DNA from: Sphaerodactylus townsendi
Lineage: Eukaryota
Assembly: GCF_021028975.2 (NCBI RefSeq)
Contig: NC_059425.1
Span: 27,838,001 to 27,902,000, forward strand
Length of the DNA: 64,000 nucleotides
Reading direction: 5' to 3'
The translations under genes were made by a program, and so were the position numbers. Positions 1-64,000 of this stretch are shown piece after piece. Under the pieces are notes generated by a model. The model did not search any database. It was not told the origin of the DNA and saw only the letters and a list, made by a program, of their open reading frames with translations. Each line of letters starts with the position of its first letter. Positions within the stretch are counted from its first letter, which is position 1.

Positions 1-182
1 TAATGATGGGATCAGATTGATGCCTCCTAAGTCCCAAAATCTGTGGAATACATCCGAATATTTGTAAGTTCTGGCATACACCTAATCTGAAATAGCACAG
101 AAATGCATGTTTTTTTCTTCCCATTTACATAAAGGCAGATGAGGTGAATTTATCAGAGGGAAAGCAGCATGGAAGGAAAAGC

Positions 183-540
183 TGAATGAATCCCTTTTGT
201 CCTGCATTGATCTTCCTCTTAGGAAAGCCAACCCAGCAAACAGTATCTGGAAGAGAAAAAATATATATCCTAGAATTAAATTTCAAGTTTCATTCCACTT
301 CTGCTTGTTAAATGAAAATACAATTCCTAAGCTGGGGAAAATTTTACTATATAACAACTTTGAATGAATCCCTTTTGTCCTGCATTGATCTTCCTCTTAG
401 GAAAGCCAACCCAGCAAACAGCATCTGGAAGAGAAAAAATATATATCCTAGAATTAAATTTCAAGTTTCATTCCACTTCTGCTTGTTAAATGAAAATACA
501 ATTCCTAAGCTGGGGAAAATTTTACTATATAACAACTTTG
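183..540. repeat. 178-bp direct tandem duplication
   Basis: 183-360 repeats at 361-538 with one T/C difference seen and TG microhomology at the junction. Confidence 0.95.
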
Positions 541-649
541 TTATAGCCAATTAACAAATCACAATCTTTTGAGTGCAGCAGAAAAGTTATTTGACCTGAC
601 AGTAAGCTAAAACAAAAGAGTGTGAAGATGGAAATTTCTTCCCATTTTG

Positions 650-720
650 GCTGTTGTGGGTTTTCAGGCCATGTGGCTGTGGTCTAGTTGATTACGGCCA
701 TGAGAGCCTTTGATAATACA
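650..720. mobile_element. Short Penelope-derived insertion
   Basis: Family end ...GCCTTTGATAATACA; 13-bp TSD TCTTCCCATTTTG at 637-649 and 721-733. Confidence 0.7.
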
Positions 721-1259
721 TCTTCCCATTTTGTATTGAGCAGCTGTGTTTTTGTTTAACATCCAGCATGTGGTCAAGTTCTGCTGCTCTCATTCAGTCC
801 TTTTTGACTTTGGGTTTTAATAAAAATAACAGCCTGGAATAGGCCGCTTTAACTCAAACTTGGAAGTTAAGATGGGGCAACCATTTGTATGGGAAACCAC
901 CAGGAAAGACTGGAGTTGCTACTCAGAGGAAGGCAAACTACAGAAAAAAGGGAAAGCCAGATCTACATGGAACCTCAAGTTTGTTTTAACAGACCCCCCC
1001 TCCAATGTGAAATTTCTGAGTTGGCTAAATTGCTGGTGTTTGGCTTGTGTCCAGATGTTGCGATTCCTACTGTCCGATCTTAGCCATGCTTACGCTGAAG
1101 TAAGTCCAACTGAATCACGGTGCAGAGATTTCCAGAAGTGAGTTAAAGGAAGCAAACGAATGAATACGGAAATAATATATAATTTTTCCCGTGCACCAGA
1201 ACTCATTGCTATATCAGCACCTCTTCTATATCTGTGGGCTGAATGGAGGAAGCATGCCT

Positions 1260-2110
1260 CTGAGCATGTGCGGCGTAGCTTGAATCCTGCCCCTCTTTCT
1301 CTCTTAACCGGCAGGCGGTTTACATTCGCCTCGAGGCTATTTCGAGGCCTTCCCCGTTGCTTGGTAACCAACGTCAAGCTGGCTCGCGCGCAAGCCCGCC
1401 ATTCCTTCGTCGAAAGTCTATGGTTTGTCACGCCCAGCCCGCTCACTATTCCCGGCCTTTTTTTTAACAATCCATTTCCGGTCATCCTTTCTAGGTAATC
1501 GCTCGGCCAATGGGTCACGCTTGTCTCTATAACCGGGGTCTTTGTTTCCTTCTGGTTATTCCTTTTCCGCCATCAGCTCGCTAGCTTCGACTTCCGGTCC
1601 CCTCAGTCCTCCCGTCGGGAACTCTATAGTGCCTGGTTCCGGTTCCGTCTCCCGGTCTCCCTCTTTCTCTCACTCGGTCCGCTTTTGCCGCCGCCGTGCG
1701 CTGCTCCCCTCCTTTTCCCTTGTCCCGCTTGTCGGGGCCTGGTCCCTTCCTTTCGGCCGGCCATGGGTGCCTACCTTTCACAGCCCAGGACGACCAAAAG
1801 CTCGGGGGACGGTGGCGGGTCGGGGCCGCGCCCGCTGTACTTCGGCTACAGCGCCATGCAAGGCTGGCGGGTCTCCATGGAGGTGAGGAAAGGAAGGCCA
1901 GGGGGAGGGGGCGTGGCCGGCTATAGTCGAACGGGGGCCCTGTTGGCAGAGGCACCACCGGGCTGTCCCCGCTCCGGATTTGTCTGCCACTCGCCATAGG
2001 TCTGTAGATGCTCGGACGCCTCCTCTTAACGGCTTGCATCTTCTGCTTATGTCAGTTTGTTTTATCTTCAGGAGCCAGGCCCGCCTCCACTGCTGCGGCG
2101 TGAGTGCAGC
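1260..2110. promoter_or_regulatory. CpG island and promoter of PPM1G
   Basis: CpG-dense; CCAAT at ~1507, ETS-type ACTTCCGGT at ~1590 and repeated TTCCGG; spans exon 1. Confidence 0.8.
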
Positions 2111-5100
2111 TTCCTGGCCGCAACCTGAGGCAGGTTGTGGTTTCTTTAATTTTTGCGGGCATCCAACAGCAGCTCCCGCAGTGGCCTTGATCAAAAATCT
2201 AAGATTTTTTTTTCTGTGTGAGGTGAAGAATGGCGAGAGCAGATGCTAAATATTGCTGCCTATTCTGTTCAAAAGATCTGGTAACTTTTGAAGCATTCCT
2301 GTTTGGAAAAGTACCCCATGTATATTTAGCAAATTTGAGAGCTGTTTCCTGCTTGCTTTTATGAACCTTTTTCAGTTGCCATGCTTGAAATGCACTTTCT
2401 TCCTTTTGCCCTCTTTTGCAGGACGCACACAATTGCATCCCTGATCTGGACAGCGAGACGGCAATGTTCTCTGTCTATGATGGTCATGGAGGTAAAAGAT
2501 CCCAAGGAATAATGTTTGTTTGGTACAAATAGCTGTTGGACATATACAGCAATATTTTAGGGGCCAAAAAGAGGGGTGTACTTGAACATATCTAGAATCA
2601 TAGAGCGTGAAGGGTCATCTAGTCCAACCTTGTGCATCAAGGGTCGTCTAGTCCAACATTGTGCATAATATAAGAAATTCATAATTACACCCCACACACA
2701 CTTCCTCAGTGACCCTTGCTGCATTCCCAGAGCAGCATTGAGAGATTTTCTGGCAGACCAGGCACATTGGAACAGTCATTTAGGTTGAGCCCATTTTGCT
2801 TGTAGAGCTACTCTCTTGTTAGTGCTGACATATTTTGGACAATAACAAGACATACCACTAGCCCAGTGATGGCGAACCTATGGCACGGGTGCCAGAGGTA
2901 GCACTCGGAGCCCTCTCTGTGGGCACGCGCACACCCACACACGTCTAGACTGGCCTGGGTCACTAAGTACAACGTGCACGCACCGCCGTGAGCAGGGAGG
3001 ACTCAGCTGGCTGGCCTGGTGCTTGTGCTCTGGGTGGCTGCTGCCGGGGGGGGGGGGGGCAGAGGAGGCAGAGATGCTAGAGAGGCACAGAGCGGTGTGC
3101 GTGGGACTTGCTGGAGGCTAGAGCAGGCTGGCCCCTGCTCAAGCGGGTGGGGCAGAAAAAGAAGGAGCCAAACGGTGTTTTCTAAACTAAAACCTCAGCA
3201 TTCAGGTGAAATTGCCGGGTTGGCACTTTGGGATAAATAAGTGGGGCTTGGGTTGCAATTTGGGCACTCGGTCTCGAAAAGGTTTGCCATCACTGCACTA
3301 GCCCTTGAAGTTTTCACAAAGTCAGATTATATGTGGCTAGGCTTTGTGGGTGCTCTTATCTGTAAAGAGAAAACAATCCTTAATGAGAAAATTATTTTTG
3401 ATGTGTTCTTAGCCGTTATCAATATACTCAGTGGTCTTGAACTGATTGTTGTAAAAGCATACAACTATTATGCAGCACTTTTTGTGTGCTGTTGAGTTTC
3501 TGTATGTTTTGTTGAAAGGTTTCACAGCTGGATTCAACTGATTGGTTTTTCTGGGCTGTGTGGCCGAGGTCTGGTAGGGCCACACAGCCCGCAAAACACA
3601 CAGCAACCAGCTTCTGGATATTTGTTTGCCAATATAATATATAACACCAAAGCATTTTTGGAGTCTAGCTCTAAATACTTTATTAAGGTTTTTCACTTTG
3701 TAAGCTTTTCTACTTACACAGCTACTGCTGCTGTTCAGTGCACTTTCTCTGGTTCCATTCCCAGAGGAAGCAGAAAACCTCCAGGATCCCTGGCCAATCT
3801 GGCCTGGAGGAAAATTCCCTCTTAACCCCAAAGTAGGCATTGGCTTTACCACAAGCATGTAAGAAAAGGCCGCAAGAGGCAAACATTGACTCATCCCTTC
3901 CTGCCTAAGTTCATAGAATGAGCTTCACTGTCAGATGGCCATTTTAGCCTCTGCTGAAAAACCTCCAGAGAGCCCACCACCTCCTAAGGAAGGCTGTTCC
4001 ACTGAGGAATTATCACTAATGTTTTGCCAGAAACTTGATTTAATTTCAACCTGTTGGTTCTGGTCCAACCTATTAGGGCAACAGAAAACAATTCTTCTCT
4101 ATGTGAGAGCCCTTCAAATACTTTGAAGGCCTTCAGTCACCCCCTCTCTAAACTAAACATACCCAGCTCTTTCAACCTTTCCTTATAGAACTTGGACTCC
4201 AGACCCTTCACCATCTTTGTTGCTCTCCTCTGGACTTGTTCCAGCTTGTCAGCATCCTTCATAAACTGTGGTGTCCACAGCTAAATACAGCACTCCGAGT
4301 GAGGTCTGACCAGAGCAGAGCAAAGTAATAACATGGCTTCACGTGATCTGGATGCTATACTTCTGTTGATGTGGCCAAATATTGCATTTTCCTTTTTGAC
4401 CACCTCATCACATGGCTAACTCACATTCAGCATATGGTCTACTAAGGCTTTTCACATGTACTTCTTACTGCTAAGACTGTAGGAAGTTATTTTTTCTACC
4501 TAAAGGCAGAACTTTATGTTTATCTCTGTTGAAATTCATTTTGTTAGATTTAGCCCAATTTCTAGCCTGTTGAAATCAGGCTTCTGCTGCCTTCTAATAT
4601 ATTTTCTGCCCCTCCCAATTTAGTATCATCTGCAAATGTAACAAGCATCCCCTTTATTTTCCATACAAGTTATTTGTAAAGAAGTTGGCCAATGCAGCAT
4701 CAAAGACAGATCCCTGAGGCTTTCCACTGGTCACTCTTCATTAAGAAGATGAGGAACCATTAATGAGCACTCTTTGGATGAGATCTATCAACCAGTTACA
4801 AATCCACCTAACAATAATAGGATCCAAACCTGATTAAGGCCACTGTACCTTGTAGCCAGTACTGCTCTGCATTTCTAGCCCTGTGGTAGAGAAAGGCCTT
4901 TTCCCAGCATATACCACCTGAGATCCTTTAACAATGAATGCCAGAAATTGAACCTGTCACCATCTGCATTTAATTTTGCTGTTGAATCTGCTGGGGTTGG
5001 AGAGAGGGGCTGGTGAGCATGTGGTGGCAGCGCGGGGGGAAGAGTACAGCATTTCCTAATTCAAGCTGAGGCCAGTTTCTATTGGGCTAATCTTGCACTG

Positions 5101-8100
5101 CTGTGCTTTTGGGTTGTTTTCCATGTTTCCATCCTGACCCCATGCAGAGGGATCAGAGGCCACAGATGCTAGTATCAGGTCCACTGACTTTGGTTGGCTC
5201 CACCATTTTGTATTGGTCTGGCCAGCCTGATTACCTCCTGTTAATTGGGTATATGATGTGATTGTTGGCACTCTTTAGTGAAGAAGTGGTCCCATTGCTT
5301 GTATGATCATTCAGCTGCCTTTACTTGACCTAGATGAGGCATTTCCTTTCCACTTTAGCTTTGGGTTGGGACCAGGACAAACAAGCTTCTAACTTCACTT
5401 TCCTGAAACCTAGGGGAAGAGGTTGCTCTGTACTGTGCCAAGTACCTCCCAGAGATCATCAAGGACCAGAAAGCATACAAGGAGGGCAAGTTACAGAAGG
5501 TAAGGCTGAACGGTTTGATCCAGCAGCATCTTCCAAGAGCCATCTGGTCAGAGTCCTTCCAGCAGCTTCTCCTTACAATTTTTCAGTTTTTATGGCTGAA
5601 TGAACACTTATTGGACACGTACAGATCATTATTTTTACAACTTCTAGACCTCTCTTGTTTGTTGCTGCCTAGGAATTGGGATCAGAGGGAGATGTCCTCT
5701 TGACTGTCACATCAGTCAAAGAGGTTCATCTGGTGGGTACACAAAAAAGGGCATTTTCAGTGGCAGCTCCGCAATTATGGAACAACCCCCGCCAGGGATG
5801 TGTGCCTGGGTTCCTCATTTTCAATGTTTAGGAGGCAGCTGAAGGCAGTTAGGACTGTGTTTGATTAATTTGCTAGCCATTCTAAACTGTGGTAAATTTT
5901 GTTTTATGGATTTTATGGATATTATTTTATGGATTTTGTAAGCCACCTTGAGCACCATATGGCACCATATGTTGTAAATAGATAAAATTTACTGTGTGTG
6001 TTGGGCTTGACACCAGAATCTGAGCCATATAGTAGCTCAGAGACTCTAAGAGCTCCTGTATTACCAATTTTGCCTTGTTTCTAAATGGTAACCATCTTCT
6101 TTATATTAAAGGGGCAGCTTTCAAGTGGCCTCAGCCATAGCACTTTTCACATAGCAACTGAGCAGAACGGGGTTAGCTGACTCGCAGAACTTGATATTTC
6201 TTAATGGCCGTGAATCCTTCTTGTCCCTGTTATGGTTTGTTGCAAGTAGGGACTTTTTCCACTTACGTTATTGTCTATGAAATTGGTACAGTTGATATTT
6301 TTTTGCCAGCCGGTTTCAGGTGGCCATGTGACCCATCGAGAATGAAGAGAAAGGCAGACTGACAGTATTTGAATAAATAAATAAAAACAAACCTGTCCTC
6401 TGAGTTTGGAGTAATAGAGCAAAGCTGCACTTTGAAGTGTCTCATGGTGGCTTAGTGCACAACCCCTTTGAGGGAATGTTTGGCCATTGCTCAAAACAGT
6501 GCTGTGGGGGTCCCTGCAAAACCTGGCCAAAGCCACAGCAAGACTTCAAGACTTTCTTGACAGGATCAGAATAAAGGTTGGAGTCTAGCCCTCTGGCTTC
6601 AACACTCGTTGGAAACCTGCTTCAACCCCTCCCCCCCCCCCCGCCCCCCAATTCTCCCTGGACTACATAGTCTGTCCTTTATTGTTGACTCTCTAAATGG
6701 TCTCTAAGGGTGCTGTTTCTGGGGACTCAAAGGAGTCACACTGGTAATTGCACTTGGCTGTCACCAAAGCTGTCCCCTGTGTAGCTGCTGTCCTTATACA
6801 CAAGGCCGTCTTCCCTGTGCTGCCCCTAGGCCCTTGAAGATGCTTTTTTAGCCATTGATGCCAAGCTGACGACTGAGGAGGTGATCAAGGAGCTGTCGCT
6901 GATGGCTGGGCGGCCTCGACAGGATGGCGAGGAGAAGGAGGAGAAAGTGGCTGATGAAGATGATGGTAAGCAAAGCAACAGCTTGCTTCCTGGTAGTGGG
7001 CAGCCTGACAAGTGAAACCAACATATCACTGTAGGATCAGTGCGGGAGTCCTGTTGCGCTGGATCAGAAGAGGTGGGGGAGTTTTGTTGTGCTGGATCAG
7101 AAGAGAGCTCTACCCCACTGGGATTCAGTGCCTGCCAGTCAAGTTCTCTCATGCACAGGTGACATGTCTTTATAAATACAGGAGACTGACTTCACTTGAA
7201 CCCCAACTCTGTGGTCTCAGTGCTTCCAATTGTGAGAAGCTGTGTCTCTTTTGGGCTTTATAGTAAACGATGCAGGATCGTTTGAACTTCATAAAAGACA
7301 GCTCAGAGAATAATGGGTGCTTGCAAGTTATTGGGTGTCCCCAGCTTGGGACCTGCATTATTTGGGAAAGGTGATGTACCTGTTTTGGGGGTGGAAGGTG
7401 AAATGGGCAGTTGTTGTTCACTTGCCGTGTAGAGCATGAGGTGCATTTGTTCAGCAAATTTGAGCCAGGGAAAAAAAGGTGGAGAAAAGCCCACTGTGAT
7501 GCTGACAATCAAACTCCCCCCCTCTCCCATCTATTCAGTGGACAACGAGGAGGCCGCCTTGCTGCATGAAGAGGCCACAATGACCATTGAGGAGCTGCTC
7601 ACGCGCTATGGCCAGAATTGTGTCAAGGGCAAGCTGGGGCCGCCAGGTGGTGAGCAGGGCCCAGAGGATGCACAGGAGGAACCAAGTGTGAACGGCGAGG
7701 CAGGTACCGAGGAGCTTTCAAAGCATGACCAGGAGGAGGAGAAGAACGGCAAGCTATCCCTTGAGTCTACCACCGGCACCCCCCCTGGCCCAGAGGCGGC
7801 TGGCGGAGGGGATGCCAGCACTCACCCGAAAAAGGCAGCTGAGGGAGCAGCACCCGCAGCGGGTGAGGCTGAGCCTTCCTGCTCCTCTGCAAGCAAGAGC
7901 CAGCGAACCACCAAGTCCAAATTCTTTGAGGACAGTGAGGAGGAATCTGAGGAGGCGGAGGAGGAAGAAGAGGAGGAGGAGGAAGATGACAGCGAGGTAA
8001 CTTCTAGCTTCAGTTAAACAAGGGAAGTTATCTTGGGCTTCCACAGTTGGGTGGGGAGAGGGAGCTTTGGGACTTTGCTGACAAGCGGGTGGTCCTGTTT

Positions 8101-11100
8101 GGCCTTGTGAGAAAGCCATCTCCTTCCCTCAGGACCTTCCGTTGCCCTCCGCCTTCGGTTTTCTGGACTGGAGGAAACCTGGTTGGTCTTGTTGAGAGAG
8201 CCTCCTCCTTTCCCTCAGTCCTGCTATAGTTCCCCACCCAGTCTGATCTATTTGGGGGGGTTTGGGGGCATTGGGGTGTTTTTGCTAGGAGTGTAGCGAG
8301 GATGAAGACGGCTACAGCAGCGAGGAAGGAGAAGTTGAGGAGGATGAGGATGATACAGAAGAAGCAGAGGAAGACGAAGATGAAGACATGATGCTTGCAG
8401 GCATGGAGGGAAAGGAGAAGGTCAGTGCTAGAACCGGAGGGAGGTGGAGAAAATTCTGCCATAGTTGCCAAGAGAAGTCACAGTCTCAGTCAAGGCTGAT
8501 TTGCCTACCTCGCTTGATGTGAAGTGCAGCTTGGCAAACCGAGGGTAATAGGCTACTTTGTATGACAGTGAAGGCAAAGGGGTGGGGGAGGGGAACAGCT
8601 GTCTGCTTTCAATCTGGCTGTAGAAAGCATCATTTCAGCCAGTCTCCCCTCCCTTATCTGGCAAGCATCTCATGCTCTTCTTGGTCTCCAGCCTGGTTCA
8701 GATAGTGGCACCACAGCGGTGGTTGCCCTCATCCGAGGCAAGCAGCTCATTGTGGCTAATGCTGGGGACTCTCGCTGTGTGGTGTCAGAAGCTGGCAAGG
8801 CTGTAGACATGTCCTATGACCACAAGCCCGAAGATGAGGTGGAGTTGGCCAGAATAAAGAATGCTGGTGGGAAAGTTACCATGGACGGCCGAGTGAACGG
8901 CGGCCTCAATCTCTCCAGGGCCATTGGTGAGTGTGCTGGGGCTCCAGAGGTGCACCCCCATCTCTGACTGAGAGCTTAGTTTCTCTTATGCCTTCATTTA
9001 GCTTCCAACCATTTTTCCAGCCGTCTTGCCTCATCAAGGTATGTGCAAGTGGCAGCATATTAGCAGGGGTGGAAGGTTTTAGGTCAAGGGGGTCAATGAG
9101 AGGTGGGAGTCCTTAACACACTGAGGACCATCTAGGCTGGAATTCTGTTTCTAGCTATGGTCCAATCCAATCTAAAAACCTTTATTAGGCATACATTCTA
9201 GCTATGATCACAAAATCTAAAAGCACAAATGGTTGGATCCTAGCTAACTGTTCTGCTTAACTGAGGGCGCTTCCATTAGCAAAACAAAACTGTTCTACAA
9301 CATGAAGGAAACAGCCTTCCCTTGCTGTATGTCCCCCCAGCAGCCAACATTCAAATGCATTCTGAACAAGGAAGCTAAACTTCAGACTGTTACATTCCCT
9401 TTTAAAACATCTAAGCCAGCGGTCATTACTACAGTGGACTTAAACAGTTTTGGTTGGGCTTTGGTTGCCCTATATGGAAATGCTGAACTGTATGTCTAAT
9501 GTGCCAGATTGACTGAGGGTGGGGCAAGAGTGCCTTGGTGCTGTCTGTGTGGCACAACCTGTCCCCAGGAAAGTCCATATCCCTCTTCCATCCCCCTTTC
9601 TTGCAGGAGACCACTTCTACAAACGCAATAAAAATCTGCCTCCAGAGGAGCAGATGATCTCGGCACTGCCGGACATCAAGGTGCTGACAATCAACGATGA
9701 CCACGATTTTATGGTCATTGCCTGCGATGGCATCTGGTAGGTGGGGGCCGGGCAATAGCACAGTTTCCATGGCTATGTTGGGGAAGGGCCATGGGTCAGT
9801 GAGTAGAGCATCTGCTTGACATGGAGAAATCCCAGGTTCAAACCCTAGTTGAAAGGACCAGGTAGTAGGTAATGGGAAGGACCTGTGCTCAAGACCTGCT
9901 GCTAGTCTGAGTACACAGTATTGATTTGATAGACCAAGGGCTTGATTCAGTATAAGGCATCTTCATGCGTGCTCATGTAATAATGGCCCTTCCTGTTCGC
10001 ACTATTAACACTGGAAAGGTGACGCAGTAGAGCAGGAGTGTCCAACTCTGGTGCTTCAGATGTTCACAGACTACAATTCCCATCAGCCCCTGCTGGCATG
10101 CCATTGGCCATCTCCAAAAAAGACAAATATACAGTCCAGCTAATACAGTGGAAGAACGAATTGGGCGGCCAGTCACCCAAAAATACACCAGAAACTATAT
10201 ATATAATAGCAAGGTCTGTAATATGCTTATCAATGCATACAAGTATCCATACAATTATATATTCAAACCAACAGCATCATACATCATTGCATAAATGTGC
10301 ATATCAATAAATAAAATATCTATTTCTATACTCTACAAGGTTGTTGTGTCATTTATTTCACGGCTAGAATAGTTCTGTAGGTTTTCTTATGATCGCTGAT
10401 TGAATGAATAAACGTTTTTATGAATGAATATATATTCCATCCATGATCCATGCGGATGTCTAAGCTTGGAAACCTGCGGGGGCACCGTATTCGATGCATC
10501 ATGGATAGAATATATATATATATTCATAAAAACGTTTATTCATTCAATCAGCGATCATATGCCATTGCCCATGCCAGCAGGGGCTGATGGGAATTGTAGT
10601 TCATGAACATCTAAAGCACCAGAGTTGGACACTCCTGCTGTAGAGCTTGAAGGATTCGGGGGGGGGGGGGGGGGAGTATCACAGCAGCAACCCCCCCCCC
10701 CCCCCGCTTTTATTTACTCCCTTCCCTCTTTCTCTCCCACCAGGAATGTCATGAGCAGCCAGGAGGTGGTGGATTTTGTCCAGTCCAAGATCACTGAGAA
10801 GGACGAGAATGACAAGCTTCGATCCCTTTCGTCCATAGTAGAAGAAGTGAGTTCTGGAAGGGGAGGGTCAGGGGGGTGGGAGACGTGTGAATGAGAGCTG
10901 AAACAAAGCAGCCGCTTGTAGAAAACTCTCCATTTGTTCTAGGAAGCATCTCTGGTAGCATTCTGAAACGCTTAAGATGGATAGCTGTTGTTCCTCCAAA
11001 CAAATCCTGTGACACGTTAAAGAGACCCAAGTACATTGTGACAGAACCCAGGGCTGCTCTTGGGAGCCTCCGCCCATTTTGTCAGATGTGTATTGTGTCG

Positions 11101-12818
11101 TCCTCAGTGGAAAGTGTGTGGTGTGTGGGGGCTGTCAGGGTGTAGCCAACTTATGGTGACCCCATGGGATCTTTGTAACAAAAGATGTTCAGAGGTGATA
11201 ATGCCTGCCTCCATGTAGCAACCCTGGACTCCCTTGATGGCTTCCCATCCAAATACTAACCAGGGCTGACCCTGCTCAGCTTTCAACAAGGTCTGTCAGG
11301 AACTGGCTATATCTTTCCCAGCAAAGATGACAGGAGATTTGTGACGTTATCTGCCATTTCCTGGACCATCTTTGTTCTAGAATGCTCTGTTTGGGTCCCA
11401 GTACCTTGGGGTCAGTACTAGGTGGGCACCAGGACCCACACGGAACATTGTAGAAGTGTCCAGACTTAATTTGGTCATGTGCTACGTTACCATGCAGATA
11501 AAAACAAGATCCAGTCAGAAACGTGAAGATGCGGGTGAAGTGGTCCACACCTTTTTGGAAGGAATTCTTTACGTCTTTGACTAGCTCTTGTTTTCTTCTG
11601 CGTGGTAATTGTAGCACGCCAGTTTGCCCTCTCTTTGTCATGCCCTCTGTCCTCTTGTATGTATTTCTGCTGACTTTACAAGAAGCACGGCATACATCTG
11701 ACACAGTGGACTCTGACCCATGAAAGCTCCTTCCCAGTTGTAACTGCTACTCTTTGCAGTGCTTTTCTTTCGACCACCATATAATGTATTCTATTTTGGC
11801 CAGTTGGTGTTGAAAACTGGTGCCTTTAATGATCAATACTGTCAGGATCTGATTGAGATTATAGGTGGCCAGTCTGGGACTGCAGGAGGTTTGCTGTCTG
11901 TTGCTAAAGCTGGGCTGGAGGAACACAGCAAATACGAAATAAAAGGCTGCCCCAGAGCCATTACATTCCACCAGGCCTGATATTGTATGTCCATGATCAC
12001 TTCTGTGCCTAAAGAAGACACAATATCTTCAGTCTTGGCTCACCAAATTAAGCCCCTGAAACTTGTTCTGGGCTGGCGTTACATCTGTGCATTTGCTTCT
12101 GATTGATCACAGGCACATCTGTGGGTAAATTGGTGGAGACCAGTGTGCCATGTATGCTCCTAACTGGAAGGAAGTCCATGGACTGCACAAAAGAGATGTA
12201 GCCGGGCCAGAGTGTGCCCAGTGTGCACTCTGTGTTTTCTGCCCCCCCCCCCTGCCCTGCCCCCCCCCCGCCCCCACCCCTTACCTTAGTGCAGGCTGGA
12301 GAAGCGGCCTGTTCCCTTCAGGCTGTAAACTGACCTGGTGGGAACTACACTCTCCCATGAAGACCCTGGGGCTTGCAAGGTCTCCTAGGGAAGTGTAGTT
12401 CCCTGATTGCGCAGCTTTTCAGCCTGAAGGGAACAGGCCACTTCTCCAGTCTGCACTGTTGTGGAAACAAAGCAGCAAAGTGATATTATTGTGTGAGGTG
12501 ATCCCCAGCACTGGCCGCCTCGGTGCAACGCACCCCCCCCATCCCCCTGATGGCTCCGCCTCTGCTGCTCAACAACAGTCAGTAACGCTGAGACTCATCC
12601 TCTGCCACTTCTCTCCCCAGCTCTTGGACCGCTGCTTAGCTCCTGACACATCAGGTGATGGAACAGGCTGTGACAACATGACCTGCATCATCATCTCATT
12701 CAAACCCTGCCCCGGCCAGGCCCTCCCTGCTGAGGGCGGCAAACGGAAACTTGAGGACAACGCGGCGGCGGCTGCCCCTACGGAAGAGAGCTGCAGCAAG
12801 AAGGCCAAGCAGGACTAG
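1763..12818 (+). CDS. PPM1G: Protein phosphatase 1G (PP2C-gamma), 10 coding exons, 555 aa
   Basis: Exons 1763-1882, 2422-2491, 5414-5499, 6830-6965, 7539-7996, 8289-8420, 8692-8926, 9607-9736, 10744-10846 and 12621-12818. All introns are GT-AG and the sum is 1668 nt in frame. Motifs: [27 protein letters not shown], acidic insert, [41 protein letters not shown], and a basic C-terminal NLS-like tail. Confidence 0.98.
2864..3295. mobile_element. Non-autonomous hAT DNA transposon (MITE), 432 bp
   Basis: TIRs CAGTGATGGCGAACCT and AGGTTTGCCATCACTG; perfect 8-bp TSD CACTAGCC. Confidence 0.92.
3505..3611. mobile_element. Short palindromic Penelope-derived insertion
   Basis: Same family as 24116 and 31486, with internal inverted repeat GGGCTGTGTGGCC/GGCCACACAGCCC. 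Confidence 0.65.
3770..4830 (-). mobile_element. Degraded CR1 LINE 3' fragment
   Basis: Similar to the CR1 at 43335-44246 (CTCCTCTGGACTTGTTCCAGCTTG, TCTCTGTTGAAATTCAT); boundaries approximate. Confidence 0.75.
9783..9968 (+). mobile_element. tRNA-derived SINE
   Basis: tRNA-like head (A box, GGTTCAAA B box) and a body shared with copies at 17278, 31321, 57264 and 62172. Confidence 0.7.
10032..10637. mobile_element. Palindromic hAT MITE interrupted by a ~450-bp AT-rich insertion
   Basis: TIRs CAGGAGTGTCCAACTCTGGTGC and GCACCAGAGTTGGACACTCCTG; TSD CAGTAGAG/CTGTAGAG; insert 10112-10558 flanked by the 14-bp duplication ATGCCATTG(G/C)CCAT. Confidence 0.8.
12191..12564. mobile_element. Non-autonomous hAT-type element with a long internal hairpin
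   Basis: TSD CTGCACAA/CTGCTCAA; end GGCTCCGCCTCTG; internal inverted repeat at 12288-12457; related to 54434-54899. Confidence 0.75.
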
Positions 12819-13281
12819 TAGCCAAGTTGGGCTGGGAATTGCCCGAGCTCTCACTGGACTCATTTTTCTAAGCAATGCTGAACTCTCGATGCCCGAGTTA
12901 GGCCTTTTTTAGCCTTAGGGAGGCCCAGTTCATCTGTGCCATTGCAGGGGGGTGGGATGAGAAGTTGGGGTTCATGTTGGTCCCGCTGTTCTTTGAAACC
13001 ATTCCAAAGAATGAATGGCAGGGAGGGGAAGAGCTTGTTCAGGGCCCAGAAGCCTCCCCTCCACCTACCTTGCCCCGCAGTGTCTCCGTGTGGTTGTTGC
13101 CATTTCCGTGCCTGTGATGTCTTCTGTCGGCAGGAAGCAGTTGTCTGTTGTGGAGGTTTCTGATCTGCACCCTCTCCATTTAAAGCCTCTCTGGTTTTAT
13201 TTGTGGGACTGGCTGCCCTCTCCCCCTACCCCCCAGAAAGAGAAATTGGCCACCAAGCCTCACTCTGTGTTGTTCACTTTT

Positions 13282-13340
13282 AATGAAATTTTTTTCAAAC
13301 TAAAAGACCAAAAACTAAGCAGTGCCTCTGTGCTTTTTGT
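13282..13340 (+). terminator. Candidate non-canonical polyA region of PPM1G
   Basis: AATGAA (13282) and ACTAAA (13299) followed by GU/U-rich GTGCCTCTGTGCTTTTTGT. I saw no AATAAA until ~15288. Confidence 0.35.
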
Positions 13341-13492
13341 AGGGTCCTTTCGTCAAACTTTCTGCATCTGTCTTACAGGAAAAAGAGTGGAGGGTGGCAG
13401 AGGTTCTTACAACCTATACCTCAGCTCTTAAGCTTCCCAAATGCATGCAGATTGGGAGTTGTACTGCATTTACATGAAAGGAAGATGACCCT

Positions 13493-13792
13493 CCTAGCGT
13501 GGTTTAGTGGTTAAGAACAGGTGGACTCTAATCTGGAGTATCGGGCTTGATTCCCCACCCCCCCTACCTGGGAGTGGACTCTTATCTGGTGAACCACATT
13601 TGTTTCCGCACTCTTACATTTCTGCTAGGTGACCTTGGGCTAGTCACAGTTCTCTCAGAACTCTCTCAACCCCACTTACCTCATAAGGTCTCTGTTGTGG
13701 GGAGAGGAAGGGGAGGAACTCGTAAACTGCTTTGAGACTCTTTGTGGTTGAGAAGAGTGAGGTATAGATCCAAACTTTTCTCTTCCTCTTCT
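13493..13792 (+). mobile_element. Sauria-type SINE
   Basis: Head GTGGTTTAGTGGTTAAG...GACTCTAATCTGG and body GGTGACCTTGGGCTAGTCACAG, shared with 24820 and 54916. Confidence 0.8.
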
Positions 13793-13974
13793 TCCCCAAA
13801 ACATTGTACACAAGTTTTTTTTTTATAATTGCTATACATATGTGTAAGTTGTATGCAAATATAAGATGCCCCCTCTTTTTCTTGATGGCACACCTGGGAG
13901 AAAAATTAAGTATCCTTTTATGTAAATAGAAAACAAGAGTAAGGGGCAATCTTGGAAGATCTTGTTTTCTGAAT

Positions 13975-14660
13975 CTTGTAGTGGTCCATCTCCACCAATT
14001 GTTAGGAACTGTAGAGATCTTCCCAAACACAGAGTGCTGGGAATATAGAGGAGTTCATTTTCCAGTATTTGATAATCCAGATTCTTACCTCAGAGTGTGA
14101 GAGATCACATTGTTTTGATGCTGTAGCTACAAACTATAGGAAAGACTCTTTACAGTTTCCTGGTGACCATCACCACATTTTGTGGTAGGGTATTTTTAAG
14201 GTAACCCCTAAGTAATTGACCCTTTCTTTGGAAGGAAAGTTGTTTCAACTCTGGGATGAGTGTAGTTCCCCCTTCCTAGCTGTGTGATGTCTTTTAAAAA
14301 AATGTGACCAGAGCTATACACAATATTTCAAATACTGCTGCATTATAGATTTATGTGATTCAGGGGGAAGGACATGAGAGCACTTAGCAACCTTTATTTT
14401 TTCCTTTTCCCACTAGTGTCTAATGTGGAATTTGATGTTTTTACTGCTGTTCACTGAAGCATTGTTTTCAGTGAGTTAGCAACCACTCCATTAGATCTCT
14501 TTTCTATTGAACCATCAATCTATAGAACCAAGTGCCCCAGTGTGCACTGTTTCTCACATGAATCTCATTTGCCATTTGGTTGCTGGTTTACCCAAGTTGG
14601 AGGGGGAGTCATAGAGCCATTTGCAGCTTGTCAAGGCTTTTAACATCCGCAATAATGTGG
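13975..14660 (-). mobile_element. Old CR1 LINE fragment
   Basis: Degenerate similarity to the other CR1 RT-region fragments; boundaries approximate. Confidence 0.5.
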
Positions 14661-15005
14661 TCACTAGCACCAGTCTGAGTTTCCTCAATACAAAGCCCTC
14701 TGCTATTGCTGACTGGTTATCACTGACTGCCCTTCCTAAGAGCTGCTAGGTTTCAACTGCGGTACGAAGCTTAGTTTCAGAACTGTGGGAAAAGTCTGGC
14801 CCTGTTCAGTTTGCAGCAAGAAGTCTAGGCTCTGTTACACTCAATTTCAGAGGGGTTTGGAAAACACAACCTCCTAACTCCTTGTTGAACTGTGCTGAAA
14901 CTCAGCATTCGGTCAGAAACATTCTCTGCCTTCTCCCAAGATTTCTGCATCTCACGCTGTCTTTGGAATGCAGTAATATTAATGACAATTCAAGGTCTGA
15001 AAAAG

Positions 15006-15199
15006 TGTATTGTAGAAGGCTGGAATCAACTAGGTTTTTGGGGTTTTCCAGGCTGTGTAGTTTTTGCTCCTTACTACGGTCTGGTAGTTTTTGCTCCTAA
15101 CATTTCACCCTGAAAATTCCAGCCATAGATGCAAGTTAAACATTAGGAGCAAAAACTACCAGACCATGTCCACACAGCCCAGATAACCCACAACACCAG
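15006..15199. mobile_element. Short palindromic Penelope-derived insertion with decayed hammerhead remnant
   Basis: Starts TGTATTGTAGAAGGC; arms TGGTAGTTTTTGCTCCTAA/TTAGGAGCAAAAACTACCA. Confidence 0.7.
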
Positions 15200-16260
15200 A
15201 TCAGAAAACCTTTTTCTTAGCCAAATTCTTCAGGTAAAAAAATGCCTACCTAAGCATGGACTCCGGCTCACTCTCCCTCCATATCATGAATAAACTAATT
15301 AATACCATTCTCAATGTAGTACTTTGGGGGATTCATGGCTTGCTTACCTCCATTGTGACAACCCCCTGCTATTCTTATGTGTTTGTCTTTATTTAACATA
15401 CAAGCCTGCCTTTTTCCTGACTACCTTCTGCTTCCTGTTTCTCAACCAGGGGCGGGCTGAGATCTGGCAATCAAGGAATTCCGTAGTGAACGGGAGTGGT
15501 CAGGACAGCGTGTATGTGAATGTGTACTGCCTGTCACACCCTTAAGAACCAGAGGGCTTTATACATGGTTCTCCCCTTATCCATTTCATCCTCTCAACCA
15601 AGTTGGACTTAATAGGTATTTAAATCAAGGCGTGACAGGCCAAGCACTACACCATTCTGGTTTTTAAGAGTCATTGTCTTTATAACACCAGGCAGAATGT
15701 GGGGCATCAGCAGGGGTGATGCTGAGGTGCTCCAAACAGAAAGCTGGCCAATTAACTCCAGTATCAAAAAGAGGAGCTCTGGGATCTGTGCTAGGCTGTA
15801 GATCCCTGGCATTTACACAGTGACTCATGAAAGGAGTCTTACCCTTTGACTTCTGGCCTTATCAGGTGTGACTAACTCTGTTGCAGGAGTTTGCACTCAC
15901 CAGCCTCTTTCTTCACCTTCTCCATTTTCCCTCCAGTCTCATCCCTTCTTCCAAGGATCATATGTAGGATGTTCCCTCATGTCATTACAATGGTCTACTC
16001 TAGCCCTATCCTGTGGTCACCGCTCCCATCTTTCAGGAAACCCTGCTACTATAGATTTTTTAAGAGAACATGTTGGGATGAAGCCAAGATCTTTTGTGCA
16101 TGCAACAGGTTCTCCAGCATGGCACCCCCAGAGCTTAGAGGGAGTAGTGTTACTCTGCTCTGAGCAAGATCACTTCCTCATTCTCAATAGTGAAAAGCAC
16201 GGGTGGCGACACCACAAAATGGAAATGGAGGGTTGCCAGGGCTCTTCTGTTGGTTGCAGA

Positions 16261-16429
16261 TTTATTGCCTCAAAGCACCAAGTTCTGAGCTGCAGTTGAA
16301 GGCTGGGAAGGGACTAAAGATGCAAGGCATTGTGGGAGGGGCGAAACAGGTTCAGCACGGGCTGCAAACCAGCAATGCATGATCCCAGGTCCTTGGTGTC
16401 CAGTGTGGCTCCACATGAAGTTGCTTTAT
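16261..16429 (-). terminator. PolyA signals of the RNF19-like gene
   Basis: On the minus strand, one AATAAA overlaps the TAA stop (GAA TAA AGC) and a second lies at 16261-16266. Confidence 0.6.
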
Positions 16430-16579
16430 TCTGTCGCGGCTCCTGCCGAGCTGCAGCCCTCGCTGGTGCAGGCGAGAGAGTCTGTGGAGAAGCTGTGGCC
16501 GGATGCTGCGCTGCAGAGGCTGCGCTCCGAGGACGCCTGGGGCTCCACTTCCACCTCCACCTCGAAGTTCAGCCCATCC
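16426..16579 (-). CDS. RNF19-like terminal coding exon 8
   Basis: [20 protein letters not shown]...AATE-TAA; resembles the start of the last RNF19A exon (EGNSMEVQVDIE). Confidence 0.8.
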
Positions 16580-19500
16580 CTGAGCAGGATAGAGAGCAAG
16601 AGTGGGTGGAGCGCCCACCTGTGGCTACAACGGGGTGCATACAATCTGAATTCAGAATCAACAGGTTGCCTTCTGCTCCAGGTAGGACCTCGTTGGCTTG
16701 TGGGGAGGTGGAATTTGCAGCACTGACTACAGGGGCCCTCCTCCCACCAAGCCTGCTTTGAAATCAGAAGGTACTATAGTACCCACCAAGTTCAATGGGA
16801 GGCCTCTAGTCCTGTACTGTGCAACATCTCCCCTTCTCCACTACCTCTGGCCATGCACTGCTTCCCACTACCTCTGGCCATGCACTGCTCCATCACATAG
16901 TTTTTGCCTGATGCTTTCTCTGCCCCTCCTCAGCACACTGACCTGTAAGAAGCTTCTTGGCCTTCGCTTAGCATGCTGCCAGCCAGGGCTATGGTACTTG
17001 CTGACTGGCTGTCTTGCTGCTTTCGTCGGGGCCCTTCATGTTGGCCATGGCCAGTGCTAGGTAATGAGGTAGCCGCCATCGCAGCAGGCAACACCCCAGC
17101 TTCAGCCACCATGTGAGTGGGCAACACAGACAGCAGCTCATTCACTGGAACAGGCAGAGAGAGAAAGAACAAGAGGTGAAGAACTGCACATATGCAGCAC
17201 TGAAAAGTGGATTCGTGCATCTGGGTCATCTTTGCAATGAGAAGGACCTGAGGACAATTATGGTGCTGAGCGTCAGAGAAGGGCTGTGGCTCAGCGATAA
17301 AGGCTCTGCTTTGCATACAGAAGGTCCCAAGTTCAATCCCCGGCACCTCCAGTTTAAAGGATCAAGCTGTATGTGCTGTGAACGACCTGTACTTGAAATA
17401 TTGGACAGCTGCCACCAGTAAAGAGTCGACAGCACTGACCAAGATAGACCACCTTCTATGTCAGCCGCAGGCAGCTTCATATTTTCATCCCTTGAGCTCC
17501 CAACCCAAGATACAAAACCATCAGCATATGAATTACCCAAATGTGGCCTTCTAAACAGGATGCATCTTAAAGACAAGGAGAGGGGACAGGGAGAGCAACA
17601 CTAACCTTTATAGTATTCCTTCTCAGAACACAATAGGTTGGCCCCTATGGGTGTGTCCCAAATGGGACACCCGCCCACCCCAGGCAGGCAAAAAACCCAC
17701 CAAGTGCAGGGATAGCTGCAGTAAGAAGGGATAATTTGGTGATCTTGCTATTAGGGGAAGAGTGTTTCAGGACATAACAGCCAAGTAAGAACTCCACTGG
17801 TAAAAGAACAAGGTGGAAGAAGTTCCCCTGAATTCCGTCTCATCACTGAAGACCTCTGTTTGATTACGTTGCTCTGGGAAGTGGGAGGTGAGGAGTGACC
17901 TGCCACCAGGAGTGGTGCCTTCTGCTTATGCAACCTAGAGCAGATGGATGGGGTGTAGTGGCCTGACCCACTGGGTTCAAATCTCCACTCTGTCATGGAA
18001 GCTCATCAAGCGATTTGGGCCAGTTTCTCTGTCTCTCAGCCTAACCTGCCTCAGAAGTTTGTTTTTATGAGCATGAGGGGAGGGGCAATAATGTGATAAG
18101 TTGGTCTGAGACCTCACTGGTGGACAAAAAAGCTATACTTTAAAACAAAGGATCCAATCCATTGTAATTCTGAAGATTAGGATCATAGGATAAGTGGGCA
18201 TGCGTACCAAGAAAGAGGAATAACTAATTCCCTCTGAATTTTAATCAGAGGGAAAGGAATATGTAACTTTGTAGAGCTGAAGGACTGCTTTGATTTGACT
18301 GTTTTCTCCTTGGATGAGGCAATCTGCATTTTTAGTTGGACATAGGTAAGGGGGGTGGGGGGGTTCCTCAGGTTCAAACCTCTCTTATTACATGTCCAGC
18401 TTGCTAGAAACAATGCATGGAATGAAACAGCTAGAAAGCCCTCAGTCACCAAACCCATCCCATAAAAAATCTATACATACGTCACTGGTTGAGGATTGGT
18501 TAGTTAGGGGATTATTCAGAGCCTACAGATGGTTGGTTTTGCCTGAAATTTTAATAAATCCCTCTGAATGTGTATCTATTCAGTGGGTGAAGACTTCCTC
18601 CCCAGGGAAAATGACAGCAAGGTGCTTTTGAGAAGAACGTCCTGAGAAAGGAAAAGGAATGGTGGGATCACGTCTCAGCCAATATGACACCAAGGAACAG
18701 CTTTTGCACAAGTAACATTAGTTGGAAAAATACTATATCTGAGGACAAATGGCAATGAAAAAGGAATAGTTGGAGCATAAACAGTGTCTTTCCTCACATG
18801 GGAGGGAAGCAGATAAGGAGGAGGTTGAGAAGCTTGGATTTACGCCCTGACTTCTTTCCCATAAGGAGACTCAAGGCGGCTTACAAACTCATTTCCCTTC
18901 CTCTTCCCACAACAGAGACCTTGTGAGGTAGGCACTGGCATAATGCCCATTGGGCAAGGTGGGCAGCTGCCCAGGGCATCACCTTGTGGGGGTTCGTTTT
19001 TGGGTATTTTAGTGGTTTTCCATTTTTGGCCTGCAGGGGGCGCAGTTTTTAGGCTAGCGCAGGGGTAGGGAACCTGCGGCTCGAGAGCCGCATGCGGCTC
19101 TTCTGCCCTTGCACTGCGGCTCCACGAGCCAAGCTGCCGGCTTCATCCTTGCCTGCCCTGCAGGCAGCAGGGCGGGCACACCAATTGCCCACGGACGGCC
19201 GCGCTGTGCTGCGGGCTTCCCCTCTCGCCCACCCTGTTTGAGCGGGGCGGGCGTTTTCCCAGCAGCCAGCAAGGCCAAGCCGCTGGCTCCATCCTTGCCC
19301 GCCCTGCAGGCAGCAGGGCGGGCGCATCCATGCGCTTCTCAGAATGAGTGGAGTAAAAGGTAAAAAAACTCAAAATATACAGTGTTATCTTTATTTTAAA
19401 TGTCAAAAATTATTTGCGGCTCCAAGTGTTTTCTTTTCCCGTGGAAAACGGGTCCAAATGGCTCTTTGAGTGTTAAAGGTTCCCTACGCCTGGGCTAGCG

Positions 19501-22500
19501 GCACCAAAATTTCGGCGTATCATCAGGACACTGTCCTTATTCTACCCCCCAAGTTTGGTGAGGTTTGGTTCAGGGAGTCCAACGTTATGGACTCCCAAAG
19601 GGGGTGCCCCTATCCCCCATTGTTTCCAATGGGAGCTAATAGGAGATGGGGGCTACAGTTTTGAGGGTCCAGAACTTTGGCCCCCCTGAACCAAACTGCA
19701 CCAAACCTGGGGGGTATCATTAGGGCAGTCTCCTGATGAGACCCTGAAAGTTTTGAAACTGTGCCTTCAGAAATGTGCCCCCCCCCCCCCAAAGCCCGCA
19801 ACCCGCATTGACAGCAATACAGAAAACTCAATGCAGAACAAAGATTCTTGGGCAAATTTCTAGGATGTTCCTGTAGGGGGTGCATTTTTGGATGTATCGG
19901 CACCAAAATTTCAGAGTATCATCTGGAGATGATGGCACCCCCCCAAGTTTGGTGCAGTTTGGTTCAGGGGGTCCAAAGTTATGGACCCTCAAAAGGGTAG
20001 CCCCCATCTCCTTAGCAAAGAATGGGGGATGGGGCACCCCTTTTGAGGGTCCATAACTTTGGACCCCCTAAACCAAACTGCATCAAACTTTGGGGGTTCC
20101 ATAAGGACAGTTTCCAGATGATACCCTGAAATTTTGGTGCCGATACATTAAAAAATGCACCCCCTGCAGGAACATCCCAGAAATTTGCCCAAGAATCTTT
20201 GTTCTGCGTTGAATTTTCTGCATTGCTGTCCATGGGGGTGGCAGGCTGGGGGGGGGCATTTATGAAGGCACAGTCGCAAAACTTTCAGGGTCTCATCAGG
20301 AGACTGCCCTAATGATACCCCCCAAGTTTGGTGCAGTTTGGTTCTGGGGGTCCAAAGTTCTGGACCCTCAAACAATGGGGGATGGGGCACCCCCTTTGGG
20401 AGTCCATAATTTTGGACTCCTTGAACCAAACCAAACCTTTGGGAGTAGCATAAGGACAGTCTCCTGATGATATGCTGAAATTTTGGTGCTGATATGTCTA
20501 AAAATGCACCCCCTGCAGGCACCAATGTCCTGGTGCAAAAAAAATTGGTCGTGGTGGAGTGGCCGCCCATGGGGGCGGGGGGGGGGGGGCATCCAACTCA
20601 GGTTTTTCCCAGGGCTACAGTTTGCCCAGGGCTGCCTCATTACGCCCCTGGAGGTAGGGGAGGCTGAAAGAGTTCTGAGAGAACTGGGACTAGCCCAAGG
20701 TCACCCAGCAGGAATGTAGGAGTGCGGAAACACATCTGGTTCACCAGATAAGCCTCTGCCACTCATGTGGAGGAGTGGGGAATCAAACCTCCGGATTAGA
20801 GTCCACCTGCTCTTAACCACTATACCACGCTGGCTCTCAGGAAACTGGGAAACAATGAGGTGTATCCAACCAACTTTCCCACTTGTGCAAAAAAAAAGAA
20901 GGATCCTCTTTGATCACCTAAAAACATGATGAGGGTTATATACGGAAAAGCCACGAGGGACAGGAACTCTAGTGAGGATGGGAACTGGACAAGACTGAGA
21001 GGTTGGATCCATCTCGCTAACTGTAGAAAGAAAATAAAAGGCAGGACTTCCAAGCTGCAGTGTCAAGCCAGAAGAAAGATTGAGGAAAATCAGTTTGAAG
21101 TTGTAAGGGGTTCCTGGACATTTTCAAAAAAGAAACTGATTATTGTACATACAAGAACTGATGAGACGGCTGGCTAGATCAGAGCTGCCCAGCTAGAATT
21201 GAGTTGTATGTCTTCAGACTTTGCACACCAGTCGACCAACAGATACGTAAGTGATTTTTTCAAAGCATGCAAGCAAAAAGGGGCTCTTATTCATAGGGTT
21301 GTCTCCCTGTTGAGCAGGCTTATGGACATCATTGTAAAGGGAATGGTCTAAAGGTGACATCATAATCAGCATGACACTAATTTCAGTTCCACCTGAGAGT
21401 GTTACTGGATTCTATTATTCAGTTTCTCTACCAATGCCAGAAAAGTCTCATCAAACTAGCAGGGGAAAGACTTACATTCTTCTACCAGGCAGGGGACAAA
21501 ACTCCCTTTTTGCTTTGTCCACTACCACAGATTTCATTAGTAGAAGAGGAAAATTCTGCCCCTTTTTCCCTCTGCAATGTACTGATCCTTGGAGCTTTTT
21601 GTCCACATGGGTTCTGCAATCCTGGGAATCAATTGTCCTAAGTAGGAATGGACTGTCATGGGAGAGACCTGCAGAACACTGGATCCAACCCATGTCTCCA
21701 TGCTGGCAGAAAATCCCACCATTAGCAGAACAGAACAGCAGATTCTAACCTATTGTAAAGATCACATCCACAGAACTGAACTCACCTGAGTGACCAAACG
21801 TCTCCTATTTTGTGCTAATGTAGAGGACGTCTCCTATTTTATGCTAATGTAGAGGACGTCTCCTATTTTGTGCTAATGTAGAGTGCTAATGTAGAGGCTA
21901 CCAATCTTGATCCTCTTTGATCTGAGATTGCAAATGCCTTAACAGACCAGGTGCTTGGGAGCAGCAGCCGCAGAAGGCCATTGCTTTCACATCCTGCATG
22001 TGAGCTCCCAAAGGCACCTGGTGGGCCACTGCGAGTAGCAGAGAGCTGGACTAGATGGACTCTGGTCTGATCCAGCTGGCTTGTTCTTATGTTCTTATGA
22101 TGCCCCCTTGGCAAGACCATTAAGATTGGGTCGTCTATTCTTTTATTGCTCACTGACATTTTGCATAGTCTGATCTGCTATGTTCCGGATATGAAACCTT
22201 GGAAAACCAATTCATTTGATGAGCTGACAAAACATTGGAGAGTCCAATAGAGGCTGACTTTCATCAGTGCAGAAAAGGTCTTCAGTGGCTTTTGCTATTC
22301 GTGTGAAGAGATGCAGTTTTGAGCTGCCCGCAAAACTGAAAATCAGCACGGCTCTGTAGAAACCAACAAGTAAAGCTTGATGAATGGACATCTGATAGGT
22401 TCGGTTTCAACATGGAGAGGATTTGCTAAGGTTGGAGCTGGTTCCTTCTCTGCCCACTACCAGGCATTTGCGCTTTCCTTCTATCCCACCCACCTGTATG

Positions 22501-25500
22501 ACTCCCCCCTGCTTGTGTATGTGTGTCCTTCCCTTGTCTGCTCACAAACATTCCCACTGCCCATATTCACTGCCAAGCTGCCTGCAGCCCTTTCCCTGGT
22601 GGCACTGGGCAGTGCATGCAGCAGAGAACCATGGATAGTGAACCACGAGCAAGTGAGTAGGGAGGGGATGCTGGCAGTGGTGGGTCCTGCCACAAACCTC
22701 GGGCCACGCCAGCTACCCATTTCAAGCATGCTGACACCAACCCTGGTCAAGATTGTCCCCTTTCACCCATGTCTGTGCAAACCTCTTCGAGTCCCAGCGA
22801 GAGAGGGAGATTATAAATAACTTAAGTAAATAATAAAGAAATAAAAATAAAGTTATTCTGCACCTCACACCAAAGTTGGAACCAATTGTTTCATTCAAGG
22901 TAGGCTAGCAGGTGACAAGAGAGACTGTGACAGGCCAAGGCTGGTGTAGTCACCAATTCATCCCCCAGAGAGCTCGGATTCCCCTTCTCACCCTGCTTGA
23001 AGGGCTCCAACAACTCACGTACATTTGGCAAGGTTCTCCAGTTCTACGGTGCTGAGCTCCCCGCCTTTTCTTCGGGTGCCACCGCACCCCCAGCGGTTCC
23101 GGCAAAGAGAGAGCGCCACCACGCCATACACGTAGGTGAGCATCAGCGGCACCCCAACCCCTGCAAGCAGAGAGCCTGATGTGAGAACCATCTATTCCCA
23201 CAGACTGTGCAAGTCAGGCTAGTAGACAGAGCATTGCCAAAAGGGCCGTCTGGTCCTCCTTTGCCCTTCAATGACAATGCAACAGATGCCTCCATGAATC
23301 TAGTACCCTCTTCCAAACACAGCTTCCTTTTGGCTCTTACCAACAGTGACTGCTGTGATTACAGGTGACACAAAAAGGGACAGAAGAATACTGCTGGACA
23401 CAGACAGACACTGCTGGCAGATGGACAGTTTGCTCTTGCGTCCATGGCTCAGGACCTGGAAGGAGTGAAGTGAAGATTTATTTATTTATTTATTATTAAT
23501 TTTATATACCCCCCTCCCCCTGAGGGCTCAGGGCGGTTCACAACAAGGTTAAAACATACATTAAAACATAATTTAAATATTAATTACACAAAAACAGAAC
23601 CCATTTAAAAATGTGGATGGCGTCTGGCTACCCCCTCCCCCCTATTGAGGCTGGGAAAAGCAGTACTAAGTCGAGAGAACCTCCTAAATCACAGGTGTCA
23701 AACTCACAGCCCTCCAGATGCTGGCAGGGGATGATGGGAACTGTAGTCCATAACATCTGGAGGGCCGCGAGTTTGACACCTATGCCCTAAATAGTTCCTC
23801 CACCACCATGCCTCCGAGAGCATTACGGTGATGAATTTTAGAAGCTCCTGCTGGGGGAAAGGGGAACAAAATGCCTCACCTTCTTTCCCATGTAGATGGG
23901 TATCCCTAGGGTGATGACTGGCACGGCAATGCCCGCAACGATCGAGATCACCATTGGTGCTCCCAGCACCATGCCTAGTTGCCAAAGGAGCTTGCGTGTC
24001 CGGGACCAGGGCTTCTTCCCCCAAAAGGTGCATCCAGAAGGACTGAGGAGAAGACAGTTGGGGTCAGTAGCGGAAGTGAGGATGGCAAGAAGGCACTGGA
24101 GGTCTTACTGAGAACTGGCTAGTGCCAGTTTCCCAGGCTGCGTGGCCATGGTCTGGTACACAGTCCGGAAAACCCATGACAGCCAGTTGATTCTAGCTGT
24201 GAAAGCCTTTGACAATACATCTTACTGAGAACCCTGAGGCTTTGAAGAAGTCACCAGGCTTGACTGTGCACACTTCATGACAGGGCCTGTTCTAAGTTTT
24301 AAGAGACCCTGTTCAGGGAATGTTTTCTCTCTGCCCACTCCCAATATCCCCACTCACACCTCCCTTCCTGCCCTCCTCCCCACATACCTCCCATCTGCTT
24401 CCAATCCTTTCCACCATCTACATTCACAGCCACCTACATGCCCTTTCCTCCATGGCACTGGGCAGGGTGCACGGTTGGGAGTAAGCTGCTGTGACTATCC
24501 GGAGTACTATCAGCACCACCTGCACACACTTCCCTGCTGGAATTGGGCAATCAAGAGCCACGGGAGCTGGAATGTTTGCAAGAAAGTGGGTGAGAGAATG
24601 GGGCACAGGGAGGTTTGTTGGTGGAGGTCGGTGGCAATGGGCCCTGGCAGATGCCCCACCTCAGGGTAGGCTGATGCCAGCCTTGATTTATAAGCTATTT
24701 CTGGTAGTCATAAGGGTTAAAACCTTGGGGTTCTTAGGGGTCAGATTAGCCCCATGAGAGAATTGGGATCTGATCTCAGCAACTGTCAGACATACAGGTG
24801 CATGTGATCTCAGTCCCAGGAGCCAGCGTGATGTAGTGGTTAAGAGCAGGTGGATTCTAATCTGGAGTACCAGGTTTGATTCCCCACTCTTCCACCTGAG
24901 TGGCAGAGGCTTATCTGGTGAACCAGATGTGTTTCTGCACTCCGACATTCCTGCTGGGTGACCTTGGGCTAGTCCCAGTTCCTGGGAACTCTCTCAGCTG
25001 CACCCACCTCACAAGGTGTCTGTTGTGAGGAGAGGAAGGGAAAGGAGCTTGTAAGCCACCTTGAGTCTCCTTACAGGAGAGAAAGCTGGGATATAAATCC
25101 AAACTCTCCTCCTCCTATCAGAGCCATGGAGGAAGAGGGTGTCTATGTTTTTCTACAGCAGCATAATTTTGTCTTTGAAAACTGCTAACCCACCTCCCAT
25201 ACACAAACATGCTCAAGCTTTGGGAGGAAAAAATATAGAAACATTACGGATAAATTTTTTTTTTTGGCCTTTCAGGGCTCAAAACAGCATGGGGAAGGTG
25301 GTTTTGATAAGCCAAACCATGCAGAACTGGGAGGAATAAACTGTTTTGCCTCCACCAGTGGTTTGAACTGGGCTGCATGTCCCCAGCATTTACTTCTAAA
25401 AAACTGGGTGATCTGTGGCTTCCAGAGTGTTTAATCAGACCCTTACCTTGTGTGGTCAAATTCTACTCTTCTCTATGCTTGTATAGAGTCTCAGACCCAA

Positions 25501-28500
25501 ATGAGGCCAGCACTGCTCTTGCCTGCCCAACCCTCACAATATTTTGGGACACCCTTCCAAGAGATATCCATAAGGTCTGATCTGCTGTCATTTTAGGCAA
25601 ACATGTTCTTTTCCCACCAGATGTTCACCGAATTTTACATTCCTGCTGCTGCTGTTAATGTTCACATGTACTGTTTTGAGAACTGTGTTGTGATTGATTA
25701 TTGTCCAGTTGTTGTTACAGTATGCTAAAAGCCATTCTGGCAGCACGTTCAGCTATGAAAACAGGTATAAATAAATGATGGCCTTTGTTTTAAGATCATA
25801 ATAAATCGAATTAAGGATCTGCTTGGTTAGACCAGCGGTCCATCTAGCCTAGCATCCTGTCTCACACTGTGGCCAAACATCAAAGGTCTGGAAGACCAAC
25901 AAACATGGCGCTGGATGCAGGCTTTATGTGCTACATCAGGATAGATCTGAGCCTGCTTCAGCTTCTATTTCCTGAAGGGACAAGATGGGAACGAGGGGCC
26001 TAATGTAAAGATTCAGTTTCCCTGTAGTGTTCCCTGACCACTGCACCATTCTGTCCCCCACCTTCCACAGCAAGCTACCACCTGAGGAAGTGTACGTCCG
26101 TGATCTCTCGCAAGCACAGCCAGCAGAACAGGCACCCACAGACGGTGCAATTCATGCGATTGCAGCTCCCATCATTGATCTTCATGATGAAGGCACCACA
26201 GCGGGGACACACTTTGATGGTTTCGGTGTCTGCTATTAAGGCAAAGGAAACAAAACGGTCAGCACAGTCAGCCTCAAGTGATGGAGCTGTGCCTTAGAGC
26301 AAGCCCTGGCAATGGGTTGCTATTATTATTATGCATTGAATTTATAGCCCGGCCAAGGTCAGGCTCAGGGCAGCGTCCAAAGATATTTAAAACATTCCAT
26401 GAATAAAATAACAAGAAACAACTACTAAATGATACAATCCAGATGGCGAACCTATGGAAAACCACCTGTCTCACCCAAATGCAGTCCTCATTCAAGGAAC
26501 TGCTGAGGGTGGCAGAGCTTCTTCCTTTATGATAGGTAGGACAGTGCAGAATGACATGAGTACATTGGTGGACAAGTATCAGGAGGCTGTCAGATAGGAT
26601 TGGAATGGATGAGTGGCCTCAACCAAAGCCCGGTGGAACATCTCTGTCTTACAAGCCCTGCAGTACTGGTTAAGGTCCCACAGGGCCCTGGTGTCCGCTG
26701 GCAGAGAGTTCCACCAGAGCGGAGAAAGCCCTGGCTCTGGTCGAGGCCAATCAAACATCCTTGGGGCCAGGGACCACCCGTACATTTCTATCAGGGGGCC
26801 GAAGCGTCCTCCATGGGCAATATGGGATGACACGGTTTTGGAGATATGAGGGTTTGAGACCACTCAGGGCCTTAAAGGTTAAAACCAAAACATTGAACCT
26901 GATTCAGAATTCCACCGGCAGCAGGTGCAGCTGCCAGAGCACATATATTATGTGCTCTCTCACCAACACACTGTCAAGGAGCCCAGCAGCTGCATTCTGA
27001 AGCAGTGTCAGCTTCCAAGCCAGTCTCAAAGGCAGGCCCATGTAGGATGAGTTACAGCAGCCTAACCTGGAGGTGATTGTCGCGTGGATCACCATGACCA
27101 GGTCAGGGCGGGATAGGTAAGAGGCCCACTGCCTGGCCTGTCAGAGATGGTAGAAGGCCACCTTCACCGTGTTCATGACCTGGCCCTCCATGGACAGGGA
27201 GCAATCCAAGGTCACACCCAGTCTTTTTACACATGCGGCCGGTTGTAATGCACATCCCCAAAACTTGGCAGCTATAAACCCTCCAGCAGTCCGCCATGAC
27301 CTAGCCACAGGACCTGCATCTTCAGCGAGTTTAACTTTAATCTACTTTTTTCCAACCATCCAGCCACGGCCCCCAAACGCTGGGCCAGAACATCCGGTGC
27401 AGAGACTGTCTGACCATCCATCAACAGAAAAAGCTGGGTGTCATCAGAATATTGATGGCAACCCTGCCCAAAGCTCCAGACATGATGTGCAAGCGGCAGC
27501 ATATAGCCCCCTGCAGCACTCCACAAACAAGGGGATGGTGTCGAGTGTCACCTGCTGTCCCTGGTCCTTGTTGAGGTCAGCCATTTCAAGGATGTTCCCT
27601 GCATCCCAGCATCAGCGAGGCGGTGGGTCAAAAGATCTCGGTCAACCATGTCAAATGTTGCTGTGAGATCTTAATAGCACCAGCAGCACTGACCCGCCTC
27701 AGCCCAGCTTCATCTGGAGTTCATCTGTGATGGTGACCGACATGGTCTGGGTCCTTTGGCCAGGACAGAAGCAAGACTGGAAGGGGTTCAAAACCAATGC
27801 ATCCTCCAGAAACACTTGTAGCTGTTCTGCAGCTGCCCTCTCAACTACCTTTCCCAGAAATGACAAATTCAAAACTGGGCGGTAGTTGCCCAGATCCAGG
27901 GGATCTAATGTTGGCTTCTTTGAGAGTGAGTGCACCAATACCTCTTTTGACCTCTCCAGGAATATTCCCTATGATAGGGAGCAGTTGACAGTTTGCAACA
28001 GGGGGCTCCACAGAACCTCACAACTGGGCTTTACCAGCCATGAGGGACATGGATGCAGAGAGCAAGTGGTAGGTTTTATGGCCATGTGCACTCTGTCAAC
28101 ACCAATAGCCAGCTGATAGGGAACTGCAATGCCCCATTAAGGGGAGCCAAGCCTTATCAGAGAGGTGCTGAGTTCTTCCCTGAGTCCTAGAGGAGGAGGA
28201 AAGTTGGTTTTTATACTCCACTTTTCGCTACCTTTTAAGGAGTCTCAACACAGCTTGCAATCACCTTCCCTTCCCCTCCCCACAACAGGTACCTGGTGAG
28301 GCAAGTGAGAGTTCTGAGCGAACTGTGACTGGCTCAAGATCACCCAGCAGGCTTCATGGGGAGGAGCGGGGAAACAAATCCACTGCAGCAGATTAGAGTC
28401 CACTGCTCTTAACTACTACATCATTCTGGACATTTAAACCCACTAACCAGTCAGAATAAAATTAAATGTTTTGACTTGATGTCTAAAGTTTCAAGAAATG

Positions 28501-31500
28501 GATTGAAGAGGGGATTCCAAAGGCCTTGGTATGACAGAAAAGACTCTCTCGCCTGTTGCCACATTATCTCAGAAGGTAAGGAGAAGAGGCAGGTGCCAGA
28601 AGATCAGGGCAGCTGAACTACTGTCACAAGACAATGTGTGAATTTACCATTGGTTCTCAGAGAAATGGGTGATGGGTAGAGTTCGGAAAAGATGATACCC
28701 CTTCACTCGAGATAGAAACAAACCCAGTTCATAAGATTAGAATCCAGCTACACAAGTGGAGGAGCAGGGAATCAAACCCGGTTCTCCAGATTAGAGTCTA
28801 CTGCTCTTAACCACTACACCACACTCAACTAGATATTAAACTGATAAGAACAGATATTATACTTTATCGTAGCAAAAGGCTGATAAGTGATACAGGGCAT
28901 CCTGGCTCTGGATAAGGGGATGCCACTAATCCCATGGGCAGCTTGGTGTTGAGAGAAAAGAGGCACACAAACACAGGGCTGGAGCGAGGGGGAACTATGC
29001 CCAGGGCACACGTGCGCTCTGCACCCCTGCCCCGGAATGTCCCTGTCATGCCCCCACCCCGGCGCGTGCCCGGTGCATCGCGCCCCCCATATCCCCTTGG
29101 CGCTATGCCATTGCACCTTGCTGGCCTGAACTCACACCTTGCTGGCCTGAACTCACCCCGGGCAGCCTCCTCCTTCTGGATCAACTGGGTAGAGAGTTCC
29201 ACTGTCCCTGCAGTCTGCCGGCTCCATTCCTGCCAGGCCTGCTCACAGGAAGAGTTGGGATGCCAGGGCTGCCGGCAGTGGTAGCAGAACTCTGTCCTGC
29301 AGTCCTGGCGGCCACAGACAAGCCGGGGGCATTCAGCACAGCCGTAGGCTATGACCGCATAGCTAAGGGAAAGAGCAAGAGGAAAGGTGTCAGCCTAGGA
29401 TCAGTGCAACAATTTTACATGCACATTTTCTCCCAAATCAATCCACACTCCATTGCCTCCTCTAAAATAGACAGTGGATTATCCTGCTTTGTCAGACCCA
29501 AGCATCAATTGATCACATAGGGAGATTGGGTGCCAGTCTCTTCAAGATATGACGGAGACTAACGGAAGGTTACAGTCGCCTTTGGGGATGCGGGGTGAGT
29601 GAGCAAAAGCCTGCAGCCAACCAAGTAGTCCCAAAGACCTAAGTGCACTGAAGGGAGTTTTGTTAAGAGGGGTGGAAAGTTCTGCTAATTCCTCCCTCCT
29701 GCTGCAGCCCACTAAGCCCCCAGAATTGCTGCTCCAGTGGGTCAGAAACTACTGTCCACTCTTAAGAAATGTGACTTTGCGTCTTAAGAGTCTGGGCTTG
29801 AATGCAGGACAGAGTCACTAAGGTAGAGCAGATGGTCTCCTATGTGTCAGTTCAGGTGTGGTCCACAGCCCAGAATATCTAGGGGATGATGGGAACTGTA
29901 GTCCATAACATCTGGAGGGCTGCGAGTTTGACACTTGTGGTCTAGATCACAGGGTGGCTGAACGCTACATTCCTGGTAGTCAACAGGCAAAAATCTCTCG
30001 CATGACAGAGCAGCTCCTGGATTGAATATTGCCATAGGGAATCATAGCATTGGAAAGAACCACATAGGCCACCTAGCTGTCCTAGCACAATTCCCTGCTC
30101 AATGGAGGAAAGGCCTAAATTTTTATTTATGTATTAGACTTGCTTTGCTGCCCCTCACCTTATGGGCTCAGGGTGGCACACAACATCTATAATACATACA
30201 AAAAACAAAAATAATACACAGCTAATAAAACATATCTATTGCAAAGATGATGTTTCAAGTCTGGTCTCTTTACAATAATAAGACCCACCACACCGAGGAA
30301 ATCTTAATCAAACAATGGTAGTAATGTTAATGGGGGATGAATGGATTCAAGGTGCAGGCAAAGAGATTCCACCTAAACATTAGGAAGAACTTTCTGACCA
30401 TCAGGATTGTTGGACAGTGGAATTCACTGCCTCAGAGAGTGGTGGAGTCTCCTCCTTTGGAGGTTTTTAAACAGAGGCTGGATGATCGTATGTCAGGAGT
30501 GCTTTGATTGTGTGTTCTTGCATGGCCCTGCATGGACTTGATGGCCCTTGTTATCTCTTCCAACTCTATGATTCTATGAATGGGGGAGGCCTAGAAGGTT
30601 AACAACCTCAACCATAGGCCTGGCAGAGCAGATCTGCCTTGCAGGCCCTGCAGAATTGCATTAGGTCCTGCGGGAGCCTCTCCACCTCCTCACCCCCTGG
30701 GCAGCATTGGATCCTCCAGCAAGATCAGGCTCACACGTAAGCCTTTCTGCTTATCTCCACAACACTTCATGTTCTTCCACCTTGCCTGTTTTTCCATGTG
30801 CTTAGTCACAATCTTTAAGGGTCCTCATTGTGACTGGTTGGAACTGATCCAGTGCAAACCAACTCTGAACATCTGTTGCCTTGAAAACTCTACAGGGCCA
30901 CAACTATGATTGACGGCACTTCCATCACCGTTGTATGGTGCATTTACATTTTTTACGTTTTATCCCTAATTGTCTGTGCTTCTGGTGCCGTCGCAAAACA
31001 CACAGGTACTTGTGTGATATTTTGCCAGGAGGTTCAAGATAAAAGTTAAGGAGTGGTCGGAGGAGCGGAGCGCTTCACAGGCCTCAAAGGGAAGATTTTC
31101 AGTTCAGTGCAACTGCTCTTGCATGCAGCCTGAGCTCATGATTTAAAACAGAAGGAAAGTCAGGGCAAGACAGTCAGCAGTAAGTCAGTGTAGACTCTTT
31201 TTAAGCAGTTCCTGTGTCCTCTGAAATCCCATAGAGATTTTCAAGGTCAGCTTTGATTTTACACAAGGCCAGCACAACTCTAGCATAAAGAAGCCCACAT
31301 AGAAATGAGAGCAAAAATGGGGAATGGTTGTAGTTCAGTGGCAGAACATCTGCTTGGCATACAGAAGGTCCCAGGTTCAATCTTCACCATCTCCAGTTAA
31401 CAAAAAGCACCAGGTAGCAGGTGATATGAAAGACCTCTCCTTGAGACCCCAGTCATCCACTGCTCACCTGATCAGACAAAAGTGATGGACGAAGGCTTTC

Positions 31501-33242
31501 ACGGCCGGATTCAACTGGTTCTGGTGGGTTTTCTGAGCTGCGTGGCCGTGGTCTGGTGGATCTTGTTCCTAACATTTCACCTGCATCTGTGGGCTGGCAT
31601 CTTCAGAGGTGTGTCACAGAGGGAAGTCAGATGCAGATGCAGGCGAAACGTTAGGAACAAGGTCCACCAGACCACGGCCACACAGCCTGGAAAACCCACC
31701 AGAACCAGACAAAAGTGACTTTAATAGATCTGGAATACAATTCAGTATGAGGCAGTTTCATGTGTTCGTGATGAGACCTGTTATTCCCTTGTCTTGCAAT
31801 TGTGGTGAGCAAGAATGTGGCCTTTCTCTCAGCCTACGGAGCCAAACCAGACACCACTGGGAGATTGCATTGCGGAACACTCTCTTAGGACAAAGGCCCA
31901 AATTGTGGTCTGAAGGCAGCAAGGGGGATGGGGAGGTGATTTTGTCTGGGGTCTCCTGTGACTCAGAATGTATTCCAGCCCCCTGAAAAACCTTCAGCTA
32001 CTTCAGTCTCCCACTGCTCCAGAGCTAGAGAGGTCATCCCCACACCCTTTCCTCCATCCCAGCAGAACTTTCTGCTTTGCCTTCCCAATCTGAGATCTCA
32101 CACTGCACTTATGGGGCACTTAGGAAGCAGTAGGACATTCCATCTGGTTATTGGTATATCCAGCCCCCACACTGTCTGCTCTGACTGGCAACAGCTCTCC
32201 AGGGATTCGAGCAGAGATAGCTCTAAATGCCGTTGTTTGAGAGGGCTTTTTAAATGGAAAAACTGAGAACGGACGTTGCCTTTCCAAAAGAGACCAAAAC
32301 AGGGTCTCCGCAAGGTGCCCAGGCCATGCCAGCATCTCTTCTCTGTCTGGCTTCCATCACATAACAAGGATGAAGAAACTACCGGGACCTGCTTGTCTCT
32401 GGACTGTAACATGCAACGCACTTAGACATCTTCTGGAGTTTTGTCTGACCACCTGGCACAAATCTAGGGCTGCACCCAGACTAAATGGAAGGCACTTCCA
32501 TCAATCAAACCTCCTGCCTCCTCCTTGTTCTCTCTGGCATCCATTTGTCTCCTTAAAAGCTGCTCCTGAGGGAGTCTCAAAAACAGCATAAGATGTCTGC
32601 AGCAGGAAGAGGGGAATCGGTGGAAATGACACTAGCAGAAAGTTTAGTCTGGATCTAATGCATTGCGACCCTAGCCAACGGGATAAGGATGCCTTCCCTG
32701 GCCCAAAGGGCAAACTCCCTTTCTCAGTTGCCCTCCCTTCACCTGAGGTCACCACTGCCCTACCTGCAATCTGGAGCAGGGCACCAGCGGGTGCCTGGGT
32801 CAGCCACCAGGAGACGCCGCAGCAGGTATTCTTCATACTTCTCACCCAAGTTGGTCTCCGGGAGTAGCTGATGGATCTCCGAGGGCTGGAGAAGAGCAGG
32901 GCAATGCGGACAGGCCACCTGGACGCGGCTCTCGCTGATCTCGATGCGCAAGTACTGCTGCAAGCAGGTGAGGCAGGACAAGTGGGAGCAGCAGGAGAGT
33001 GCAGGGAAGGCTGCCGGAGGCTGGGGCAGCAGGCACAGTGGGCATTCTAGCAAGCCTTCCTCTTCCTCCTCCTCCTCCTCCTCTTCTTCCTCCTCCTCCT
33101 CCGGCACCAGAGAGATATGGGTCTCTGCAGGGTTGCCCAGAGGGGATTCCAGCTTCCCATCCTGTTCCAAAGTCACTTTGGGTTTTCGTCCGAAAAGGCC
33201 CAGGATGCCGAGGGAGGGAGGGCTCACTTTGGGCCTCTTCAT
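16426..33242 (-). CDS. RNF19-family RBR E3 ubiquitin ligase (RNF19-like, neither RNF19A nor RNF19B), 8 coding exons, 535 aa
   Basis: Exons in transcript order: 33242-32764, 29362-29157, 26232-26082, 24042-23880, 23455-23341, 23160-23023, 17144-16943 and 16579-16426. All GT-AG with compatible phases; 1608 nt with no internal stop. RING1, IBR, RING2 and two hydrophobic segments carry RNF19 signatures ([65 protein letters not shown]). Confidence 0.93.
16943..17144 (-). CDS. RNF19-like coding exon 7
   Basis: [11 protein letters not shown]...[23 protein letters not shown]; polypyrimidine acceptor and donor [15 protein letters not shown] resembles the RNF19A ASTMALAGA/ASTKAMAGS motifs. Confidence 0.85.
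17278..17482 (+). mobile_element. tRNA-derived SINE
   Basis: GGGCTGTGGCTCAG...GGTCCCAAGTTCAATCCCCGGCA head plus the family body. Confidence 0.75.
18933..20650. mobile_element. 1.7-kb non-autonomous hAT-type element with large internal inverted repeats
   Basis: Ends CACTGGCATAATG and CATTACGCCCCTG; perfect 8-bp TSD GAGGTAGG at 18925-18932 and 20651-20658. Confidence 0.88.
19060..19492. mobile_element. Nested hAT MITE, 433 bp
   Basis: TIRs CAGGGGTAGGGAACCT and AGGTTCCCTACGCCTG; perfect 8-bp TSD GGCTAGCG; CpG-rich, so probably young. Confidence 0.92.
21798..21896. repeat. 29-bp tandem repeat, three copies plus a partial
   Basis: Unit ACGTCTCCTATTTTGTGCTAATGTAGAGG. Confidence 0.85.
21895..22099 (+). 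mobile_element. Young CR1-type 3' end
   Basis: Ends in TTCTTATG repeats; about 6 mismatches in ~200 bp versus the reverse complement of 38287-38495. Confidence 0.8.
23023..23160 (-). CDS. RNF19-like coding exon 6 (second hydrophobic segment)
   Basis: [28 protein letters not shown]...ENLAK; donor GTACGT, with an out-of-frame GTGAGT 4 nt further on. Confidence 0.9.
23341..23455 (-). CDS. RNF19-like coding exon 5
   Basis: [38 protein letters not shown]; acceptor TTCCAG, donor GTAAGA. Confidence 0.9.
23691..23783. mobile_element. Short palindromic hAT MITE
   Basis: CAGGTGTCAAACTC...GAGTTTGACACCTA; relatives at ~29873, 38840, 48358, 50275 and 60520. Confidence 0.75.
23880..24042 (-). CDS. RNF19-like coding exon 4 (first hydrophobic segment)
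   Basis: [54 protein letters not shown]; AG and GTGAGG junctions. Confidence 0.93.
24116..24219. mobile_element. Short Penelope-derived insertion
   Basis: End GTGAAAGCCTTTGACAATACA; 13-bp TSD TCTTACTGAGAAC. Confidence 0.8.
24820..25116 (+). mobile_element. Sauria-type SINE, full length
   Basis: Head GAGCCAGCGTGATGTAGTGGTTAAGAGC, tail ATAAATCCAAACT followed by CTC repeats. Confidence 0.85.
26082..26232 (-). CDS. RNF19-like coding exon 3 (RING2/Rcat)
   Basis: [51 protein letters not shown]; NAGNAG acceptor TAGCAG. Confidence 0.93.
26560..28115 (-). mobile_element. Degraded L2/CR1-clade LINE reverse transcriptase fragment
   Basis: Frameshifted peptides [37 protein letters not shown] and QLHLLPVEF in ORFs 27699-27938, 27272-27526 and 26904-27095. 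Confidence 0.85.
28195..28425 (-). mobile_element. Sauria-type SINE
   Basis: Reverse-complement similarity to 24820-25116. Confidence 0.7.
28974..29113. mobile_element. Short hAT-type MITE related to 54434-54899
   Basis: The end CCCCTTGGCGCTATGCCATTG is the reverse complement of the 54434 terminus; no TSD recognised. Confidence 0.6.
29157..29362 (-). CDS. RNF19-like coding exon 2 (IBR domain)
   Basis: [42 protein letters not shown]...; acceptor CCCTTAG, donor GTGAGT. Confidence 0.93.
30347..30578 (+). mobile_element. CR1 LINE 3' end
   Basis: [12 protein letters not shown]-type end of ORF2 and an ATTCTATG-type tail. Confidence 0.85.
31486..31705. mobile_element. Palindromic Penelope-derived insertion inside a tRNA-derived SINE (31321-31765)
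   Basis: 13-bp TSD CAGACAAAAGTGA; long inverted arms; hammerhead remnants on both strands. Confidence 0.8.
32764..33242 (-). CDS. RNF19-like coding exon 1 (start, poly-E tract, RING1, start of IBR)
   Basis: [22 protein letters not shown]...E15-GLLECPLC...[10 protein letters not shown]...CPHC...RWCPAPDC; donor AG|GTAGGG; the exon acceptor is at 33453. Confidence 0.92.
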
Positions 33243-34163
33243 GCTGGAGACGAGGAAGGGGCAGCTCAACGAGGAGGCAGGCAGCCGTCAGGACATGGCG
33301 CTCCCCAGCCAGGATGAGTAGCAGAGACAGAGAGTCCCTCCAGACACAGGTGTCTACCCCATTCCCAGCATCTCCAAGGCCTTTCTCTCAGCTGGCTCTG
33401 AGAGCAAGGAGCTGTGCTATCGACACCTTCCTTCTCATCAAAGTCTGTGAACCTGGAAGAGGTGACAGGAGAAGAGGCAGACAAGGAGCTCAGTCATGAT
33501 TTCCAACTAGTCTGGTCTGACGCTGTATGCTTGGGCTGCCAGCTCTGGCTTGGGGAATTCCTGGGGAGTTAGAGGTGGTGCCTGAGGGTGCAGGAATCTG
33601 AGGATGGGAAGGAGCTTGGCAGGGATATGAGTCTACTCTCTGAAGTGGTCCTTCCCCTCCATGAGAACTGAGCTATGTAGACTGGAGATCAGTGTAATTT
33701 TAAGGCAATTCCAGACCCCACCTGGAGGTTGGCAGCGCTGTCCAGTCTGGCTGGCCTGTAGGATTTTTACCAGGAGTGGGGAAGTACCTGAGGGAACAGG
33801 CAGGAGATGGAGAAGGGAGGGAGAGCTTGCCAGGGGCCGAGAAGTCACTGAAGGACCTGCTCTGCCCCTCTCTGGGACTGAAAGCATAAAGGGGACCCCG
33901 GAGCTTCTCCTGCAAGGCTATCCACTGTCTCTTTAGCACAGAGAAGCTGTGGATTTGTTGATTCTCGCAGTCTTCCTGGGCATTGGAGGCCCTAGCTGGC
34001 CTCCCCCGCTCCCTTCATCAAGAGAGGGCATCCCAGCCCAGCAGTCAAGGAGACCCAGACGTCAGCCTGTCCTTTAACAGCAGCTGGAGCTGGCTCGATC
34101 CTTGCAGCGGTGTTGCCTGGGCAACTAGGAGGGGACCAGGAAGGATGAAGGATGCTAGCTTAC

Positions 34164-34406
34164 CTGCCTCTTGCTCCCTGAGCCCCTGCCTTGCTTCGGC
34201 TGCTCCTTCACTGAGCCCCCCTCCCCCAGCCACTGCACACTCTGCACTCCGGTGAGTGCACAGCATCCTGGGAAGTGTAGTCCATCCCCATGATCTGCCG
34301 GCTCGTTGACTTCACAGAAAAGGTATCCCTGAATTCTTCAGACTCTAATGCCACTCCTGCACCTGGAAGTAGTCTCTGTTGGGAAGAGTCTTCAGCAAGA
34401 GAAGTT
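34164..34406 (-). other. Candidate 5' non-coding exon or promoter-proximal exon of the RNF19-like gene
   Basis: Strong donor CAG|GTAAGC at 34163 and a polypyrimidine acceptor TTTTTCCCTCTCACAG at 34407. It contains a ZNF143-type motif, so transcription may start inside it. Confidence 0.45.
34258..34283 (-). promoter_or_regulatory. ZNF143/THAP11 (SBS) motif upstream of the RNF19-like gene
   Basis: The minus strand reads GGACTACACTTCCCAGGATGCTGTGC, close to the ACTACAnTTCCCAGnATGC consensus, and no MITE TIRs flank it. Confidence 0.5.
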
Positions 34407-37400
34407 CTGTGAGAGGGAAAAATCAATAAACCCAGAAGAGTGAAAAGACTTTGGCATTATTAGCCAGCCCTCAGCACCCTTTAATCACTGTCTAGAGACC
34501 AAATGAAAGGTGGCAGGTGAGATTCTTGCCTCAGGGACAGCCATCCAATGCTCTGTACTTGGCACATCATGCCTGGATCTCAGTAACAATCTCGAATGTG
34601 GGGCACTGCCACTCTATTTATTTTAAAAACATTTCCCCCTGGCCCCTCATCAAAAAAAAAAAAAAGAAAGAAAAGAAAAAGACAGGTCATCCATACTAGT
34701 AAAATCTATTGATTAAAACAATCCGGTGCCACAAAATCATCTACGGTAATCAAACACCTCATCTTATCATCATATATTAAAGACACCACATATTAATCAG
34801 CTAAAACAAAACTAACTTGGGTTGGTTGCATCACACATTTCCCACAGACAGAAGAAGGTTTAGTATCCTCTGTGAATATTTAACAGGAAATTCCTCTTTC
34901 TCACCTCATTAAGCATGGTTCCGAAAAAGAGGTGCCACAACTTTGAAAGCTCCAGATCAGCCCACTGATGATTTCACCTAATGAATGACCACCACTAATG
35001 CCAGCTGTCCGTTCTTGTCATGCCCCTAGAGACACCCTCTCTATTTTCTTTATTCAAGCCTCAGTTGTACTCTTAGAGAATTGGCTTAATTGTTTTTGTG
35101 TAGTATTCTGTGGGAGGGAACCTTAGTTAAACCCTGTCCCTTTCAAAAGCCCTCTATAGGCAAGAGCACTGCAGTATTGTTGTTAGTTTGCAGCCCCTTT
35201 TTACAGTTTTGTTTAGTTTTCAGGTGTCTGGGGAAGGCTGGAGGCAACAATATCTCAAATGTATAAGGTGTTAGAGATCCATAGTATTTTGAGTTACATT
35301 CCAACAAAATTGCAGGAAAAACAGAGTCCAGATACACAGGAGAACTCAGAAGAAGAGGCAAGCAGAGCGGTTAGAAGCAGTTGCCTGGTGCCAGCAAGCT
35401 CTTCAAATAATCTTCAATTGTTTCCACCATCGCAAGTATGAGTCAGAGTTCTAAACTTTCAATGCTGTTACACCTGTCTTGGAACTGTTGCTCATTTGTC
35501 TGTGGGTCTTACATTCTGTTCTGGCCAAGTGCAAGGCACCTGATATTAGTTCGCTTGGGGAACAGAACAGCTCTTAACTGGCCCGTGGACTCAAATGGAA
35601 AGGGTGGTTTCAAGTACGTAAAGTCCAGATTTCTAAAGATATTTAGAGATTAACACTAGCATCTTGAATTAAGACCAGAAGCAAACTGGTAACCAGTGCA
35701 GTTGGTGCAAATATAATCATGCTGTCCGCTACCAGAGAACAGGTGAATGGCTGCATTTTCCTCCAGCTGGAACTTCTGGCTGTCTTCCAGGGCAGCCCCT
35801 GTATAGAGCATATTACAGTAGTCAACCTTAGAAGCTCCCGAAACATGGATCAGTGAGGCAATATTAGTCTGATCTAGAGGAACAAAAATGGAAAGAAAAT
35901 ATTCCAGGCCACTGCCAATGTGGGTTCAAGAATATCCTTAGACTTTTAATTTGATCAGATGGTTATATTTATTTTTATTAGATTTAATACCCTGCTCTCT
36001 GCTGCCAGAGCAGGGTCAGAGCAGCTCACAATAAATACATATACATAATATTAGTCATAAATGATGTCATTTAAAATAATAAACTTATAATCTATGTAGA
36101 ACTATATGAGCCTAAGACGCTAAACACAACCAGGGGTGGTTGCAACAGTCACCCATTTCTGTAAAAAGAAGAGAAAAGAAGGGAAGGGAAGGGAAGAGGG
36201 AAGGTAGCCAGCTAAGATGGAGGTACCTCCCACACTGCTGCACTTAATTATAGGCCTTGTGGAACAGATCTGCCTTGCAAGCCCTACTGAATTGGGATAA
36301 GTTCCACGTGTCCCTGGGCTCATTTGACGAGGCGTTCCACCAGGTGTGAGCCATCTATCACTGGTAGTGCCACCCACTTGAAAACACTGGCATGTCTAGC
36401 CTGTATTACCTAAATTTGCCTAAATCTGTTGAGAGTACTGAGAAGAATCAACATGATTCTCCTATCTCCTGCCTCTCCTATCATAAAGCTGGGGAGAGTA
36501 GGGATTAATATATGGGTAATATGTGAGTGATCTATAGTTAATAGTGCCATCTTTGTAATTTATATATTGAAATGTTTTAATTATTATTTATTGATGCTGA
36601 ATTTTTAAGACTGTGTTTTAAAGTGGCCAGGGAGGGCAGAGTATTAAGTTTAATAAAATTTTAAAAAATTAAAAATGAAAGTATTTTCATTTTTCTTCTG
36701 CTCCACAGAAATGGGTAACATCAATAGTTATCTGCAACTGATGAGCGTTCTCTGTTACAGTTCCAACTTTCTGCAAGGGCCCACCAGACATGGTTAGGAA
36801 GGTTCCTGTATTTTTTTATCATTTTTTAAAATGGAAATGTTCAGGGGGCATTTTTAAAAAGAGAACAGAGCTGTAGTTTTCATATCTGTGAAAAAAAAAC
36901 AGTATTATACTGGTTTTATTGCATTTATTGCACCATTTTATTGCTTTTTTATTTTGTCCATTATGTTGTTTTATTACAATTTTTAAAAATTGTAATCCAC
37001 CATCCATCTCAGTGAGAAAAGTGGGCTATAAGTTAAGTAAGTACATAAATAGCATCTGGATCAAAGAGGGTGTAGTAGAGTACTCCTGGGAACAGGCTAG
37101 GTTCTGATGGGCAAGTGCAAATAAAGAATAACAAATTACAGGATTGTAACAGTGATCTGATCTTATCAGCAGATTCTGAACAACATCAACGCATCATGGT
37201 AAGCTCTTGGTCCAAATTCAAAGATTAGCAGCCAATAGGTAGCTGTGGCTACATACCTAAGAACATTTTCCTGGAAGTAAGCCCCACTGAATAAAATGGG
37301 ACTAACTTCTGAGTAGACCAATTTAGGATGACTGCCCATGTGTATGTGAAATTTGAAATTGTAATTTTTGATACTCATTGTTACAATTCAGAAGAGTGAG

Positions 37401-38286
37401 AATTTGTTAAAATGTACACATCATTTCCACAGTATGTTGTGGGGATTTTCTTTCTGCAGATTCAGTGCAATAGCAACGGGGTTTCCATATGATGGGTTTA
37501 CCCACATTTTCCCGGCTCAAGTCTTTGATAGTGTCCATTCTATTCTTGGCCAGCTTTTTCAGTTTTTTTAAAACTAGACAATTGATATATAGGCAGAGTG
37601 TTATAACAATCTAATAGCTCCTCTGAATTCCCAACTGTTGTTTTTATACAAGTAAATTTTGTTCCTTGTGGAGATATAAGAGGAAAGGCCAGAGATATTT
37701 TAAAAATGAAAACTGAGACCCACTAGGCAAATTACTATAAATTATAAGTCTGTAGTGAGAGAATCCGTTTTGAATTCTAAGGCGTAGTAAAATTCTTTTG
37801 CTGTTGCCTTTCTCATGAGTTAAGAAAGTTTAATACTATCGGTGCTGTTAACTGGGGGTGACAGTTTATTTCCTCAAGGTCACTATGCTTGTCAAAAGAC
37901 GATGTCATCCTAATTAAGTTGAACCACAGAGACCAATTGCTTTGAGAAAGTTTAGTTTCATAGGAGAGGGGTAAACTTGCTTGCAGCCTAGAATGTTCTG
38001 GTCAGAGTGTGCCCAGATTGGTCAATTAATGATCACCTGTTGTGGCCAGCCTAAATCATAAATTAGTTATTTCAGTGTTGGCAATTACTCTCTTTCTTTG
38101 TTTCTGTCTCTCTACTCTGCCCAAAATTTTATTGGAACTTTGCACATGTACTGAAGACAACTAATACTTTTCTGCTTGTGTTTCTTTATGGTATGTAGTT
38201 ATCAGCCTTTTGTTATTTTCTTTGGGTAACTATTGCACTTTGATATGTGTTTCACGGTGTTTAAAAACCTGTATTTTAGCACCTTA

Positions 38287-38545
38287 AGAACATAAGAACA
38301 TAAGAACAAGCCAGCTGGATCAGACCAGAGTCCATCTAGTCCAGCTCTCTGCTACTCGCAGTGGCCCACCAGGTGCCTTTGGGAGTTCACATGTAGGATG
38401 TGAAAGCAATGGCCTTCTGTGGCTGTTGCTCCCGAGCACCTGGACTGTTAAGGCATTTGCAATCTCAGATCAAAGAGGATCAAGATTGGTAGCCATAAAT
38501 CGACTTCTCCTCCATAAATCTGTCCAAGCCCCTTTTAAAGCTAAA
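38287..38545 (-). mobile_element. Young CR1-type 3' end
   Basis: AAGAACAT repeat tail; same family as 21895 and 62390. Confidence 0.8.
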
Positions 38546-39871
38546 CCTTACTTTAATAATTTTTTAAAACATATTTTGGGATTTTTGAGTTTCTGGTTCA
38601 GAGCCCATAATTTGGAGTTGCTACCACCCCAAAGGCTGGGCCAGGTCTTTGACAAGCAGCATGTCAGTTGTTGAGATTTTTTAAGCGGAAAGCCCTCCGG
38701 CATCTTTTTTCTTTCCTAATCAGGACCAGCTACTCCTTCCAGTTGGAGCTTTCTTATTCAAATTTTGTGCCTGTGAATCTATGATTTGCACAAAATAATT
38801 ACTACTTCATTTTTTCCATCCAGGAAATGGGAGATCAATTGGCCATGCTAGCAGGGGCTGATGATAATTGTACTCCATAAACATCTGAAGCGCCAGAGTT
38901 GGACACCCCTGTCCTAGATGTACCCCGCTCTTGTGATTTCCCCCTCCCACAGCATCCTTCCGACTTTGTTCTGTTGCTAGTTAGTTTCTACCCCAATTCA
39001 AAGTTGTGACGTGCCAAACTCTAAAATGTCTACAGCCGTGATATCCTAACAACTACTTTTGCTCATATAAACCTGCGTAACCACTGAGCTCATTATGGAC
39101 ATGTTGGACAGCGCTGGCAGCTGATCTTCCGATCAAATGGGAATTATTATTCTCCTCACCAAATTTTGGAGGGTCCATGAATGAGTGGTGGAATGATCCA
39201 GAAGGTCCCAGTTTCAATTCCCAGCGTCTCCAATTAAAAGAATTAGGTAGGGGGAGATGTGAAAGTCCTCTGCTTGAGACGCAGGAGAATGGATTGCCAG
39301 TCAGAACAGACAACATTGACCTTGATAGACCAATATATAGGCCAATATAGGCCAATATAAGTCAGTTTAAAGCACACTCTTGTCCCATCTTGAAAAGCTG
39401 TGATATAGTAACTAAGCATTTGCTATAGCTGTCCTCTGAAAAGGGACTATGTGGATGGTTTCATGTCAGAGATTGTGTTGCAGCAGACTGTAGAACATGT
39501 CTTGTGCTTACACAGTACAAATATCAAGGCAGGAAGGCCTCTGCTTACCATTTTCATGTTTTGGCAGAGCAGGGAATTAGTTCATACCTGACTAATCCCC
39601 TTATAGTGGGAGATTTCTGAGCCTACAATCAAACAGCTGTGACATGCACAACAGCCAAAGTAAATCCAGGTCTCTTAGAGCTAGACCGCAGCCTGGTACC
39701 ATAACCACGACACTATGCTAGGCTGCCTAAGGAGTAAATCTCACTGAATTCAGTGAAATTTAGTAAAAATGCTTCAAATCACCAGCTTAGCAGGACTTGA
39801 CCAGTCATCACCACCGCAGTTACCACAGCCAGGAGCAACTTCTCATGCGCAGGTGCGAGGATGGAGTATTC

Positions 39872-40314
39872 TGTTAGGTCTCAAGCCTTGAATCAATAAA
39901 CGAACTCTGGATCGTTGATCAGTAGTGTTTATTGAAAAGGTAACGAAGCATCCAGCTTGCAAGAAGCCAGTTCTGACCAACCTGGCTTTCACAGCCTCCT
40001 TTATCCAGAAACAATCCCCCCTCCCATTTCCCCAAAGAATGTGAGTTACTTTGGAGCCTAGGTGCCCCCAAGGCAGAACAACAGAAACATCTCGTTTCCC
40101 ACGGGAGTAGTGAGTGTCAGGGATAAGACAAGTTATCTGCCAAGTGTGTGAAACCATAGGACAAAAATCAAGGCAAGAATGTTTCCATTACAGCAGTGGT
40201 AACAAACAGCAGGCTAAGTACATATATCTAAAAGCAGTTACATTGATGGGAATGCATCTCAATGACCCAGATTGGGCCAGATACAATCATCGCCCATATT
40301 TTATGTGGCCAACA
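39872..40314 (-). mobile_element. Possible solo LTR
   Basis: TGTTAG...CCAACA ends, ~440 bp, with a TATA-like site then AATAAA on the minus strand; no matching TSD found. Confidence 0.35.
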
Positions 40315-40429
40315 TAAGGCACCTGGTGGGCACCTGGTGGGCGAGTAGCAGAGTGCTGGACTAGATGGACTCTGGTCTGATCCATATGACATATGACATC
40401 AGGAATGCACCTCAGTCACCCAGGTGCCA

Positions 40430-41450
40430 TCCCTGACGCATTCAGAGCCGCGCATGCGTGTTGAGACTCTCCAGGGGATCCGCGGAGAATCCAAAACGCG
40501 CGCCTCACGCTGCAGCCAATCCGGGCCCTCCTTAAAGGGACGGCAGCAATAGGAGGTTGAAGGAGGCGCTATAGGTACAAGCAGGCTGAGGAAAAGAGAC
40601 GAAGATGCGAGAGCGTGATGACGTTAATACCGATGCCTGACGTACACCATCACGCCCCTCCGACAGAACGATCCTATCGGTCCTTCCTTTTCGTCTTCTT
40701 TTGTACTTGGATAGGACTTCAGTTCCCGTCATGTAACGCGGCGGAACCGGAAGCTCCCGTGCTTTCGCCGCCCGCCCCGCGGATGGGCGGGAGCGTCGGG
40801 GGAGCGGCTGCCGGGGTCTCCGGGCGGCGCAGGAGGAAGACGAGGCCGAGCGACGTTGAGCGACCCGGTGCGGGGGAGGTGCCCAGGGCTGGAGCGGCCG
40901 CCCTCCCCCCCGCCGGGCAAAATGCCCCGCCGGAAGCAGCGTAACCCACAGCCAGTCAAAGGTGAGGCAGGCCCGGCCCTCCTCCTCCGCCTCTTCTTCG
41001 TGAAGGGGCTGCCGGTGCCCTCGCTTCTCCCTCCAGGCTTCATGGCTGCTTCTCGAAACCGGAGGGACGCAGGGCTGTCCCCTCCCCTCCCGAAAATTGC
41101 CCCCCGACTAGGTAATCGCTCAGCGATTCTCTGGTCGGACAGTTCCACGGGGACCCATGAGGGCTAGAAACCTGTTTTTTTTTCCTTTTCCAAATTGGCG
41201 TAGGGGGGATCGGGTTTGGGATTGTGCCTGGGATGCTCCCCCACCCCCAATTTGCTGCCCGGGAGCCAAGTCTGCTTTGCGGTGTTTGCAAGCCCTTCTC
41301 TGAAGCGGGTTTCCTCTATTGCAGTGGAGGCCATTGGAGCTCCCGCTGAGCCCCCGGGAGACAGCCTGGCGCCGCAGGGCAGCTTCCTCCTGGAGGACGA
41401 GCTGGAGGACAGCGGCGACCAGATGCTGGCTTTCGAGAAAGATTCAGAAG
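40430..41450. promoter_or_regulatory. CpG island and promoter of ZNF513 (possibly bidirectional)
   Basis: CpG-rich; NRF1-like GCGCATGCG at ~40450, CCAAT at ~40516, TGACGT half-sites at ~40619 and ~40638, SBS-like GACTTCAGTTCCCGTCATG at ~40715, CCGGAAG at ~40747. Confidence 0.8.
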
Positions 41451-44400
41451 GTTGGTGCGGGGGGGGAGGGGAGGCAATAGTCCGTGGGTCCCCAGGTACC
41501 CCAAGAGCGATTCTCGGTTAGTAAGTTGATGGTGTCTTCGGCTGTCTTGGGTCGGTGGCGTTTCGGGTGTCCTCTGAATCCTTGCTTAGGTGGGTATGGA
41601 AGCCAAAGTGTCCTGCTTTCAAAACCGAACACTGGATGTTTCCTTCTCTCTCCTTTGTGATTACTGTGGGGTGTGCATTTGCTGGGAGGAGATGGTGAAG
41701 GAGAGAGATGTGGAGGTTTATGTAGAGTTTGCAGGAAGGGCAGCTGTTGGATTAGGTGAGGCCACAGGTTCAGGGGAGGGGAGCCTACAGGGGGGGAGGG
41801 TTCCTGCAGCTTAGGTCCCCCCACCCGGTAACCCCCTATTGTACCAGCAGGAAAGGGAGAGGCCAAGGTGATGATCCCCACAGCTGCCTACCTGATGCCC
41901 CCTCCTTGTGTGCTGCAGACTCACTAGAGGGGACGCCTGAGGAGGAGTTTGGACCTGTGTGTCAGACCCAGGAGGACAGAGAGACTGATGGTGGTCCCGG
42001 CCTGGCCTGTCAACACTGTGGCCTGCCTTCTGGCTCCGCCCCCTGCCGTCCCTGCCCGGAGGTGGAAGAAGGATCCCCTAAGGAGCGCATTGTCTTCTCC
42101 TGCCAGCTGTGCCCCTTCGCTTCGCATTACTCCAGCCACCTCAAACGGCACATGAAGACTCACAACGGTGAAAAGCCTTATCGCTGCCCACACTGCTCCT
42201 ACGCCTCGGCCCAGCTGGTCAACCTGACGCGCCACCTGCGCACCCACACAGGGGAGAAGCCATACCGCTGCCCCACTTGCCCATTTGCTTGCAGCAGCCT
42301 TGGCAACCTCAAGAGGCACCAGCGAGTCCACGGCCAGGAACGGCTGCCGCGCTGCAGCTCCTGCAACTGTCGCTGCATCCACAACAACTCTCTCCAGCAC
42401 AACAGCCAGCAGCTCCAGGGAGAATCAGAGCCAGAGTTGGAGGGACCTCCTGTAGCTGACCAGGAGACAGGTACCAGGCAGGATAGGGGTATTTCTGTTT
42501 GGGGGTGGGTAGGACTGGGAGGCACAGGAGCAAATATTAACAATGCCCTGTTAATGGTATAGCAAAAGTCACCCCCTCCCAGGCTGAAGCGTTCATGATT
42601 AGGGCAAAGGTTGTTTACCATCATTTGAGAGTAAATCTGCAACCTGGGCTGTTCCCTGCCCTCTTGGAACTCAGCCTCAACATGCTCTTCTGAAGTCTGC
42701 CTCTAGTTGCCGATTGAAAAACAAAACAAAAACCTCTCCATAAAATTACTACACAAGGAATGGTCAAAGGCTTTCACAGCTGGAATCACTAGTGTGTTGT
42801 GGGTTTTCCAAGTTGTATGGTCGTGTTCCAGTAGCATTTTCTTCAGAGGATCTCCTCTGAAGATGCCAGCCACAGATGCAGGTGAAACGTCAGGAGAAAA
42901 TGCTACTGGAACACGGCCATGCAACCTGGAAAACCCACAACACATTAGACTACACAATGTATGATGAATTATCGATCTGTAGTTTACCAAAGCTTGCGTC
43001 GGAACATATGTTCAAGGTGCCACAAGATTCCTGCCATTTTTGCTACAATAGACATAACACAGCCCCCCCCCCCCCCCTGAAATTTTAGACTTTGAAACCT
43101 TGGGATGGGGATTTGTCATCTTGTGCCATATTAGAAATGAGCAGCAACTTTGATGGGTATGGAAGCAGAAGCACCAACCTTCTCCTCAGGTAACATGACC
43201 ATGAGTTTGCTCTTGCTGCTGGGCCGTGCTTCTTCCTCAGTTTTATAGCTGTAGCTATTTCTCAAGAGCTTCAAAGATCAGGTTTGGAATTGGGTTGTAG
43301 AAAGTGATGTGGAGTCTCCACTAAAGGAGCAGATAGAATAGAATCATAAGAGTTGGAAGAGACCCCAAGGGCCATCAAGTCCAACCCCCTGCAATGCAGG
43401 AACACACAATCAAAGCACTCCTGTCAGATAACCATCCAGCCTCTCTTTAAAAACCTCCAAAGGAGACTCCACCATGCTCCGAGGTAGTGCATTCTACTGT
43501 TGAACAGCCCTTAGTGTCAGGAAGTTTTTTCTGATGTTTAGGTGGAATCTCTTTTCCTTCACCTTGAACCATTAATCCTGGTCCTAGCCTCTGGAGCAGC
43601 AGAAAACAAGCTTGCTCCCTCGCCAACATGACATCCCTTCAAATATTTTATTTATTTATTTATTTATCGAACGTATATACCACCCAACCCTCGAAGGGCT
43701 CTGGCTAAACATGGCTATCATGTCCGCTCTTAACTTTCTCTTCACCAAATTTACCATACGCAGCATCCCAAATCTATCCTTGTAGGGCATGGTTTCCAGA
43801 CCTTTTACCATTTTGGTTGCCCTCCTCTGGACTTGTTCCAGCTTGCCAATATCCTTTTTGAATTGCAGGGCCCAGAACTGTAAACAATATTCCAGGTGAA
43901 GTCTAACCAATGCAGATTTGAGAGGTACAATTACATGCCTTGATCTAGACACTATACTGTTGATACAGCCCAGAATCCCGTTGGCTTTCTTGGCCGCCGC
44001 ATCACACTGCTGACTCATGTTCAGTTGGTGGTCTACTAAGACTCCCAGATCCCTTTCACATGTAGTGTTGTCAAGCCAGGTGTCACCCATCCTATATCTG
44101 TACATTTCATTTTTTCTCCCTAAGTGTAGTATCTTACATTTGTCTCTGTTGAAGTTCATATTGTTTTGGCATGCCTCTCTAATCTGTCCAGGTCATTTTG
44201 AATTCTGACTCTGTCCTCTGGGGTATTAGCTACCCCTCCTAATTTGGCGGGCCTGAACGTATAGCTGCAGATCCTAGAACTGAACAGGCAACTTGGGAAG
44301 GTCAGCAACCGTGCTCACTGCTGCTTTCTTCCACAGAGCCACTGCTGCCTGGTTCCCCCTTTCTGCGGCCTGAAGACTCTGCCACTGTTCTCCCCGAGCT

Positions 44401-44983
44401 GCTATTCCCATTTACCTGCCGAGCCTGTGGACTGGTTCTGGAGGCTGACGAGGGCCTGGACGAGCCAGTGTGCGGGCGCTGCAGCCTGACAGTTATGGGG
44501 ACCGAGCCTGAGTCTCCTAAAGGCTTCTCGTGCCAGCTGTGTCCTTTTGTTACCACCTATCCCAACCACCTGGCACGGCACATGAAGACCCACAGCGGTG
44601 AAAAACCTTTCGCCTGTGCCCTCTGCCCATATGCCTCGGCCCACTTAGATAACCTCAAGCGCCATCAGCGAGTGCACACTGGCGAGAAGCCTTACAAGTG
44701 CCCGCTGTGCCCCTACGCCTGCGGCAACCTTGCCAACCTCAAGCGCCACGGCCGCATCCACTCGGGGGACAAGCCCTTCCACTGCCGCCTCTGTTCCTAC
44801 TCCTGCAACCAGAGCATGAACCTCAAGCGCCACATGCTGAGACATACCGGCGAGAAGCCTTTCCAGTGCCGCACCTGCCCCTACACCACTGGGCACTGGG
44901 ACAACTACAAGCGCCACCAAAAGGTGCATGGGCAGGTCTTGACAGATGAAGGGGAACCAGGCCCCGACAGCGGGATGCCCTAA
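40922..44983 (+). CDS. ZNF513: Zinc finger protein 513, 4 coding exons, 454 aa
   Basis: Exons 40922-40961 (MPRRKQRNPQPVK), 41325-41450, 41919-42470 and 44337-44983, total 1365 nt in frame. Two C2H2 clusters of 3 and 5 fingers (FASHYSSHLKRHMKTH; YTTGHWDNYKRHQKVH), plus synteny with PPM1G and SNX17. Confidence 0.96.
42762..42948. mobile_element. Palindromic Penelope-derived insertion carrying a hammerhead motif
   Basis: Arms 42790-42841 and 42896-42947 are inverted; flanking duplication ACTACACAA. Confidence 0.8.
42851..42897 (+). ncRNA. Minimal type I hammerhead ribozyme motif of the Penelope-like-element kind
   Basis: TCTCCT-CTGAAGA-T-GCCAGC-CACAGAT-GCAGGT-GAAAC-GTC-AGGAGA: CUGANGA and GAAA core, GUC site, 6-bp stem I, imperfect stem II, palindromic ACGU in place of stem III. 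Confidence 0.6.
43335..44246 (-). mobile_element. CR1 LINE 3' portion in ZNF513 intron 3
   Basis: ORF 43656-44159 (FNRDKCKILHLGRKN...ERDLGVLVD...[12 protein letters not shown]) is the CR1 ORF2 C-terminus; ATTCT repeat tail at ~43335. Confidence 0.92.
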
Positions 44984-45418
44984 AGCAGGGAGGAGATTCC
45001 TTGGCCATTTTCGGGGGGTGGTCCTGAAAGCTTCCGCACAGAACAGTAGCCATCAGCCTTCACTGCCTGTGGGGGTCGACGTCAGGATCTGACTTGCTAG
45101 CAAGCTTCCCGGGACTGGGTGGAAGCTGTGCATACCTCGGGGGTGGGGGTTTACCTTGTAAGCTCTGAACTGTGCTCCTGTTCTGCCCAAACACTTCTGA
45201 GGACTGGAGAAAGCAAACCATGCCATCTGCTCCTTAAGGTCCCATCTCACATCAGTGTGATTGATTCGGCCTGCTGCTCTGAGGGGGGCAGCTAAAGATG
45301 AGGGAGGGGAGGGGAAAGTTCCTGGTGCTTTTTCTGTCTTTTGTGCCTGCCTCACCTCCCCCTTCCTTTAACTGTGGTTGCTGCTTGAGTCTGTGTAATT
45401 TATATGGTGTATTAACGC

Positions 45419-45447
45419 ATTAAATGGTTTTCTTATCTTGCTTTATT
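45419..45447. terminator. Convergent polyA signals: ATTAAA (+, ZNF513) and AATAAA (-, SNX17)
   Basis: ATTAAA at 45419-45424 on + and TTTATT at 45442-45447 (AATAAA on -). Confidence 0.6.
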
Positions 45448-46108
45448 TTGGCTGAGGTGGGGAGGGGTTGTGTTCCGAACCCAGGGCCTTCTGCTGACCT
45501 GAAGGGAACAGGTTCAAAAAAGGCAGCTGTGGACTCTCTCTCCATTCCTTATCTTGAAAATAATTCCCAGAAGAGACACTGCAGCAGGAACGATGTAGGA
45601 CCCTTAAGCTCTCCCGCCCCCTCTGTGAGTAGAGCCCTTTGTGAAGTAGGTTAGCACCACCAGCCACTCTTTCTCTGGCAGGGGGAGGAGAATTTGTGTC
45701 ACAGCCAACTTTACTACAGAAAGAAGGGATCTGCACCAGAAGGGCTCGCAGGCTCCATTCCCAATCATGGACTATTTAATCATTGCCACAAACATTCGTT
45801 AATGTTCATCTGTAAACAGCAGGAAGATTAAAACAAGGTTACAAGCCTAGCGATTATGCTGGAGTCTATGGTTAGTGCCAGAGCCACGAGGGCTCTTTTT
45901 GTGCGAGTGTCCACTCTACCCTAACTTGGCATGTATGGAGCTGAAGCTGCCAGCCGGTTGCCCCATGTGGCTGCCTTGCAAAGGGCAAAGCAAGTCCCCA
46001 TAGGCTGCAGGCACGGAGGACAGGGGAGGCCAGGCCAGGGTTGAGGCACATCCATATCACAACCCAGGAGCAGGTTATACATTCCACAGGTGCGACAGAG
46101 CTGAGCAC

Positions 46109-49100
46109 CTAAAGGTCCTCCTCGCCGATGCCTTCAAAGGCAAAGTTGCCATGAAAGTCGTTGGCCCGGATGTCGGTGGAAGAGCTGGAATGGTTGATTG
46201 GCCGCAGGCTGACAGAGCTGAGCTTGCTCTGAAGGGAAAAAAGAATTAGAAACATTCCCCTCCCTTATTTTCCAGGCCCCTCCACCCCAAATGGCAGGGG
46301 GGCTGGCCTCTATGCCAAGGGAATGGCACAAGACAATGTGAACTTACCGAGACCTTTGCAATTGATTCCCTGTTGGCATCGGGAGAATCCTGGCAGGCAA
46401 GCAGATGTATTAGAGGGATGAAAGCAATAGGGAGACGCCCTCCCCCCCCCCCGCCCCCCAGCAGGGTGTAAAAGAGAGATTAGATATCTAAGGATGAAGC
46501 CCCCTTACCAGAAGTGGAGGCGACTTTACTGCCTGTTGGCTATCCGAACGCTGCAGGGCACCGTTGGCTCGCCTGCGGAACATCTGAAGGAGGAGGATCA
46601 AAGCATTGGAACACCCAATATTTGCCCCTGCTCCTCATTGGCTTTTCCAAGGTTCTAACAAGAGGAAAAACTTGCCCACATCTCCTCAAAGCCTGCCTGA
46701 GCCTCACTCTGACCTTGCGGATGCTGCCTCCTGATTTCTTCACCATCAGCTCATCCACCATGGACTGCAGGCAGATGCTCAGCATTATAGCCTGCAGGGA
46801 AAAAATAAGCAGCTAGAGTCTCCATTTTGCAATTCAGATTAGAGTCTTCTGGGTCTTTTTCTTCTGGAAACTTTTGAAAGTGCCAATAGAGATGAGGATC
46901 CTGCAAAGGTTCCCTTCCCCCCACTGACTACCTACTTGTGGACTGGTAATGGTGACCCACTGCAGGCGGTCCTTGCTCATCAGATACTCAAAGGCCAGTT
47001 CCAACTTCACTTCTGACTTGCCAGCTGTTGGGCCCGAGGTGCCGTTGTTCACAGGGACCTGAGAAACGTGCAGGGTAAGAGCCTGAGGCTTATGTACCTG
47101 TGTTGAGGAAGAAGGGGTACTAGCCAACTTCCTAGAGGCAGAGCACTTGCTGAAGGTTCTAGGATGGTTCTTTAAAATCTCCCAATAGCGGGGCTGGGAA
47201 ATACCATTCTGTGCCTGACCCAAAAGCTGTGGCCACTTGCAGCAGAGAACAAGAGCCTCAGACTAAGAAGTATTCGTAAGTTCACTCACCGAGGAAGTAA
47301 CCCGCCAGCAGCGCATGCGGGTTACTTTGAAACTCCCCTCCTTGATCTGGTCATTGGGCAGCTTGACCTGGAAGTTCAACTCACTGTTCCCAGCTCCGAC
47401 AATGACATGGCAGCCTTTCTCAGGGAAGTCAGTAATACAGGGGTCAAATTTGAGATAGCCATAATACTTGAGGGTCTGTGCCAGGCGGATGAACTGCAGG
47501 GTGAAAGAAAGGGAAGGGAGAGTTGGCCCTAGTACGCATCTGTCTGTAACTTCTGCCTGATTTCTCATTTTGACTGTCATTGAGGAAATCAAAAAGCAAA
47601 TAGCAGCTCAAAACTAAAGTCAGATAGGCTCTGCTTACAGGGCGAGGGGGCGTACCTCCTTCTTAGAGACCTTTTCCTGCAAGGACTTCAACTGACGGTG
47701 CTGTTCCTTGCTGGCAAGTATCCAGCCCCGCTCAATGTCCGCTACCGTCTGTGAAGAGATGGGCATGACGAGGAAGTAGAGACGTCTGCATTGCTTGCTC
47801 CTAACACTCCCACACCACCTACAAAATGGGAGATCCCTCTCACCTGGGCATAGAGCAGGTTCAGCCCCACCCGCTGCTCCATGACATCATCATCATAGGC
47901 AGAGTCCCAGTAGCTAGTTGAGGGAGAGAGAGAGTGCACAGGAACAGGTGACCCCTTTGCTAGATTGCATGAGGTTGCTAAATGAGGTTGTGACAGGTCA
48001 TTGCTCTTTTCATGCTGTGCTCACACTTACCTTTTCCGCAGAAGGATCTTGTACTCTGGGTTGCGGAGGCTGGTGACAGACACGTATGGCAGTTCAAATT
48101 CCTGCAGTTTCCGGATAACTGGAAGAGAAGATAGTTCAGAAAAAAGCTGGACAGGAACACATTCCCTGTAGCATCTCCCTCCACAGTTCTGGCAGGCAAC
48201 CTGCTGTTCTCCTTCCCCAGCCAGAGGACACTCACAGGAAAAGGCTCCGTCCTTGGCTTCTCGTACCAGGAAAAGGTGGAAGTAGCCAATCAAGTCCTCT
48301 GGCAGGTCCAGCTTGGAGGCTACTGCCTGAAAACAATGGGAGGGAAGTCACCATAGTCCCGTGGTGGTGAACCTTTGGCACTCCAGATGTTATGGACTAC
48401 AATTCCCATCAGGCCATGCTGGCAGGGGCTGATGGGAATTGTAGTTCATAACATCTGGAGTGCCAAAGGTTCGCCACCACCGCGCATAGTCTGAACTCTC
48501 CCTACAGCAGCTGGGGAAAAGCTGTCCTGGTCCCAGACTCTATGAAGGGAGCAAACCAGAAGATGCTGCCTTACCATACACGACTTGGGTTGGTTGTTGA
48601 ATTTGAGGACAAGAAACAGGCTCTCTCCTTTCCACTCCCCACCTAACAAGAACCAAACTGCCTGCCTCCACCTCCGCCACTCCCTGGAAGGTGCTCACCT
48701 CGAGGACATCCTCGGTCTGATCTGAGGTGAGGATGTTGATCTTGACCTTCTGCCCGTTGGACAGAAGCACCTCCAGCTGCACCTCTTCAGTGGGGATCTG
48801 CTGGGTCTCCTGAGGGCACACAGGGATCATGATCCGTTTACCTCTGCTTGCAATACTTTAACCCTTACCCCCCCCCCGCCCAAAAAGCCTGCACCTTTCC
48901 TCTTACCTGCTGAGCTTTGCGCAGGAAGCTGTTGAAGATCTCACTGCCTCCCAGCAAGTGGTCCTGTCGTACTGTGGTTCAAAAGAGAGGGCATCATCAG
49001 CCCAAAAGGTTCCACTCCCCAACCATTACGGCAGTGCCTTTGCTTAGATGTCTCAACTACCCTTTCTCCCAGAACCCTTCCAGATTTCAGCAGCTACTTA

Positions 49101-52100
49101 GAAAAGGGGGGGGGGGAAGCTTCACAGTACAGCTTCTGTTTCGCATACACAAGATCCGAAGCTCAATCCCCGGCATCTCCAGTTAAAAGCATCAGGTAGC
49201 AGGTGACGTGAAAGACTGTCAGAATAGAAAAGGCTGACATTGTTAGGTCAGCAGAAAGGCAGATTCACATCACTTACCCGCCTGCATGTACTTTTCCAGC
49301 TGCTCCCGTCGTTGCTCGACTTCTGCTGGGGTGAGAGTGAAGATCTTCTTTGGGGGGAAGGCCGGTACCACGTTGGCGCCATACTCCTTCCTTAGCTGCG
49401 GAAAGACCAGGGCACTTCTCATCACAAAACAGCCAAGAACGGCTCTCCGCTTTGCGGCTAAACATTTTGGCAGAGGGCTGATTGTAAACACTTTGGCTTC
49501 GGGAACAGAACTTAACTGTAGCGTAACCTCTGCCTCATTGCAGGCTGGTAGACAAAGAAGTCACAGAAAACACTAACATTTGCAGTTTCACAAGCCTGGG
49601 AGAAGTGCCTATAGCCTAGATACCTCACAGATCTGTTTAATGACAGATTCTAGCACCTCTCCCCCCGCCAAAGTCCTCACCTGTTCGTGCAGGCCCAGCA
49701 GCTGACTGTATCGCACCTGGCAGTGTAAGACACCGTTCACATGGATATTGTAGGCCTGCCGGGGTGAAAGAAGGTAGCATCAGATCTGCAGGCAACAGCT
49801 GGATACACAGAGTAAGGACAGGCTAACGAGACCCAATTTGGAGAGAGGGGACTCTGCCAGCTATCACCACACTTTTAATATCCTGGGGTGGTAGGACTCT
49901 AATGGGTAAGGATTCCCAGGTAAGAGATAGCCTATCAACCCCAGGACATCTCTGCCAGGAATGTGTGTGAAAGGGTTGCAGATCCCTGGCCAAACCATAG
50001 CCAAAGGCAGAGATGGCTCCGCTCCTAACATGAAGGCTCAAGAGATCCAATTAGGTTAATCAGCCTGGGCCAGAGGAGATGCTGGTGCATATAGATATTC
50101 TACTTTGCAATGGAGAATAAATGGTGGGAGACACTAATCTATGCCAGTCAAAGTCTCTTCCAAAAAAAAGCTTTGTTTTGCAACATTCCAAGTTGGGTGT
50201 TGAATGTCCAGGGTTCAATCTGATTTAAAAGACCACACTGGGTGATATGAAAGACCTCTGCCAAGACCCTGGAGGGGGTGTCAAACTCACAGCCCTCCAG
50301 ATGTTCATGAACTACAATTCCCATCAGTCCCTCCCTAAATGAGCATTGGCTATACCGGCAAGGGCTGATGGGAATTGTAGTTCAAGAACATCTGGAGGGC
50401 CTTAAGTACACCTGTGCTAGTATACACTGCTGACTTGAACAGATCAATGGTGTAATTTTTGCATAACCCAAAACTGGTGCAATATAAATACTGGGAACTA
50501 CAAAAAATAGTGCCCAGTATTGACCTTGCACGAAAAAAGTTTATCTTGCAATTTCTGCACAAGCCAGTTTCATATGATTCACACAACTACTTGCATGGCT
50601 TCTACAATAACTCTAAACACATAGTGAGACAGGAAGGAAAACAACTCTGATGAAGAGCCTGTTTCTTATCATTCCAGAGAAAGATAAAAATGACAAATGA
50701 AGCAATAGCTACATTGCACCCCTCCCCCACCCCTTGCAAGAAGATCCTCTTGAGAGGGATGGAAGCAGTTGCCCAATCCCCCCATACAGAAGCAGCAGAT
50801 AAAAGCAGCACTGATTAATGAGTAATGCTTGTTGTCCTTTTTGTACACAGACTGCATATACATAAGGCAGGAAAGGGTAAGCCAGAAAGAGGCTCTGCTC
50901 ATCCTGTTTCAAGCAGAAATAAGAGATTTTTAAAAGTACTTTTAAAAACCTACTATGTGGGAGGCTGAACACAGCTAGAGCGTAGTTACTGTTTGCCTTC
51001 TTGCAAAACTGGCGAAAGACATTTAGGCAAACTACACAAGCGTGGGTCTAGCAGTGCATGCAGAAGGCTCCTGCTTCAATCCCCAGCCTCTCTAGCAAAA
51101 GGATCTTAGATTGGAGATGTTGGGAAAGGTTTTCTCTGCCTGACTGAGCCCTGGAGAAACCACTGCCAGCCAGAGCAGACAAGTCTGGGCAAGGTAGACC
51201 AAGGTACCAGCTTTATGTGGCAGCTTCATATGTATTAAAATCAAGAAGATTTTTCGTCCCATACTGTGGTTTGGTAATTGCCATAGAAGAGCTAATTAGG
51301 GTCGGAAAGGCTGGAAAATCACAAGCACAAAACCCTCCCCTAGCCCCCGCCAGAAGGGTCACATTTCAAGAGTTACTTAGAAGACTTTTCCATGCATTTA
51401 GGGAGGGATTACAAAACGGAACTTTTTTAGAAGCGACTTTGCTTCCTCTAAATGAACGTTTTACCACTTCCCAGATGTCTTCCAGGACTACAATCACAGC
51501 TGGCTGTTATGACCTTTATGGTCTTTAGACCGTTACCTGGGAGAAATGCAGGACTACGTACACTTTTAATTAATCTTGAAGGAACACCGGAAAGCTGGAA
51601 TTCAACGGTCAGCGCAGGGATTCTTCCAGGCGCTCCACCCACCCACCCTGCACACACAATTTATAAATTACCCTGGGGAAGGATAAGCAAGAAGGGTCGC
51701 GGGTGCGACTCCAAAAAAAGCAGTTACAGGGAAGTTGCGAACGTGACTTGACGGAAAGCATGGCTAAAAACAGGACCCCCCCCCCCATGTACTTACAGGG
51801 TTTGTGTGCTGGGGGGCGGGGGAGATTCCATGCATGCAAACAGCAGCCCTTCCAGATCCGCCAATAAAGGGGTGGCCAAGCACCCACTTTCTTAACAGGC
51901 GGGTGGGAGGGGGGGACGGACCGGGGAGCCCATCGGGTGCAACCCCACACACTCCACCCTACGGTCAACAGCAGAGAGTTGGGCGTGCAAATGGGGCACC
52001 GCCTTCCCCCCTTCCCAGACCGCGAATGCCAGAAGAGGACGACGATGAAGGCTGCCTTCTCACACCCACCACGTAGGCCGCGTTGCCGCCTTCCCCGGCG

Positions 52101-52132
52101 CGGGTCTCGGTCTCCGGGATGGAGAAGTGCAT
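46109..52132 (-). CDS. SNX17: Sorting nexin-17, 15 coding exons, 471 aa
   Basis: Exons 52132-52070, 49755-49681, 49395-49278, 48971-48907, 48809-48699, 48326-48236, 48118-48031, 47913-47844, 47748-47656, 47493-47290, 47058-46936, 46791-46714, 46583-46509, 46389-46348 and 46228-46109, total 1416 nt. Start MHFSIPETE, PX and FERM-like domains, C-terminus HGNFAFEGIGEEDL. Confidence 0.98.
48358..48482. mobile_element. Short palindromic hAT MITE in SNX17 intron 5
   Basis: Near-perfect hairpin GTGGTGGTGAACCTTTGGCACTCCAGATG/CATCTGGAGTGCCAAAGGTTCGCCACCAC; flanked by CCATAGTC and GCATAGTC. Confidence 0.85.
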
Positions 52133-52490
52133 CGCCGCGGCCTGTCGCCCCGTTCCGAGGCCGCCGCTACCTCCGACCGAGGCCGGGACGGAGCCCTGCA
52201 AACCCCGCCATCTTGCACGGGCCGCGGGCAGAAGGCCGCACCATTGTGGGCGGGGAGAGGGGCGGCCACCTTACTCGCAGCCCGCCCTCCCCCTGCCTTT
52301 TGCACGGAATGGATTGTCTCGGGAAGGACCAAGGGGCCGAAGCGAGAAGGGAGCGGGGCACCAAAAACGGTGCAGTCAGAAGGCCGCGTTTCTGCTGCTG
52401 TGGGCTCTCGTCCTTCTCGGCTCCAAACTCTCGGAGAACACCTCGGGAGAAAGAGGCATTTCCTCTCGTTTATACCGCGCACCTCTCCTT
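51880..52490. promoter_or_regulatory. CpG island and promoter of SNX17
   Basis: CpG-rich around exon 1; YY1 motif CCGCCATCTT at 52205-52214; GC boxes. Confidence 0.75.
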
Positions 52491-53274
52491 GACAATACAC
52501 TCGTTGAAATCCAGAATGAAAAAAAGTCATACATCTTAAAAAGCACAAAAATGCATCACAGGCTGGTTATTGATCCAGTATATCCAACAGCGGCAGAAGG
52601 CAAAGCTCTTCTCTTTTTCATACCACCCCCCCCCTCCTGGATAGTGGGCATGGTACGTCCCTTTCAAGGGGCACCATGTGGGTGATGTTATTGACAGAGC
52701 CCCTTTGTTTTCTTGCCTGGATGTTTGGGCTCTTCTGGATCGCGGGCGATTGCGTTATTATGGGAAAGGTGCACTTCTGCTCAATGCCGCTGTTCACCAG
52801 TTATGACTAGTAGCAACTGGACACGAACTGTTAACCGTGTTGGGAAGTGGAAAGAGACAAACATTAAGAAGGAACCAGGTGAAAAATCCATCTTACCCAC
52901 CATCCTTCCTGTTTCTCGCAGAGGTCAACTAGCCACTGTGGGAAACAGGATGCATACACCGTTTGATGTCCTTTTGGCTGACATAAATAAAAGACAATAA
53001 GTGGATTGTGCTTGTGTTTTCTGATGCCTGTGTCGAAGGCAGTAGCCCTTCCCAGCTGTTAATCTCTCTATCCGGTATTTAGAGTTGTAAGACTTCTGAT
53101 CCTGGAGGTTTTCATTTAGTCAATCCTGCTAAAAGCCATGGATTTTATGTTATTCATTCATTTACTTCATTTTTTAACCCACCTTTGAGACTCAAGAAGA
53201 TTACAAACCATACAAAAATTCAGTCAGACCGCATAAGACATCCAATAAGCAATCCAACAGAACTAGGCTTGTGT

Positions 53275-53530
53275 AGGTGTGTGGGTTAAGTGCTGTCAAG
53301 TTGCTTCTGATGTATGGGGACCCCATGAATGAATGTCCTACATTTCCAGCCTTGCTGTGGTCTTGCAAACTGAGGGCCATGGATTCCTGTATAAAGTCAG
53401 TCCATCTCTTTTCCTGCTACCTTCCACTTTTCCTAGCATTAGTGACTCATGGGACTGAAGTACGATAGCCTTTGTTTAGTCATTTCAGCTTGTAGGGACA
53501 GTTCAGGCTTAATTTGATCTAGAACCCACT
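53275..53530 (-). mobile_element. RTE/BovB-like LINE 3' fragment
   Basis: GTGCTGTCAAGTTGCTTCTGA...CTACCTTCCACTTTTCCTAGCATT...GTCATTTCAGCTT pattern, recognised by recall only. Confidence 0.5.
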
Positions 53531-54433
53531 ACGATTACAGAATTAGAAAACAATGAAAAAAACCCCTGCTTTAAGGCATGACATCCCATACTGTGGAAAG
53601 TAGACTGCAAAGACAGTGCAGTAAATACAAGTTAATAAATACAATGAACGCTGTGTACAGACTGTAAGTATACCTCTCCTCCTGTGTGGATTTCTCTCAC
53701 AGTGCAATCCTGTGCAGTTACTCCAGTCTAAATCAATGGGTTTAGATTAGCCTGACTCTGCATGAGCTCAGGCCCAATGTAAACAGGATACTGGCAAGAT
53801 AAAAATAACTCACCTGCCCTACTTTTTAACTCACACGTCTTTAAACTGTGAAAGCAGCTATTTGTATATTGCAAGTATGCCTGACAATGGTAGCTCTGGT
53901 GGGTGTTACACTGGCATACTAATTATTATTTACATATTTAGTGTGTGTGAGTAGGAAACTTCTACTACATGCTATAGTGTCTGGTACAATATTTACCCTG
54001 CTCTTCCTCTAAGGATTTTCAAGCCATGTACATCAATCAGTCTCCCTTCCTGCATATTAATCTGATGACAACCCTGCAAAGTAGGTTAGGCTGAGAGTGA
54101 CTGGCCCAAGATTCATGTCAGACTGGAGACTTGAACCTGGGTGTCTCCGGTCCCAGTCTAGCACTTTAACTACTACACCACAGGAACATAAGCAAGTGTG
54201 GTTCTTTGTAGGACTGGCAGACTAGAAGTGAGAATGCGGAGTAGAATGAAGAAATCCAGCTAGCCTGGGCCATCTAGATCAGGGCTGAATAGCTCTAGAA
54301 CTGATGTTTTAGAGGGTAATAGTAATAAGACCACTGAAATCAGCTACTCTCCTTAAAAGCAGTGCTTAACCTCTCAATCAGCAGACAGCAAGGAAAAGCA
54401 TAAAATAAACTTGTGGGACAGAGTCATCCCCTC

Positions 54434-54899
54434 CAGTGGCGGAGCGCCAAGGGGATGGGGGGGTGCGTCATGCACCGGGCGCACACCTGGGGGGTGGAAA
54501 ATTGCCCCCGGCCCCTCCCCCTTTTCCCCGCGCCCCCTGTGGCACACCCCCCACCCCTCTTCCCACACTTACCTACGTTCCTTTTCTTTTTTTGTACTTT
54601 TTGAAGCTGAAAAAAGCAGCCTCTTCACAGCTCAGGCTAAAAACTGCCTGAGGAACTATACTTCCCAGGAGACCTTGGGGCTCACAAGGTCTCCTGGGAA
54701 GTATAGTTCGTCAGGCAGTTTTTTCCCTGAACTGTGAAGAGGCAGCTTTTTTCTGCCTCAAAAAGTACTAGAAATAGAAAAGGAACGTAGGTAAGTGTGG
54801 GAAGGGGAGCGGGGGGCGCCACGGGGGAGCATGGGAGGGCATGGGGGGGTGGAAAAACACACTGCGCACCAGGCGCAGCTTGGCCCAGCTAAGCCTCGG
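54434..54899. mobile_element. Non-autonomous hAT-type element with a long internal hairpin
   Basis: Starts CAGTGGCGGAGC; TSD ATCCCCTC/ATCTCCTC; inverted repeat at ~54560-54810. Confidence 0.8.
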
Positions 54900-54915
54900 A
54901 TCTCCTCAACTCTGA

Positions 54916-55210
54916 GAGCCAGCTGGTGTAGTGGTTAAGAGCAGGTGCACTCTAATCTGGAAAACCTGGGTTTAATTCTCTGCTCTGCCACTTGAGTTGT
55001 GGAGGAGGGTTATCTGGGCAACCAGATTATACACTCCAACACATGCCAGCTAGGTGACCTTGGGCTAGTCAGTTCTTTGGAGCTCTCTCAGCCCCATCCA
55101 CCTCACAGAGTGTTTGTTGTGAGGGGGGAAGGGAAAAGAGTTTGTAAGCCCCTTTGAATCTCCTTACAGGAGAAAAAGGGGGATATAAATCCAAACTTTT
55201 CCTCTTCCTC
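54916..55210 (+). mobile_element. Sauria-type SINE directly upstream of the EIF2B4 CpG island
   Basis: Same family as 24820-25116. Confidence 0.82.
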
Positions 55211-55289
55211 CTTGCTTCATTAAAATGGGGATAATCAGATCGAACCCCTTCCCATGATCGCTTGTCCAAGTTGGGAGAGCACGGAGGAC

Positions 55290-56440
55290 TAAACTGTGCG
55301 CACAGCCGTCCAGGAAACAGAATGGCGAGACGCAACCCTACCCCTACGATGGGCATCGCCGCAGTCGGCCCTAGCGGCGCTTCCCTGAAGAGCGAGTAGG
55401 CATGGGCAGGGCTGGGCGGTGGTCAGAGCAGGCGGGGTCCAGCCCCTCCAGGCGGCCACGCCCCCTTCCCGCCCAGCCTGGCGCCCTCGCAGTCCCTCCA
55501 GCAGGCGTCGCTGTCGCGCGGCTCCACGGCCAGCCATCGGCATCTATAGACCGCCTATCGGGAGAGAGAGGAGCGATGGCGACGGAGCGCAGCAGCTGCG
55601 AGGCCGGGGAGCGCGTACAGCCACTCTCGGGCGCCGAGCGGAACCAGGTATGGGACGGCGGGTGGCGGGAAGGGAGGAAGGCGCCGGTCCGCTCCGTCCA
55701 ACCCTGCGGTCTCTCTGCAGATACCCGGCGCGGAACTCTCCCGCGAGGAGAAGCTGCAGCTCCGCAAGGAGAAGAAACAGCAGAAAAAGAAGCAGCGCCG
55801 CCAGGAGGAGCCGCCGCAGCAAGGAGCCCCCCTCGCTCAACCTGCACCGGGCAGTGCGCCCCTGCAGCCGCCCCCAGGTTGCCAAGGGGGCCCTGCCCAG
55901 GGAACGAGGGAAGCCCTAGTGCAAGGGGCTGGCTGGGTGGGTGGGTGGGTGGGTGGGATGGGTGGACATAGGCCTGCCCACCTCTTCTGTCTTGGCTGCT
56001 TCAGCCTGAAGCCCCCCTGTCCTGGCTGAGGCGTCACTGTTCGATCGGGGTCCTGATCCGCAGCTTCGCTCCCCTAGGAACGGCGCCGACCCCCGCAATG
56101 GCCGTTGACAAGGCAGCCGGGGGCAAAAGCAAGGCCGAGCTGCGGGCGGAGCGGCGGGCCAAGCAGGAGGCCGACCGAGCCACGAAGGCCAAGAAAGGAG
56201 AGCAGAGCCCGGCGGCCTTGCCGGCCAAGCCTCGCCTCATTCCCAGCGAGGCCCAGCAAGGTAGGAAGGACTCTGTTCCTGCGACCCCGGCAGGCTGGAA
56301 ACGACCGTCCCTGGGCTAGCGCCTTTGACCTGGTTTTCTGTCCCATCCCCACCAGTGGTGAAGCGGCTCCCCGAACACGTGCAAGTCGATGACCCGGCTG
56401 CGCTCAAGAAACTGGCCAAGAAGCTGGAGCGTCAGCAGGT
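55290..56440. promoter_or_regulatory. CpG island and promoter of EIF2B4
   Basis: CpG-dense region covering exons 1-4 with GC boxes upstream of the ATG. Confidence 0.75.
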
Positions 56441-59400
56441 AGGGGGGGATGTTGGGGTTGAGGGGCTTGGGGTGACTCGCCTCGATCCCATAGGTTTGCT
56501 GCTTGGTTCTTTGGGTTGGGCTTAGATGTGAGAAGTAGTAGCCCTGAAGTGTACACCTGCACGTTTAGAGTGCCTTCCCCAGGATCAGTAGCAGCCAGCA
56601 CCAAAACAGTTTGTGGGGCTAGTGCCAGTCCAAGGGTGTAATTTCATGGTAGGCTTGTACTCTGCCACTTATAGATTTGAATGGGGGTGGTGAGAGGCCA
56701 GTATGTGGTCTGGGGTTGGAATTGAACTTGGAGGAGAGAGATTTGGAGGCCATAGTGAGAAGCAGGCATGCAAGAACATTGCATTTCAAAACACAAAATT
56801 GAGCAAAAGAGCCTAGGGGAGAGTTAAATTTGGGCAAGGAGCCTTTGTTGGTAGCTAGGAATTGCAGGCGACTTTCGTCTCTCTTCTTCATTCTCTGCTC
56901 AGGTGCCTTTGAGACCGGACTACGGTGCCAAAGTCAGCCTCTTCTCTCATCTGCACCAGTACAGCCGCAAAGTGTTGTTAACACAGCAGATGAGGTGGGT
57001 GCTTGCATGTGGTGACGTGTGGGCTTTGGGAACCTGCAAAGGGGAGTCCGTCACAGTGGGGCTCAAAGGAGGTGCTGAGAGCTGAGTGGCTGAAGCCGAC
57101 AGCTCTTGGAGAAGAGGGAAAGATGAACAGCACACCCTTGGCCGTCTGCCTGGATAAAGGTCCTCTCAAGACTGCAGACCTGCTCCTGGCTTGCCACATT
57201 AGCAGTCAGCAGCTAGATGCCATTAATTGCTGGCTCCCCTTGCTCTACTCAGCAAATAACTGGGAGGGCCATAGCTCAGTGAAAGAGACCCAGTTCTGCT
57301 TGCAGAAGGTCCTGGCTTCAGTTGCTGGCATTTCCAGTTAAAACAACCAGTAGGTGATGTGAAAGACCTCTGCTTGAGATCCTAGAGAGCCACAGTCAGT
57401 CTAAGTAGACAATACTGACCCTGAAGGAGCAATTGTCTGTGTAAGCATAAGACAGCTTCATGCGAGTACAGTCCTCAACAATTCAACCTTTCAAAGTCCA
57501 TTGAAATCAGTGGCCTAGGAAAACCTAGCTCTGTTTAGGGTTTCATTGAGACCGAAGCTACAAATGACAGTGTCTTGGGATCCATCCTATGACTGGTAAT
57601 GCCATTTTAGAAGCATTTGTAGTTCTTTAAAAATCGCTTTGAGGTCCTGGTCTGGCTTGCCTGCTTCTACACTTGGAAAGGCATAGGGTTAAAAACAAAA
57701 ATTGCTGGGGCCATTGCATCGTGCACCCAATCCACGTTTGGGTCTTGTGGCAATTTTTTAAAAAACTACAGTGCTTTTAAAGTGGCATCACACGGCCATG
57801 GGGTGGACCCATTGCCTCTGTCATTTTGTTCTAGCCCTGAAAGCCTTGCTGAAATAGGCCTGTCTTTCAGATTATTTTTCTGTCTGGAAGTTCTCAAAGA
57901 GGCTATTTTTTTTCCTGGTCAGGCTGCCCTGAAAATTCCAGCGAGCTGCTACTGCTCATCTTGATGCAGGTCTCTTTTAACATCACAATCCAGTCCTGGT
58001 AGTAAAAATGCCCGCTGATAATAACCCTATATGCACATTTTTCTTTTAAAATGTGTTGAGGTGGGGAGTTGTGTGTGAATTTATTTTACTGTTTCAAATG
58101 CTTGGGGGTATCGGTAGGAGGGAGCACAATGCCAAGAGCTTGGCAATGCTAAATCCAGCACAGCTAGTTGGTTTTCTGTGCCTTTTCCGTGGAGGGGAAA
58201 TAATCATAGCAGACAGTCCTCAGCAAGGTACAGAGAGCATGGCATAGTGTTTCACAGCAATTCCACTGCAGTCCAGAGTGCTGTGTTGCTGCTAACATCT
58301 TCATCACAGGCAGATGGATCTAGCTTCGCACTCTGACCCGCAAGGGCCAGGTCACTTTTTAATTCAGCTGCTTTTATTTGTTGAACCACCTTTTGGGCCA
58401 TTCCCAGAACTGATATATGAGGCACAATTAATTGTCATTTTAAAAATTTTGATAATTTTTTACCAATAGAAAAGATACAGGGGGGAAAAAGTTGAAAGCA
58501 AACAAACATACCAATTGTAACAATCTTCATAATTAAAAATAATTACAATAAACCCATAATCTTATATTATCAGAATCAAGTATAATGCATATCAAAATTA
58601 AGTGTAGGCTGGATCTGCGTTCAAAATTTTATTAGTAAGAAAGAACAAATATTAATATACTGGATAGAAACAACTTTAACTATGAATCATTTGGACAGCG
58701 AGACACAATTTTTAAAAAATGAATAAAAATAAATTGCTATAGTTTAGTAATCTCTAGTTCCCACCCCCAGCATTCCTGCGTCTGCCATCCATCCAGCAGT
58801 GGTGCGTCTTGGCCTCCAGTATTCCCAGGGCATCATCAATGGCTCCAATGCCCGTTGCATTTCTCTGTTGCATGTCTTCAAGCAGGTATGTGTGTGGGGA
58901 ACTTGTGTGGTTCTCCTTTGCTGGGAATTGAAGGAGCATTCCCAATGGTCGCTTCGTTCTTCCTCTCAGGTCATTGCAGACTACAACACCCCTGCCAATG
59001 AGGAACTCTCACGGGACCTTGTGAACAAGCTGAAGCCCTATATCAGGTGACAGGCATTGGGTGGGGGGTTGCTTTCGGACTTTGGAAAGCCAGATGTTCC
59101 TGGAGGGGGAGAGGTCTTCTGAAGGCTGGGCTGAGTGTTGCTTTCCTTTGCAGTTTTCTGAACCAGTGCCGGCCCCTCTCGGCCAGTATGGGCAATGCCA
59201 TCAAGTTCCTCAAAAAGGAGATCTCAGGGTTGCCTGGAAGCATGCGAGAGGAGGAGGTGAGTTCTGTTCTTCCCCAGGACTGTGGGATCAGAATGCCACA
59301 GGGGTAAAATACTGTCCTTTGGGGCACTTATTTGTTTAAATGCCTCATTCCCCCCCACCCCCATCAATTAGACTCCAAGCAACTTGTATCACATTTAAAA

Positions 59401-62400
59401 ACAAATAGTCTCACAAATGCAAATAAAAGGAAACAAACCACATTCACCACTTGTGGGTTGCCAAAAGCATGTCTGAAAAAGTTCCACAGAGTTCCTGTTT
59501 TGGGGTCCTCCCCACGTCTTTGGGACCATTTTGGGGTCCTCCCCACATCTTCGGGAAGCCCATTTCATGGCACTGGTGTGGCTGCTGGGAACATGCATGC
59601 CTGAACAAAGATGGATCTTTCTGACATGAGTGGGGAAACTACCAATAAACCCAGGTGTGATGATCAAAGCCAACTTGTGCACATGTTGCGTATAGGCAGT
59701 CCTGCAGCTATGAAAGTTGCATGGCATGATGTTTGGTTTTGTTGTTCTGATCATGCAGCACTATAAAACTATAGGTTTGTCCTGTGTATTTGTTCCCTTA
59801 GAAAATTTATACCCTTCCTCTTTAGAGACCTGCTGAAGGTGGCTTCCGGCTAAGATGATAATGCAGAGTCATTAGAACCAACTGTTACAAATATGCCAAT
59901 GCTATTAAAACAGACCAGGTCATAACAATACGAAATACACATTGAGCAGCCCAAAATGATGTAAATAAAATTATCCTTGGGCCAGAAGCAGATCAGAAAA
60001 CATTTAAAAGACTGCCTTAGTTAAAATCCTACATAAAAAGAATGTTTTGGCCTGATGCCTAAAAGAATATAAGGTAGGTGCCAGGTGAACCTCACAGGAG
60101 AAGGCATGCCAAAGGTGAGGTGCTACCACTGAAGGAGCCCTGTTTATCTTACCACCTGCCTCAGCTCTACAAACAGGATTACAGAGAACAGGGCTTCAAA
60201 AGATGGGCTGGGCAATACAGGTGAAGGTGCTCCTTTAAGTATCCTGGTCCCAAGCCAATTAGAGCTTTATGGGGCGTGTGGGTGGGTGGGTGGGGGGGGG
60301 AACAGCACTTTGAATTGTCCTTGGAAACTGATGAACAACTAGTATATAGATCTTTCAGCATAGGGATGATAAAATTCCTGTATCCAGCCCCCAACAGCAA
60401 TCTGGTTGCCCCAGTCTGGACCAACTAGAAGTTCCAGCTGTTTCCCAAGGCAGTACTCATAAAGTGCACTACAGTAATCTGACTTGGATAAGATCAGAGT
60501 GTGAATCTTCTGCCATATCACCATGCTGGCACGGGCTGATGGGAATTGTAGTTTATAACATCTGGAGTGCCAAAGGTTCACCACCACGGCACTAGCCTAT
60601 TTTATCCAGATACATGGAAAGGTTGTCCTCATCCAGCCTGTCTCCAGTGGCTTTTTAATGTAGGTGATTTTCCAGGTAGTTGGAATTGTTGTTTCTGCCC
60701 AGCTTCTTGCTGATGAAATATCCAGCAAATACCCATATTTGTCTGTTCCCAGCAGCATTACATCAGTTCCTCTTCCCTGTTGTCACTTCCTCTCCGCAAC
60801 CAGCCAGGGAGCTGGGGAACTCTGGAGAAAACAGACCTCCAGTTTGCCCTGCAAAGGACAAGAAAGGGATTCTTCTCACCTTAGTGTGGTGGTTATATGT
60901 TGTTATTGCTGGTGGGGTTATCGATTTGAGCAGAATAGAAGTGTGGGGCTCTGATGTGGATCTCTCCAAATGTGACCAGACCCTCCTTCCGGCAACAGGC
61001 TAAGGGGGTACTACAAGACGCCATTGACAAATACGTGCGGGAGAAGATTGTTTTGGCCGCTGCAGCCATCTCCAAGTCTGCCTTTGAAAAGATCAGCGAC
61101 GGGGATGTCATCCTGATATATGGATGGTATGGAGTTGTATCGGGGGCGGGGGGGATCAGAATGGTGAAATCCTGCTAACTGGATAGAATGCAGGACAAAA
61201 CTGCTACGGTGGATGGGGTGGGGATGTTGATCACAGATCCATTGCTGCTAATGCTTTATTCATGAAGGCAATGTATTATTGTTTATTAATTAGAAAAAAC
61301 AATTATACCACCTCTCCAGGAACCTGCCTGAGGCGGATTACAAAATAAAAGTAATAAAAGCAAAGCATTAAAATGTGCTAATTAAAATCCAGAATGTAAA
61401 ACCCAGCCCAGCAAAAAGTCATAAAAAGCACAAAACTATATCCTAGGCTGGTTCCACATCCAGTAGGCTGTTCATGCAAGGACTGTAGGCCCTGGGCTCA
61501 GGGGCAAAAACCATTGGCTTTTGCCAAAATGTTTGTACTCTGGCCATGCCTTGGCTTTATACCCAGCACACGCAAAGGGAAAGAAAGGGTCACATCTGAT
61601 GCTAAAAATCTGGCACCCTTGATCCTAGGTTCTCCTTCTGCATGCGGAGCAGGTGGTAATTGTAACCAGTACAGGGCTTCAGGGAACGATGTAGGCTGTC
61701 CTGTTGGCGGGAGTTGCTTGTGGTTTAGGTTCCTGACCCAACAGCTGCCAAATTTCATTATATTTAAGAGGGTATTTTAAATGAAGGGAGAAAGAAACTG
61801 TGCCTTCCTGCTAATTCAGAAGTTGCGGGAGTGAGGTGGGCATGGGTCACATGAACAGCAACTTGGCCCGTGGCTTAGGTTCCTTGCTGACTACCTCTGT
61901 ATCCATTTGTCTGGCAGCTCCTCCCTGGTGAGCCGCACGCTCTGTGATGCCCATGCCAAAGGACGTGCCTTTCGCGTGGTGGTGGTAGACAGTCGGCCGC
62001 GGCTGGAGGGCCGGGAAACTCTGCATCGGCTGGTGAAGCAGGGCATCCGCTGCAGTTATGTGCTGATCAACGCCATTTCCTACGTGTTGCCTGAGGTGGG
62101 GTGCTTGGTGGAAAGGGGCAGGAATAAGGGACTGTCAGGGGAGGAGAGAAGAGGTGGGCAAAGGAGGTGGGAAAGTGCTGTAGCTCAGGGACAGAGCATC
62201 TGCTTTGCAAGTTAAAGGTCCTAGATTCAGTCCCCTCCATTTCCTATTAAAAGGATCAGGCAGCAGGTGATATGAAAGACTTCTGCCTGAGACCCTTAGG
62301 AGCTGCTGCCAGTCAGAGCAGACAATGCTAAGCGTGATATAGATCAAGGATCTGACTTGGTTTAAGGCTCCTCTACTGGGCTAGAGGAGCATAAGAAAGA

Positions 62401-64000
62401 GCCTGCTGGATCTAGTCCAGCACTCTGCTACTTGCAGTGGCCCACCAGATGCCTTTGGGAGCTCACATACAGGATGTGAAAGCAATGGCCTGCTGCTGCT
62501 GCTGCTCCCGAGCACCTAGTCTGCTAAGGCATTTGCAATCTCAGATCAAGGAGGATCAAGATTGGTAGCCATAGATCGATTTCTCCTCCATAAATCTGTC
62601 CAAGCCCCTTTTGAAGCTATCCAGGTTATTGGCCATCACCAATCTGGTGGTTTGAAGAAATTAGAGGAAGGGGAGGAGAGGTGACTGCCCACCCTGGCTT
62701 GGCAGTCTTTGAGGAAACTGACAGTTGATTGGACAGGGTTTCCTTTGGGGTTTTCCAGGGTTTGGCTAAAAGGGAATTAACAACCCAACTTGTTCCCTGG
62801 CAGGTCTCCAAGGTGCTGCTGGGAGCTCATGCGCTCTTAGCCAATGGCTCTGTGATGTCACAGATGGGCACGTCGCAAATAGCGCTGCTTTCCAAGGCCC
62901 ATAATGTGCCAGTCCTGGTCTGCTGTGAGACTTACAAGTTCTGTGACCGTGTCCAGACTGACTCCTTTGTTTCCAATGAACTCGGTATGTTGTTGCATGG
63001 TGGCTGCCCTATGAGTGGAAGGAATCTGGCTTTATCCTGCTGAATTTCTGCCCTGCTCTGACTTCAGCAATCACCGTAAGGGCGGAGGGGTTATAGCACA
63101 TGATTGCAAAATCCTGACTCGGGAGAAGTTAGAGTATCTCAAAAAACCCTCAAGGCTGAGCAGGGAATCCAGCTGCTCAGTAAGCAAATGCCTGTTGATC
63201 TTGGAAGCAGGCAGTACTGAAGCCAGACAGAGGATGTTGTAGCTGGCTGTTGTGGATTTTCCTGGCTGTGTGGCTGTGGTTTGGTAGTTTTTGCTCCTAC
63301 CATTTCACCTGCATCTATAACTGGCATCTTCAGAGGCAAGACTCTGAAGGTGCCAGTCACGGGTGCCGATTAAATGTTAGGAGCGAAAACAACCAAGCCA
63401 TGGCCACACAGCCTGGGCAACCCACAGCAGCCAGTTGATCCTGGCTATGAATGCCTTCGATAGCACGATGTTGTAGCTGCTGCTGTCTACCTTGCGCAAA
63501 GGCTGGTCCTGCCAATGGAGCCTTCCCCATCCTTTGTGGTTAGCAGCAACAGATTGCCTTTGTAGGGTATTAGGCGAGTACCAAAATGAGTGGGAGAAAG
63601 ATGATAGAGATGGGACTGGCAAATCCTAGGTTGGCCATTTGGGATCTGATCCTGTTTCTTCAGACCAGCCAAGAGCTGTTCCCTGAAAGGCAGGGATAAT
63701 TTCATCATGAAGTTTGAAGTAGGCTTCTAGTCCTGGAAGCGGGGAGAAATACACTTGCTGCTTCATAGAACCCCAGCAACCCTGGCTGGCTGTTCAGATC
63801 TGGCTGTGCCCCATTGCTTATGCTTCAGGGAGGAAGAGAGCCCCAGCCCAGTTACTTGTTTCCCTAACGAACCCTTTTCTCTGCAGATGACCCCGACGAC
63901 CTGATAGTGCCGCACCGAGGGAGGATCCCACTGGCCGGCTGGCAAGACAGCAAGTCATTGCGCCTCCTCAATCTGGTCTATGACGTGACCCCGATGGAGC
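55576..64000 (+). CDS. EIF2B4: Translation initiation factor eIF2B subunit delta, last exon cut off by the window end
   Basis: Exons 55576-55647, 55721-55877, 56078-56260, 56356-56438, 56903-56994, 58771-58885, 58970-59046, 59154-59256, 60999-61126, 61918-62095, 62804-62984 and 63887->64000. Motifs [79 protein letters not shown]. The start codon and exon 2 donor are less certain. Confidence 0.96.
57264..57463 (+). mobile_element. tRNA-derived SINE
   Basis: Head GGGCCATAGCTCAGTG and body GGTGATGTGAAAGACCTCTGC. Confidence 0.72.
60000..60515 (-). mobile_element. Degraded L2-like LINE 3' fragment
   Basis: Peptides [10 protein letters not shown] and [15 protein letters not shown] in ORFs 60339-60587 and 60179-60424. 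Confidence 0.6.
62172..62640. mobile_element. tRNA-derived SINE (+, 62172-62368) followed by a CR1 3' end (-, 62390-62640)
   Basis: Similarity to the other copies in this window. Confidence 0.72.
63246..63466. mobile_element. Palindromic Penelope-derived insertion
   Basis: 13-bp TSD GATGTTGTAGCTG; two back-to-back decayed hammerhead motifs. Confidence 0.8.

Follow-up and report, generated by a model that had tools for sequence, protein, structure and literature searches.

The RNF19 family of RBR-type E3 ligases comprises RNF19A (Dorfin), connected with neurodegeneration and DNA repair, and RNF19B (NKLAM, also called IBRDC3), connected with innate immunity, and to our knowledge it has been studied only as these two proteins. 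The subfamily has a characteristic layout, in which an N-terminal RING1-IBR-RING2 (RBR) module is followed directly by two predicted transmembrane helices, and we know of no such helix pair in ARIH1/HHARI, ARIH2, parkin, or HOIP. Catalysis in RBR ligases involves a triad, in which a His stands two residues after the catalytic Cys and a Glu, Asp, or Gln follows further on; ARIH1/HHARI, ARIH2, parkin, and HOIP all keep it (PMC3940038), as does RNF19A with its canonical Cys-His-Glu. Here, we describe a gene within a 64,000-nucleotide stretch of gecko (Sphaerodactylus townsendi) DNA (hereafter, the window) which is probably a third vertebrate paralogue, and a functional one, in the RNF19 (Dorfin/NKLAM) family, and in which two of these three triad residues have been replaced. 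We regard the overall finding as solid but moderate.

Exon limits were obtained by searching the window by tblastn with the Rhineura orthologue (P0157), and splice sites were read directly; searches with window sequence used the exons one at a time, while full-length work relied on the RefSeq orthologues of Paroedura (P0165) and Rhineura (P0157). The gene occupies the minus strand from its ATG at 33242 to its stop at 16426 and has eight exons encoding 535 codons. This bears out the first-pass annotation, made from the letters alone, which had described eight GT-AG exons and a stop-free 535-residue protein over 16426-33242, exactly the distance from stop codon to ATG. Every intron (7/7) begins with GT and ends with AG, the exon lengths (479+206+151+163+115+138+202+151) add up to 1605 nt or 535 codons, phases agree at all junctions, and no stop codon interrupts any of the eight aligned exons in the window.

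The first exon (E1, 33242-32764) opens with the conserved N-terminal MKRPK and an acidic run of Glu, carries RING1, whose Cys/His ligands fall at 32901-33044, together with the beginning of the IBR (from 32786), and ends in phase 2 at a GT donor (32763-32762). E2 (29362-29157; acceptor AG 29364-29363, donor GT 29156-29155) completes the IBR, with ligands to 29245, and adds a short linker; a short tandem copy of GTGAGTTCAGGCCA contains a second candidate donor 20 nt downstream, which was rejected as out of phase with E3. RING2, or Rcat, lies at 26090-26209 within E3 (26232-26082). A conserved 13-residue motif and the first transmembrane helix (~23892-23978) are encoded by E4 (24042-23880). The second hydrophobic helix is split between two exons: E5 (23455-23341) supplies a loop and then its first half (from ~23410), and E6 (23160-23023) its latter half (to ~23102) with a basic juxtamembrane stretch. 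For E6 we chose the donor AAAT/GTACGT (slashes mark exon boundaries), which restores the conserved AK-L-NELL junction of the orthologues, and rejected AC/GTGAGT. The tail is weakly conserved in E7 (17144-16943), apart from a short motif, ASTxAxAGS, common to RNF19A and RNF19B, and closes in E8 (coding part 16579-16429, TAA stop 16428-16426) with N-x-E-V-E-V-E-V-E, a motif common to all three paralogues. An AATAAA is found at 16266, 159 nt beyond the TAA.

Family membership was examined with Pfam, searches of PDB sequences, alignment to RNF19B, and hydropathy, and together these confirm the RING1-IBR-RING2 order, the Zn-ligand pattern, and the two hydrophobic segments that had been noticed from the sequence. 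Pfam recognized IBR and RING in both E1 and E3, with its IBR beginning at the end of E1 and E3 matching IBR/IBR_1, while the PDB searches returned the RBR domains of ARIH1, ARIH2, and parkin (E1 matching the ARIH1 RBR/RING1). The Zn-ligand Cys and His residues of RING1, IBR, and RING2 all align with those of gecko RNF19B, including the eight of eight ligands of the RING1 C3HC4 pattern. Hydropathy peaks in E4 (19-residue Kyte-Doolittle mean 2.41) and again over E5/E6 (1.84-1.89), and both of these hydrophobic stretches align with the RNF19B helices, so that the RNF19-subfamily layout of an N-terminal RBR and then directly two predicted transmembrane helices is present, and the named proteins among the best matches were all RNF19-type or generic “RBR-type E3” entries. 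RNF19B has the same RBR module and helix pair, at 58-67% identity across these parts (E1 58% to gecko RNF19B, E4 67%), short tail motifs in common, and, in birds, the same intron positions (boundaries APDC/, HFL/SPSG, GKK/V, and TVG/), although its tail runs to ~300 residues against ~130 in the third protein. RNF19A likewise shares the family architecture, is 58-69% identical over the RBR and first helix, and has a C-terminal N-x-E-V-x-V-E motif.

At the active site the third protein departs from its relatives. The RING1, IBR, and Rcat sequences of ARIH1/HHARI, ARIH2, parkin, and HOIP align with it with the catalytic Cys in register, and in the ARIH1/ARIH2 Rcat alignment the Cys of GSCNRM falls under the catalytic Cys while an Arg falls under the catalytic His. 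The corresponding E3 codons, on the minus strand, are 26164-26162 for the catalytic Cys, 26158-26156 for the Arg that replaces the triad His, and 26131-26129 for the Leu that replaces the triad Glu, giving GSCNRMNC...GCLFCW where RNF19B has an invariant GSCNHMTC...GCEFCW. These changes characterize the whole clade: 118 of 122 third-clade sequences have Arg for His (including three fish reading GSCNRINC), and all 122 have either Leu (tetrapods and coelacanth) or Gln (ray-finned fish) for Glu. By comparison, wherever the motif is visible in RNF19A, RNF19B, and invertebrate sequences the His is kept (113/113), and the Glu is kept in 95/95 RNF19A/B sequences.

Loss of the triad His, or substitution of triad residues, inactivates the RBRs studied in vitro (PMC3940038), so ligase activity of the third protein is not to be assumed; judged from its sequence, the protein fits the RBR domain family and canonical catalysis is doubtful. 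The protein might then be a catalytically dead pseudo-ligase, retained for binding E2~ubiquitin, substrates, or membrane RNF19A/B, which would suit a clade-wide replacement of two residues that RNF19A and RNF19B preserve. We consider this reading somewhat unlikely, since dead enzymes usually lose their nucleophile, whereas here the catalytic Cys and every Zn ligand are kept in 122/122 third-clade sequences and E3 is the most constrained exon of the gene (dN = 0 against Paroedura). In addition, HOIP is functional with Gln at the third triad position, and in HHARI the His mainly affects unloading rather than thioester formation (PMC3940038). More tentatively, and as a fairly unlikely account, the active site may have been remodelled over 400 million years ago and held fixed by selection ever since, to support a non-canonical transfer (e.g., onto an acceptor that is not a lysine, or not a protein) or to keep a thioester long-lived. 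A small-molecule amine is a reported substrate of RNF19A and RNF19B acting with UBE2L3 (review, PMC13270118), and in this family unusual chemistry at the acceptor is thus not far-fetched.

Returning to a functional third paralogue, its relation to RNF19A and RNF19B was addressed with a maximum-likelihood tree, which resolved three separate vertebrate clades with support of at least 100/99 each (third clade 100/100, RNF19B 100/99, RNF19A 100/99). Invertebrates formed a further group (100/99), the three vertebrate clades together were separated from them at 100/99, and amphioxus fell outside all three. Branching inside the third clade matches the species tree, with E1 of the window sister to Paroedura (100/98), and the RNF19B clade takes in sharks as well as gecko RNF19B proper, leaving the third clade outside it. 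The third clade is sister to RNF19B at 98/89, a position that could be affected by model error in view of its long stem (0.97 substitutions per site); its branches are ~ten-fold longer than those of RNF19B. The very slowly evolving RNF19A lies farther away. An AU test (p = 0.0037) rejected nesting of the third clade in bony-vertebrate RNF19B, and with it any origin later than the shark split. The third clade and RNF19B thus parted before sharks separated from bony vertebrates. In this tree, which covers invertebrates, sharks, and bony vertebrates, with lamprey and hagfish outside the sampling, the duplication falls between the divergence from invertebrate chordates and the radiation of jawed vertebrates. 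The first-pass annotation had proposed a third family member, to be abandoned if the protein nested within RNF19A or RNF19B, and with clade support of at least 100/99 and the AU result it does neither.

The neighbourhood of the gene differs from those of both paralogues. ORF reading, backed by Paroedura Pfam annotations, places PPM1G (~1.8-12.8 kb, plus strand), ZNF513 (41.8-45.0 kb, plus strand; further backed by ZNF513 alignments), and SNX17 (near 47 kb, minus strand) in the window, together with a plus-strand gene at 55.5-62 kb that we take, from ORF reading alone, to be EIF2B4. The order ZNF513, third gene, PPM1G is common to the window, Paroedura (SNX17, ZNF513, third gene, PPM1G), and a crane (C2H2 gene, third gene, PP2C gene). 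Among fish, a ZNF513-like gene lies upstream of the third gene in seahorse, no ZNF513-like sequence was found within 10 kb at the halibut and sturgeon loci, and bichir and sturgeon show a collectin as the visible neighbour instead of PPM1G. In human, the published order is ...EIF2B4, SNX17, ZNF513, PPM1G, NRBP1... (PMC2570409), in which the ZNF513-PPM1G gap holds no gene, as the first-pass annotation had stated. RNF19B, in contrast to this ZNF513/PPM1G setting, adjoins in birds a BCLP-domain (TMEM54-like) gene and hippocalcin, and RNF19A lies at human 8q22, in a region and amplicon with ANKRD46, SNX31, and NCALD (PMC3617176).

How the third gene arose is a separate matter from when. The data fit an origin in the two rounds of vertebrate genome duplication with later loss in mammals, which we hold to be most likely but not proven: the topology (A,(B,third)) fits two duplication rounds plus one loss, intron positions are retained, and the three paralogues sit in three chromosomal regions, each apparently with paralogous neighbours, a pattern that usually marks ohnologues. 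Since mammals have often lost genes following the vertebrate genome duplications, there is nothing surprising in the evolutionary pattern taken by itself. The paralogous neighbour pairs are few, namely SNX17 in the window with SNX31 at 8q22 near RNF19A, and hippocalcin beside RNF19B with NCALD, also at 8q22 (PMC3617176). This thinness, the collectin neighbour in bichir and sturgeon, and the fact that the tree and AU test date the split while being silent on its mode would also suit an old local or segmental duplication of an RNF19B ancestor before the jawed-vertebrate radiation; set against the dispersed regions, the topology, and the retained introns, we judge such a smaller event improbable.

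Whatever the mode of duplication, the model shows an intact gene, and strong purifying selection acts on it. The dN/dS comparison suggested by the first-pass annotation gave 0.071 against Paroedura (524 codons, dS 0.40) and therefore not the outcome of a pseudogene, and the value against the crane was 0.135; the fastest-evolving exon is E7 (omega 0.31). In birds, contigs of ~2 kb (P0180, 91 member sequences) code for an orthologue of 512 aa; with the crane gene spanning 3.9 kb, these must be spliced transcripts. The absence of a CpG island at the 5′ end of the gene would suit an unexpressed or decaying pseudogene that is open by chance, a very improbable reading in the face of this constraint, the seven of seven intact splice-site pairs, the spliced bird transcripts, and intact orthologues in more than 100 species.

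These orthologues are not new to databases, where the gene has already been annotated automatically in more than 100 species. The 120 best matches to the Rhineura orthologue extend from squamates to teleosts at 52-100% identity, and RefSeq and UniProt hold orthologues from squamates, birds, alligator, salamander, caecilians, coelacanth, lungfish, bichir, sturgeons, gar, and teleosts. Mammals, turtles, frogs, and sharks were all missing from those best 120. The first-pass annotation had pictured a gene kept in reptiles and deleted in mammals, of which the restriction to reptiles does not hold, the range running from teleosts to birds, while the mammalian part agrees with the lack of a mammal among the best 120 matches. 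It had also guessed correctly at an “RNF19B-like” listing: this is the name in Paroedura, to which the window exons are 77-98% identical, and elsewhere the orthologues are variously called “RNF19B-like”, “RNF19A-like”, “RNF19A”, or “RNF19B”. A literature search by gene name returned no paper on a vertebrate third RNF19 gene, its matches being aphid, mosquito, and carp-goldfish hybrid papers and one on human RNF19B.

Separate RNF19B proteins of ~770-830 aa are found in five geckos (Paroedura, Eublepharis, Gekko, Sphaerodactylus, and Euleptes) and in Rhineura and Podarcis, lying in Paroedura and Rhineura on another contig than the third gene, and the gene is therefore not the species’ only RNF19B, the other outcome against which the first-pass annotation had warned. 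Separate RNF19A/RNF19B entries likewise occur in the same lineages as the third gene (Paroedura P0437, Rhineura P0425, Latimeria P0351, Rhinatrema P0414, and gar P0486, with Podarcis RNF19A P0312), and from the five gecko species this gecko presumably has its own RNF19A and RNF19B. Database names notwithstanding, we give virtually no weight to the idea that the third gene is a lineage-specific duplicate nested in RNF19A or in RNF19B, or no more than the RNF19B of this species, because its clade is separate at 100/100 with fish included, the AU test rejects nesting (p = 0.0037), geckos carry a distinct RNF19B elsewhere, and the locus is unlike the hippocalcin-adjoining RNF19B locus.

If the third gene is a functional paralogue, its product would be a two-pass, membrane-anchored RBR E3 ligase. 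RING1 would dock a UBE2L3-type E2 charged with ubiquitin, and the ubiquitin would move to the conserved RING2 Cys, forming a thioester, and from there to a membrane-proximal acceptor. Discharge would probably be slower than in RNF19A and RNF19B, or directed toward another kind of acceptor, because the His and the acidic residue that aid ubiquitin discharge are replaced across the clade (by Arg, and by Leu or Gln).

Together, these results give the RNF19 family a third ancient member, ranging from ray-finned fish to birds with no mammal among the best 120 matches. The inconsistent pipeline labels that its orthologues now carry (RNF19A, RNF19B, or “-like”) can lead both orthology assignment and expression work astray in fish, birds, and reptiles. 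Finally, with two triad residues replaced and the nucleophile under strong constraint, the third RNF19 clade provides a natural experiment on ubiquitin discharge by RBR ligases.

Querying the whole library with the RING1-coding portion of exon 1 of the third RNF19 gene brought up full-length relatives, and the best of them, the Rhineura floridana protein 'RNF19B-like' (P0157, 524 aa), was mapped onto the window by tblastn, after which every boundary was read. This yielded eight exons on the minus strand at 33242-32764 (exon 1), 29362-29157 (exon 2), 26232-26082 (exon 3, carrying RING2), 24042-23880 (exon 4), 23455-23341 (exon 5), 23160-23023 (exon 6), 17144-16943 (exon 7, the tail), and 16579-16429 (exon 8), with a TAA stop directly 3' of exon 8 at 16428-16426. 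All seven introns (7/7) are GT-AG with consistent phases, and the exons sum to 1605 nt, i.e., the 535 codons proposed in the first-pass annotation. The window protein begins with MKRPK, as do the seahorse and sturgeon orthologues, and no N runs occur within the 64-kb window. Pfam and PDB sequence searches recognised RBR-type RING and IBR modules, while exon-by-exon alignment with gecko RNF19B recovered all zinc ligands and two hydrophobic helices, features that had been read from the sequence beforehand. A short tandem copy of GTGAGTTCAGGCCA lies directly past the exon 2 donor (29120-29157) and provides a second GT 20 nt downstream, which was rejected as out of phase with exon 3. The exon 2 linker varies in length among orthologues (Rhineura, +5 residues), and exon 7 (16943-17144) keeps a short ASTxAxAGS motif common to RNF19A and RNF19B. 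No CpG island was found at the 5' end in window positions 32000-35000 (CpG observed/expected 0.14-0.36), which would fit a tissue-restricted promoter.

The gene is not new to databases and is already annotated. The best 120 proteins listed in the P0157 search (all E-values 1e-148 or better) include squamate orthologues, among them that of the gecko Paroedura picta (P0165, 530 aa), together with dozens of birds, alligator, axolotl, caecilians, coelacanth, lungfish, bichir, sturgeons, paddlefish, gar, and many teleosts. Window exons were searched singly, with RefSeq orthologues used for full-length comparisons, and are 77-98% identical to Paroedura. Names within the orthogroup differ by species: 'RNF19B-like' (the label anticipated from the sequence), 'RNF19A-like', 'RNF19A', and 'RNF19B'. 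The coelacanth entry P0218, for instance, carries the name 'RNF19A isoform X2' and the Scleropages entry P0254 the name 'RNF19B', a pitfall for work that relies on orthology. A literature search found no paper on a vertebrate third RNF19 gene. Some orthologue models exceed the usual 480-550 residues by 150-280 (Elgaria P0167, 727 aa; Pogona P0169, 808 aa; passerines P0202/P0207/P0213, 684-730 aa) and may be read-through or fused predictions. Mammals, turtles, frogs, and cartilaginous fishes are absent from the best 120 matches; RNF19A and/or RNF19B were seen in the last three groups, which hints at further independent losses besides that in mammals, or at missing annotation. Loss of duplicates in mammals is common.

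With an annelid homologue as seed, of a length that kept out full-length RNF19A, the search returned RNF19A from turtle, Podarcis, mouse, and fish, as isoforms or incomplete models, and RNF19B from sharks, chimaera, coelacanth, caecilian, turtle, platypus, marsupials, and placentals. A turtle-RNF19B search returned RNF19B proper from five gecko species, Rhineura, Podarcis, snakes, Anolis, birds, frogs, gar, and sturgeons. Because these RNF19B searches returned lineages that also own the third gene, both are present in Paroedura, Rhineura, coelacanth, Rhinatrema, and gar (on different contigs in Paroedura and Rhineura), and with a separate RNF19B in five gecko species the window gene is not the lineage's only RNF19B. 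In an IQ-TREE phylogeny (64 rows, 539 columns, LG+C20+F+G4 by PMSF), RNF19A (support 100/99), RNF19B (100/99), the third clade (100/100), and invertebrate homologues (100/99) were separate, with the third clade sister to RNF19B (98/89), its internal branching following species tree order, and Paroedura sister to window exon 1 (100/98). Nesting within RNF19A or RNF19B, the other case raised against a third paralogue, failed likewise, as the three clades are separate in the tree; joining the third clade to bony-vertebrate RNF19B only was 22.5 log-likelihood units worse and rejected (p-AU 0.0037, the group for the AU test having been chosen after the tree was seen). Caveats to the tree are the long third-clade stem (0.97) and a sampling without cyclostomes. 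Erpetoichthys P0410, which UniProt lists under no more than a generic name, groups within the RNF19B clade. Judged from these sequences, the paralogue is older than the shark/bony-vertebrate split.

Intron positions are identical to those of bird RNF19B, and the copies therefore arose by DNA-level duplication. The window order, PPM1G (+), third gene (-), ZNF513 (+), SNX17 (-), EIF2B4 (+), is matched in order and orientation by Paroedura (SNX17, ZNF513, third gene, PPM1G), and the crane has a C2H2 gene, the third gene, and a PP2C gene. The seahorse carries, upstream and in divergent orientation, a two-block zinc-finger gene, 66-68% identical to window ZNF513, and the adjacency to ZNF513 was therefore probably already present in the ancestor of bony vertebrates. 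Downstream lies a PID-domain gene (~280 aa) in the teleost loci of halibut and seahorse (L002, L006), followed in seahorse by a heat-shock-factor gene, and a collectin gene (Collagen + Lectin_C) in bichir (Polypterus) and sturgeon (Huso, locus L004 32988-35389); PPM1G adjoins the third gene in none of these four. Human EIF2B4, SNX17, ZNF513, PPM1G, and NRBP1 are listed as consecutive annotated genes, no gene separating ZNF513 from PPM1G (PMC2570409), and one 8q22 amplicon contains human RNF19A together with ANKRD46, SNX31, and NCALD (PMC3617176). Bird RNF19B adjoins a BCLP-domain gene and hippocalcin. The SNX17/SNX31 and hippocalcin/NCALD pairs form the pattern expected of duplicated blocks, and with the (A,(B,third)) topology they fit an origin in the two-round genome duplication, which we consider fairly likely, though this is not a formal test.

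Nei-Gojobori estimates, with codon counts summed exon by exon, gave dN 0.029, dS 0.402, and dN/dS 0.071 against Paroedura (524 codons), far from the ratio near 1 of a pseudogene, and dN 0.184, dS 1.363, and dN/dS 0.135 against crane (486 codons). The dS against Paroedura shows that the window comes from another gecko. The RING2 exon shows zero amino-acid changes between the two geckos, and exon 7 is least constrained (omega 0.31, 79% identity to Paroedura). A 512-aa bird orthologue (P0180, 91 member sequences) lies on contigs of ~2 kb, which are spliced transcripts since the crane gene spans 3.9 kb. Exons, splice sites, domains, and dN/dS, with the tree, AU test, and separate RNF19B, confirm the gene and support the reading in the first-pass annotation: it is a genuine third paralogue of the RNF19 family and is under selection.

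The third clade's catalytic centre differs from that of all other RNF19 proteins. GSCNRMNC or a near Arg variant, with Arg replacing the triad His, occurs in 118/122 members, including three fish with GSCNRINC; three Haliaeetus entries (P0181, P0212, P0237) have His and one Falco entry (P0196) has Cys. Among 113 RNF19A, RNF19B, and invertebrate sequences, the motif was recognisable in 112 (none was seen in amphioxus model P0026), with His in 112/112 and GSCNHMTC in 110. The triad Glu is kept in 95/95 RNF19A and RNF19B sequences; at the aligned position, the third clade has Leu in its tetrapods and the coelacanth, while its ray-finned fish have Gln. Two of three triad residues are thus replaced clade-wide (window 26129-26170; orthologues P0163-P0280) with the catalytic Cys always kept, in a register confirmed by alignment to ARIH1 and ARIH2.

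Judged by homology, the protein is probably a membrane-anchored RBR ligase, in which RING1 would bind a UBE2L3-type E2, as reported for Dorfin (PMC3940038), and ubiquitin would then move to the RING2 cysteine and pass from it to an acceptor. Replacing triad residues inactivates parkin, HHARI, and HOIP in vitro, which speaks for a dead scaffold, and the HHARI triad His acts mainly on unloading (PMC3940038). However, the clade retains its nucleophile along with every zinc ligand, and the RING2 exon is the most constrained of the gene, so we clearly favour an active enzyme whose discharge chemistry has changed, leaving the scaffold a minority reading. This conserved, unusual active site is the aspect of the third RNF19 gene most deserving experiment.
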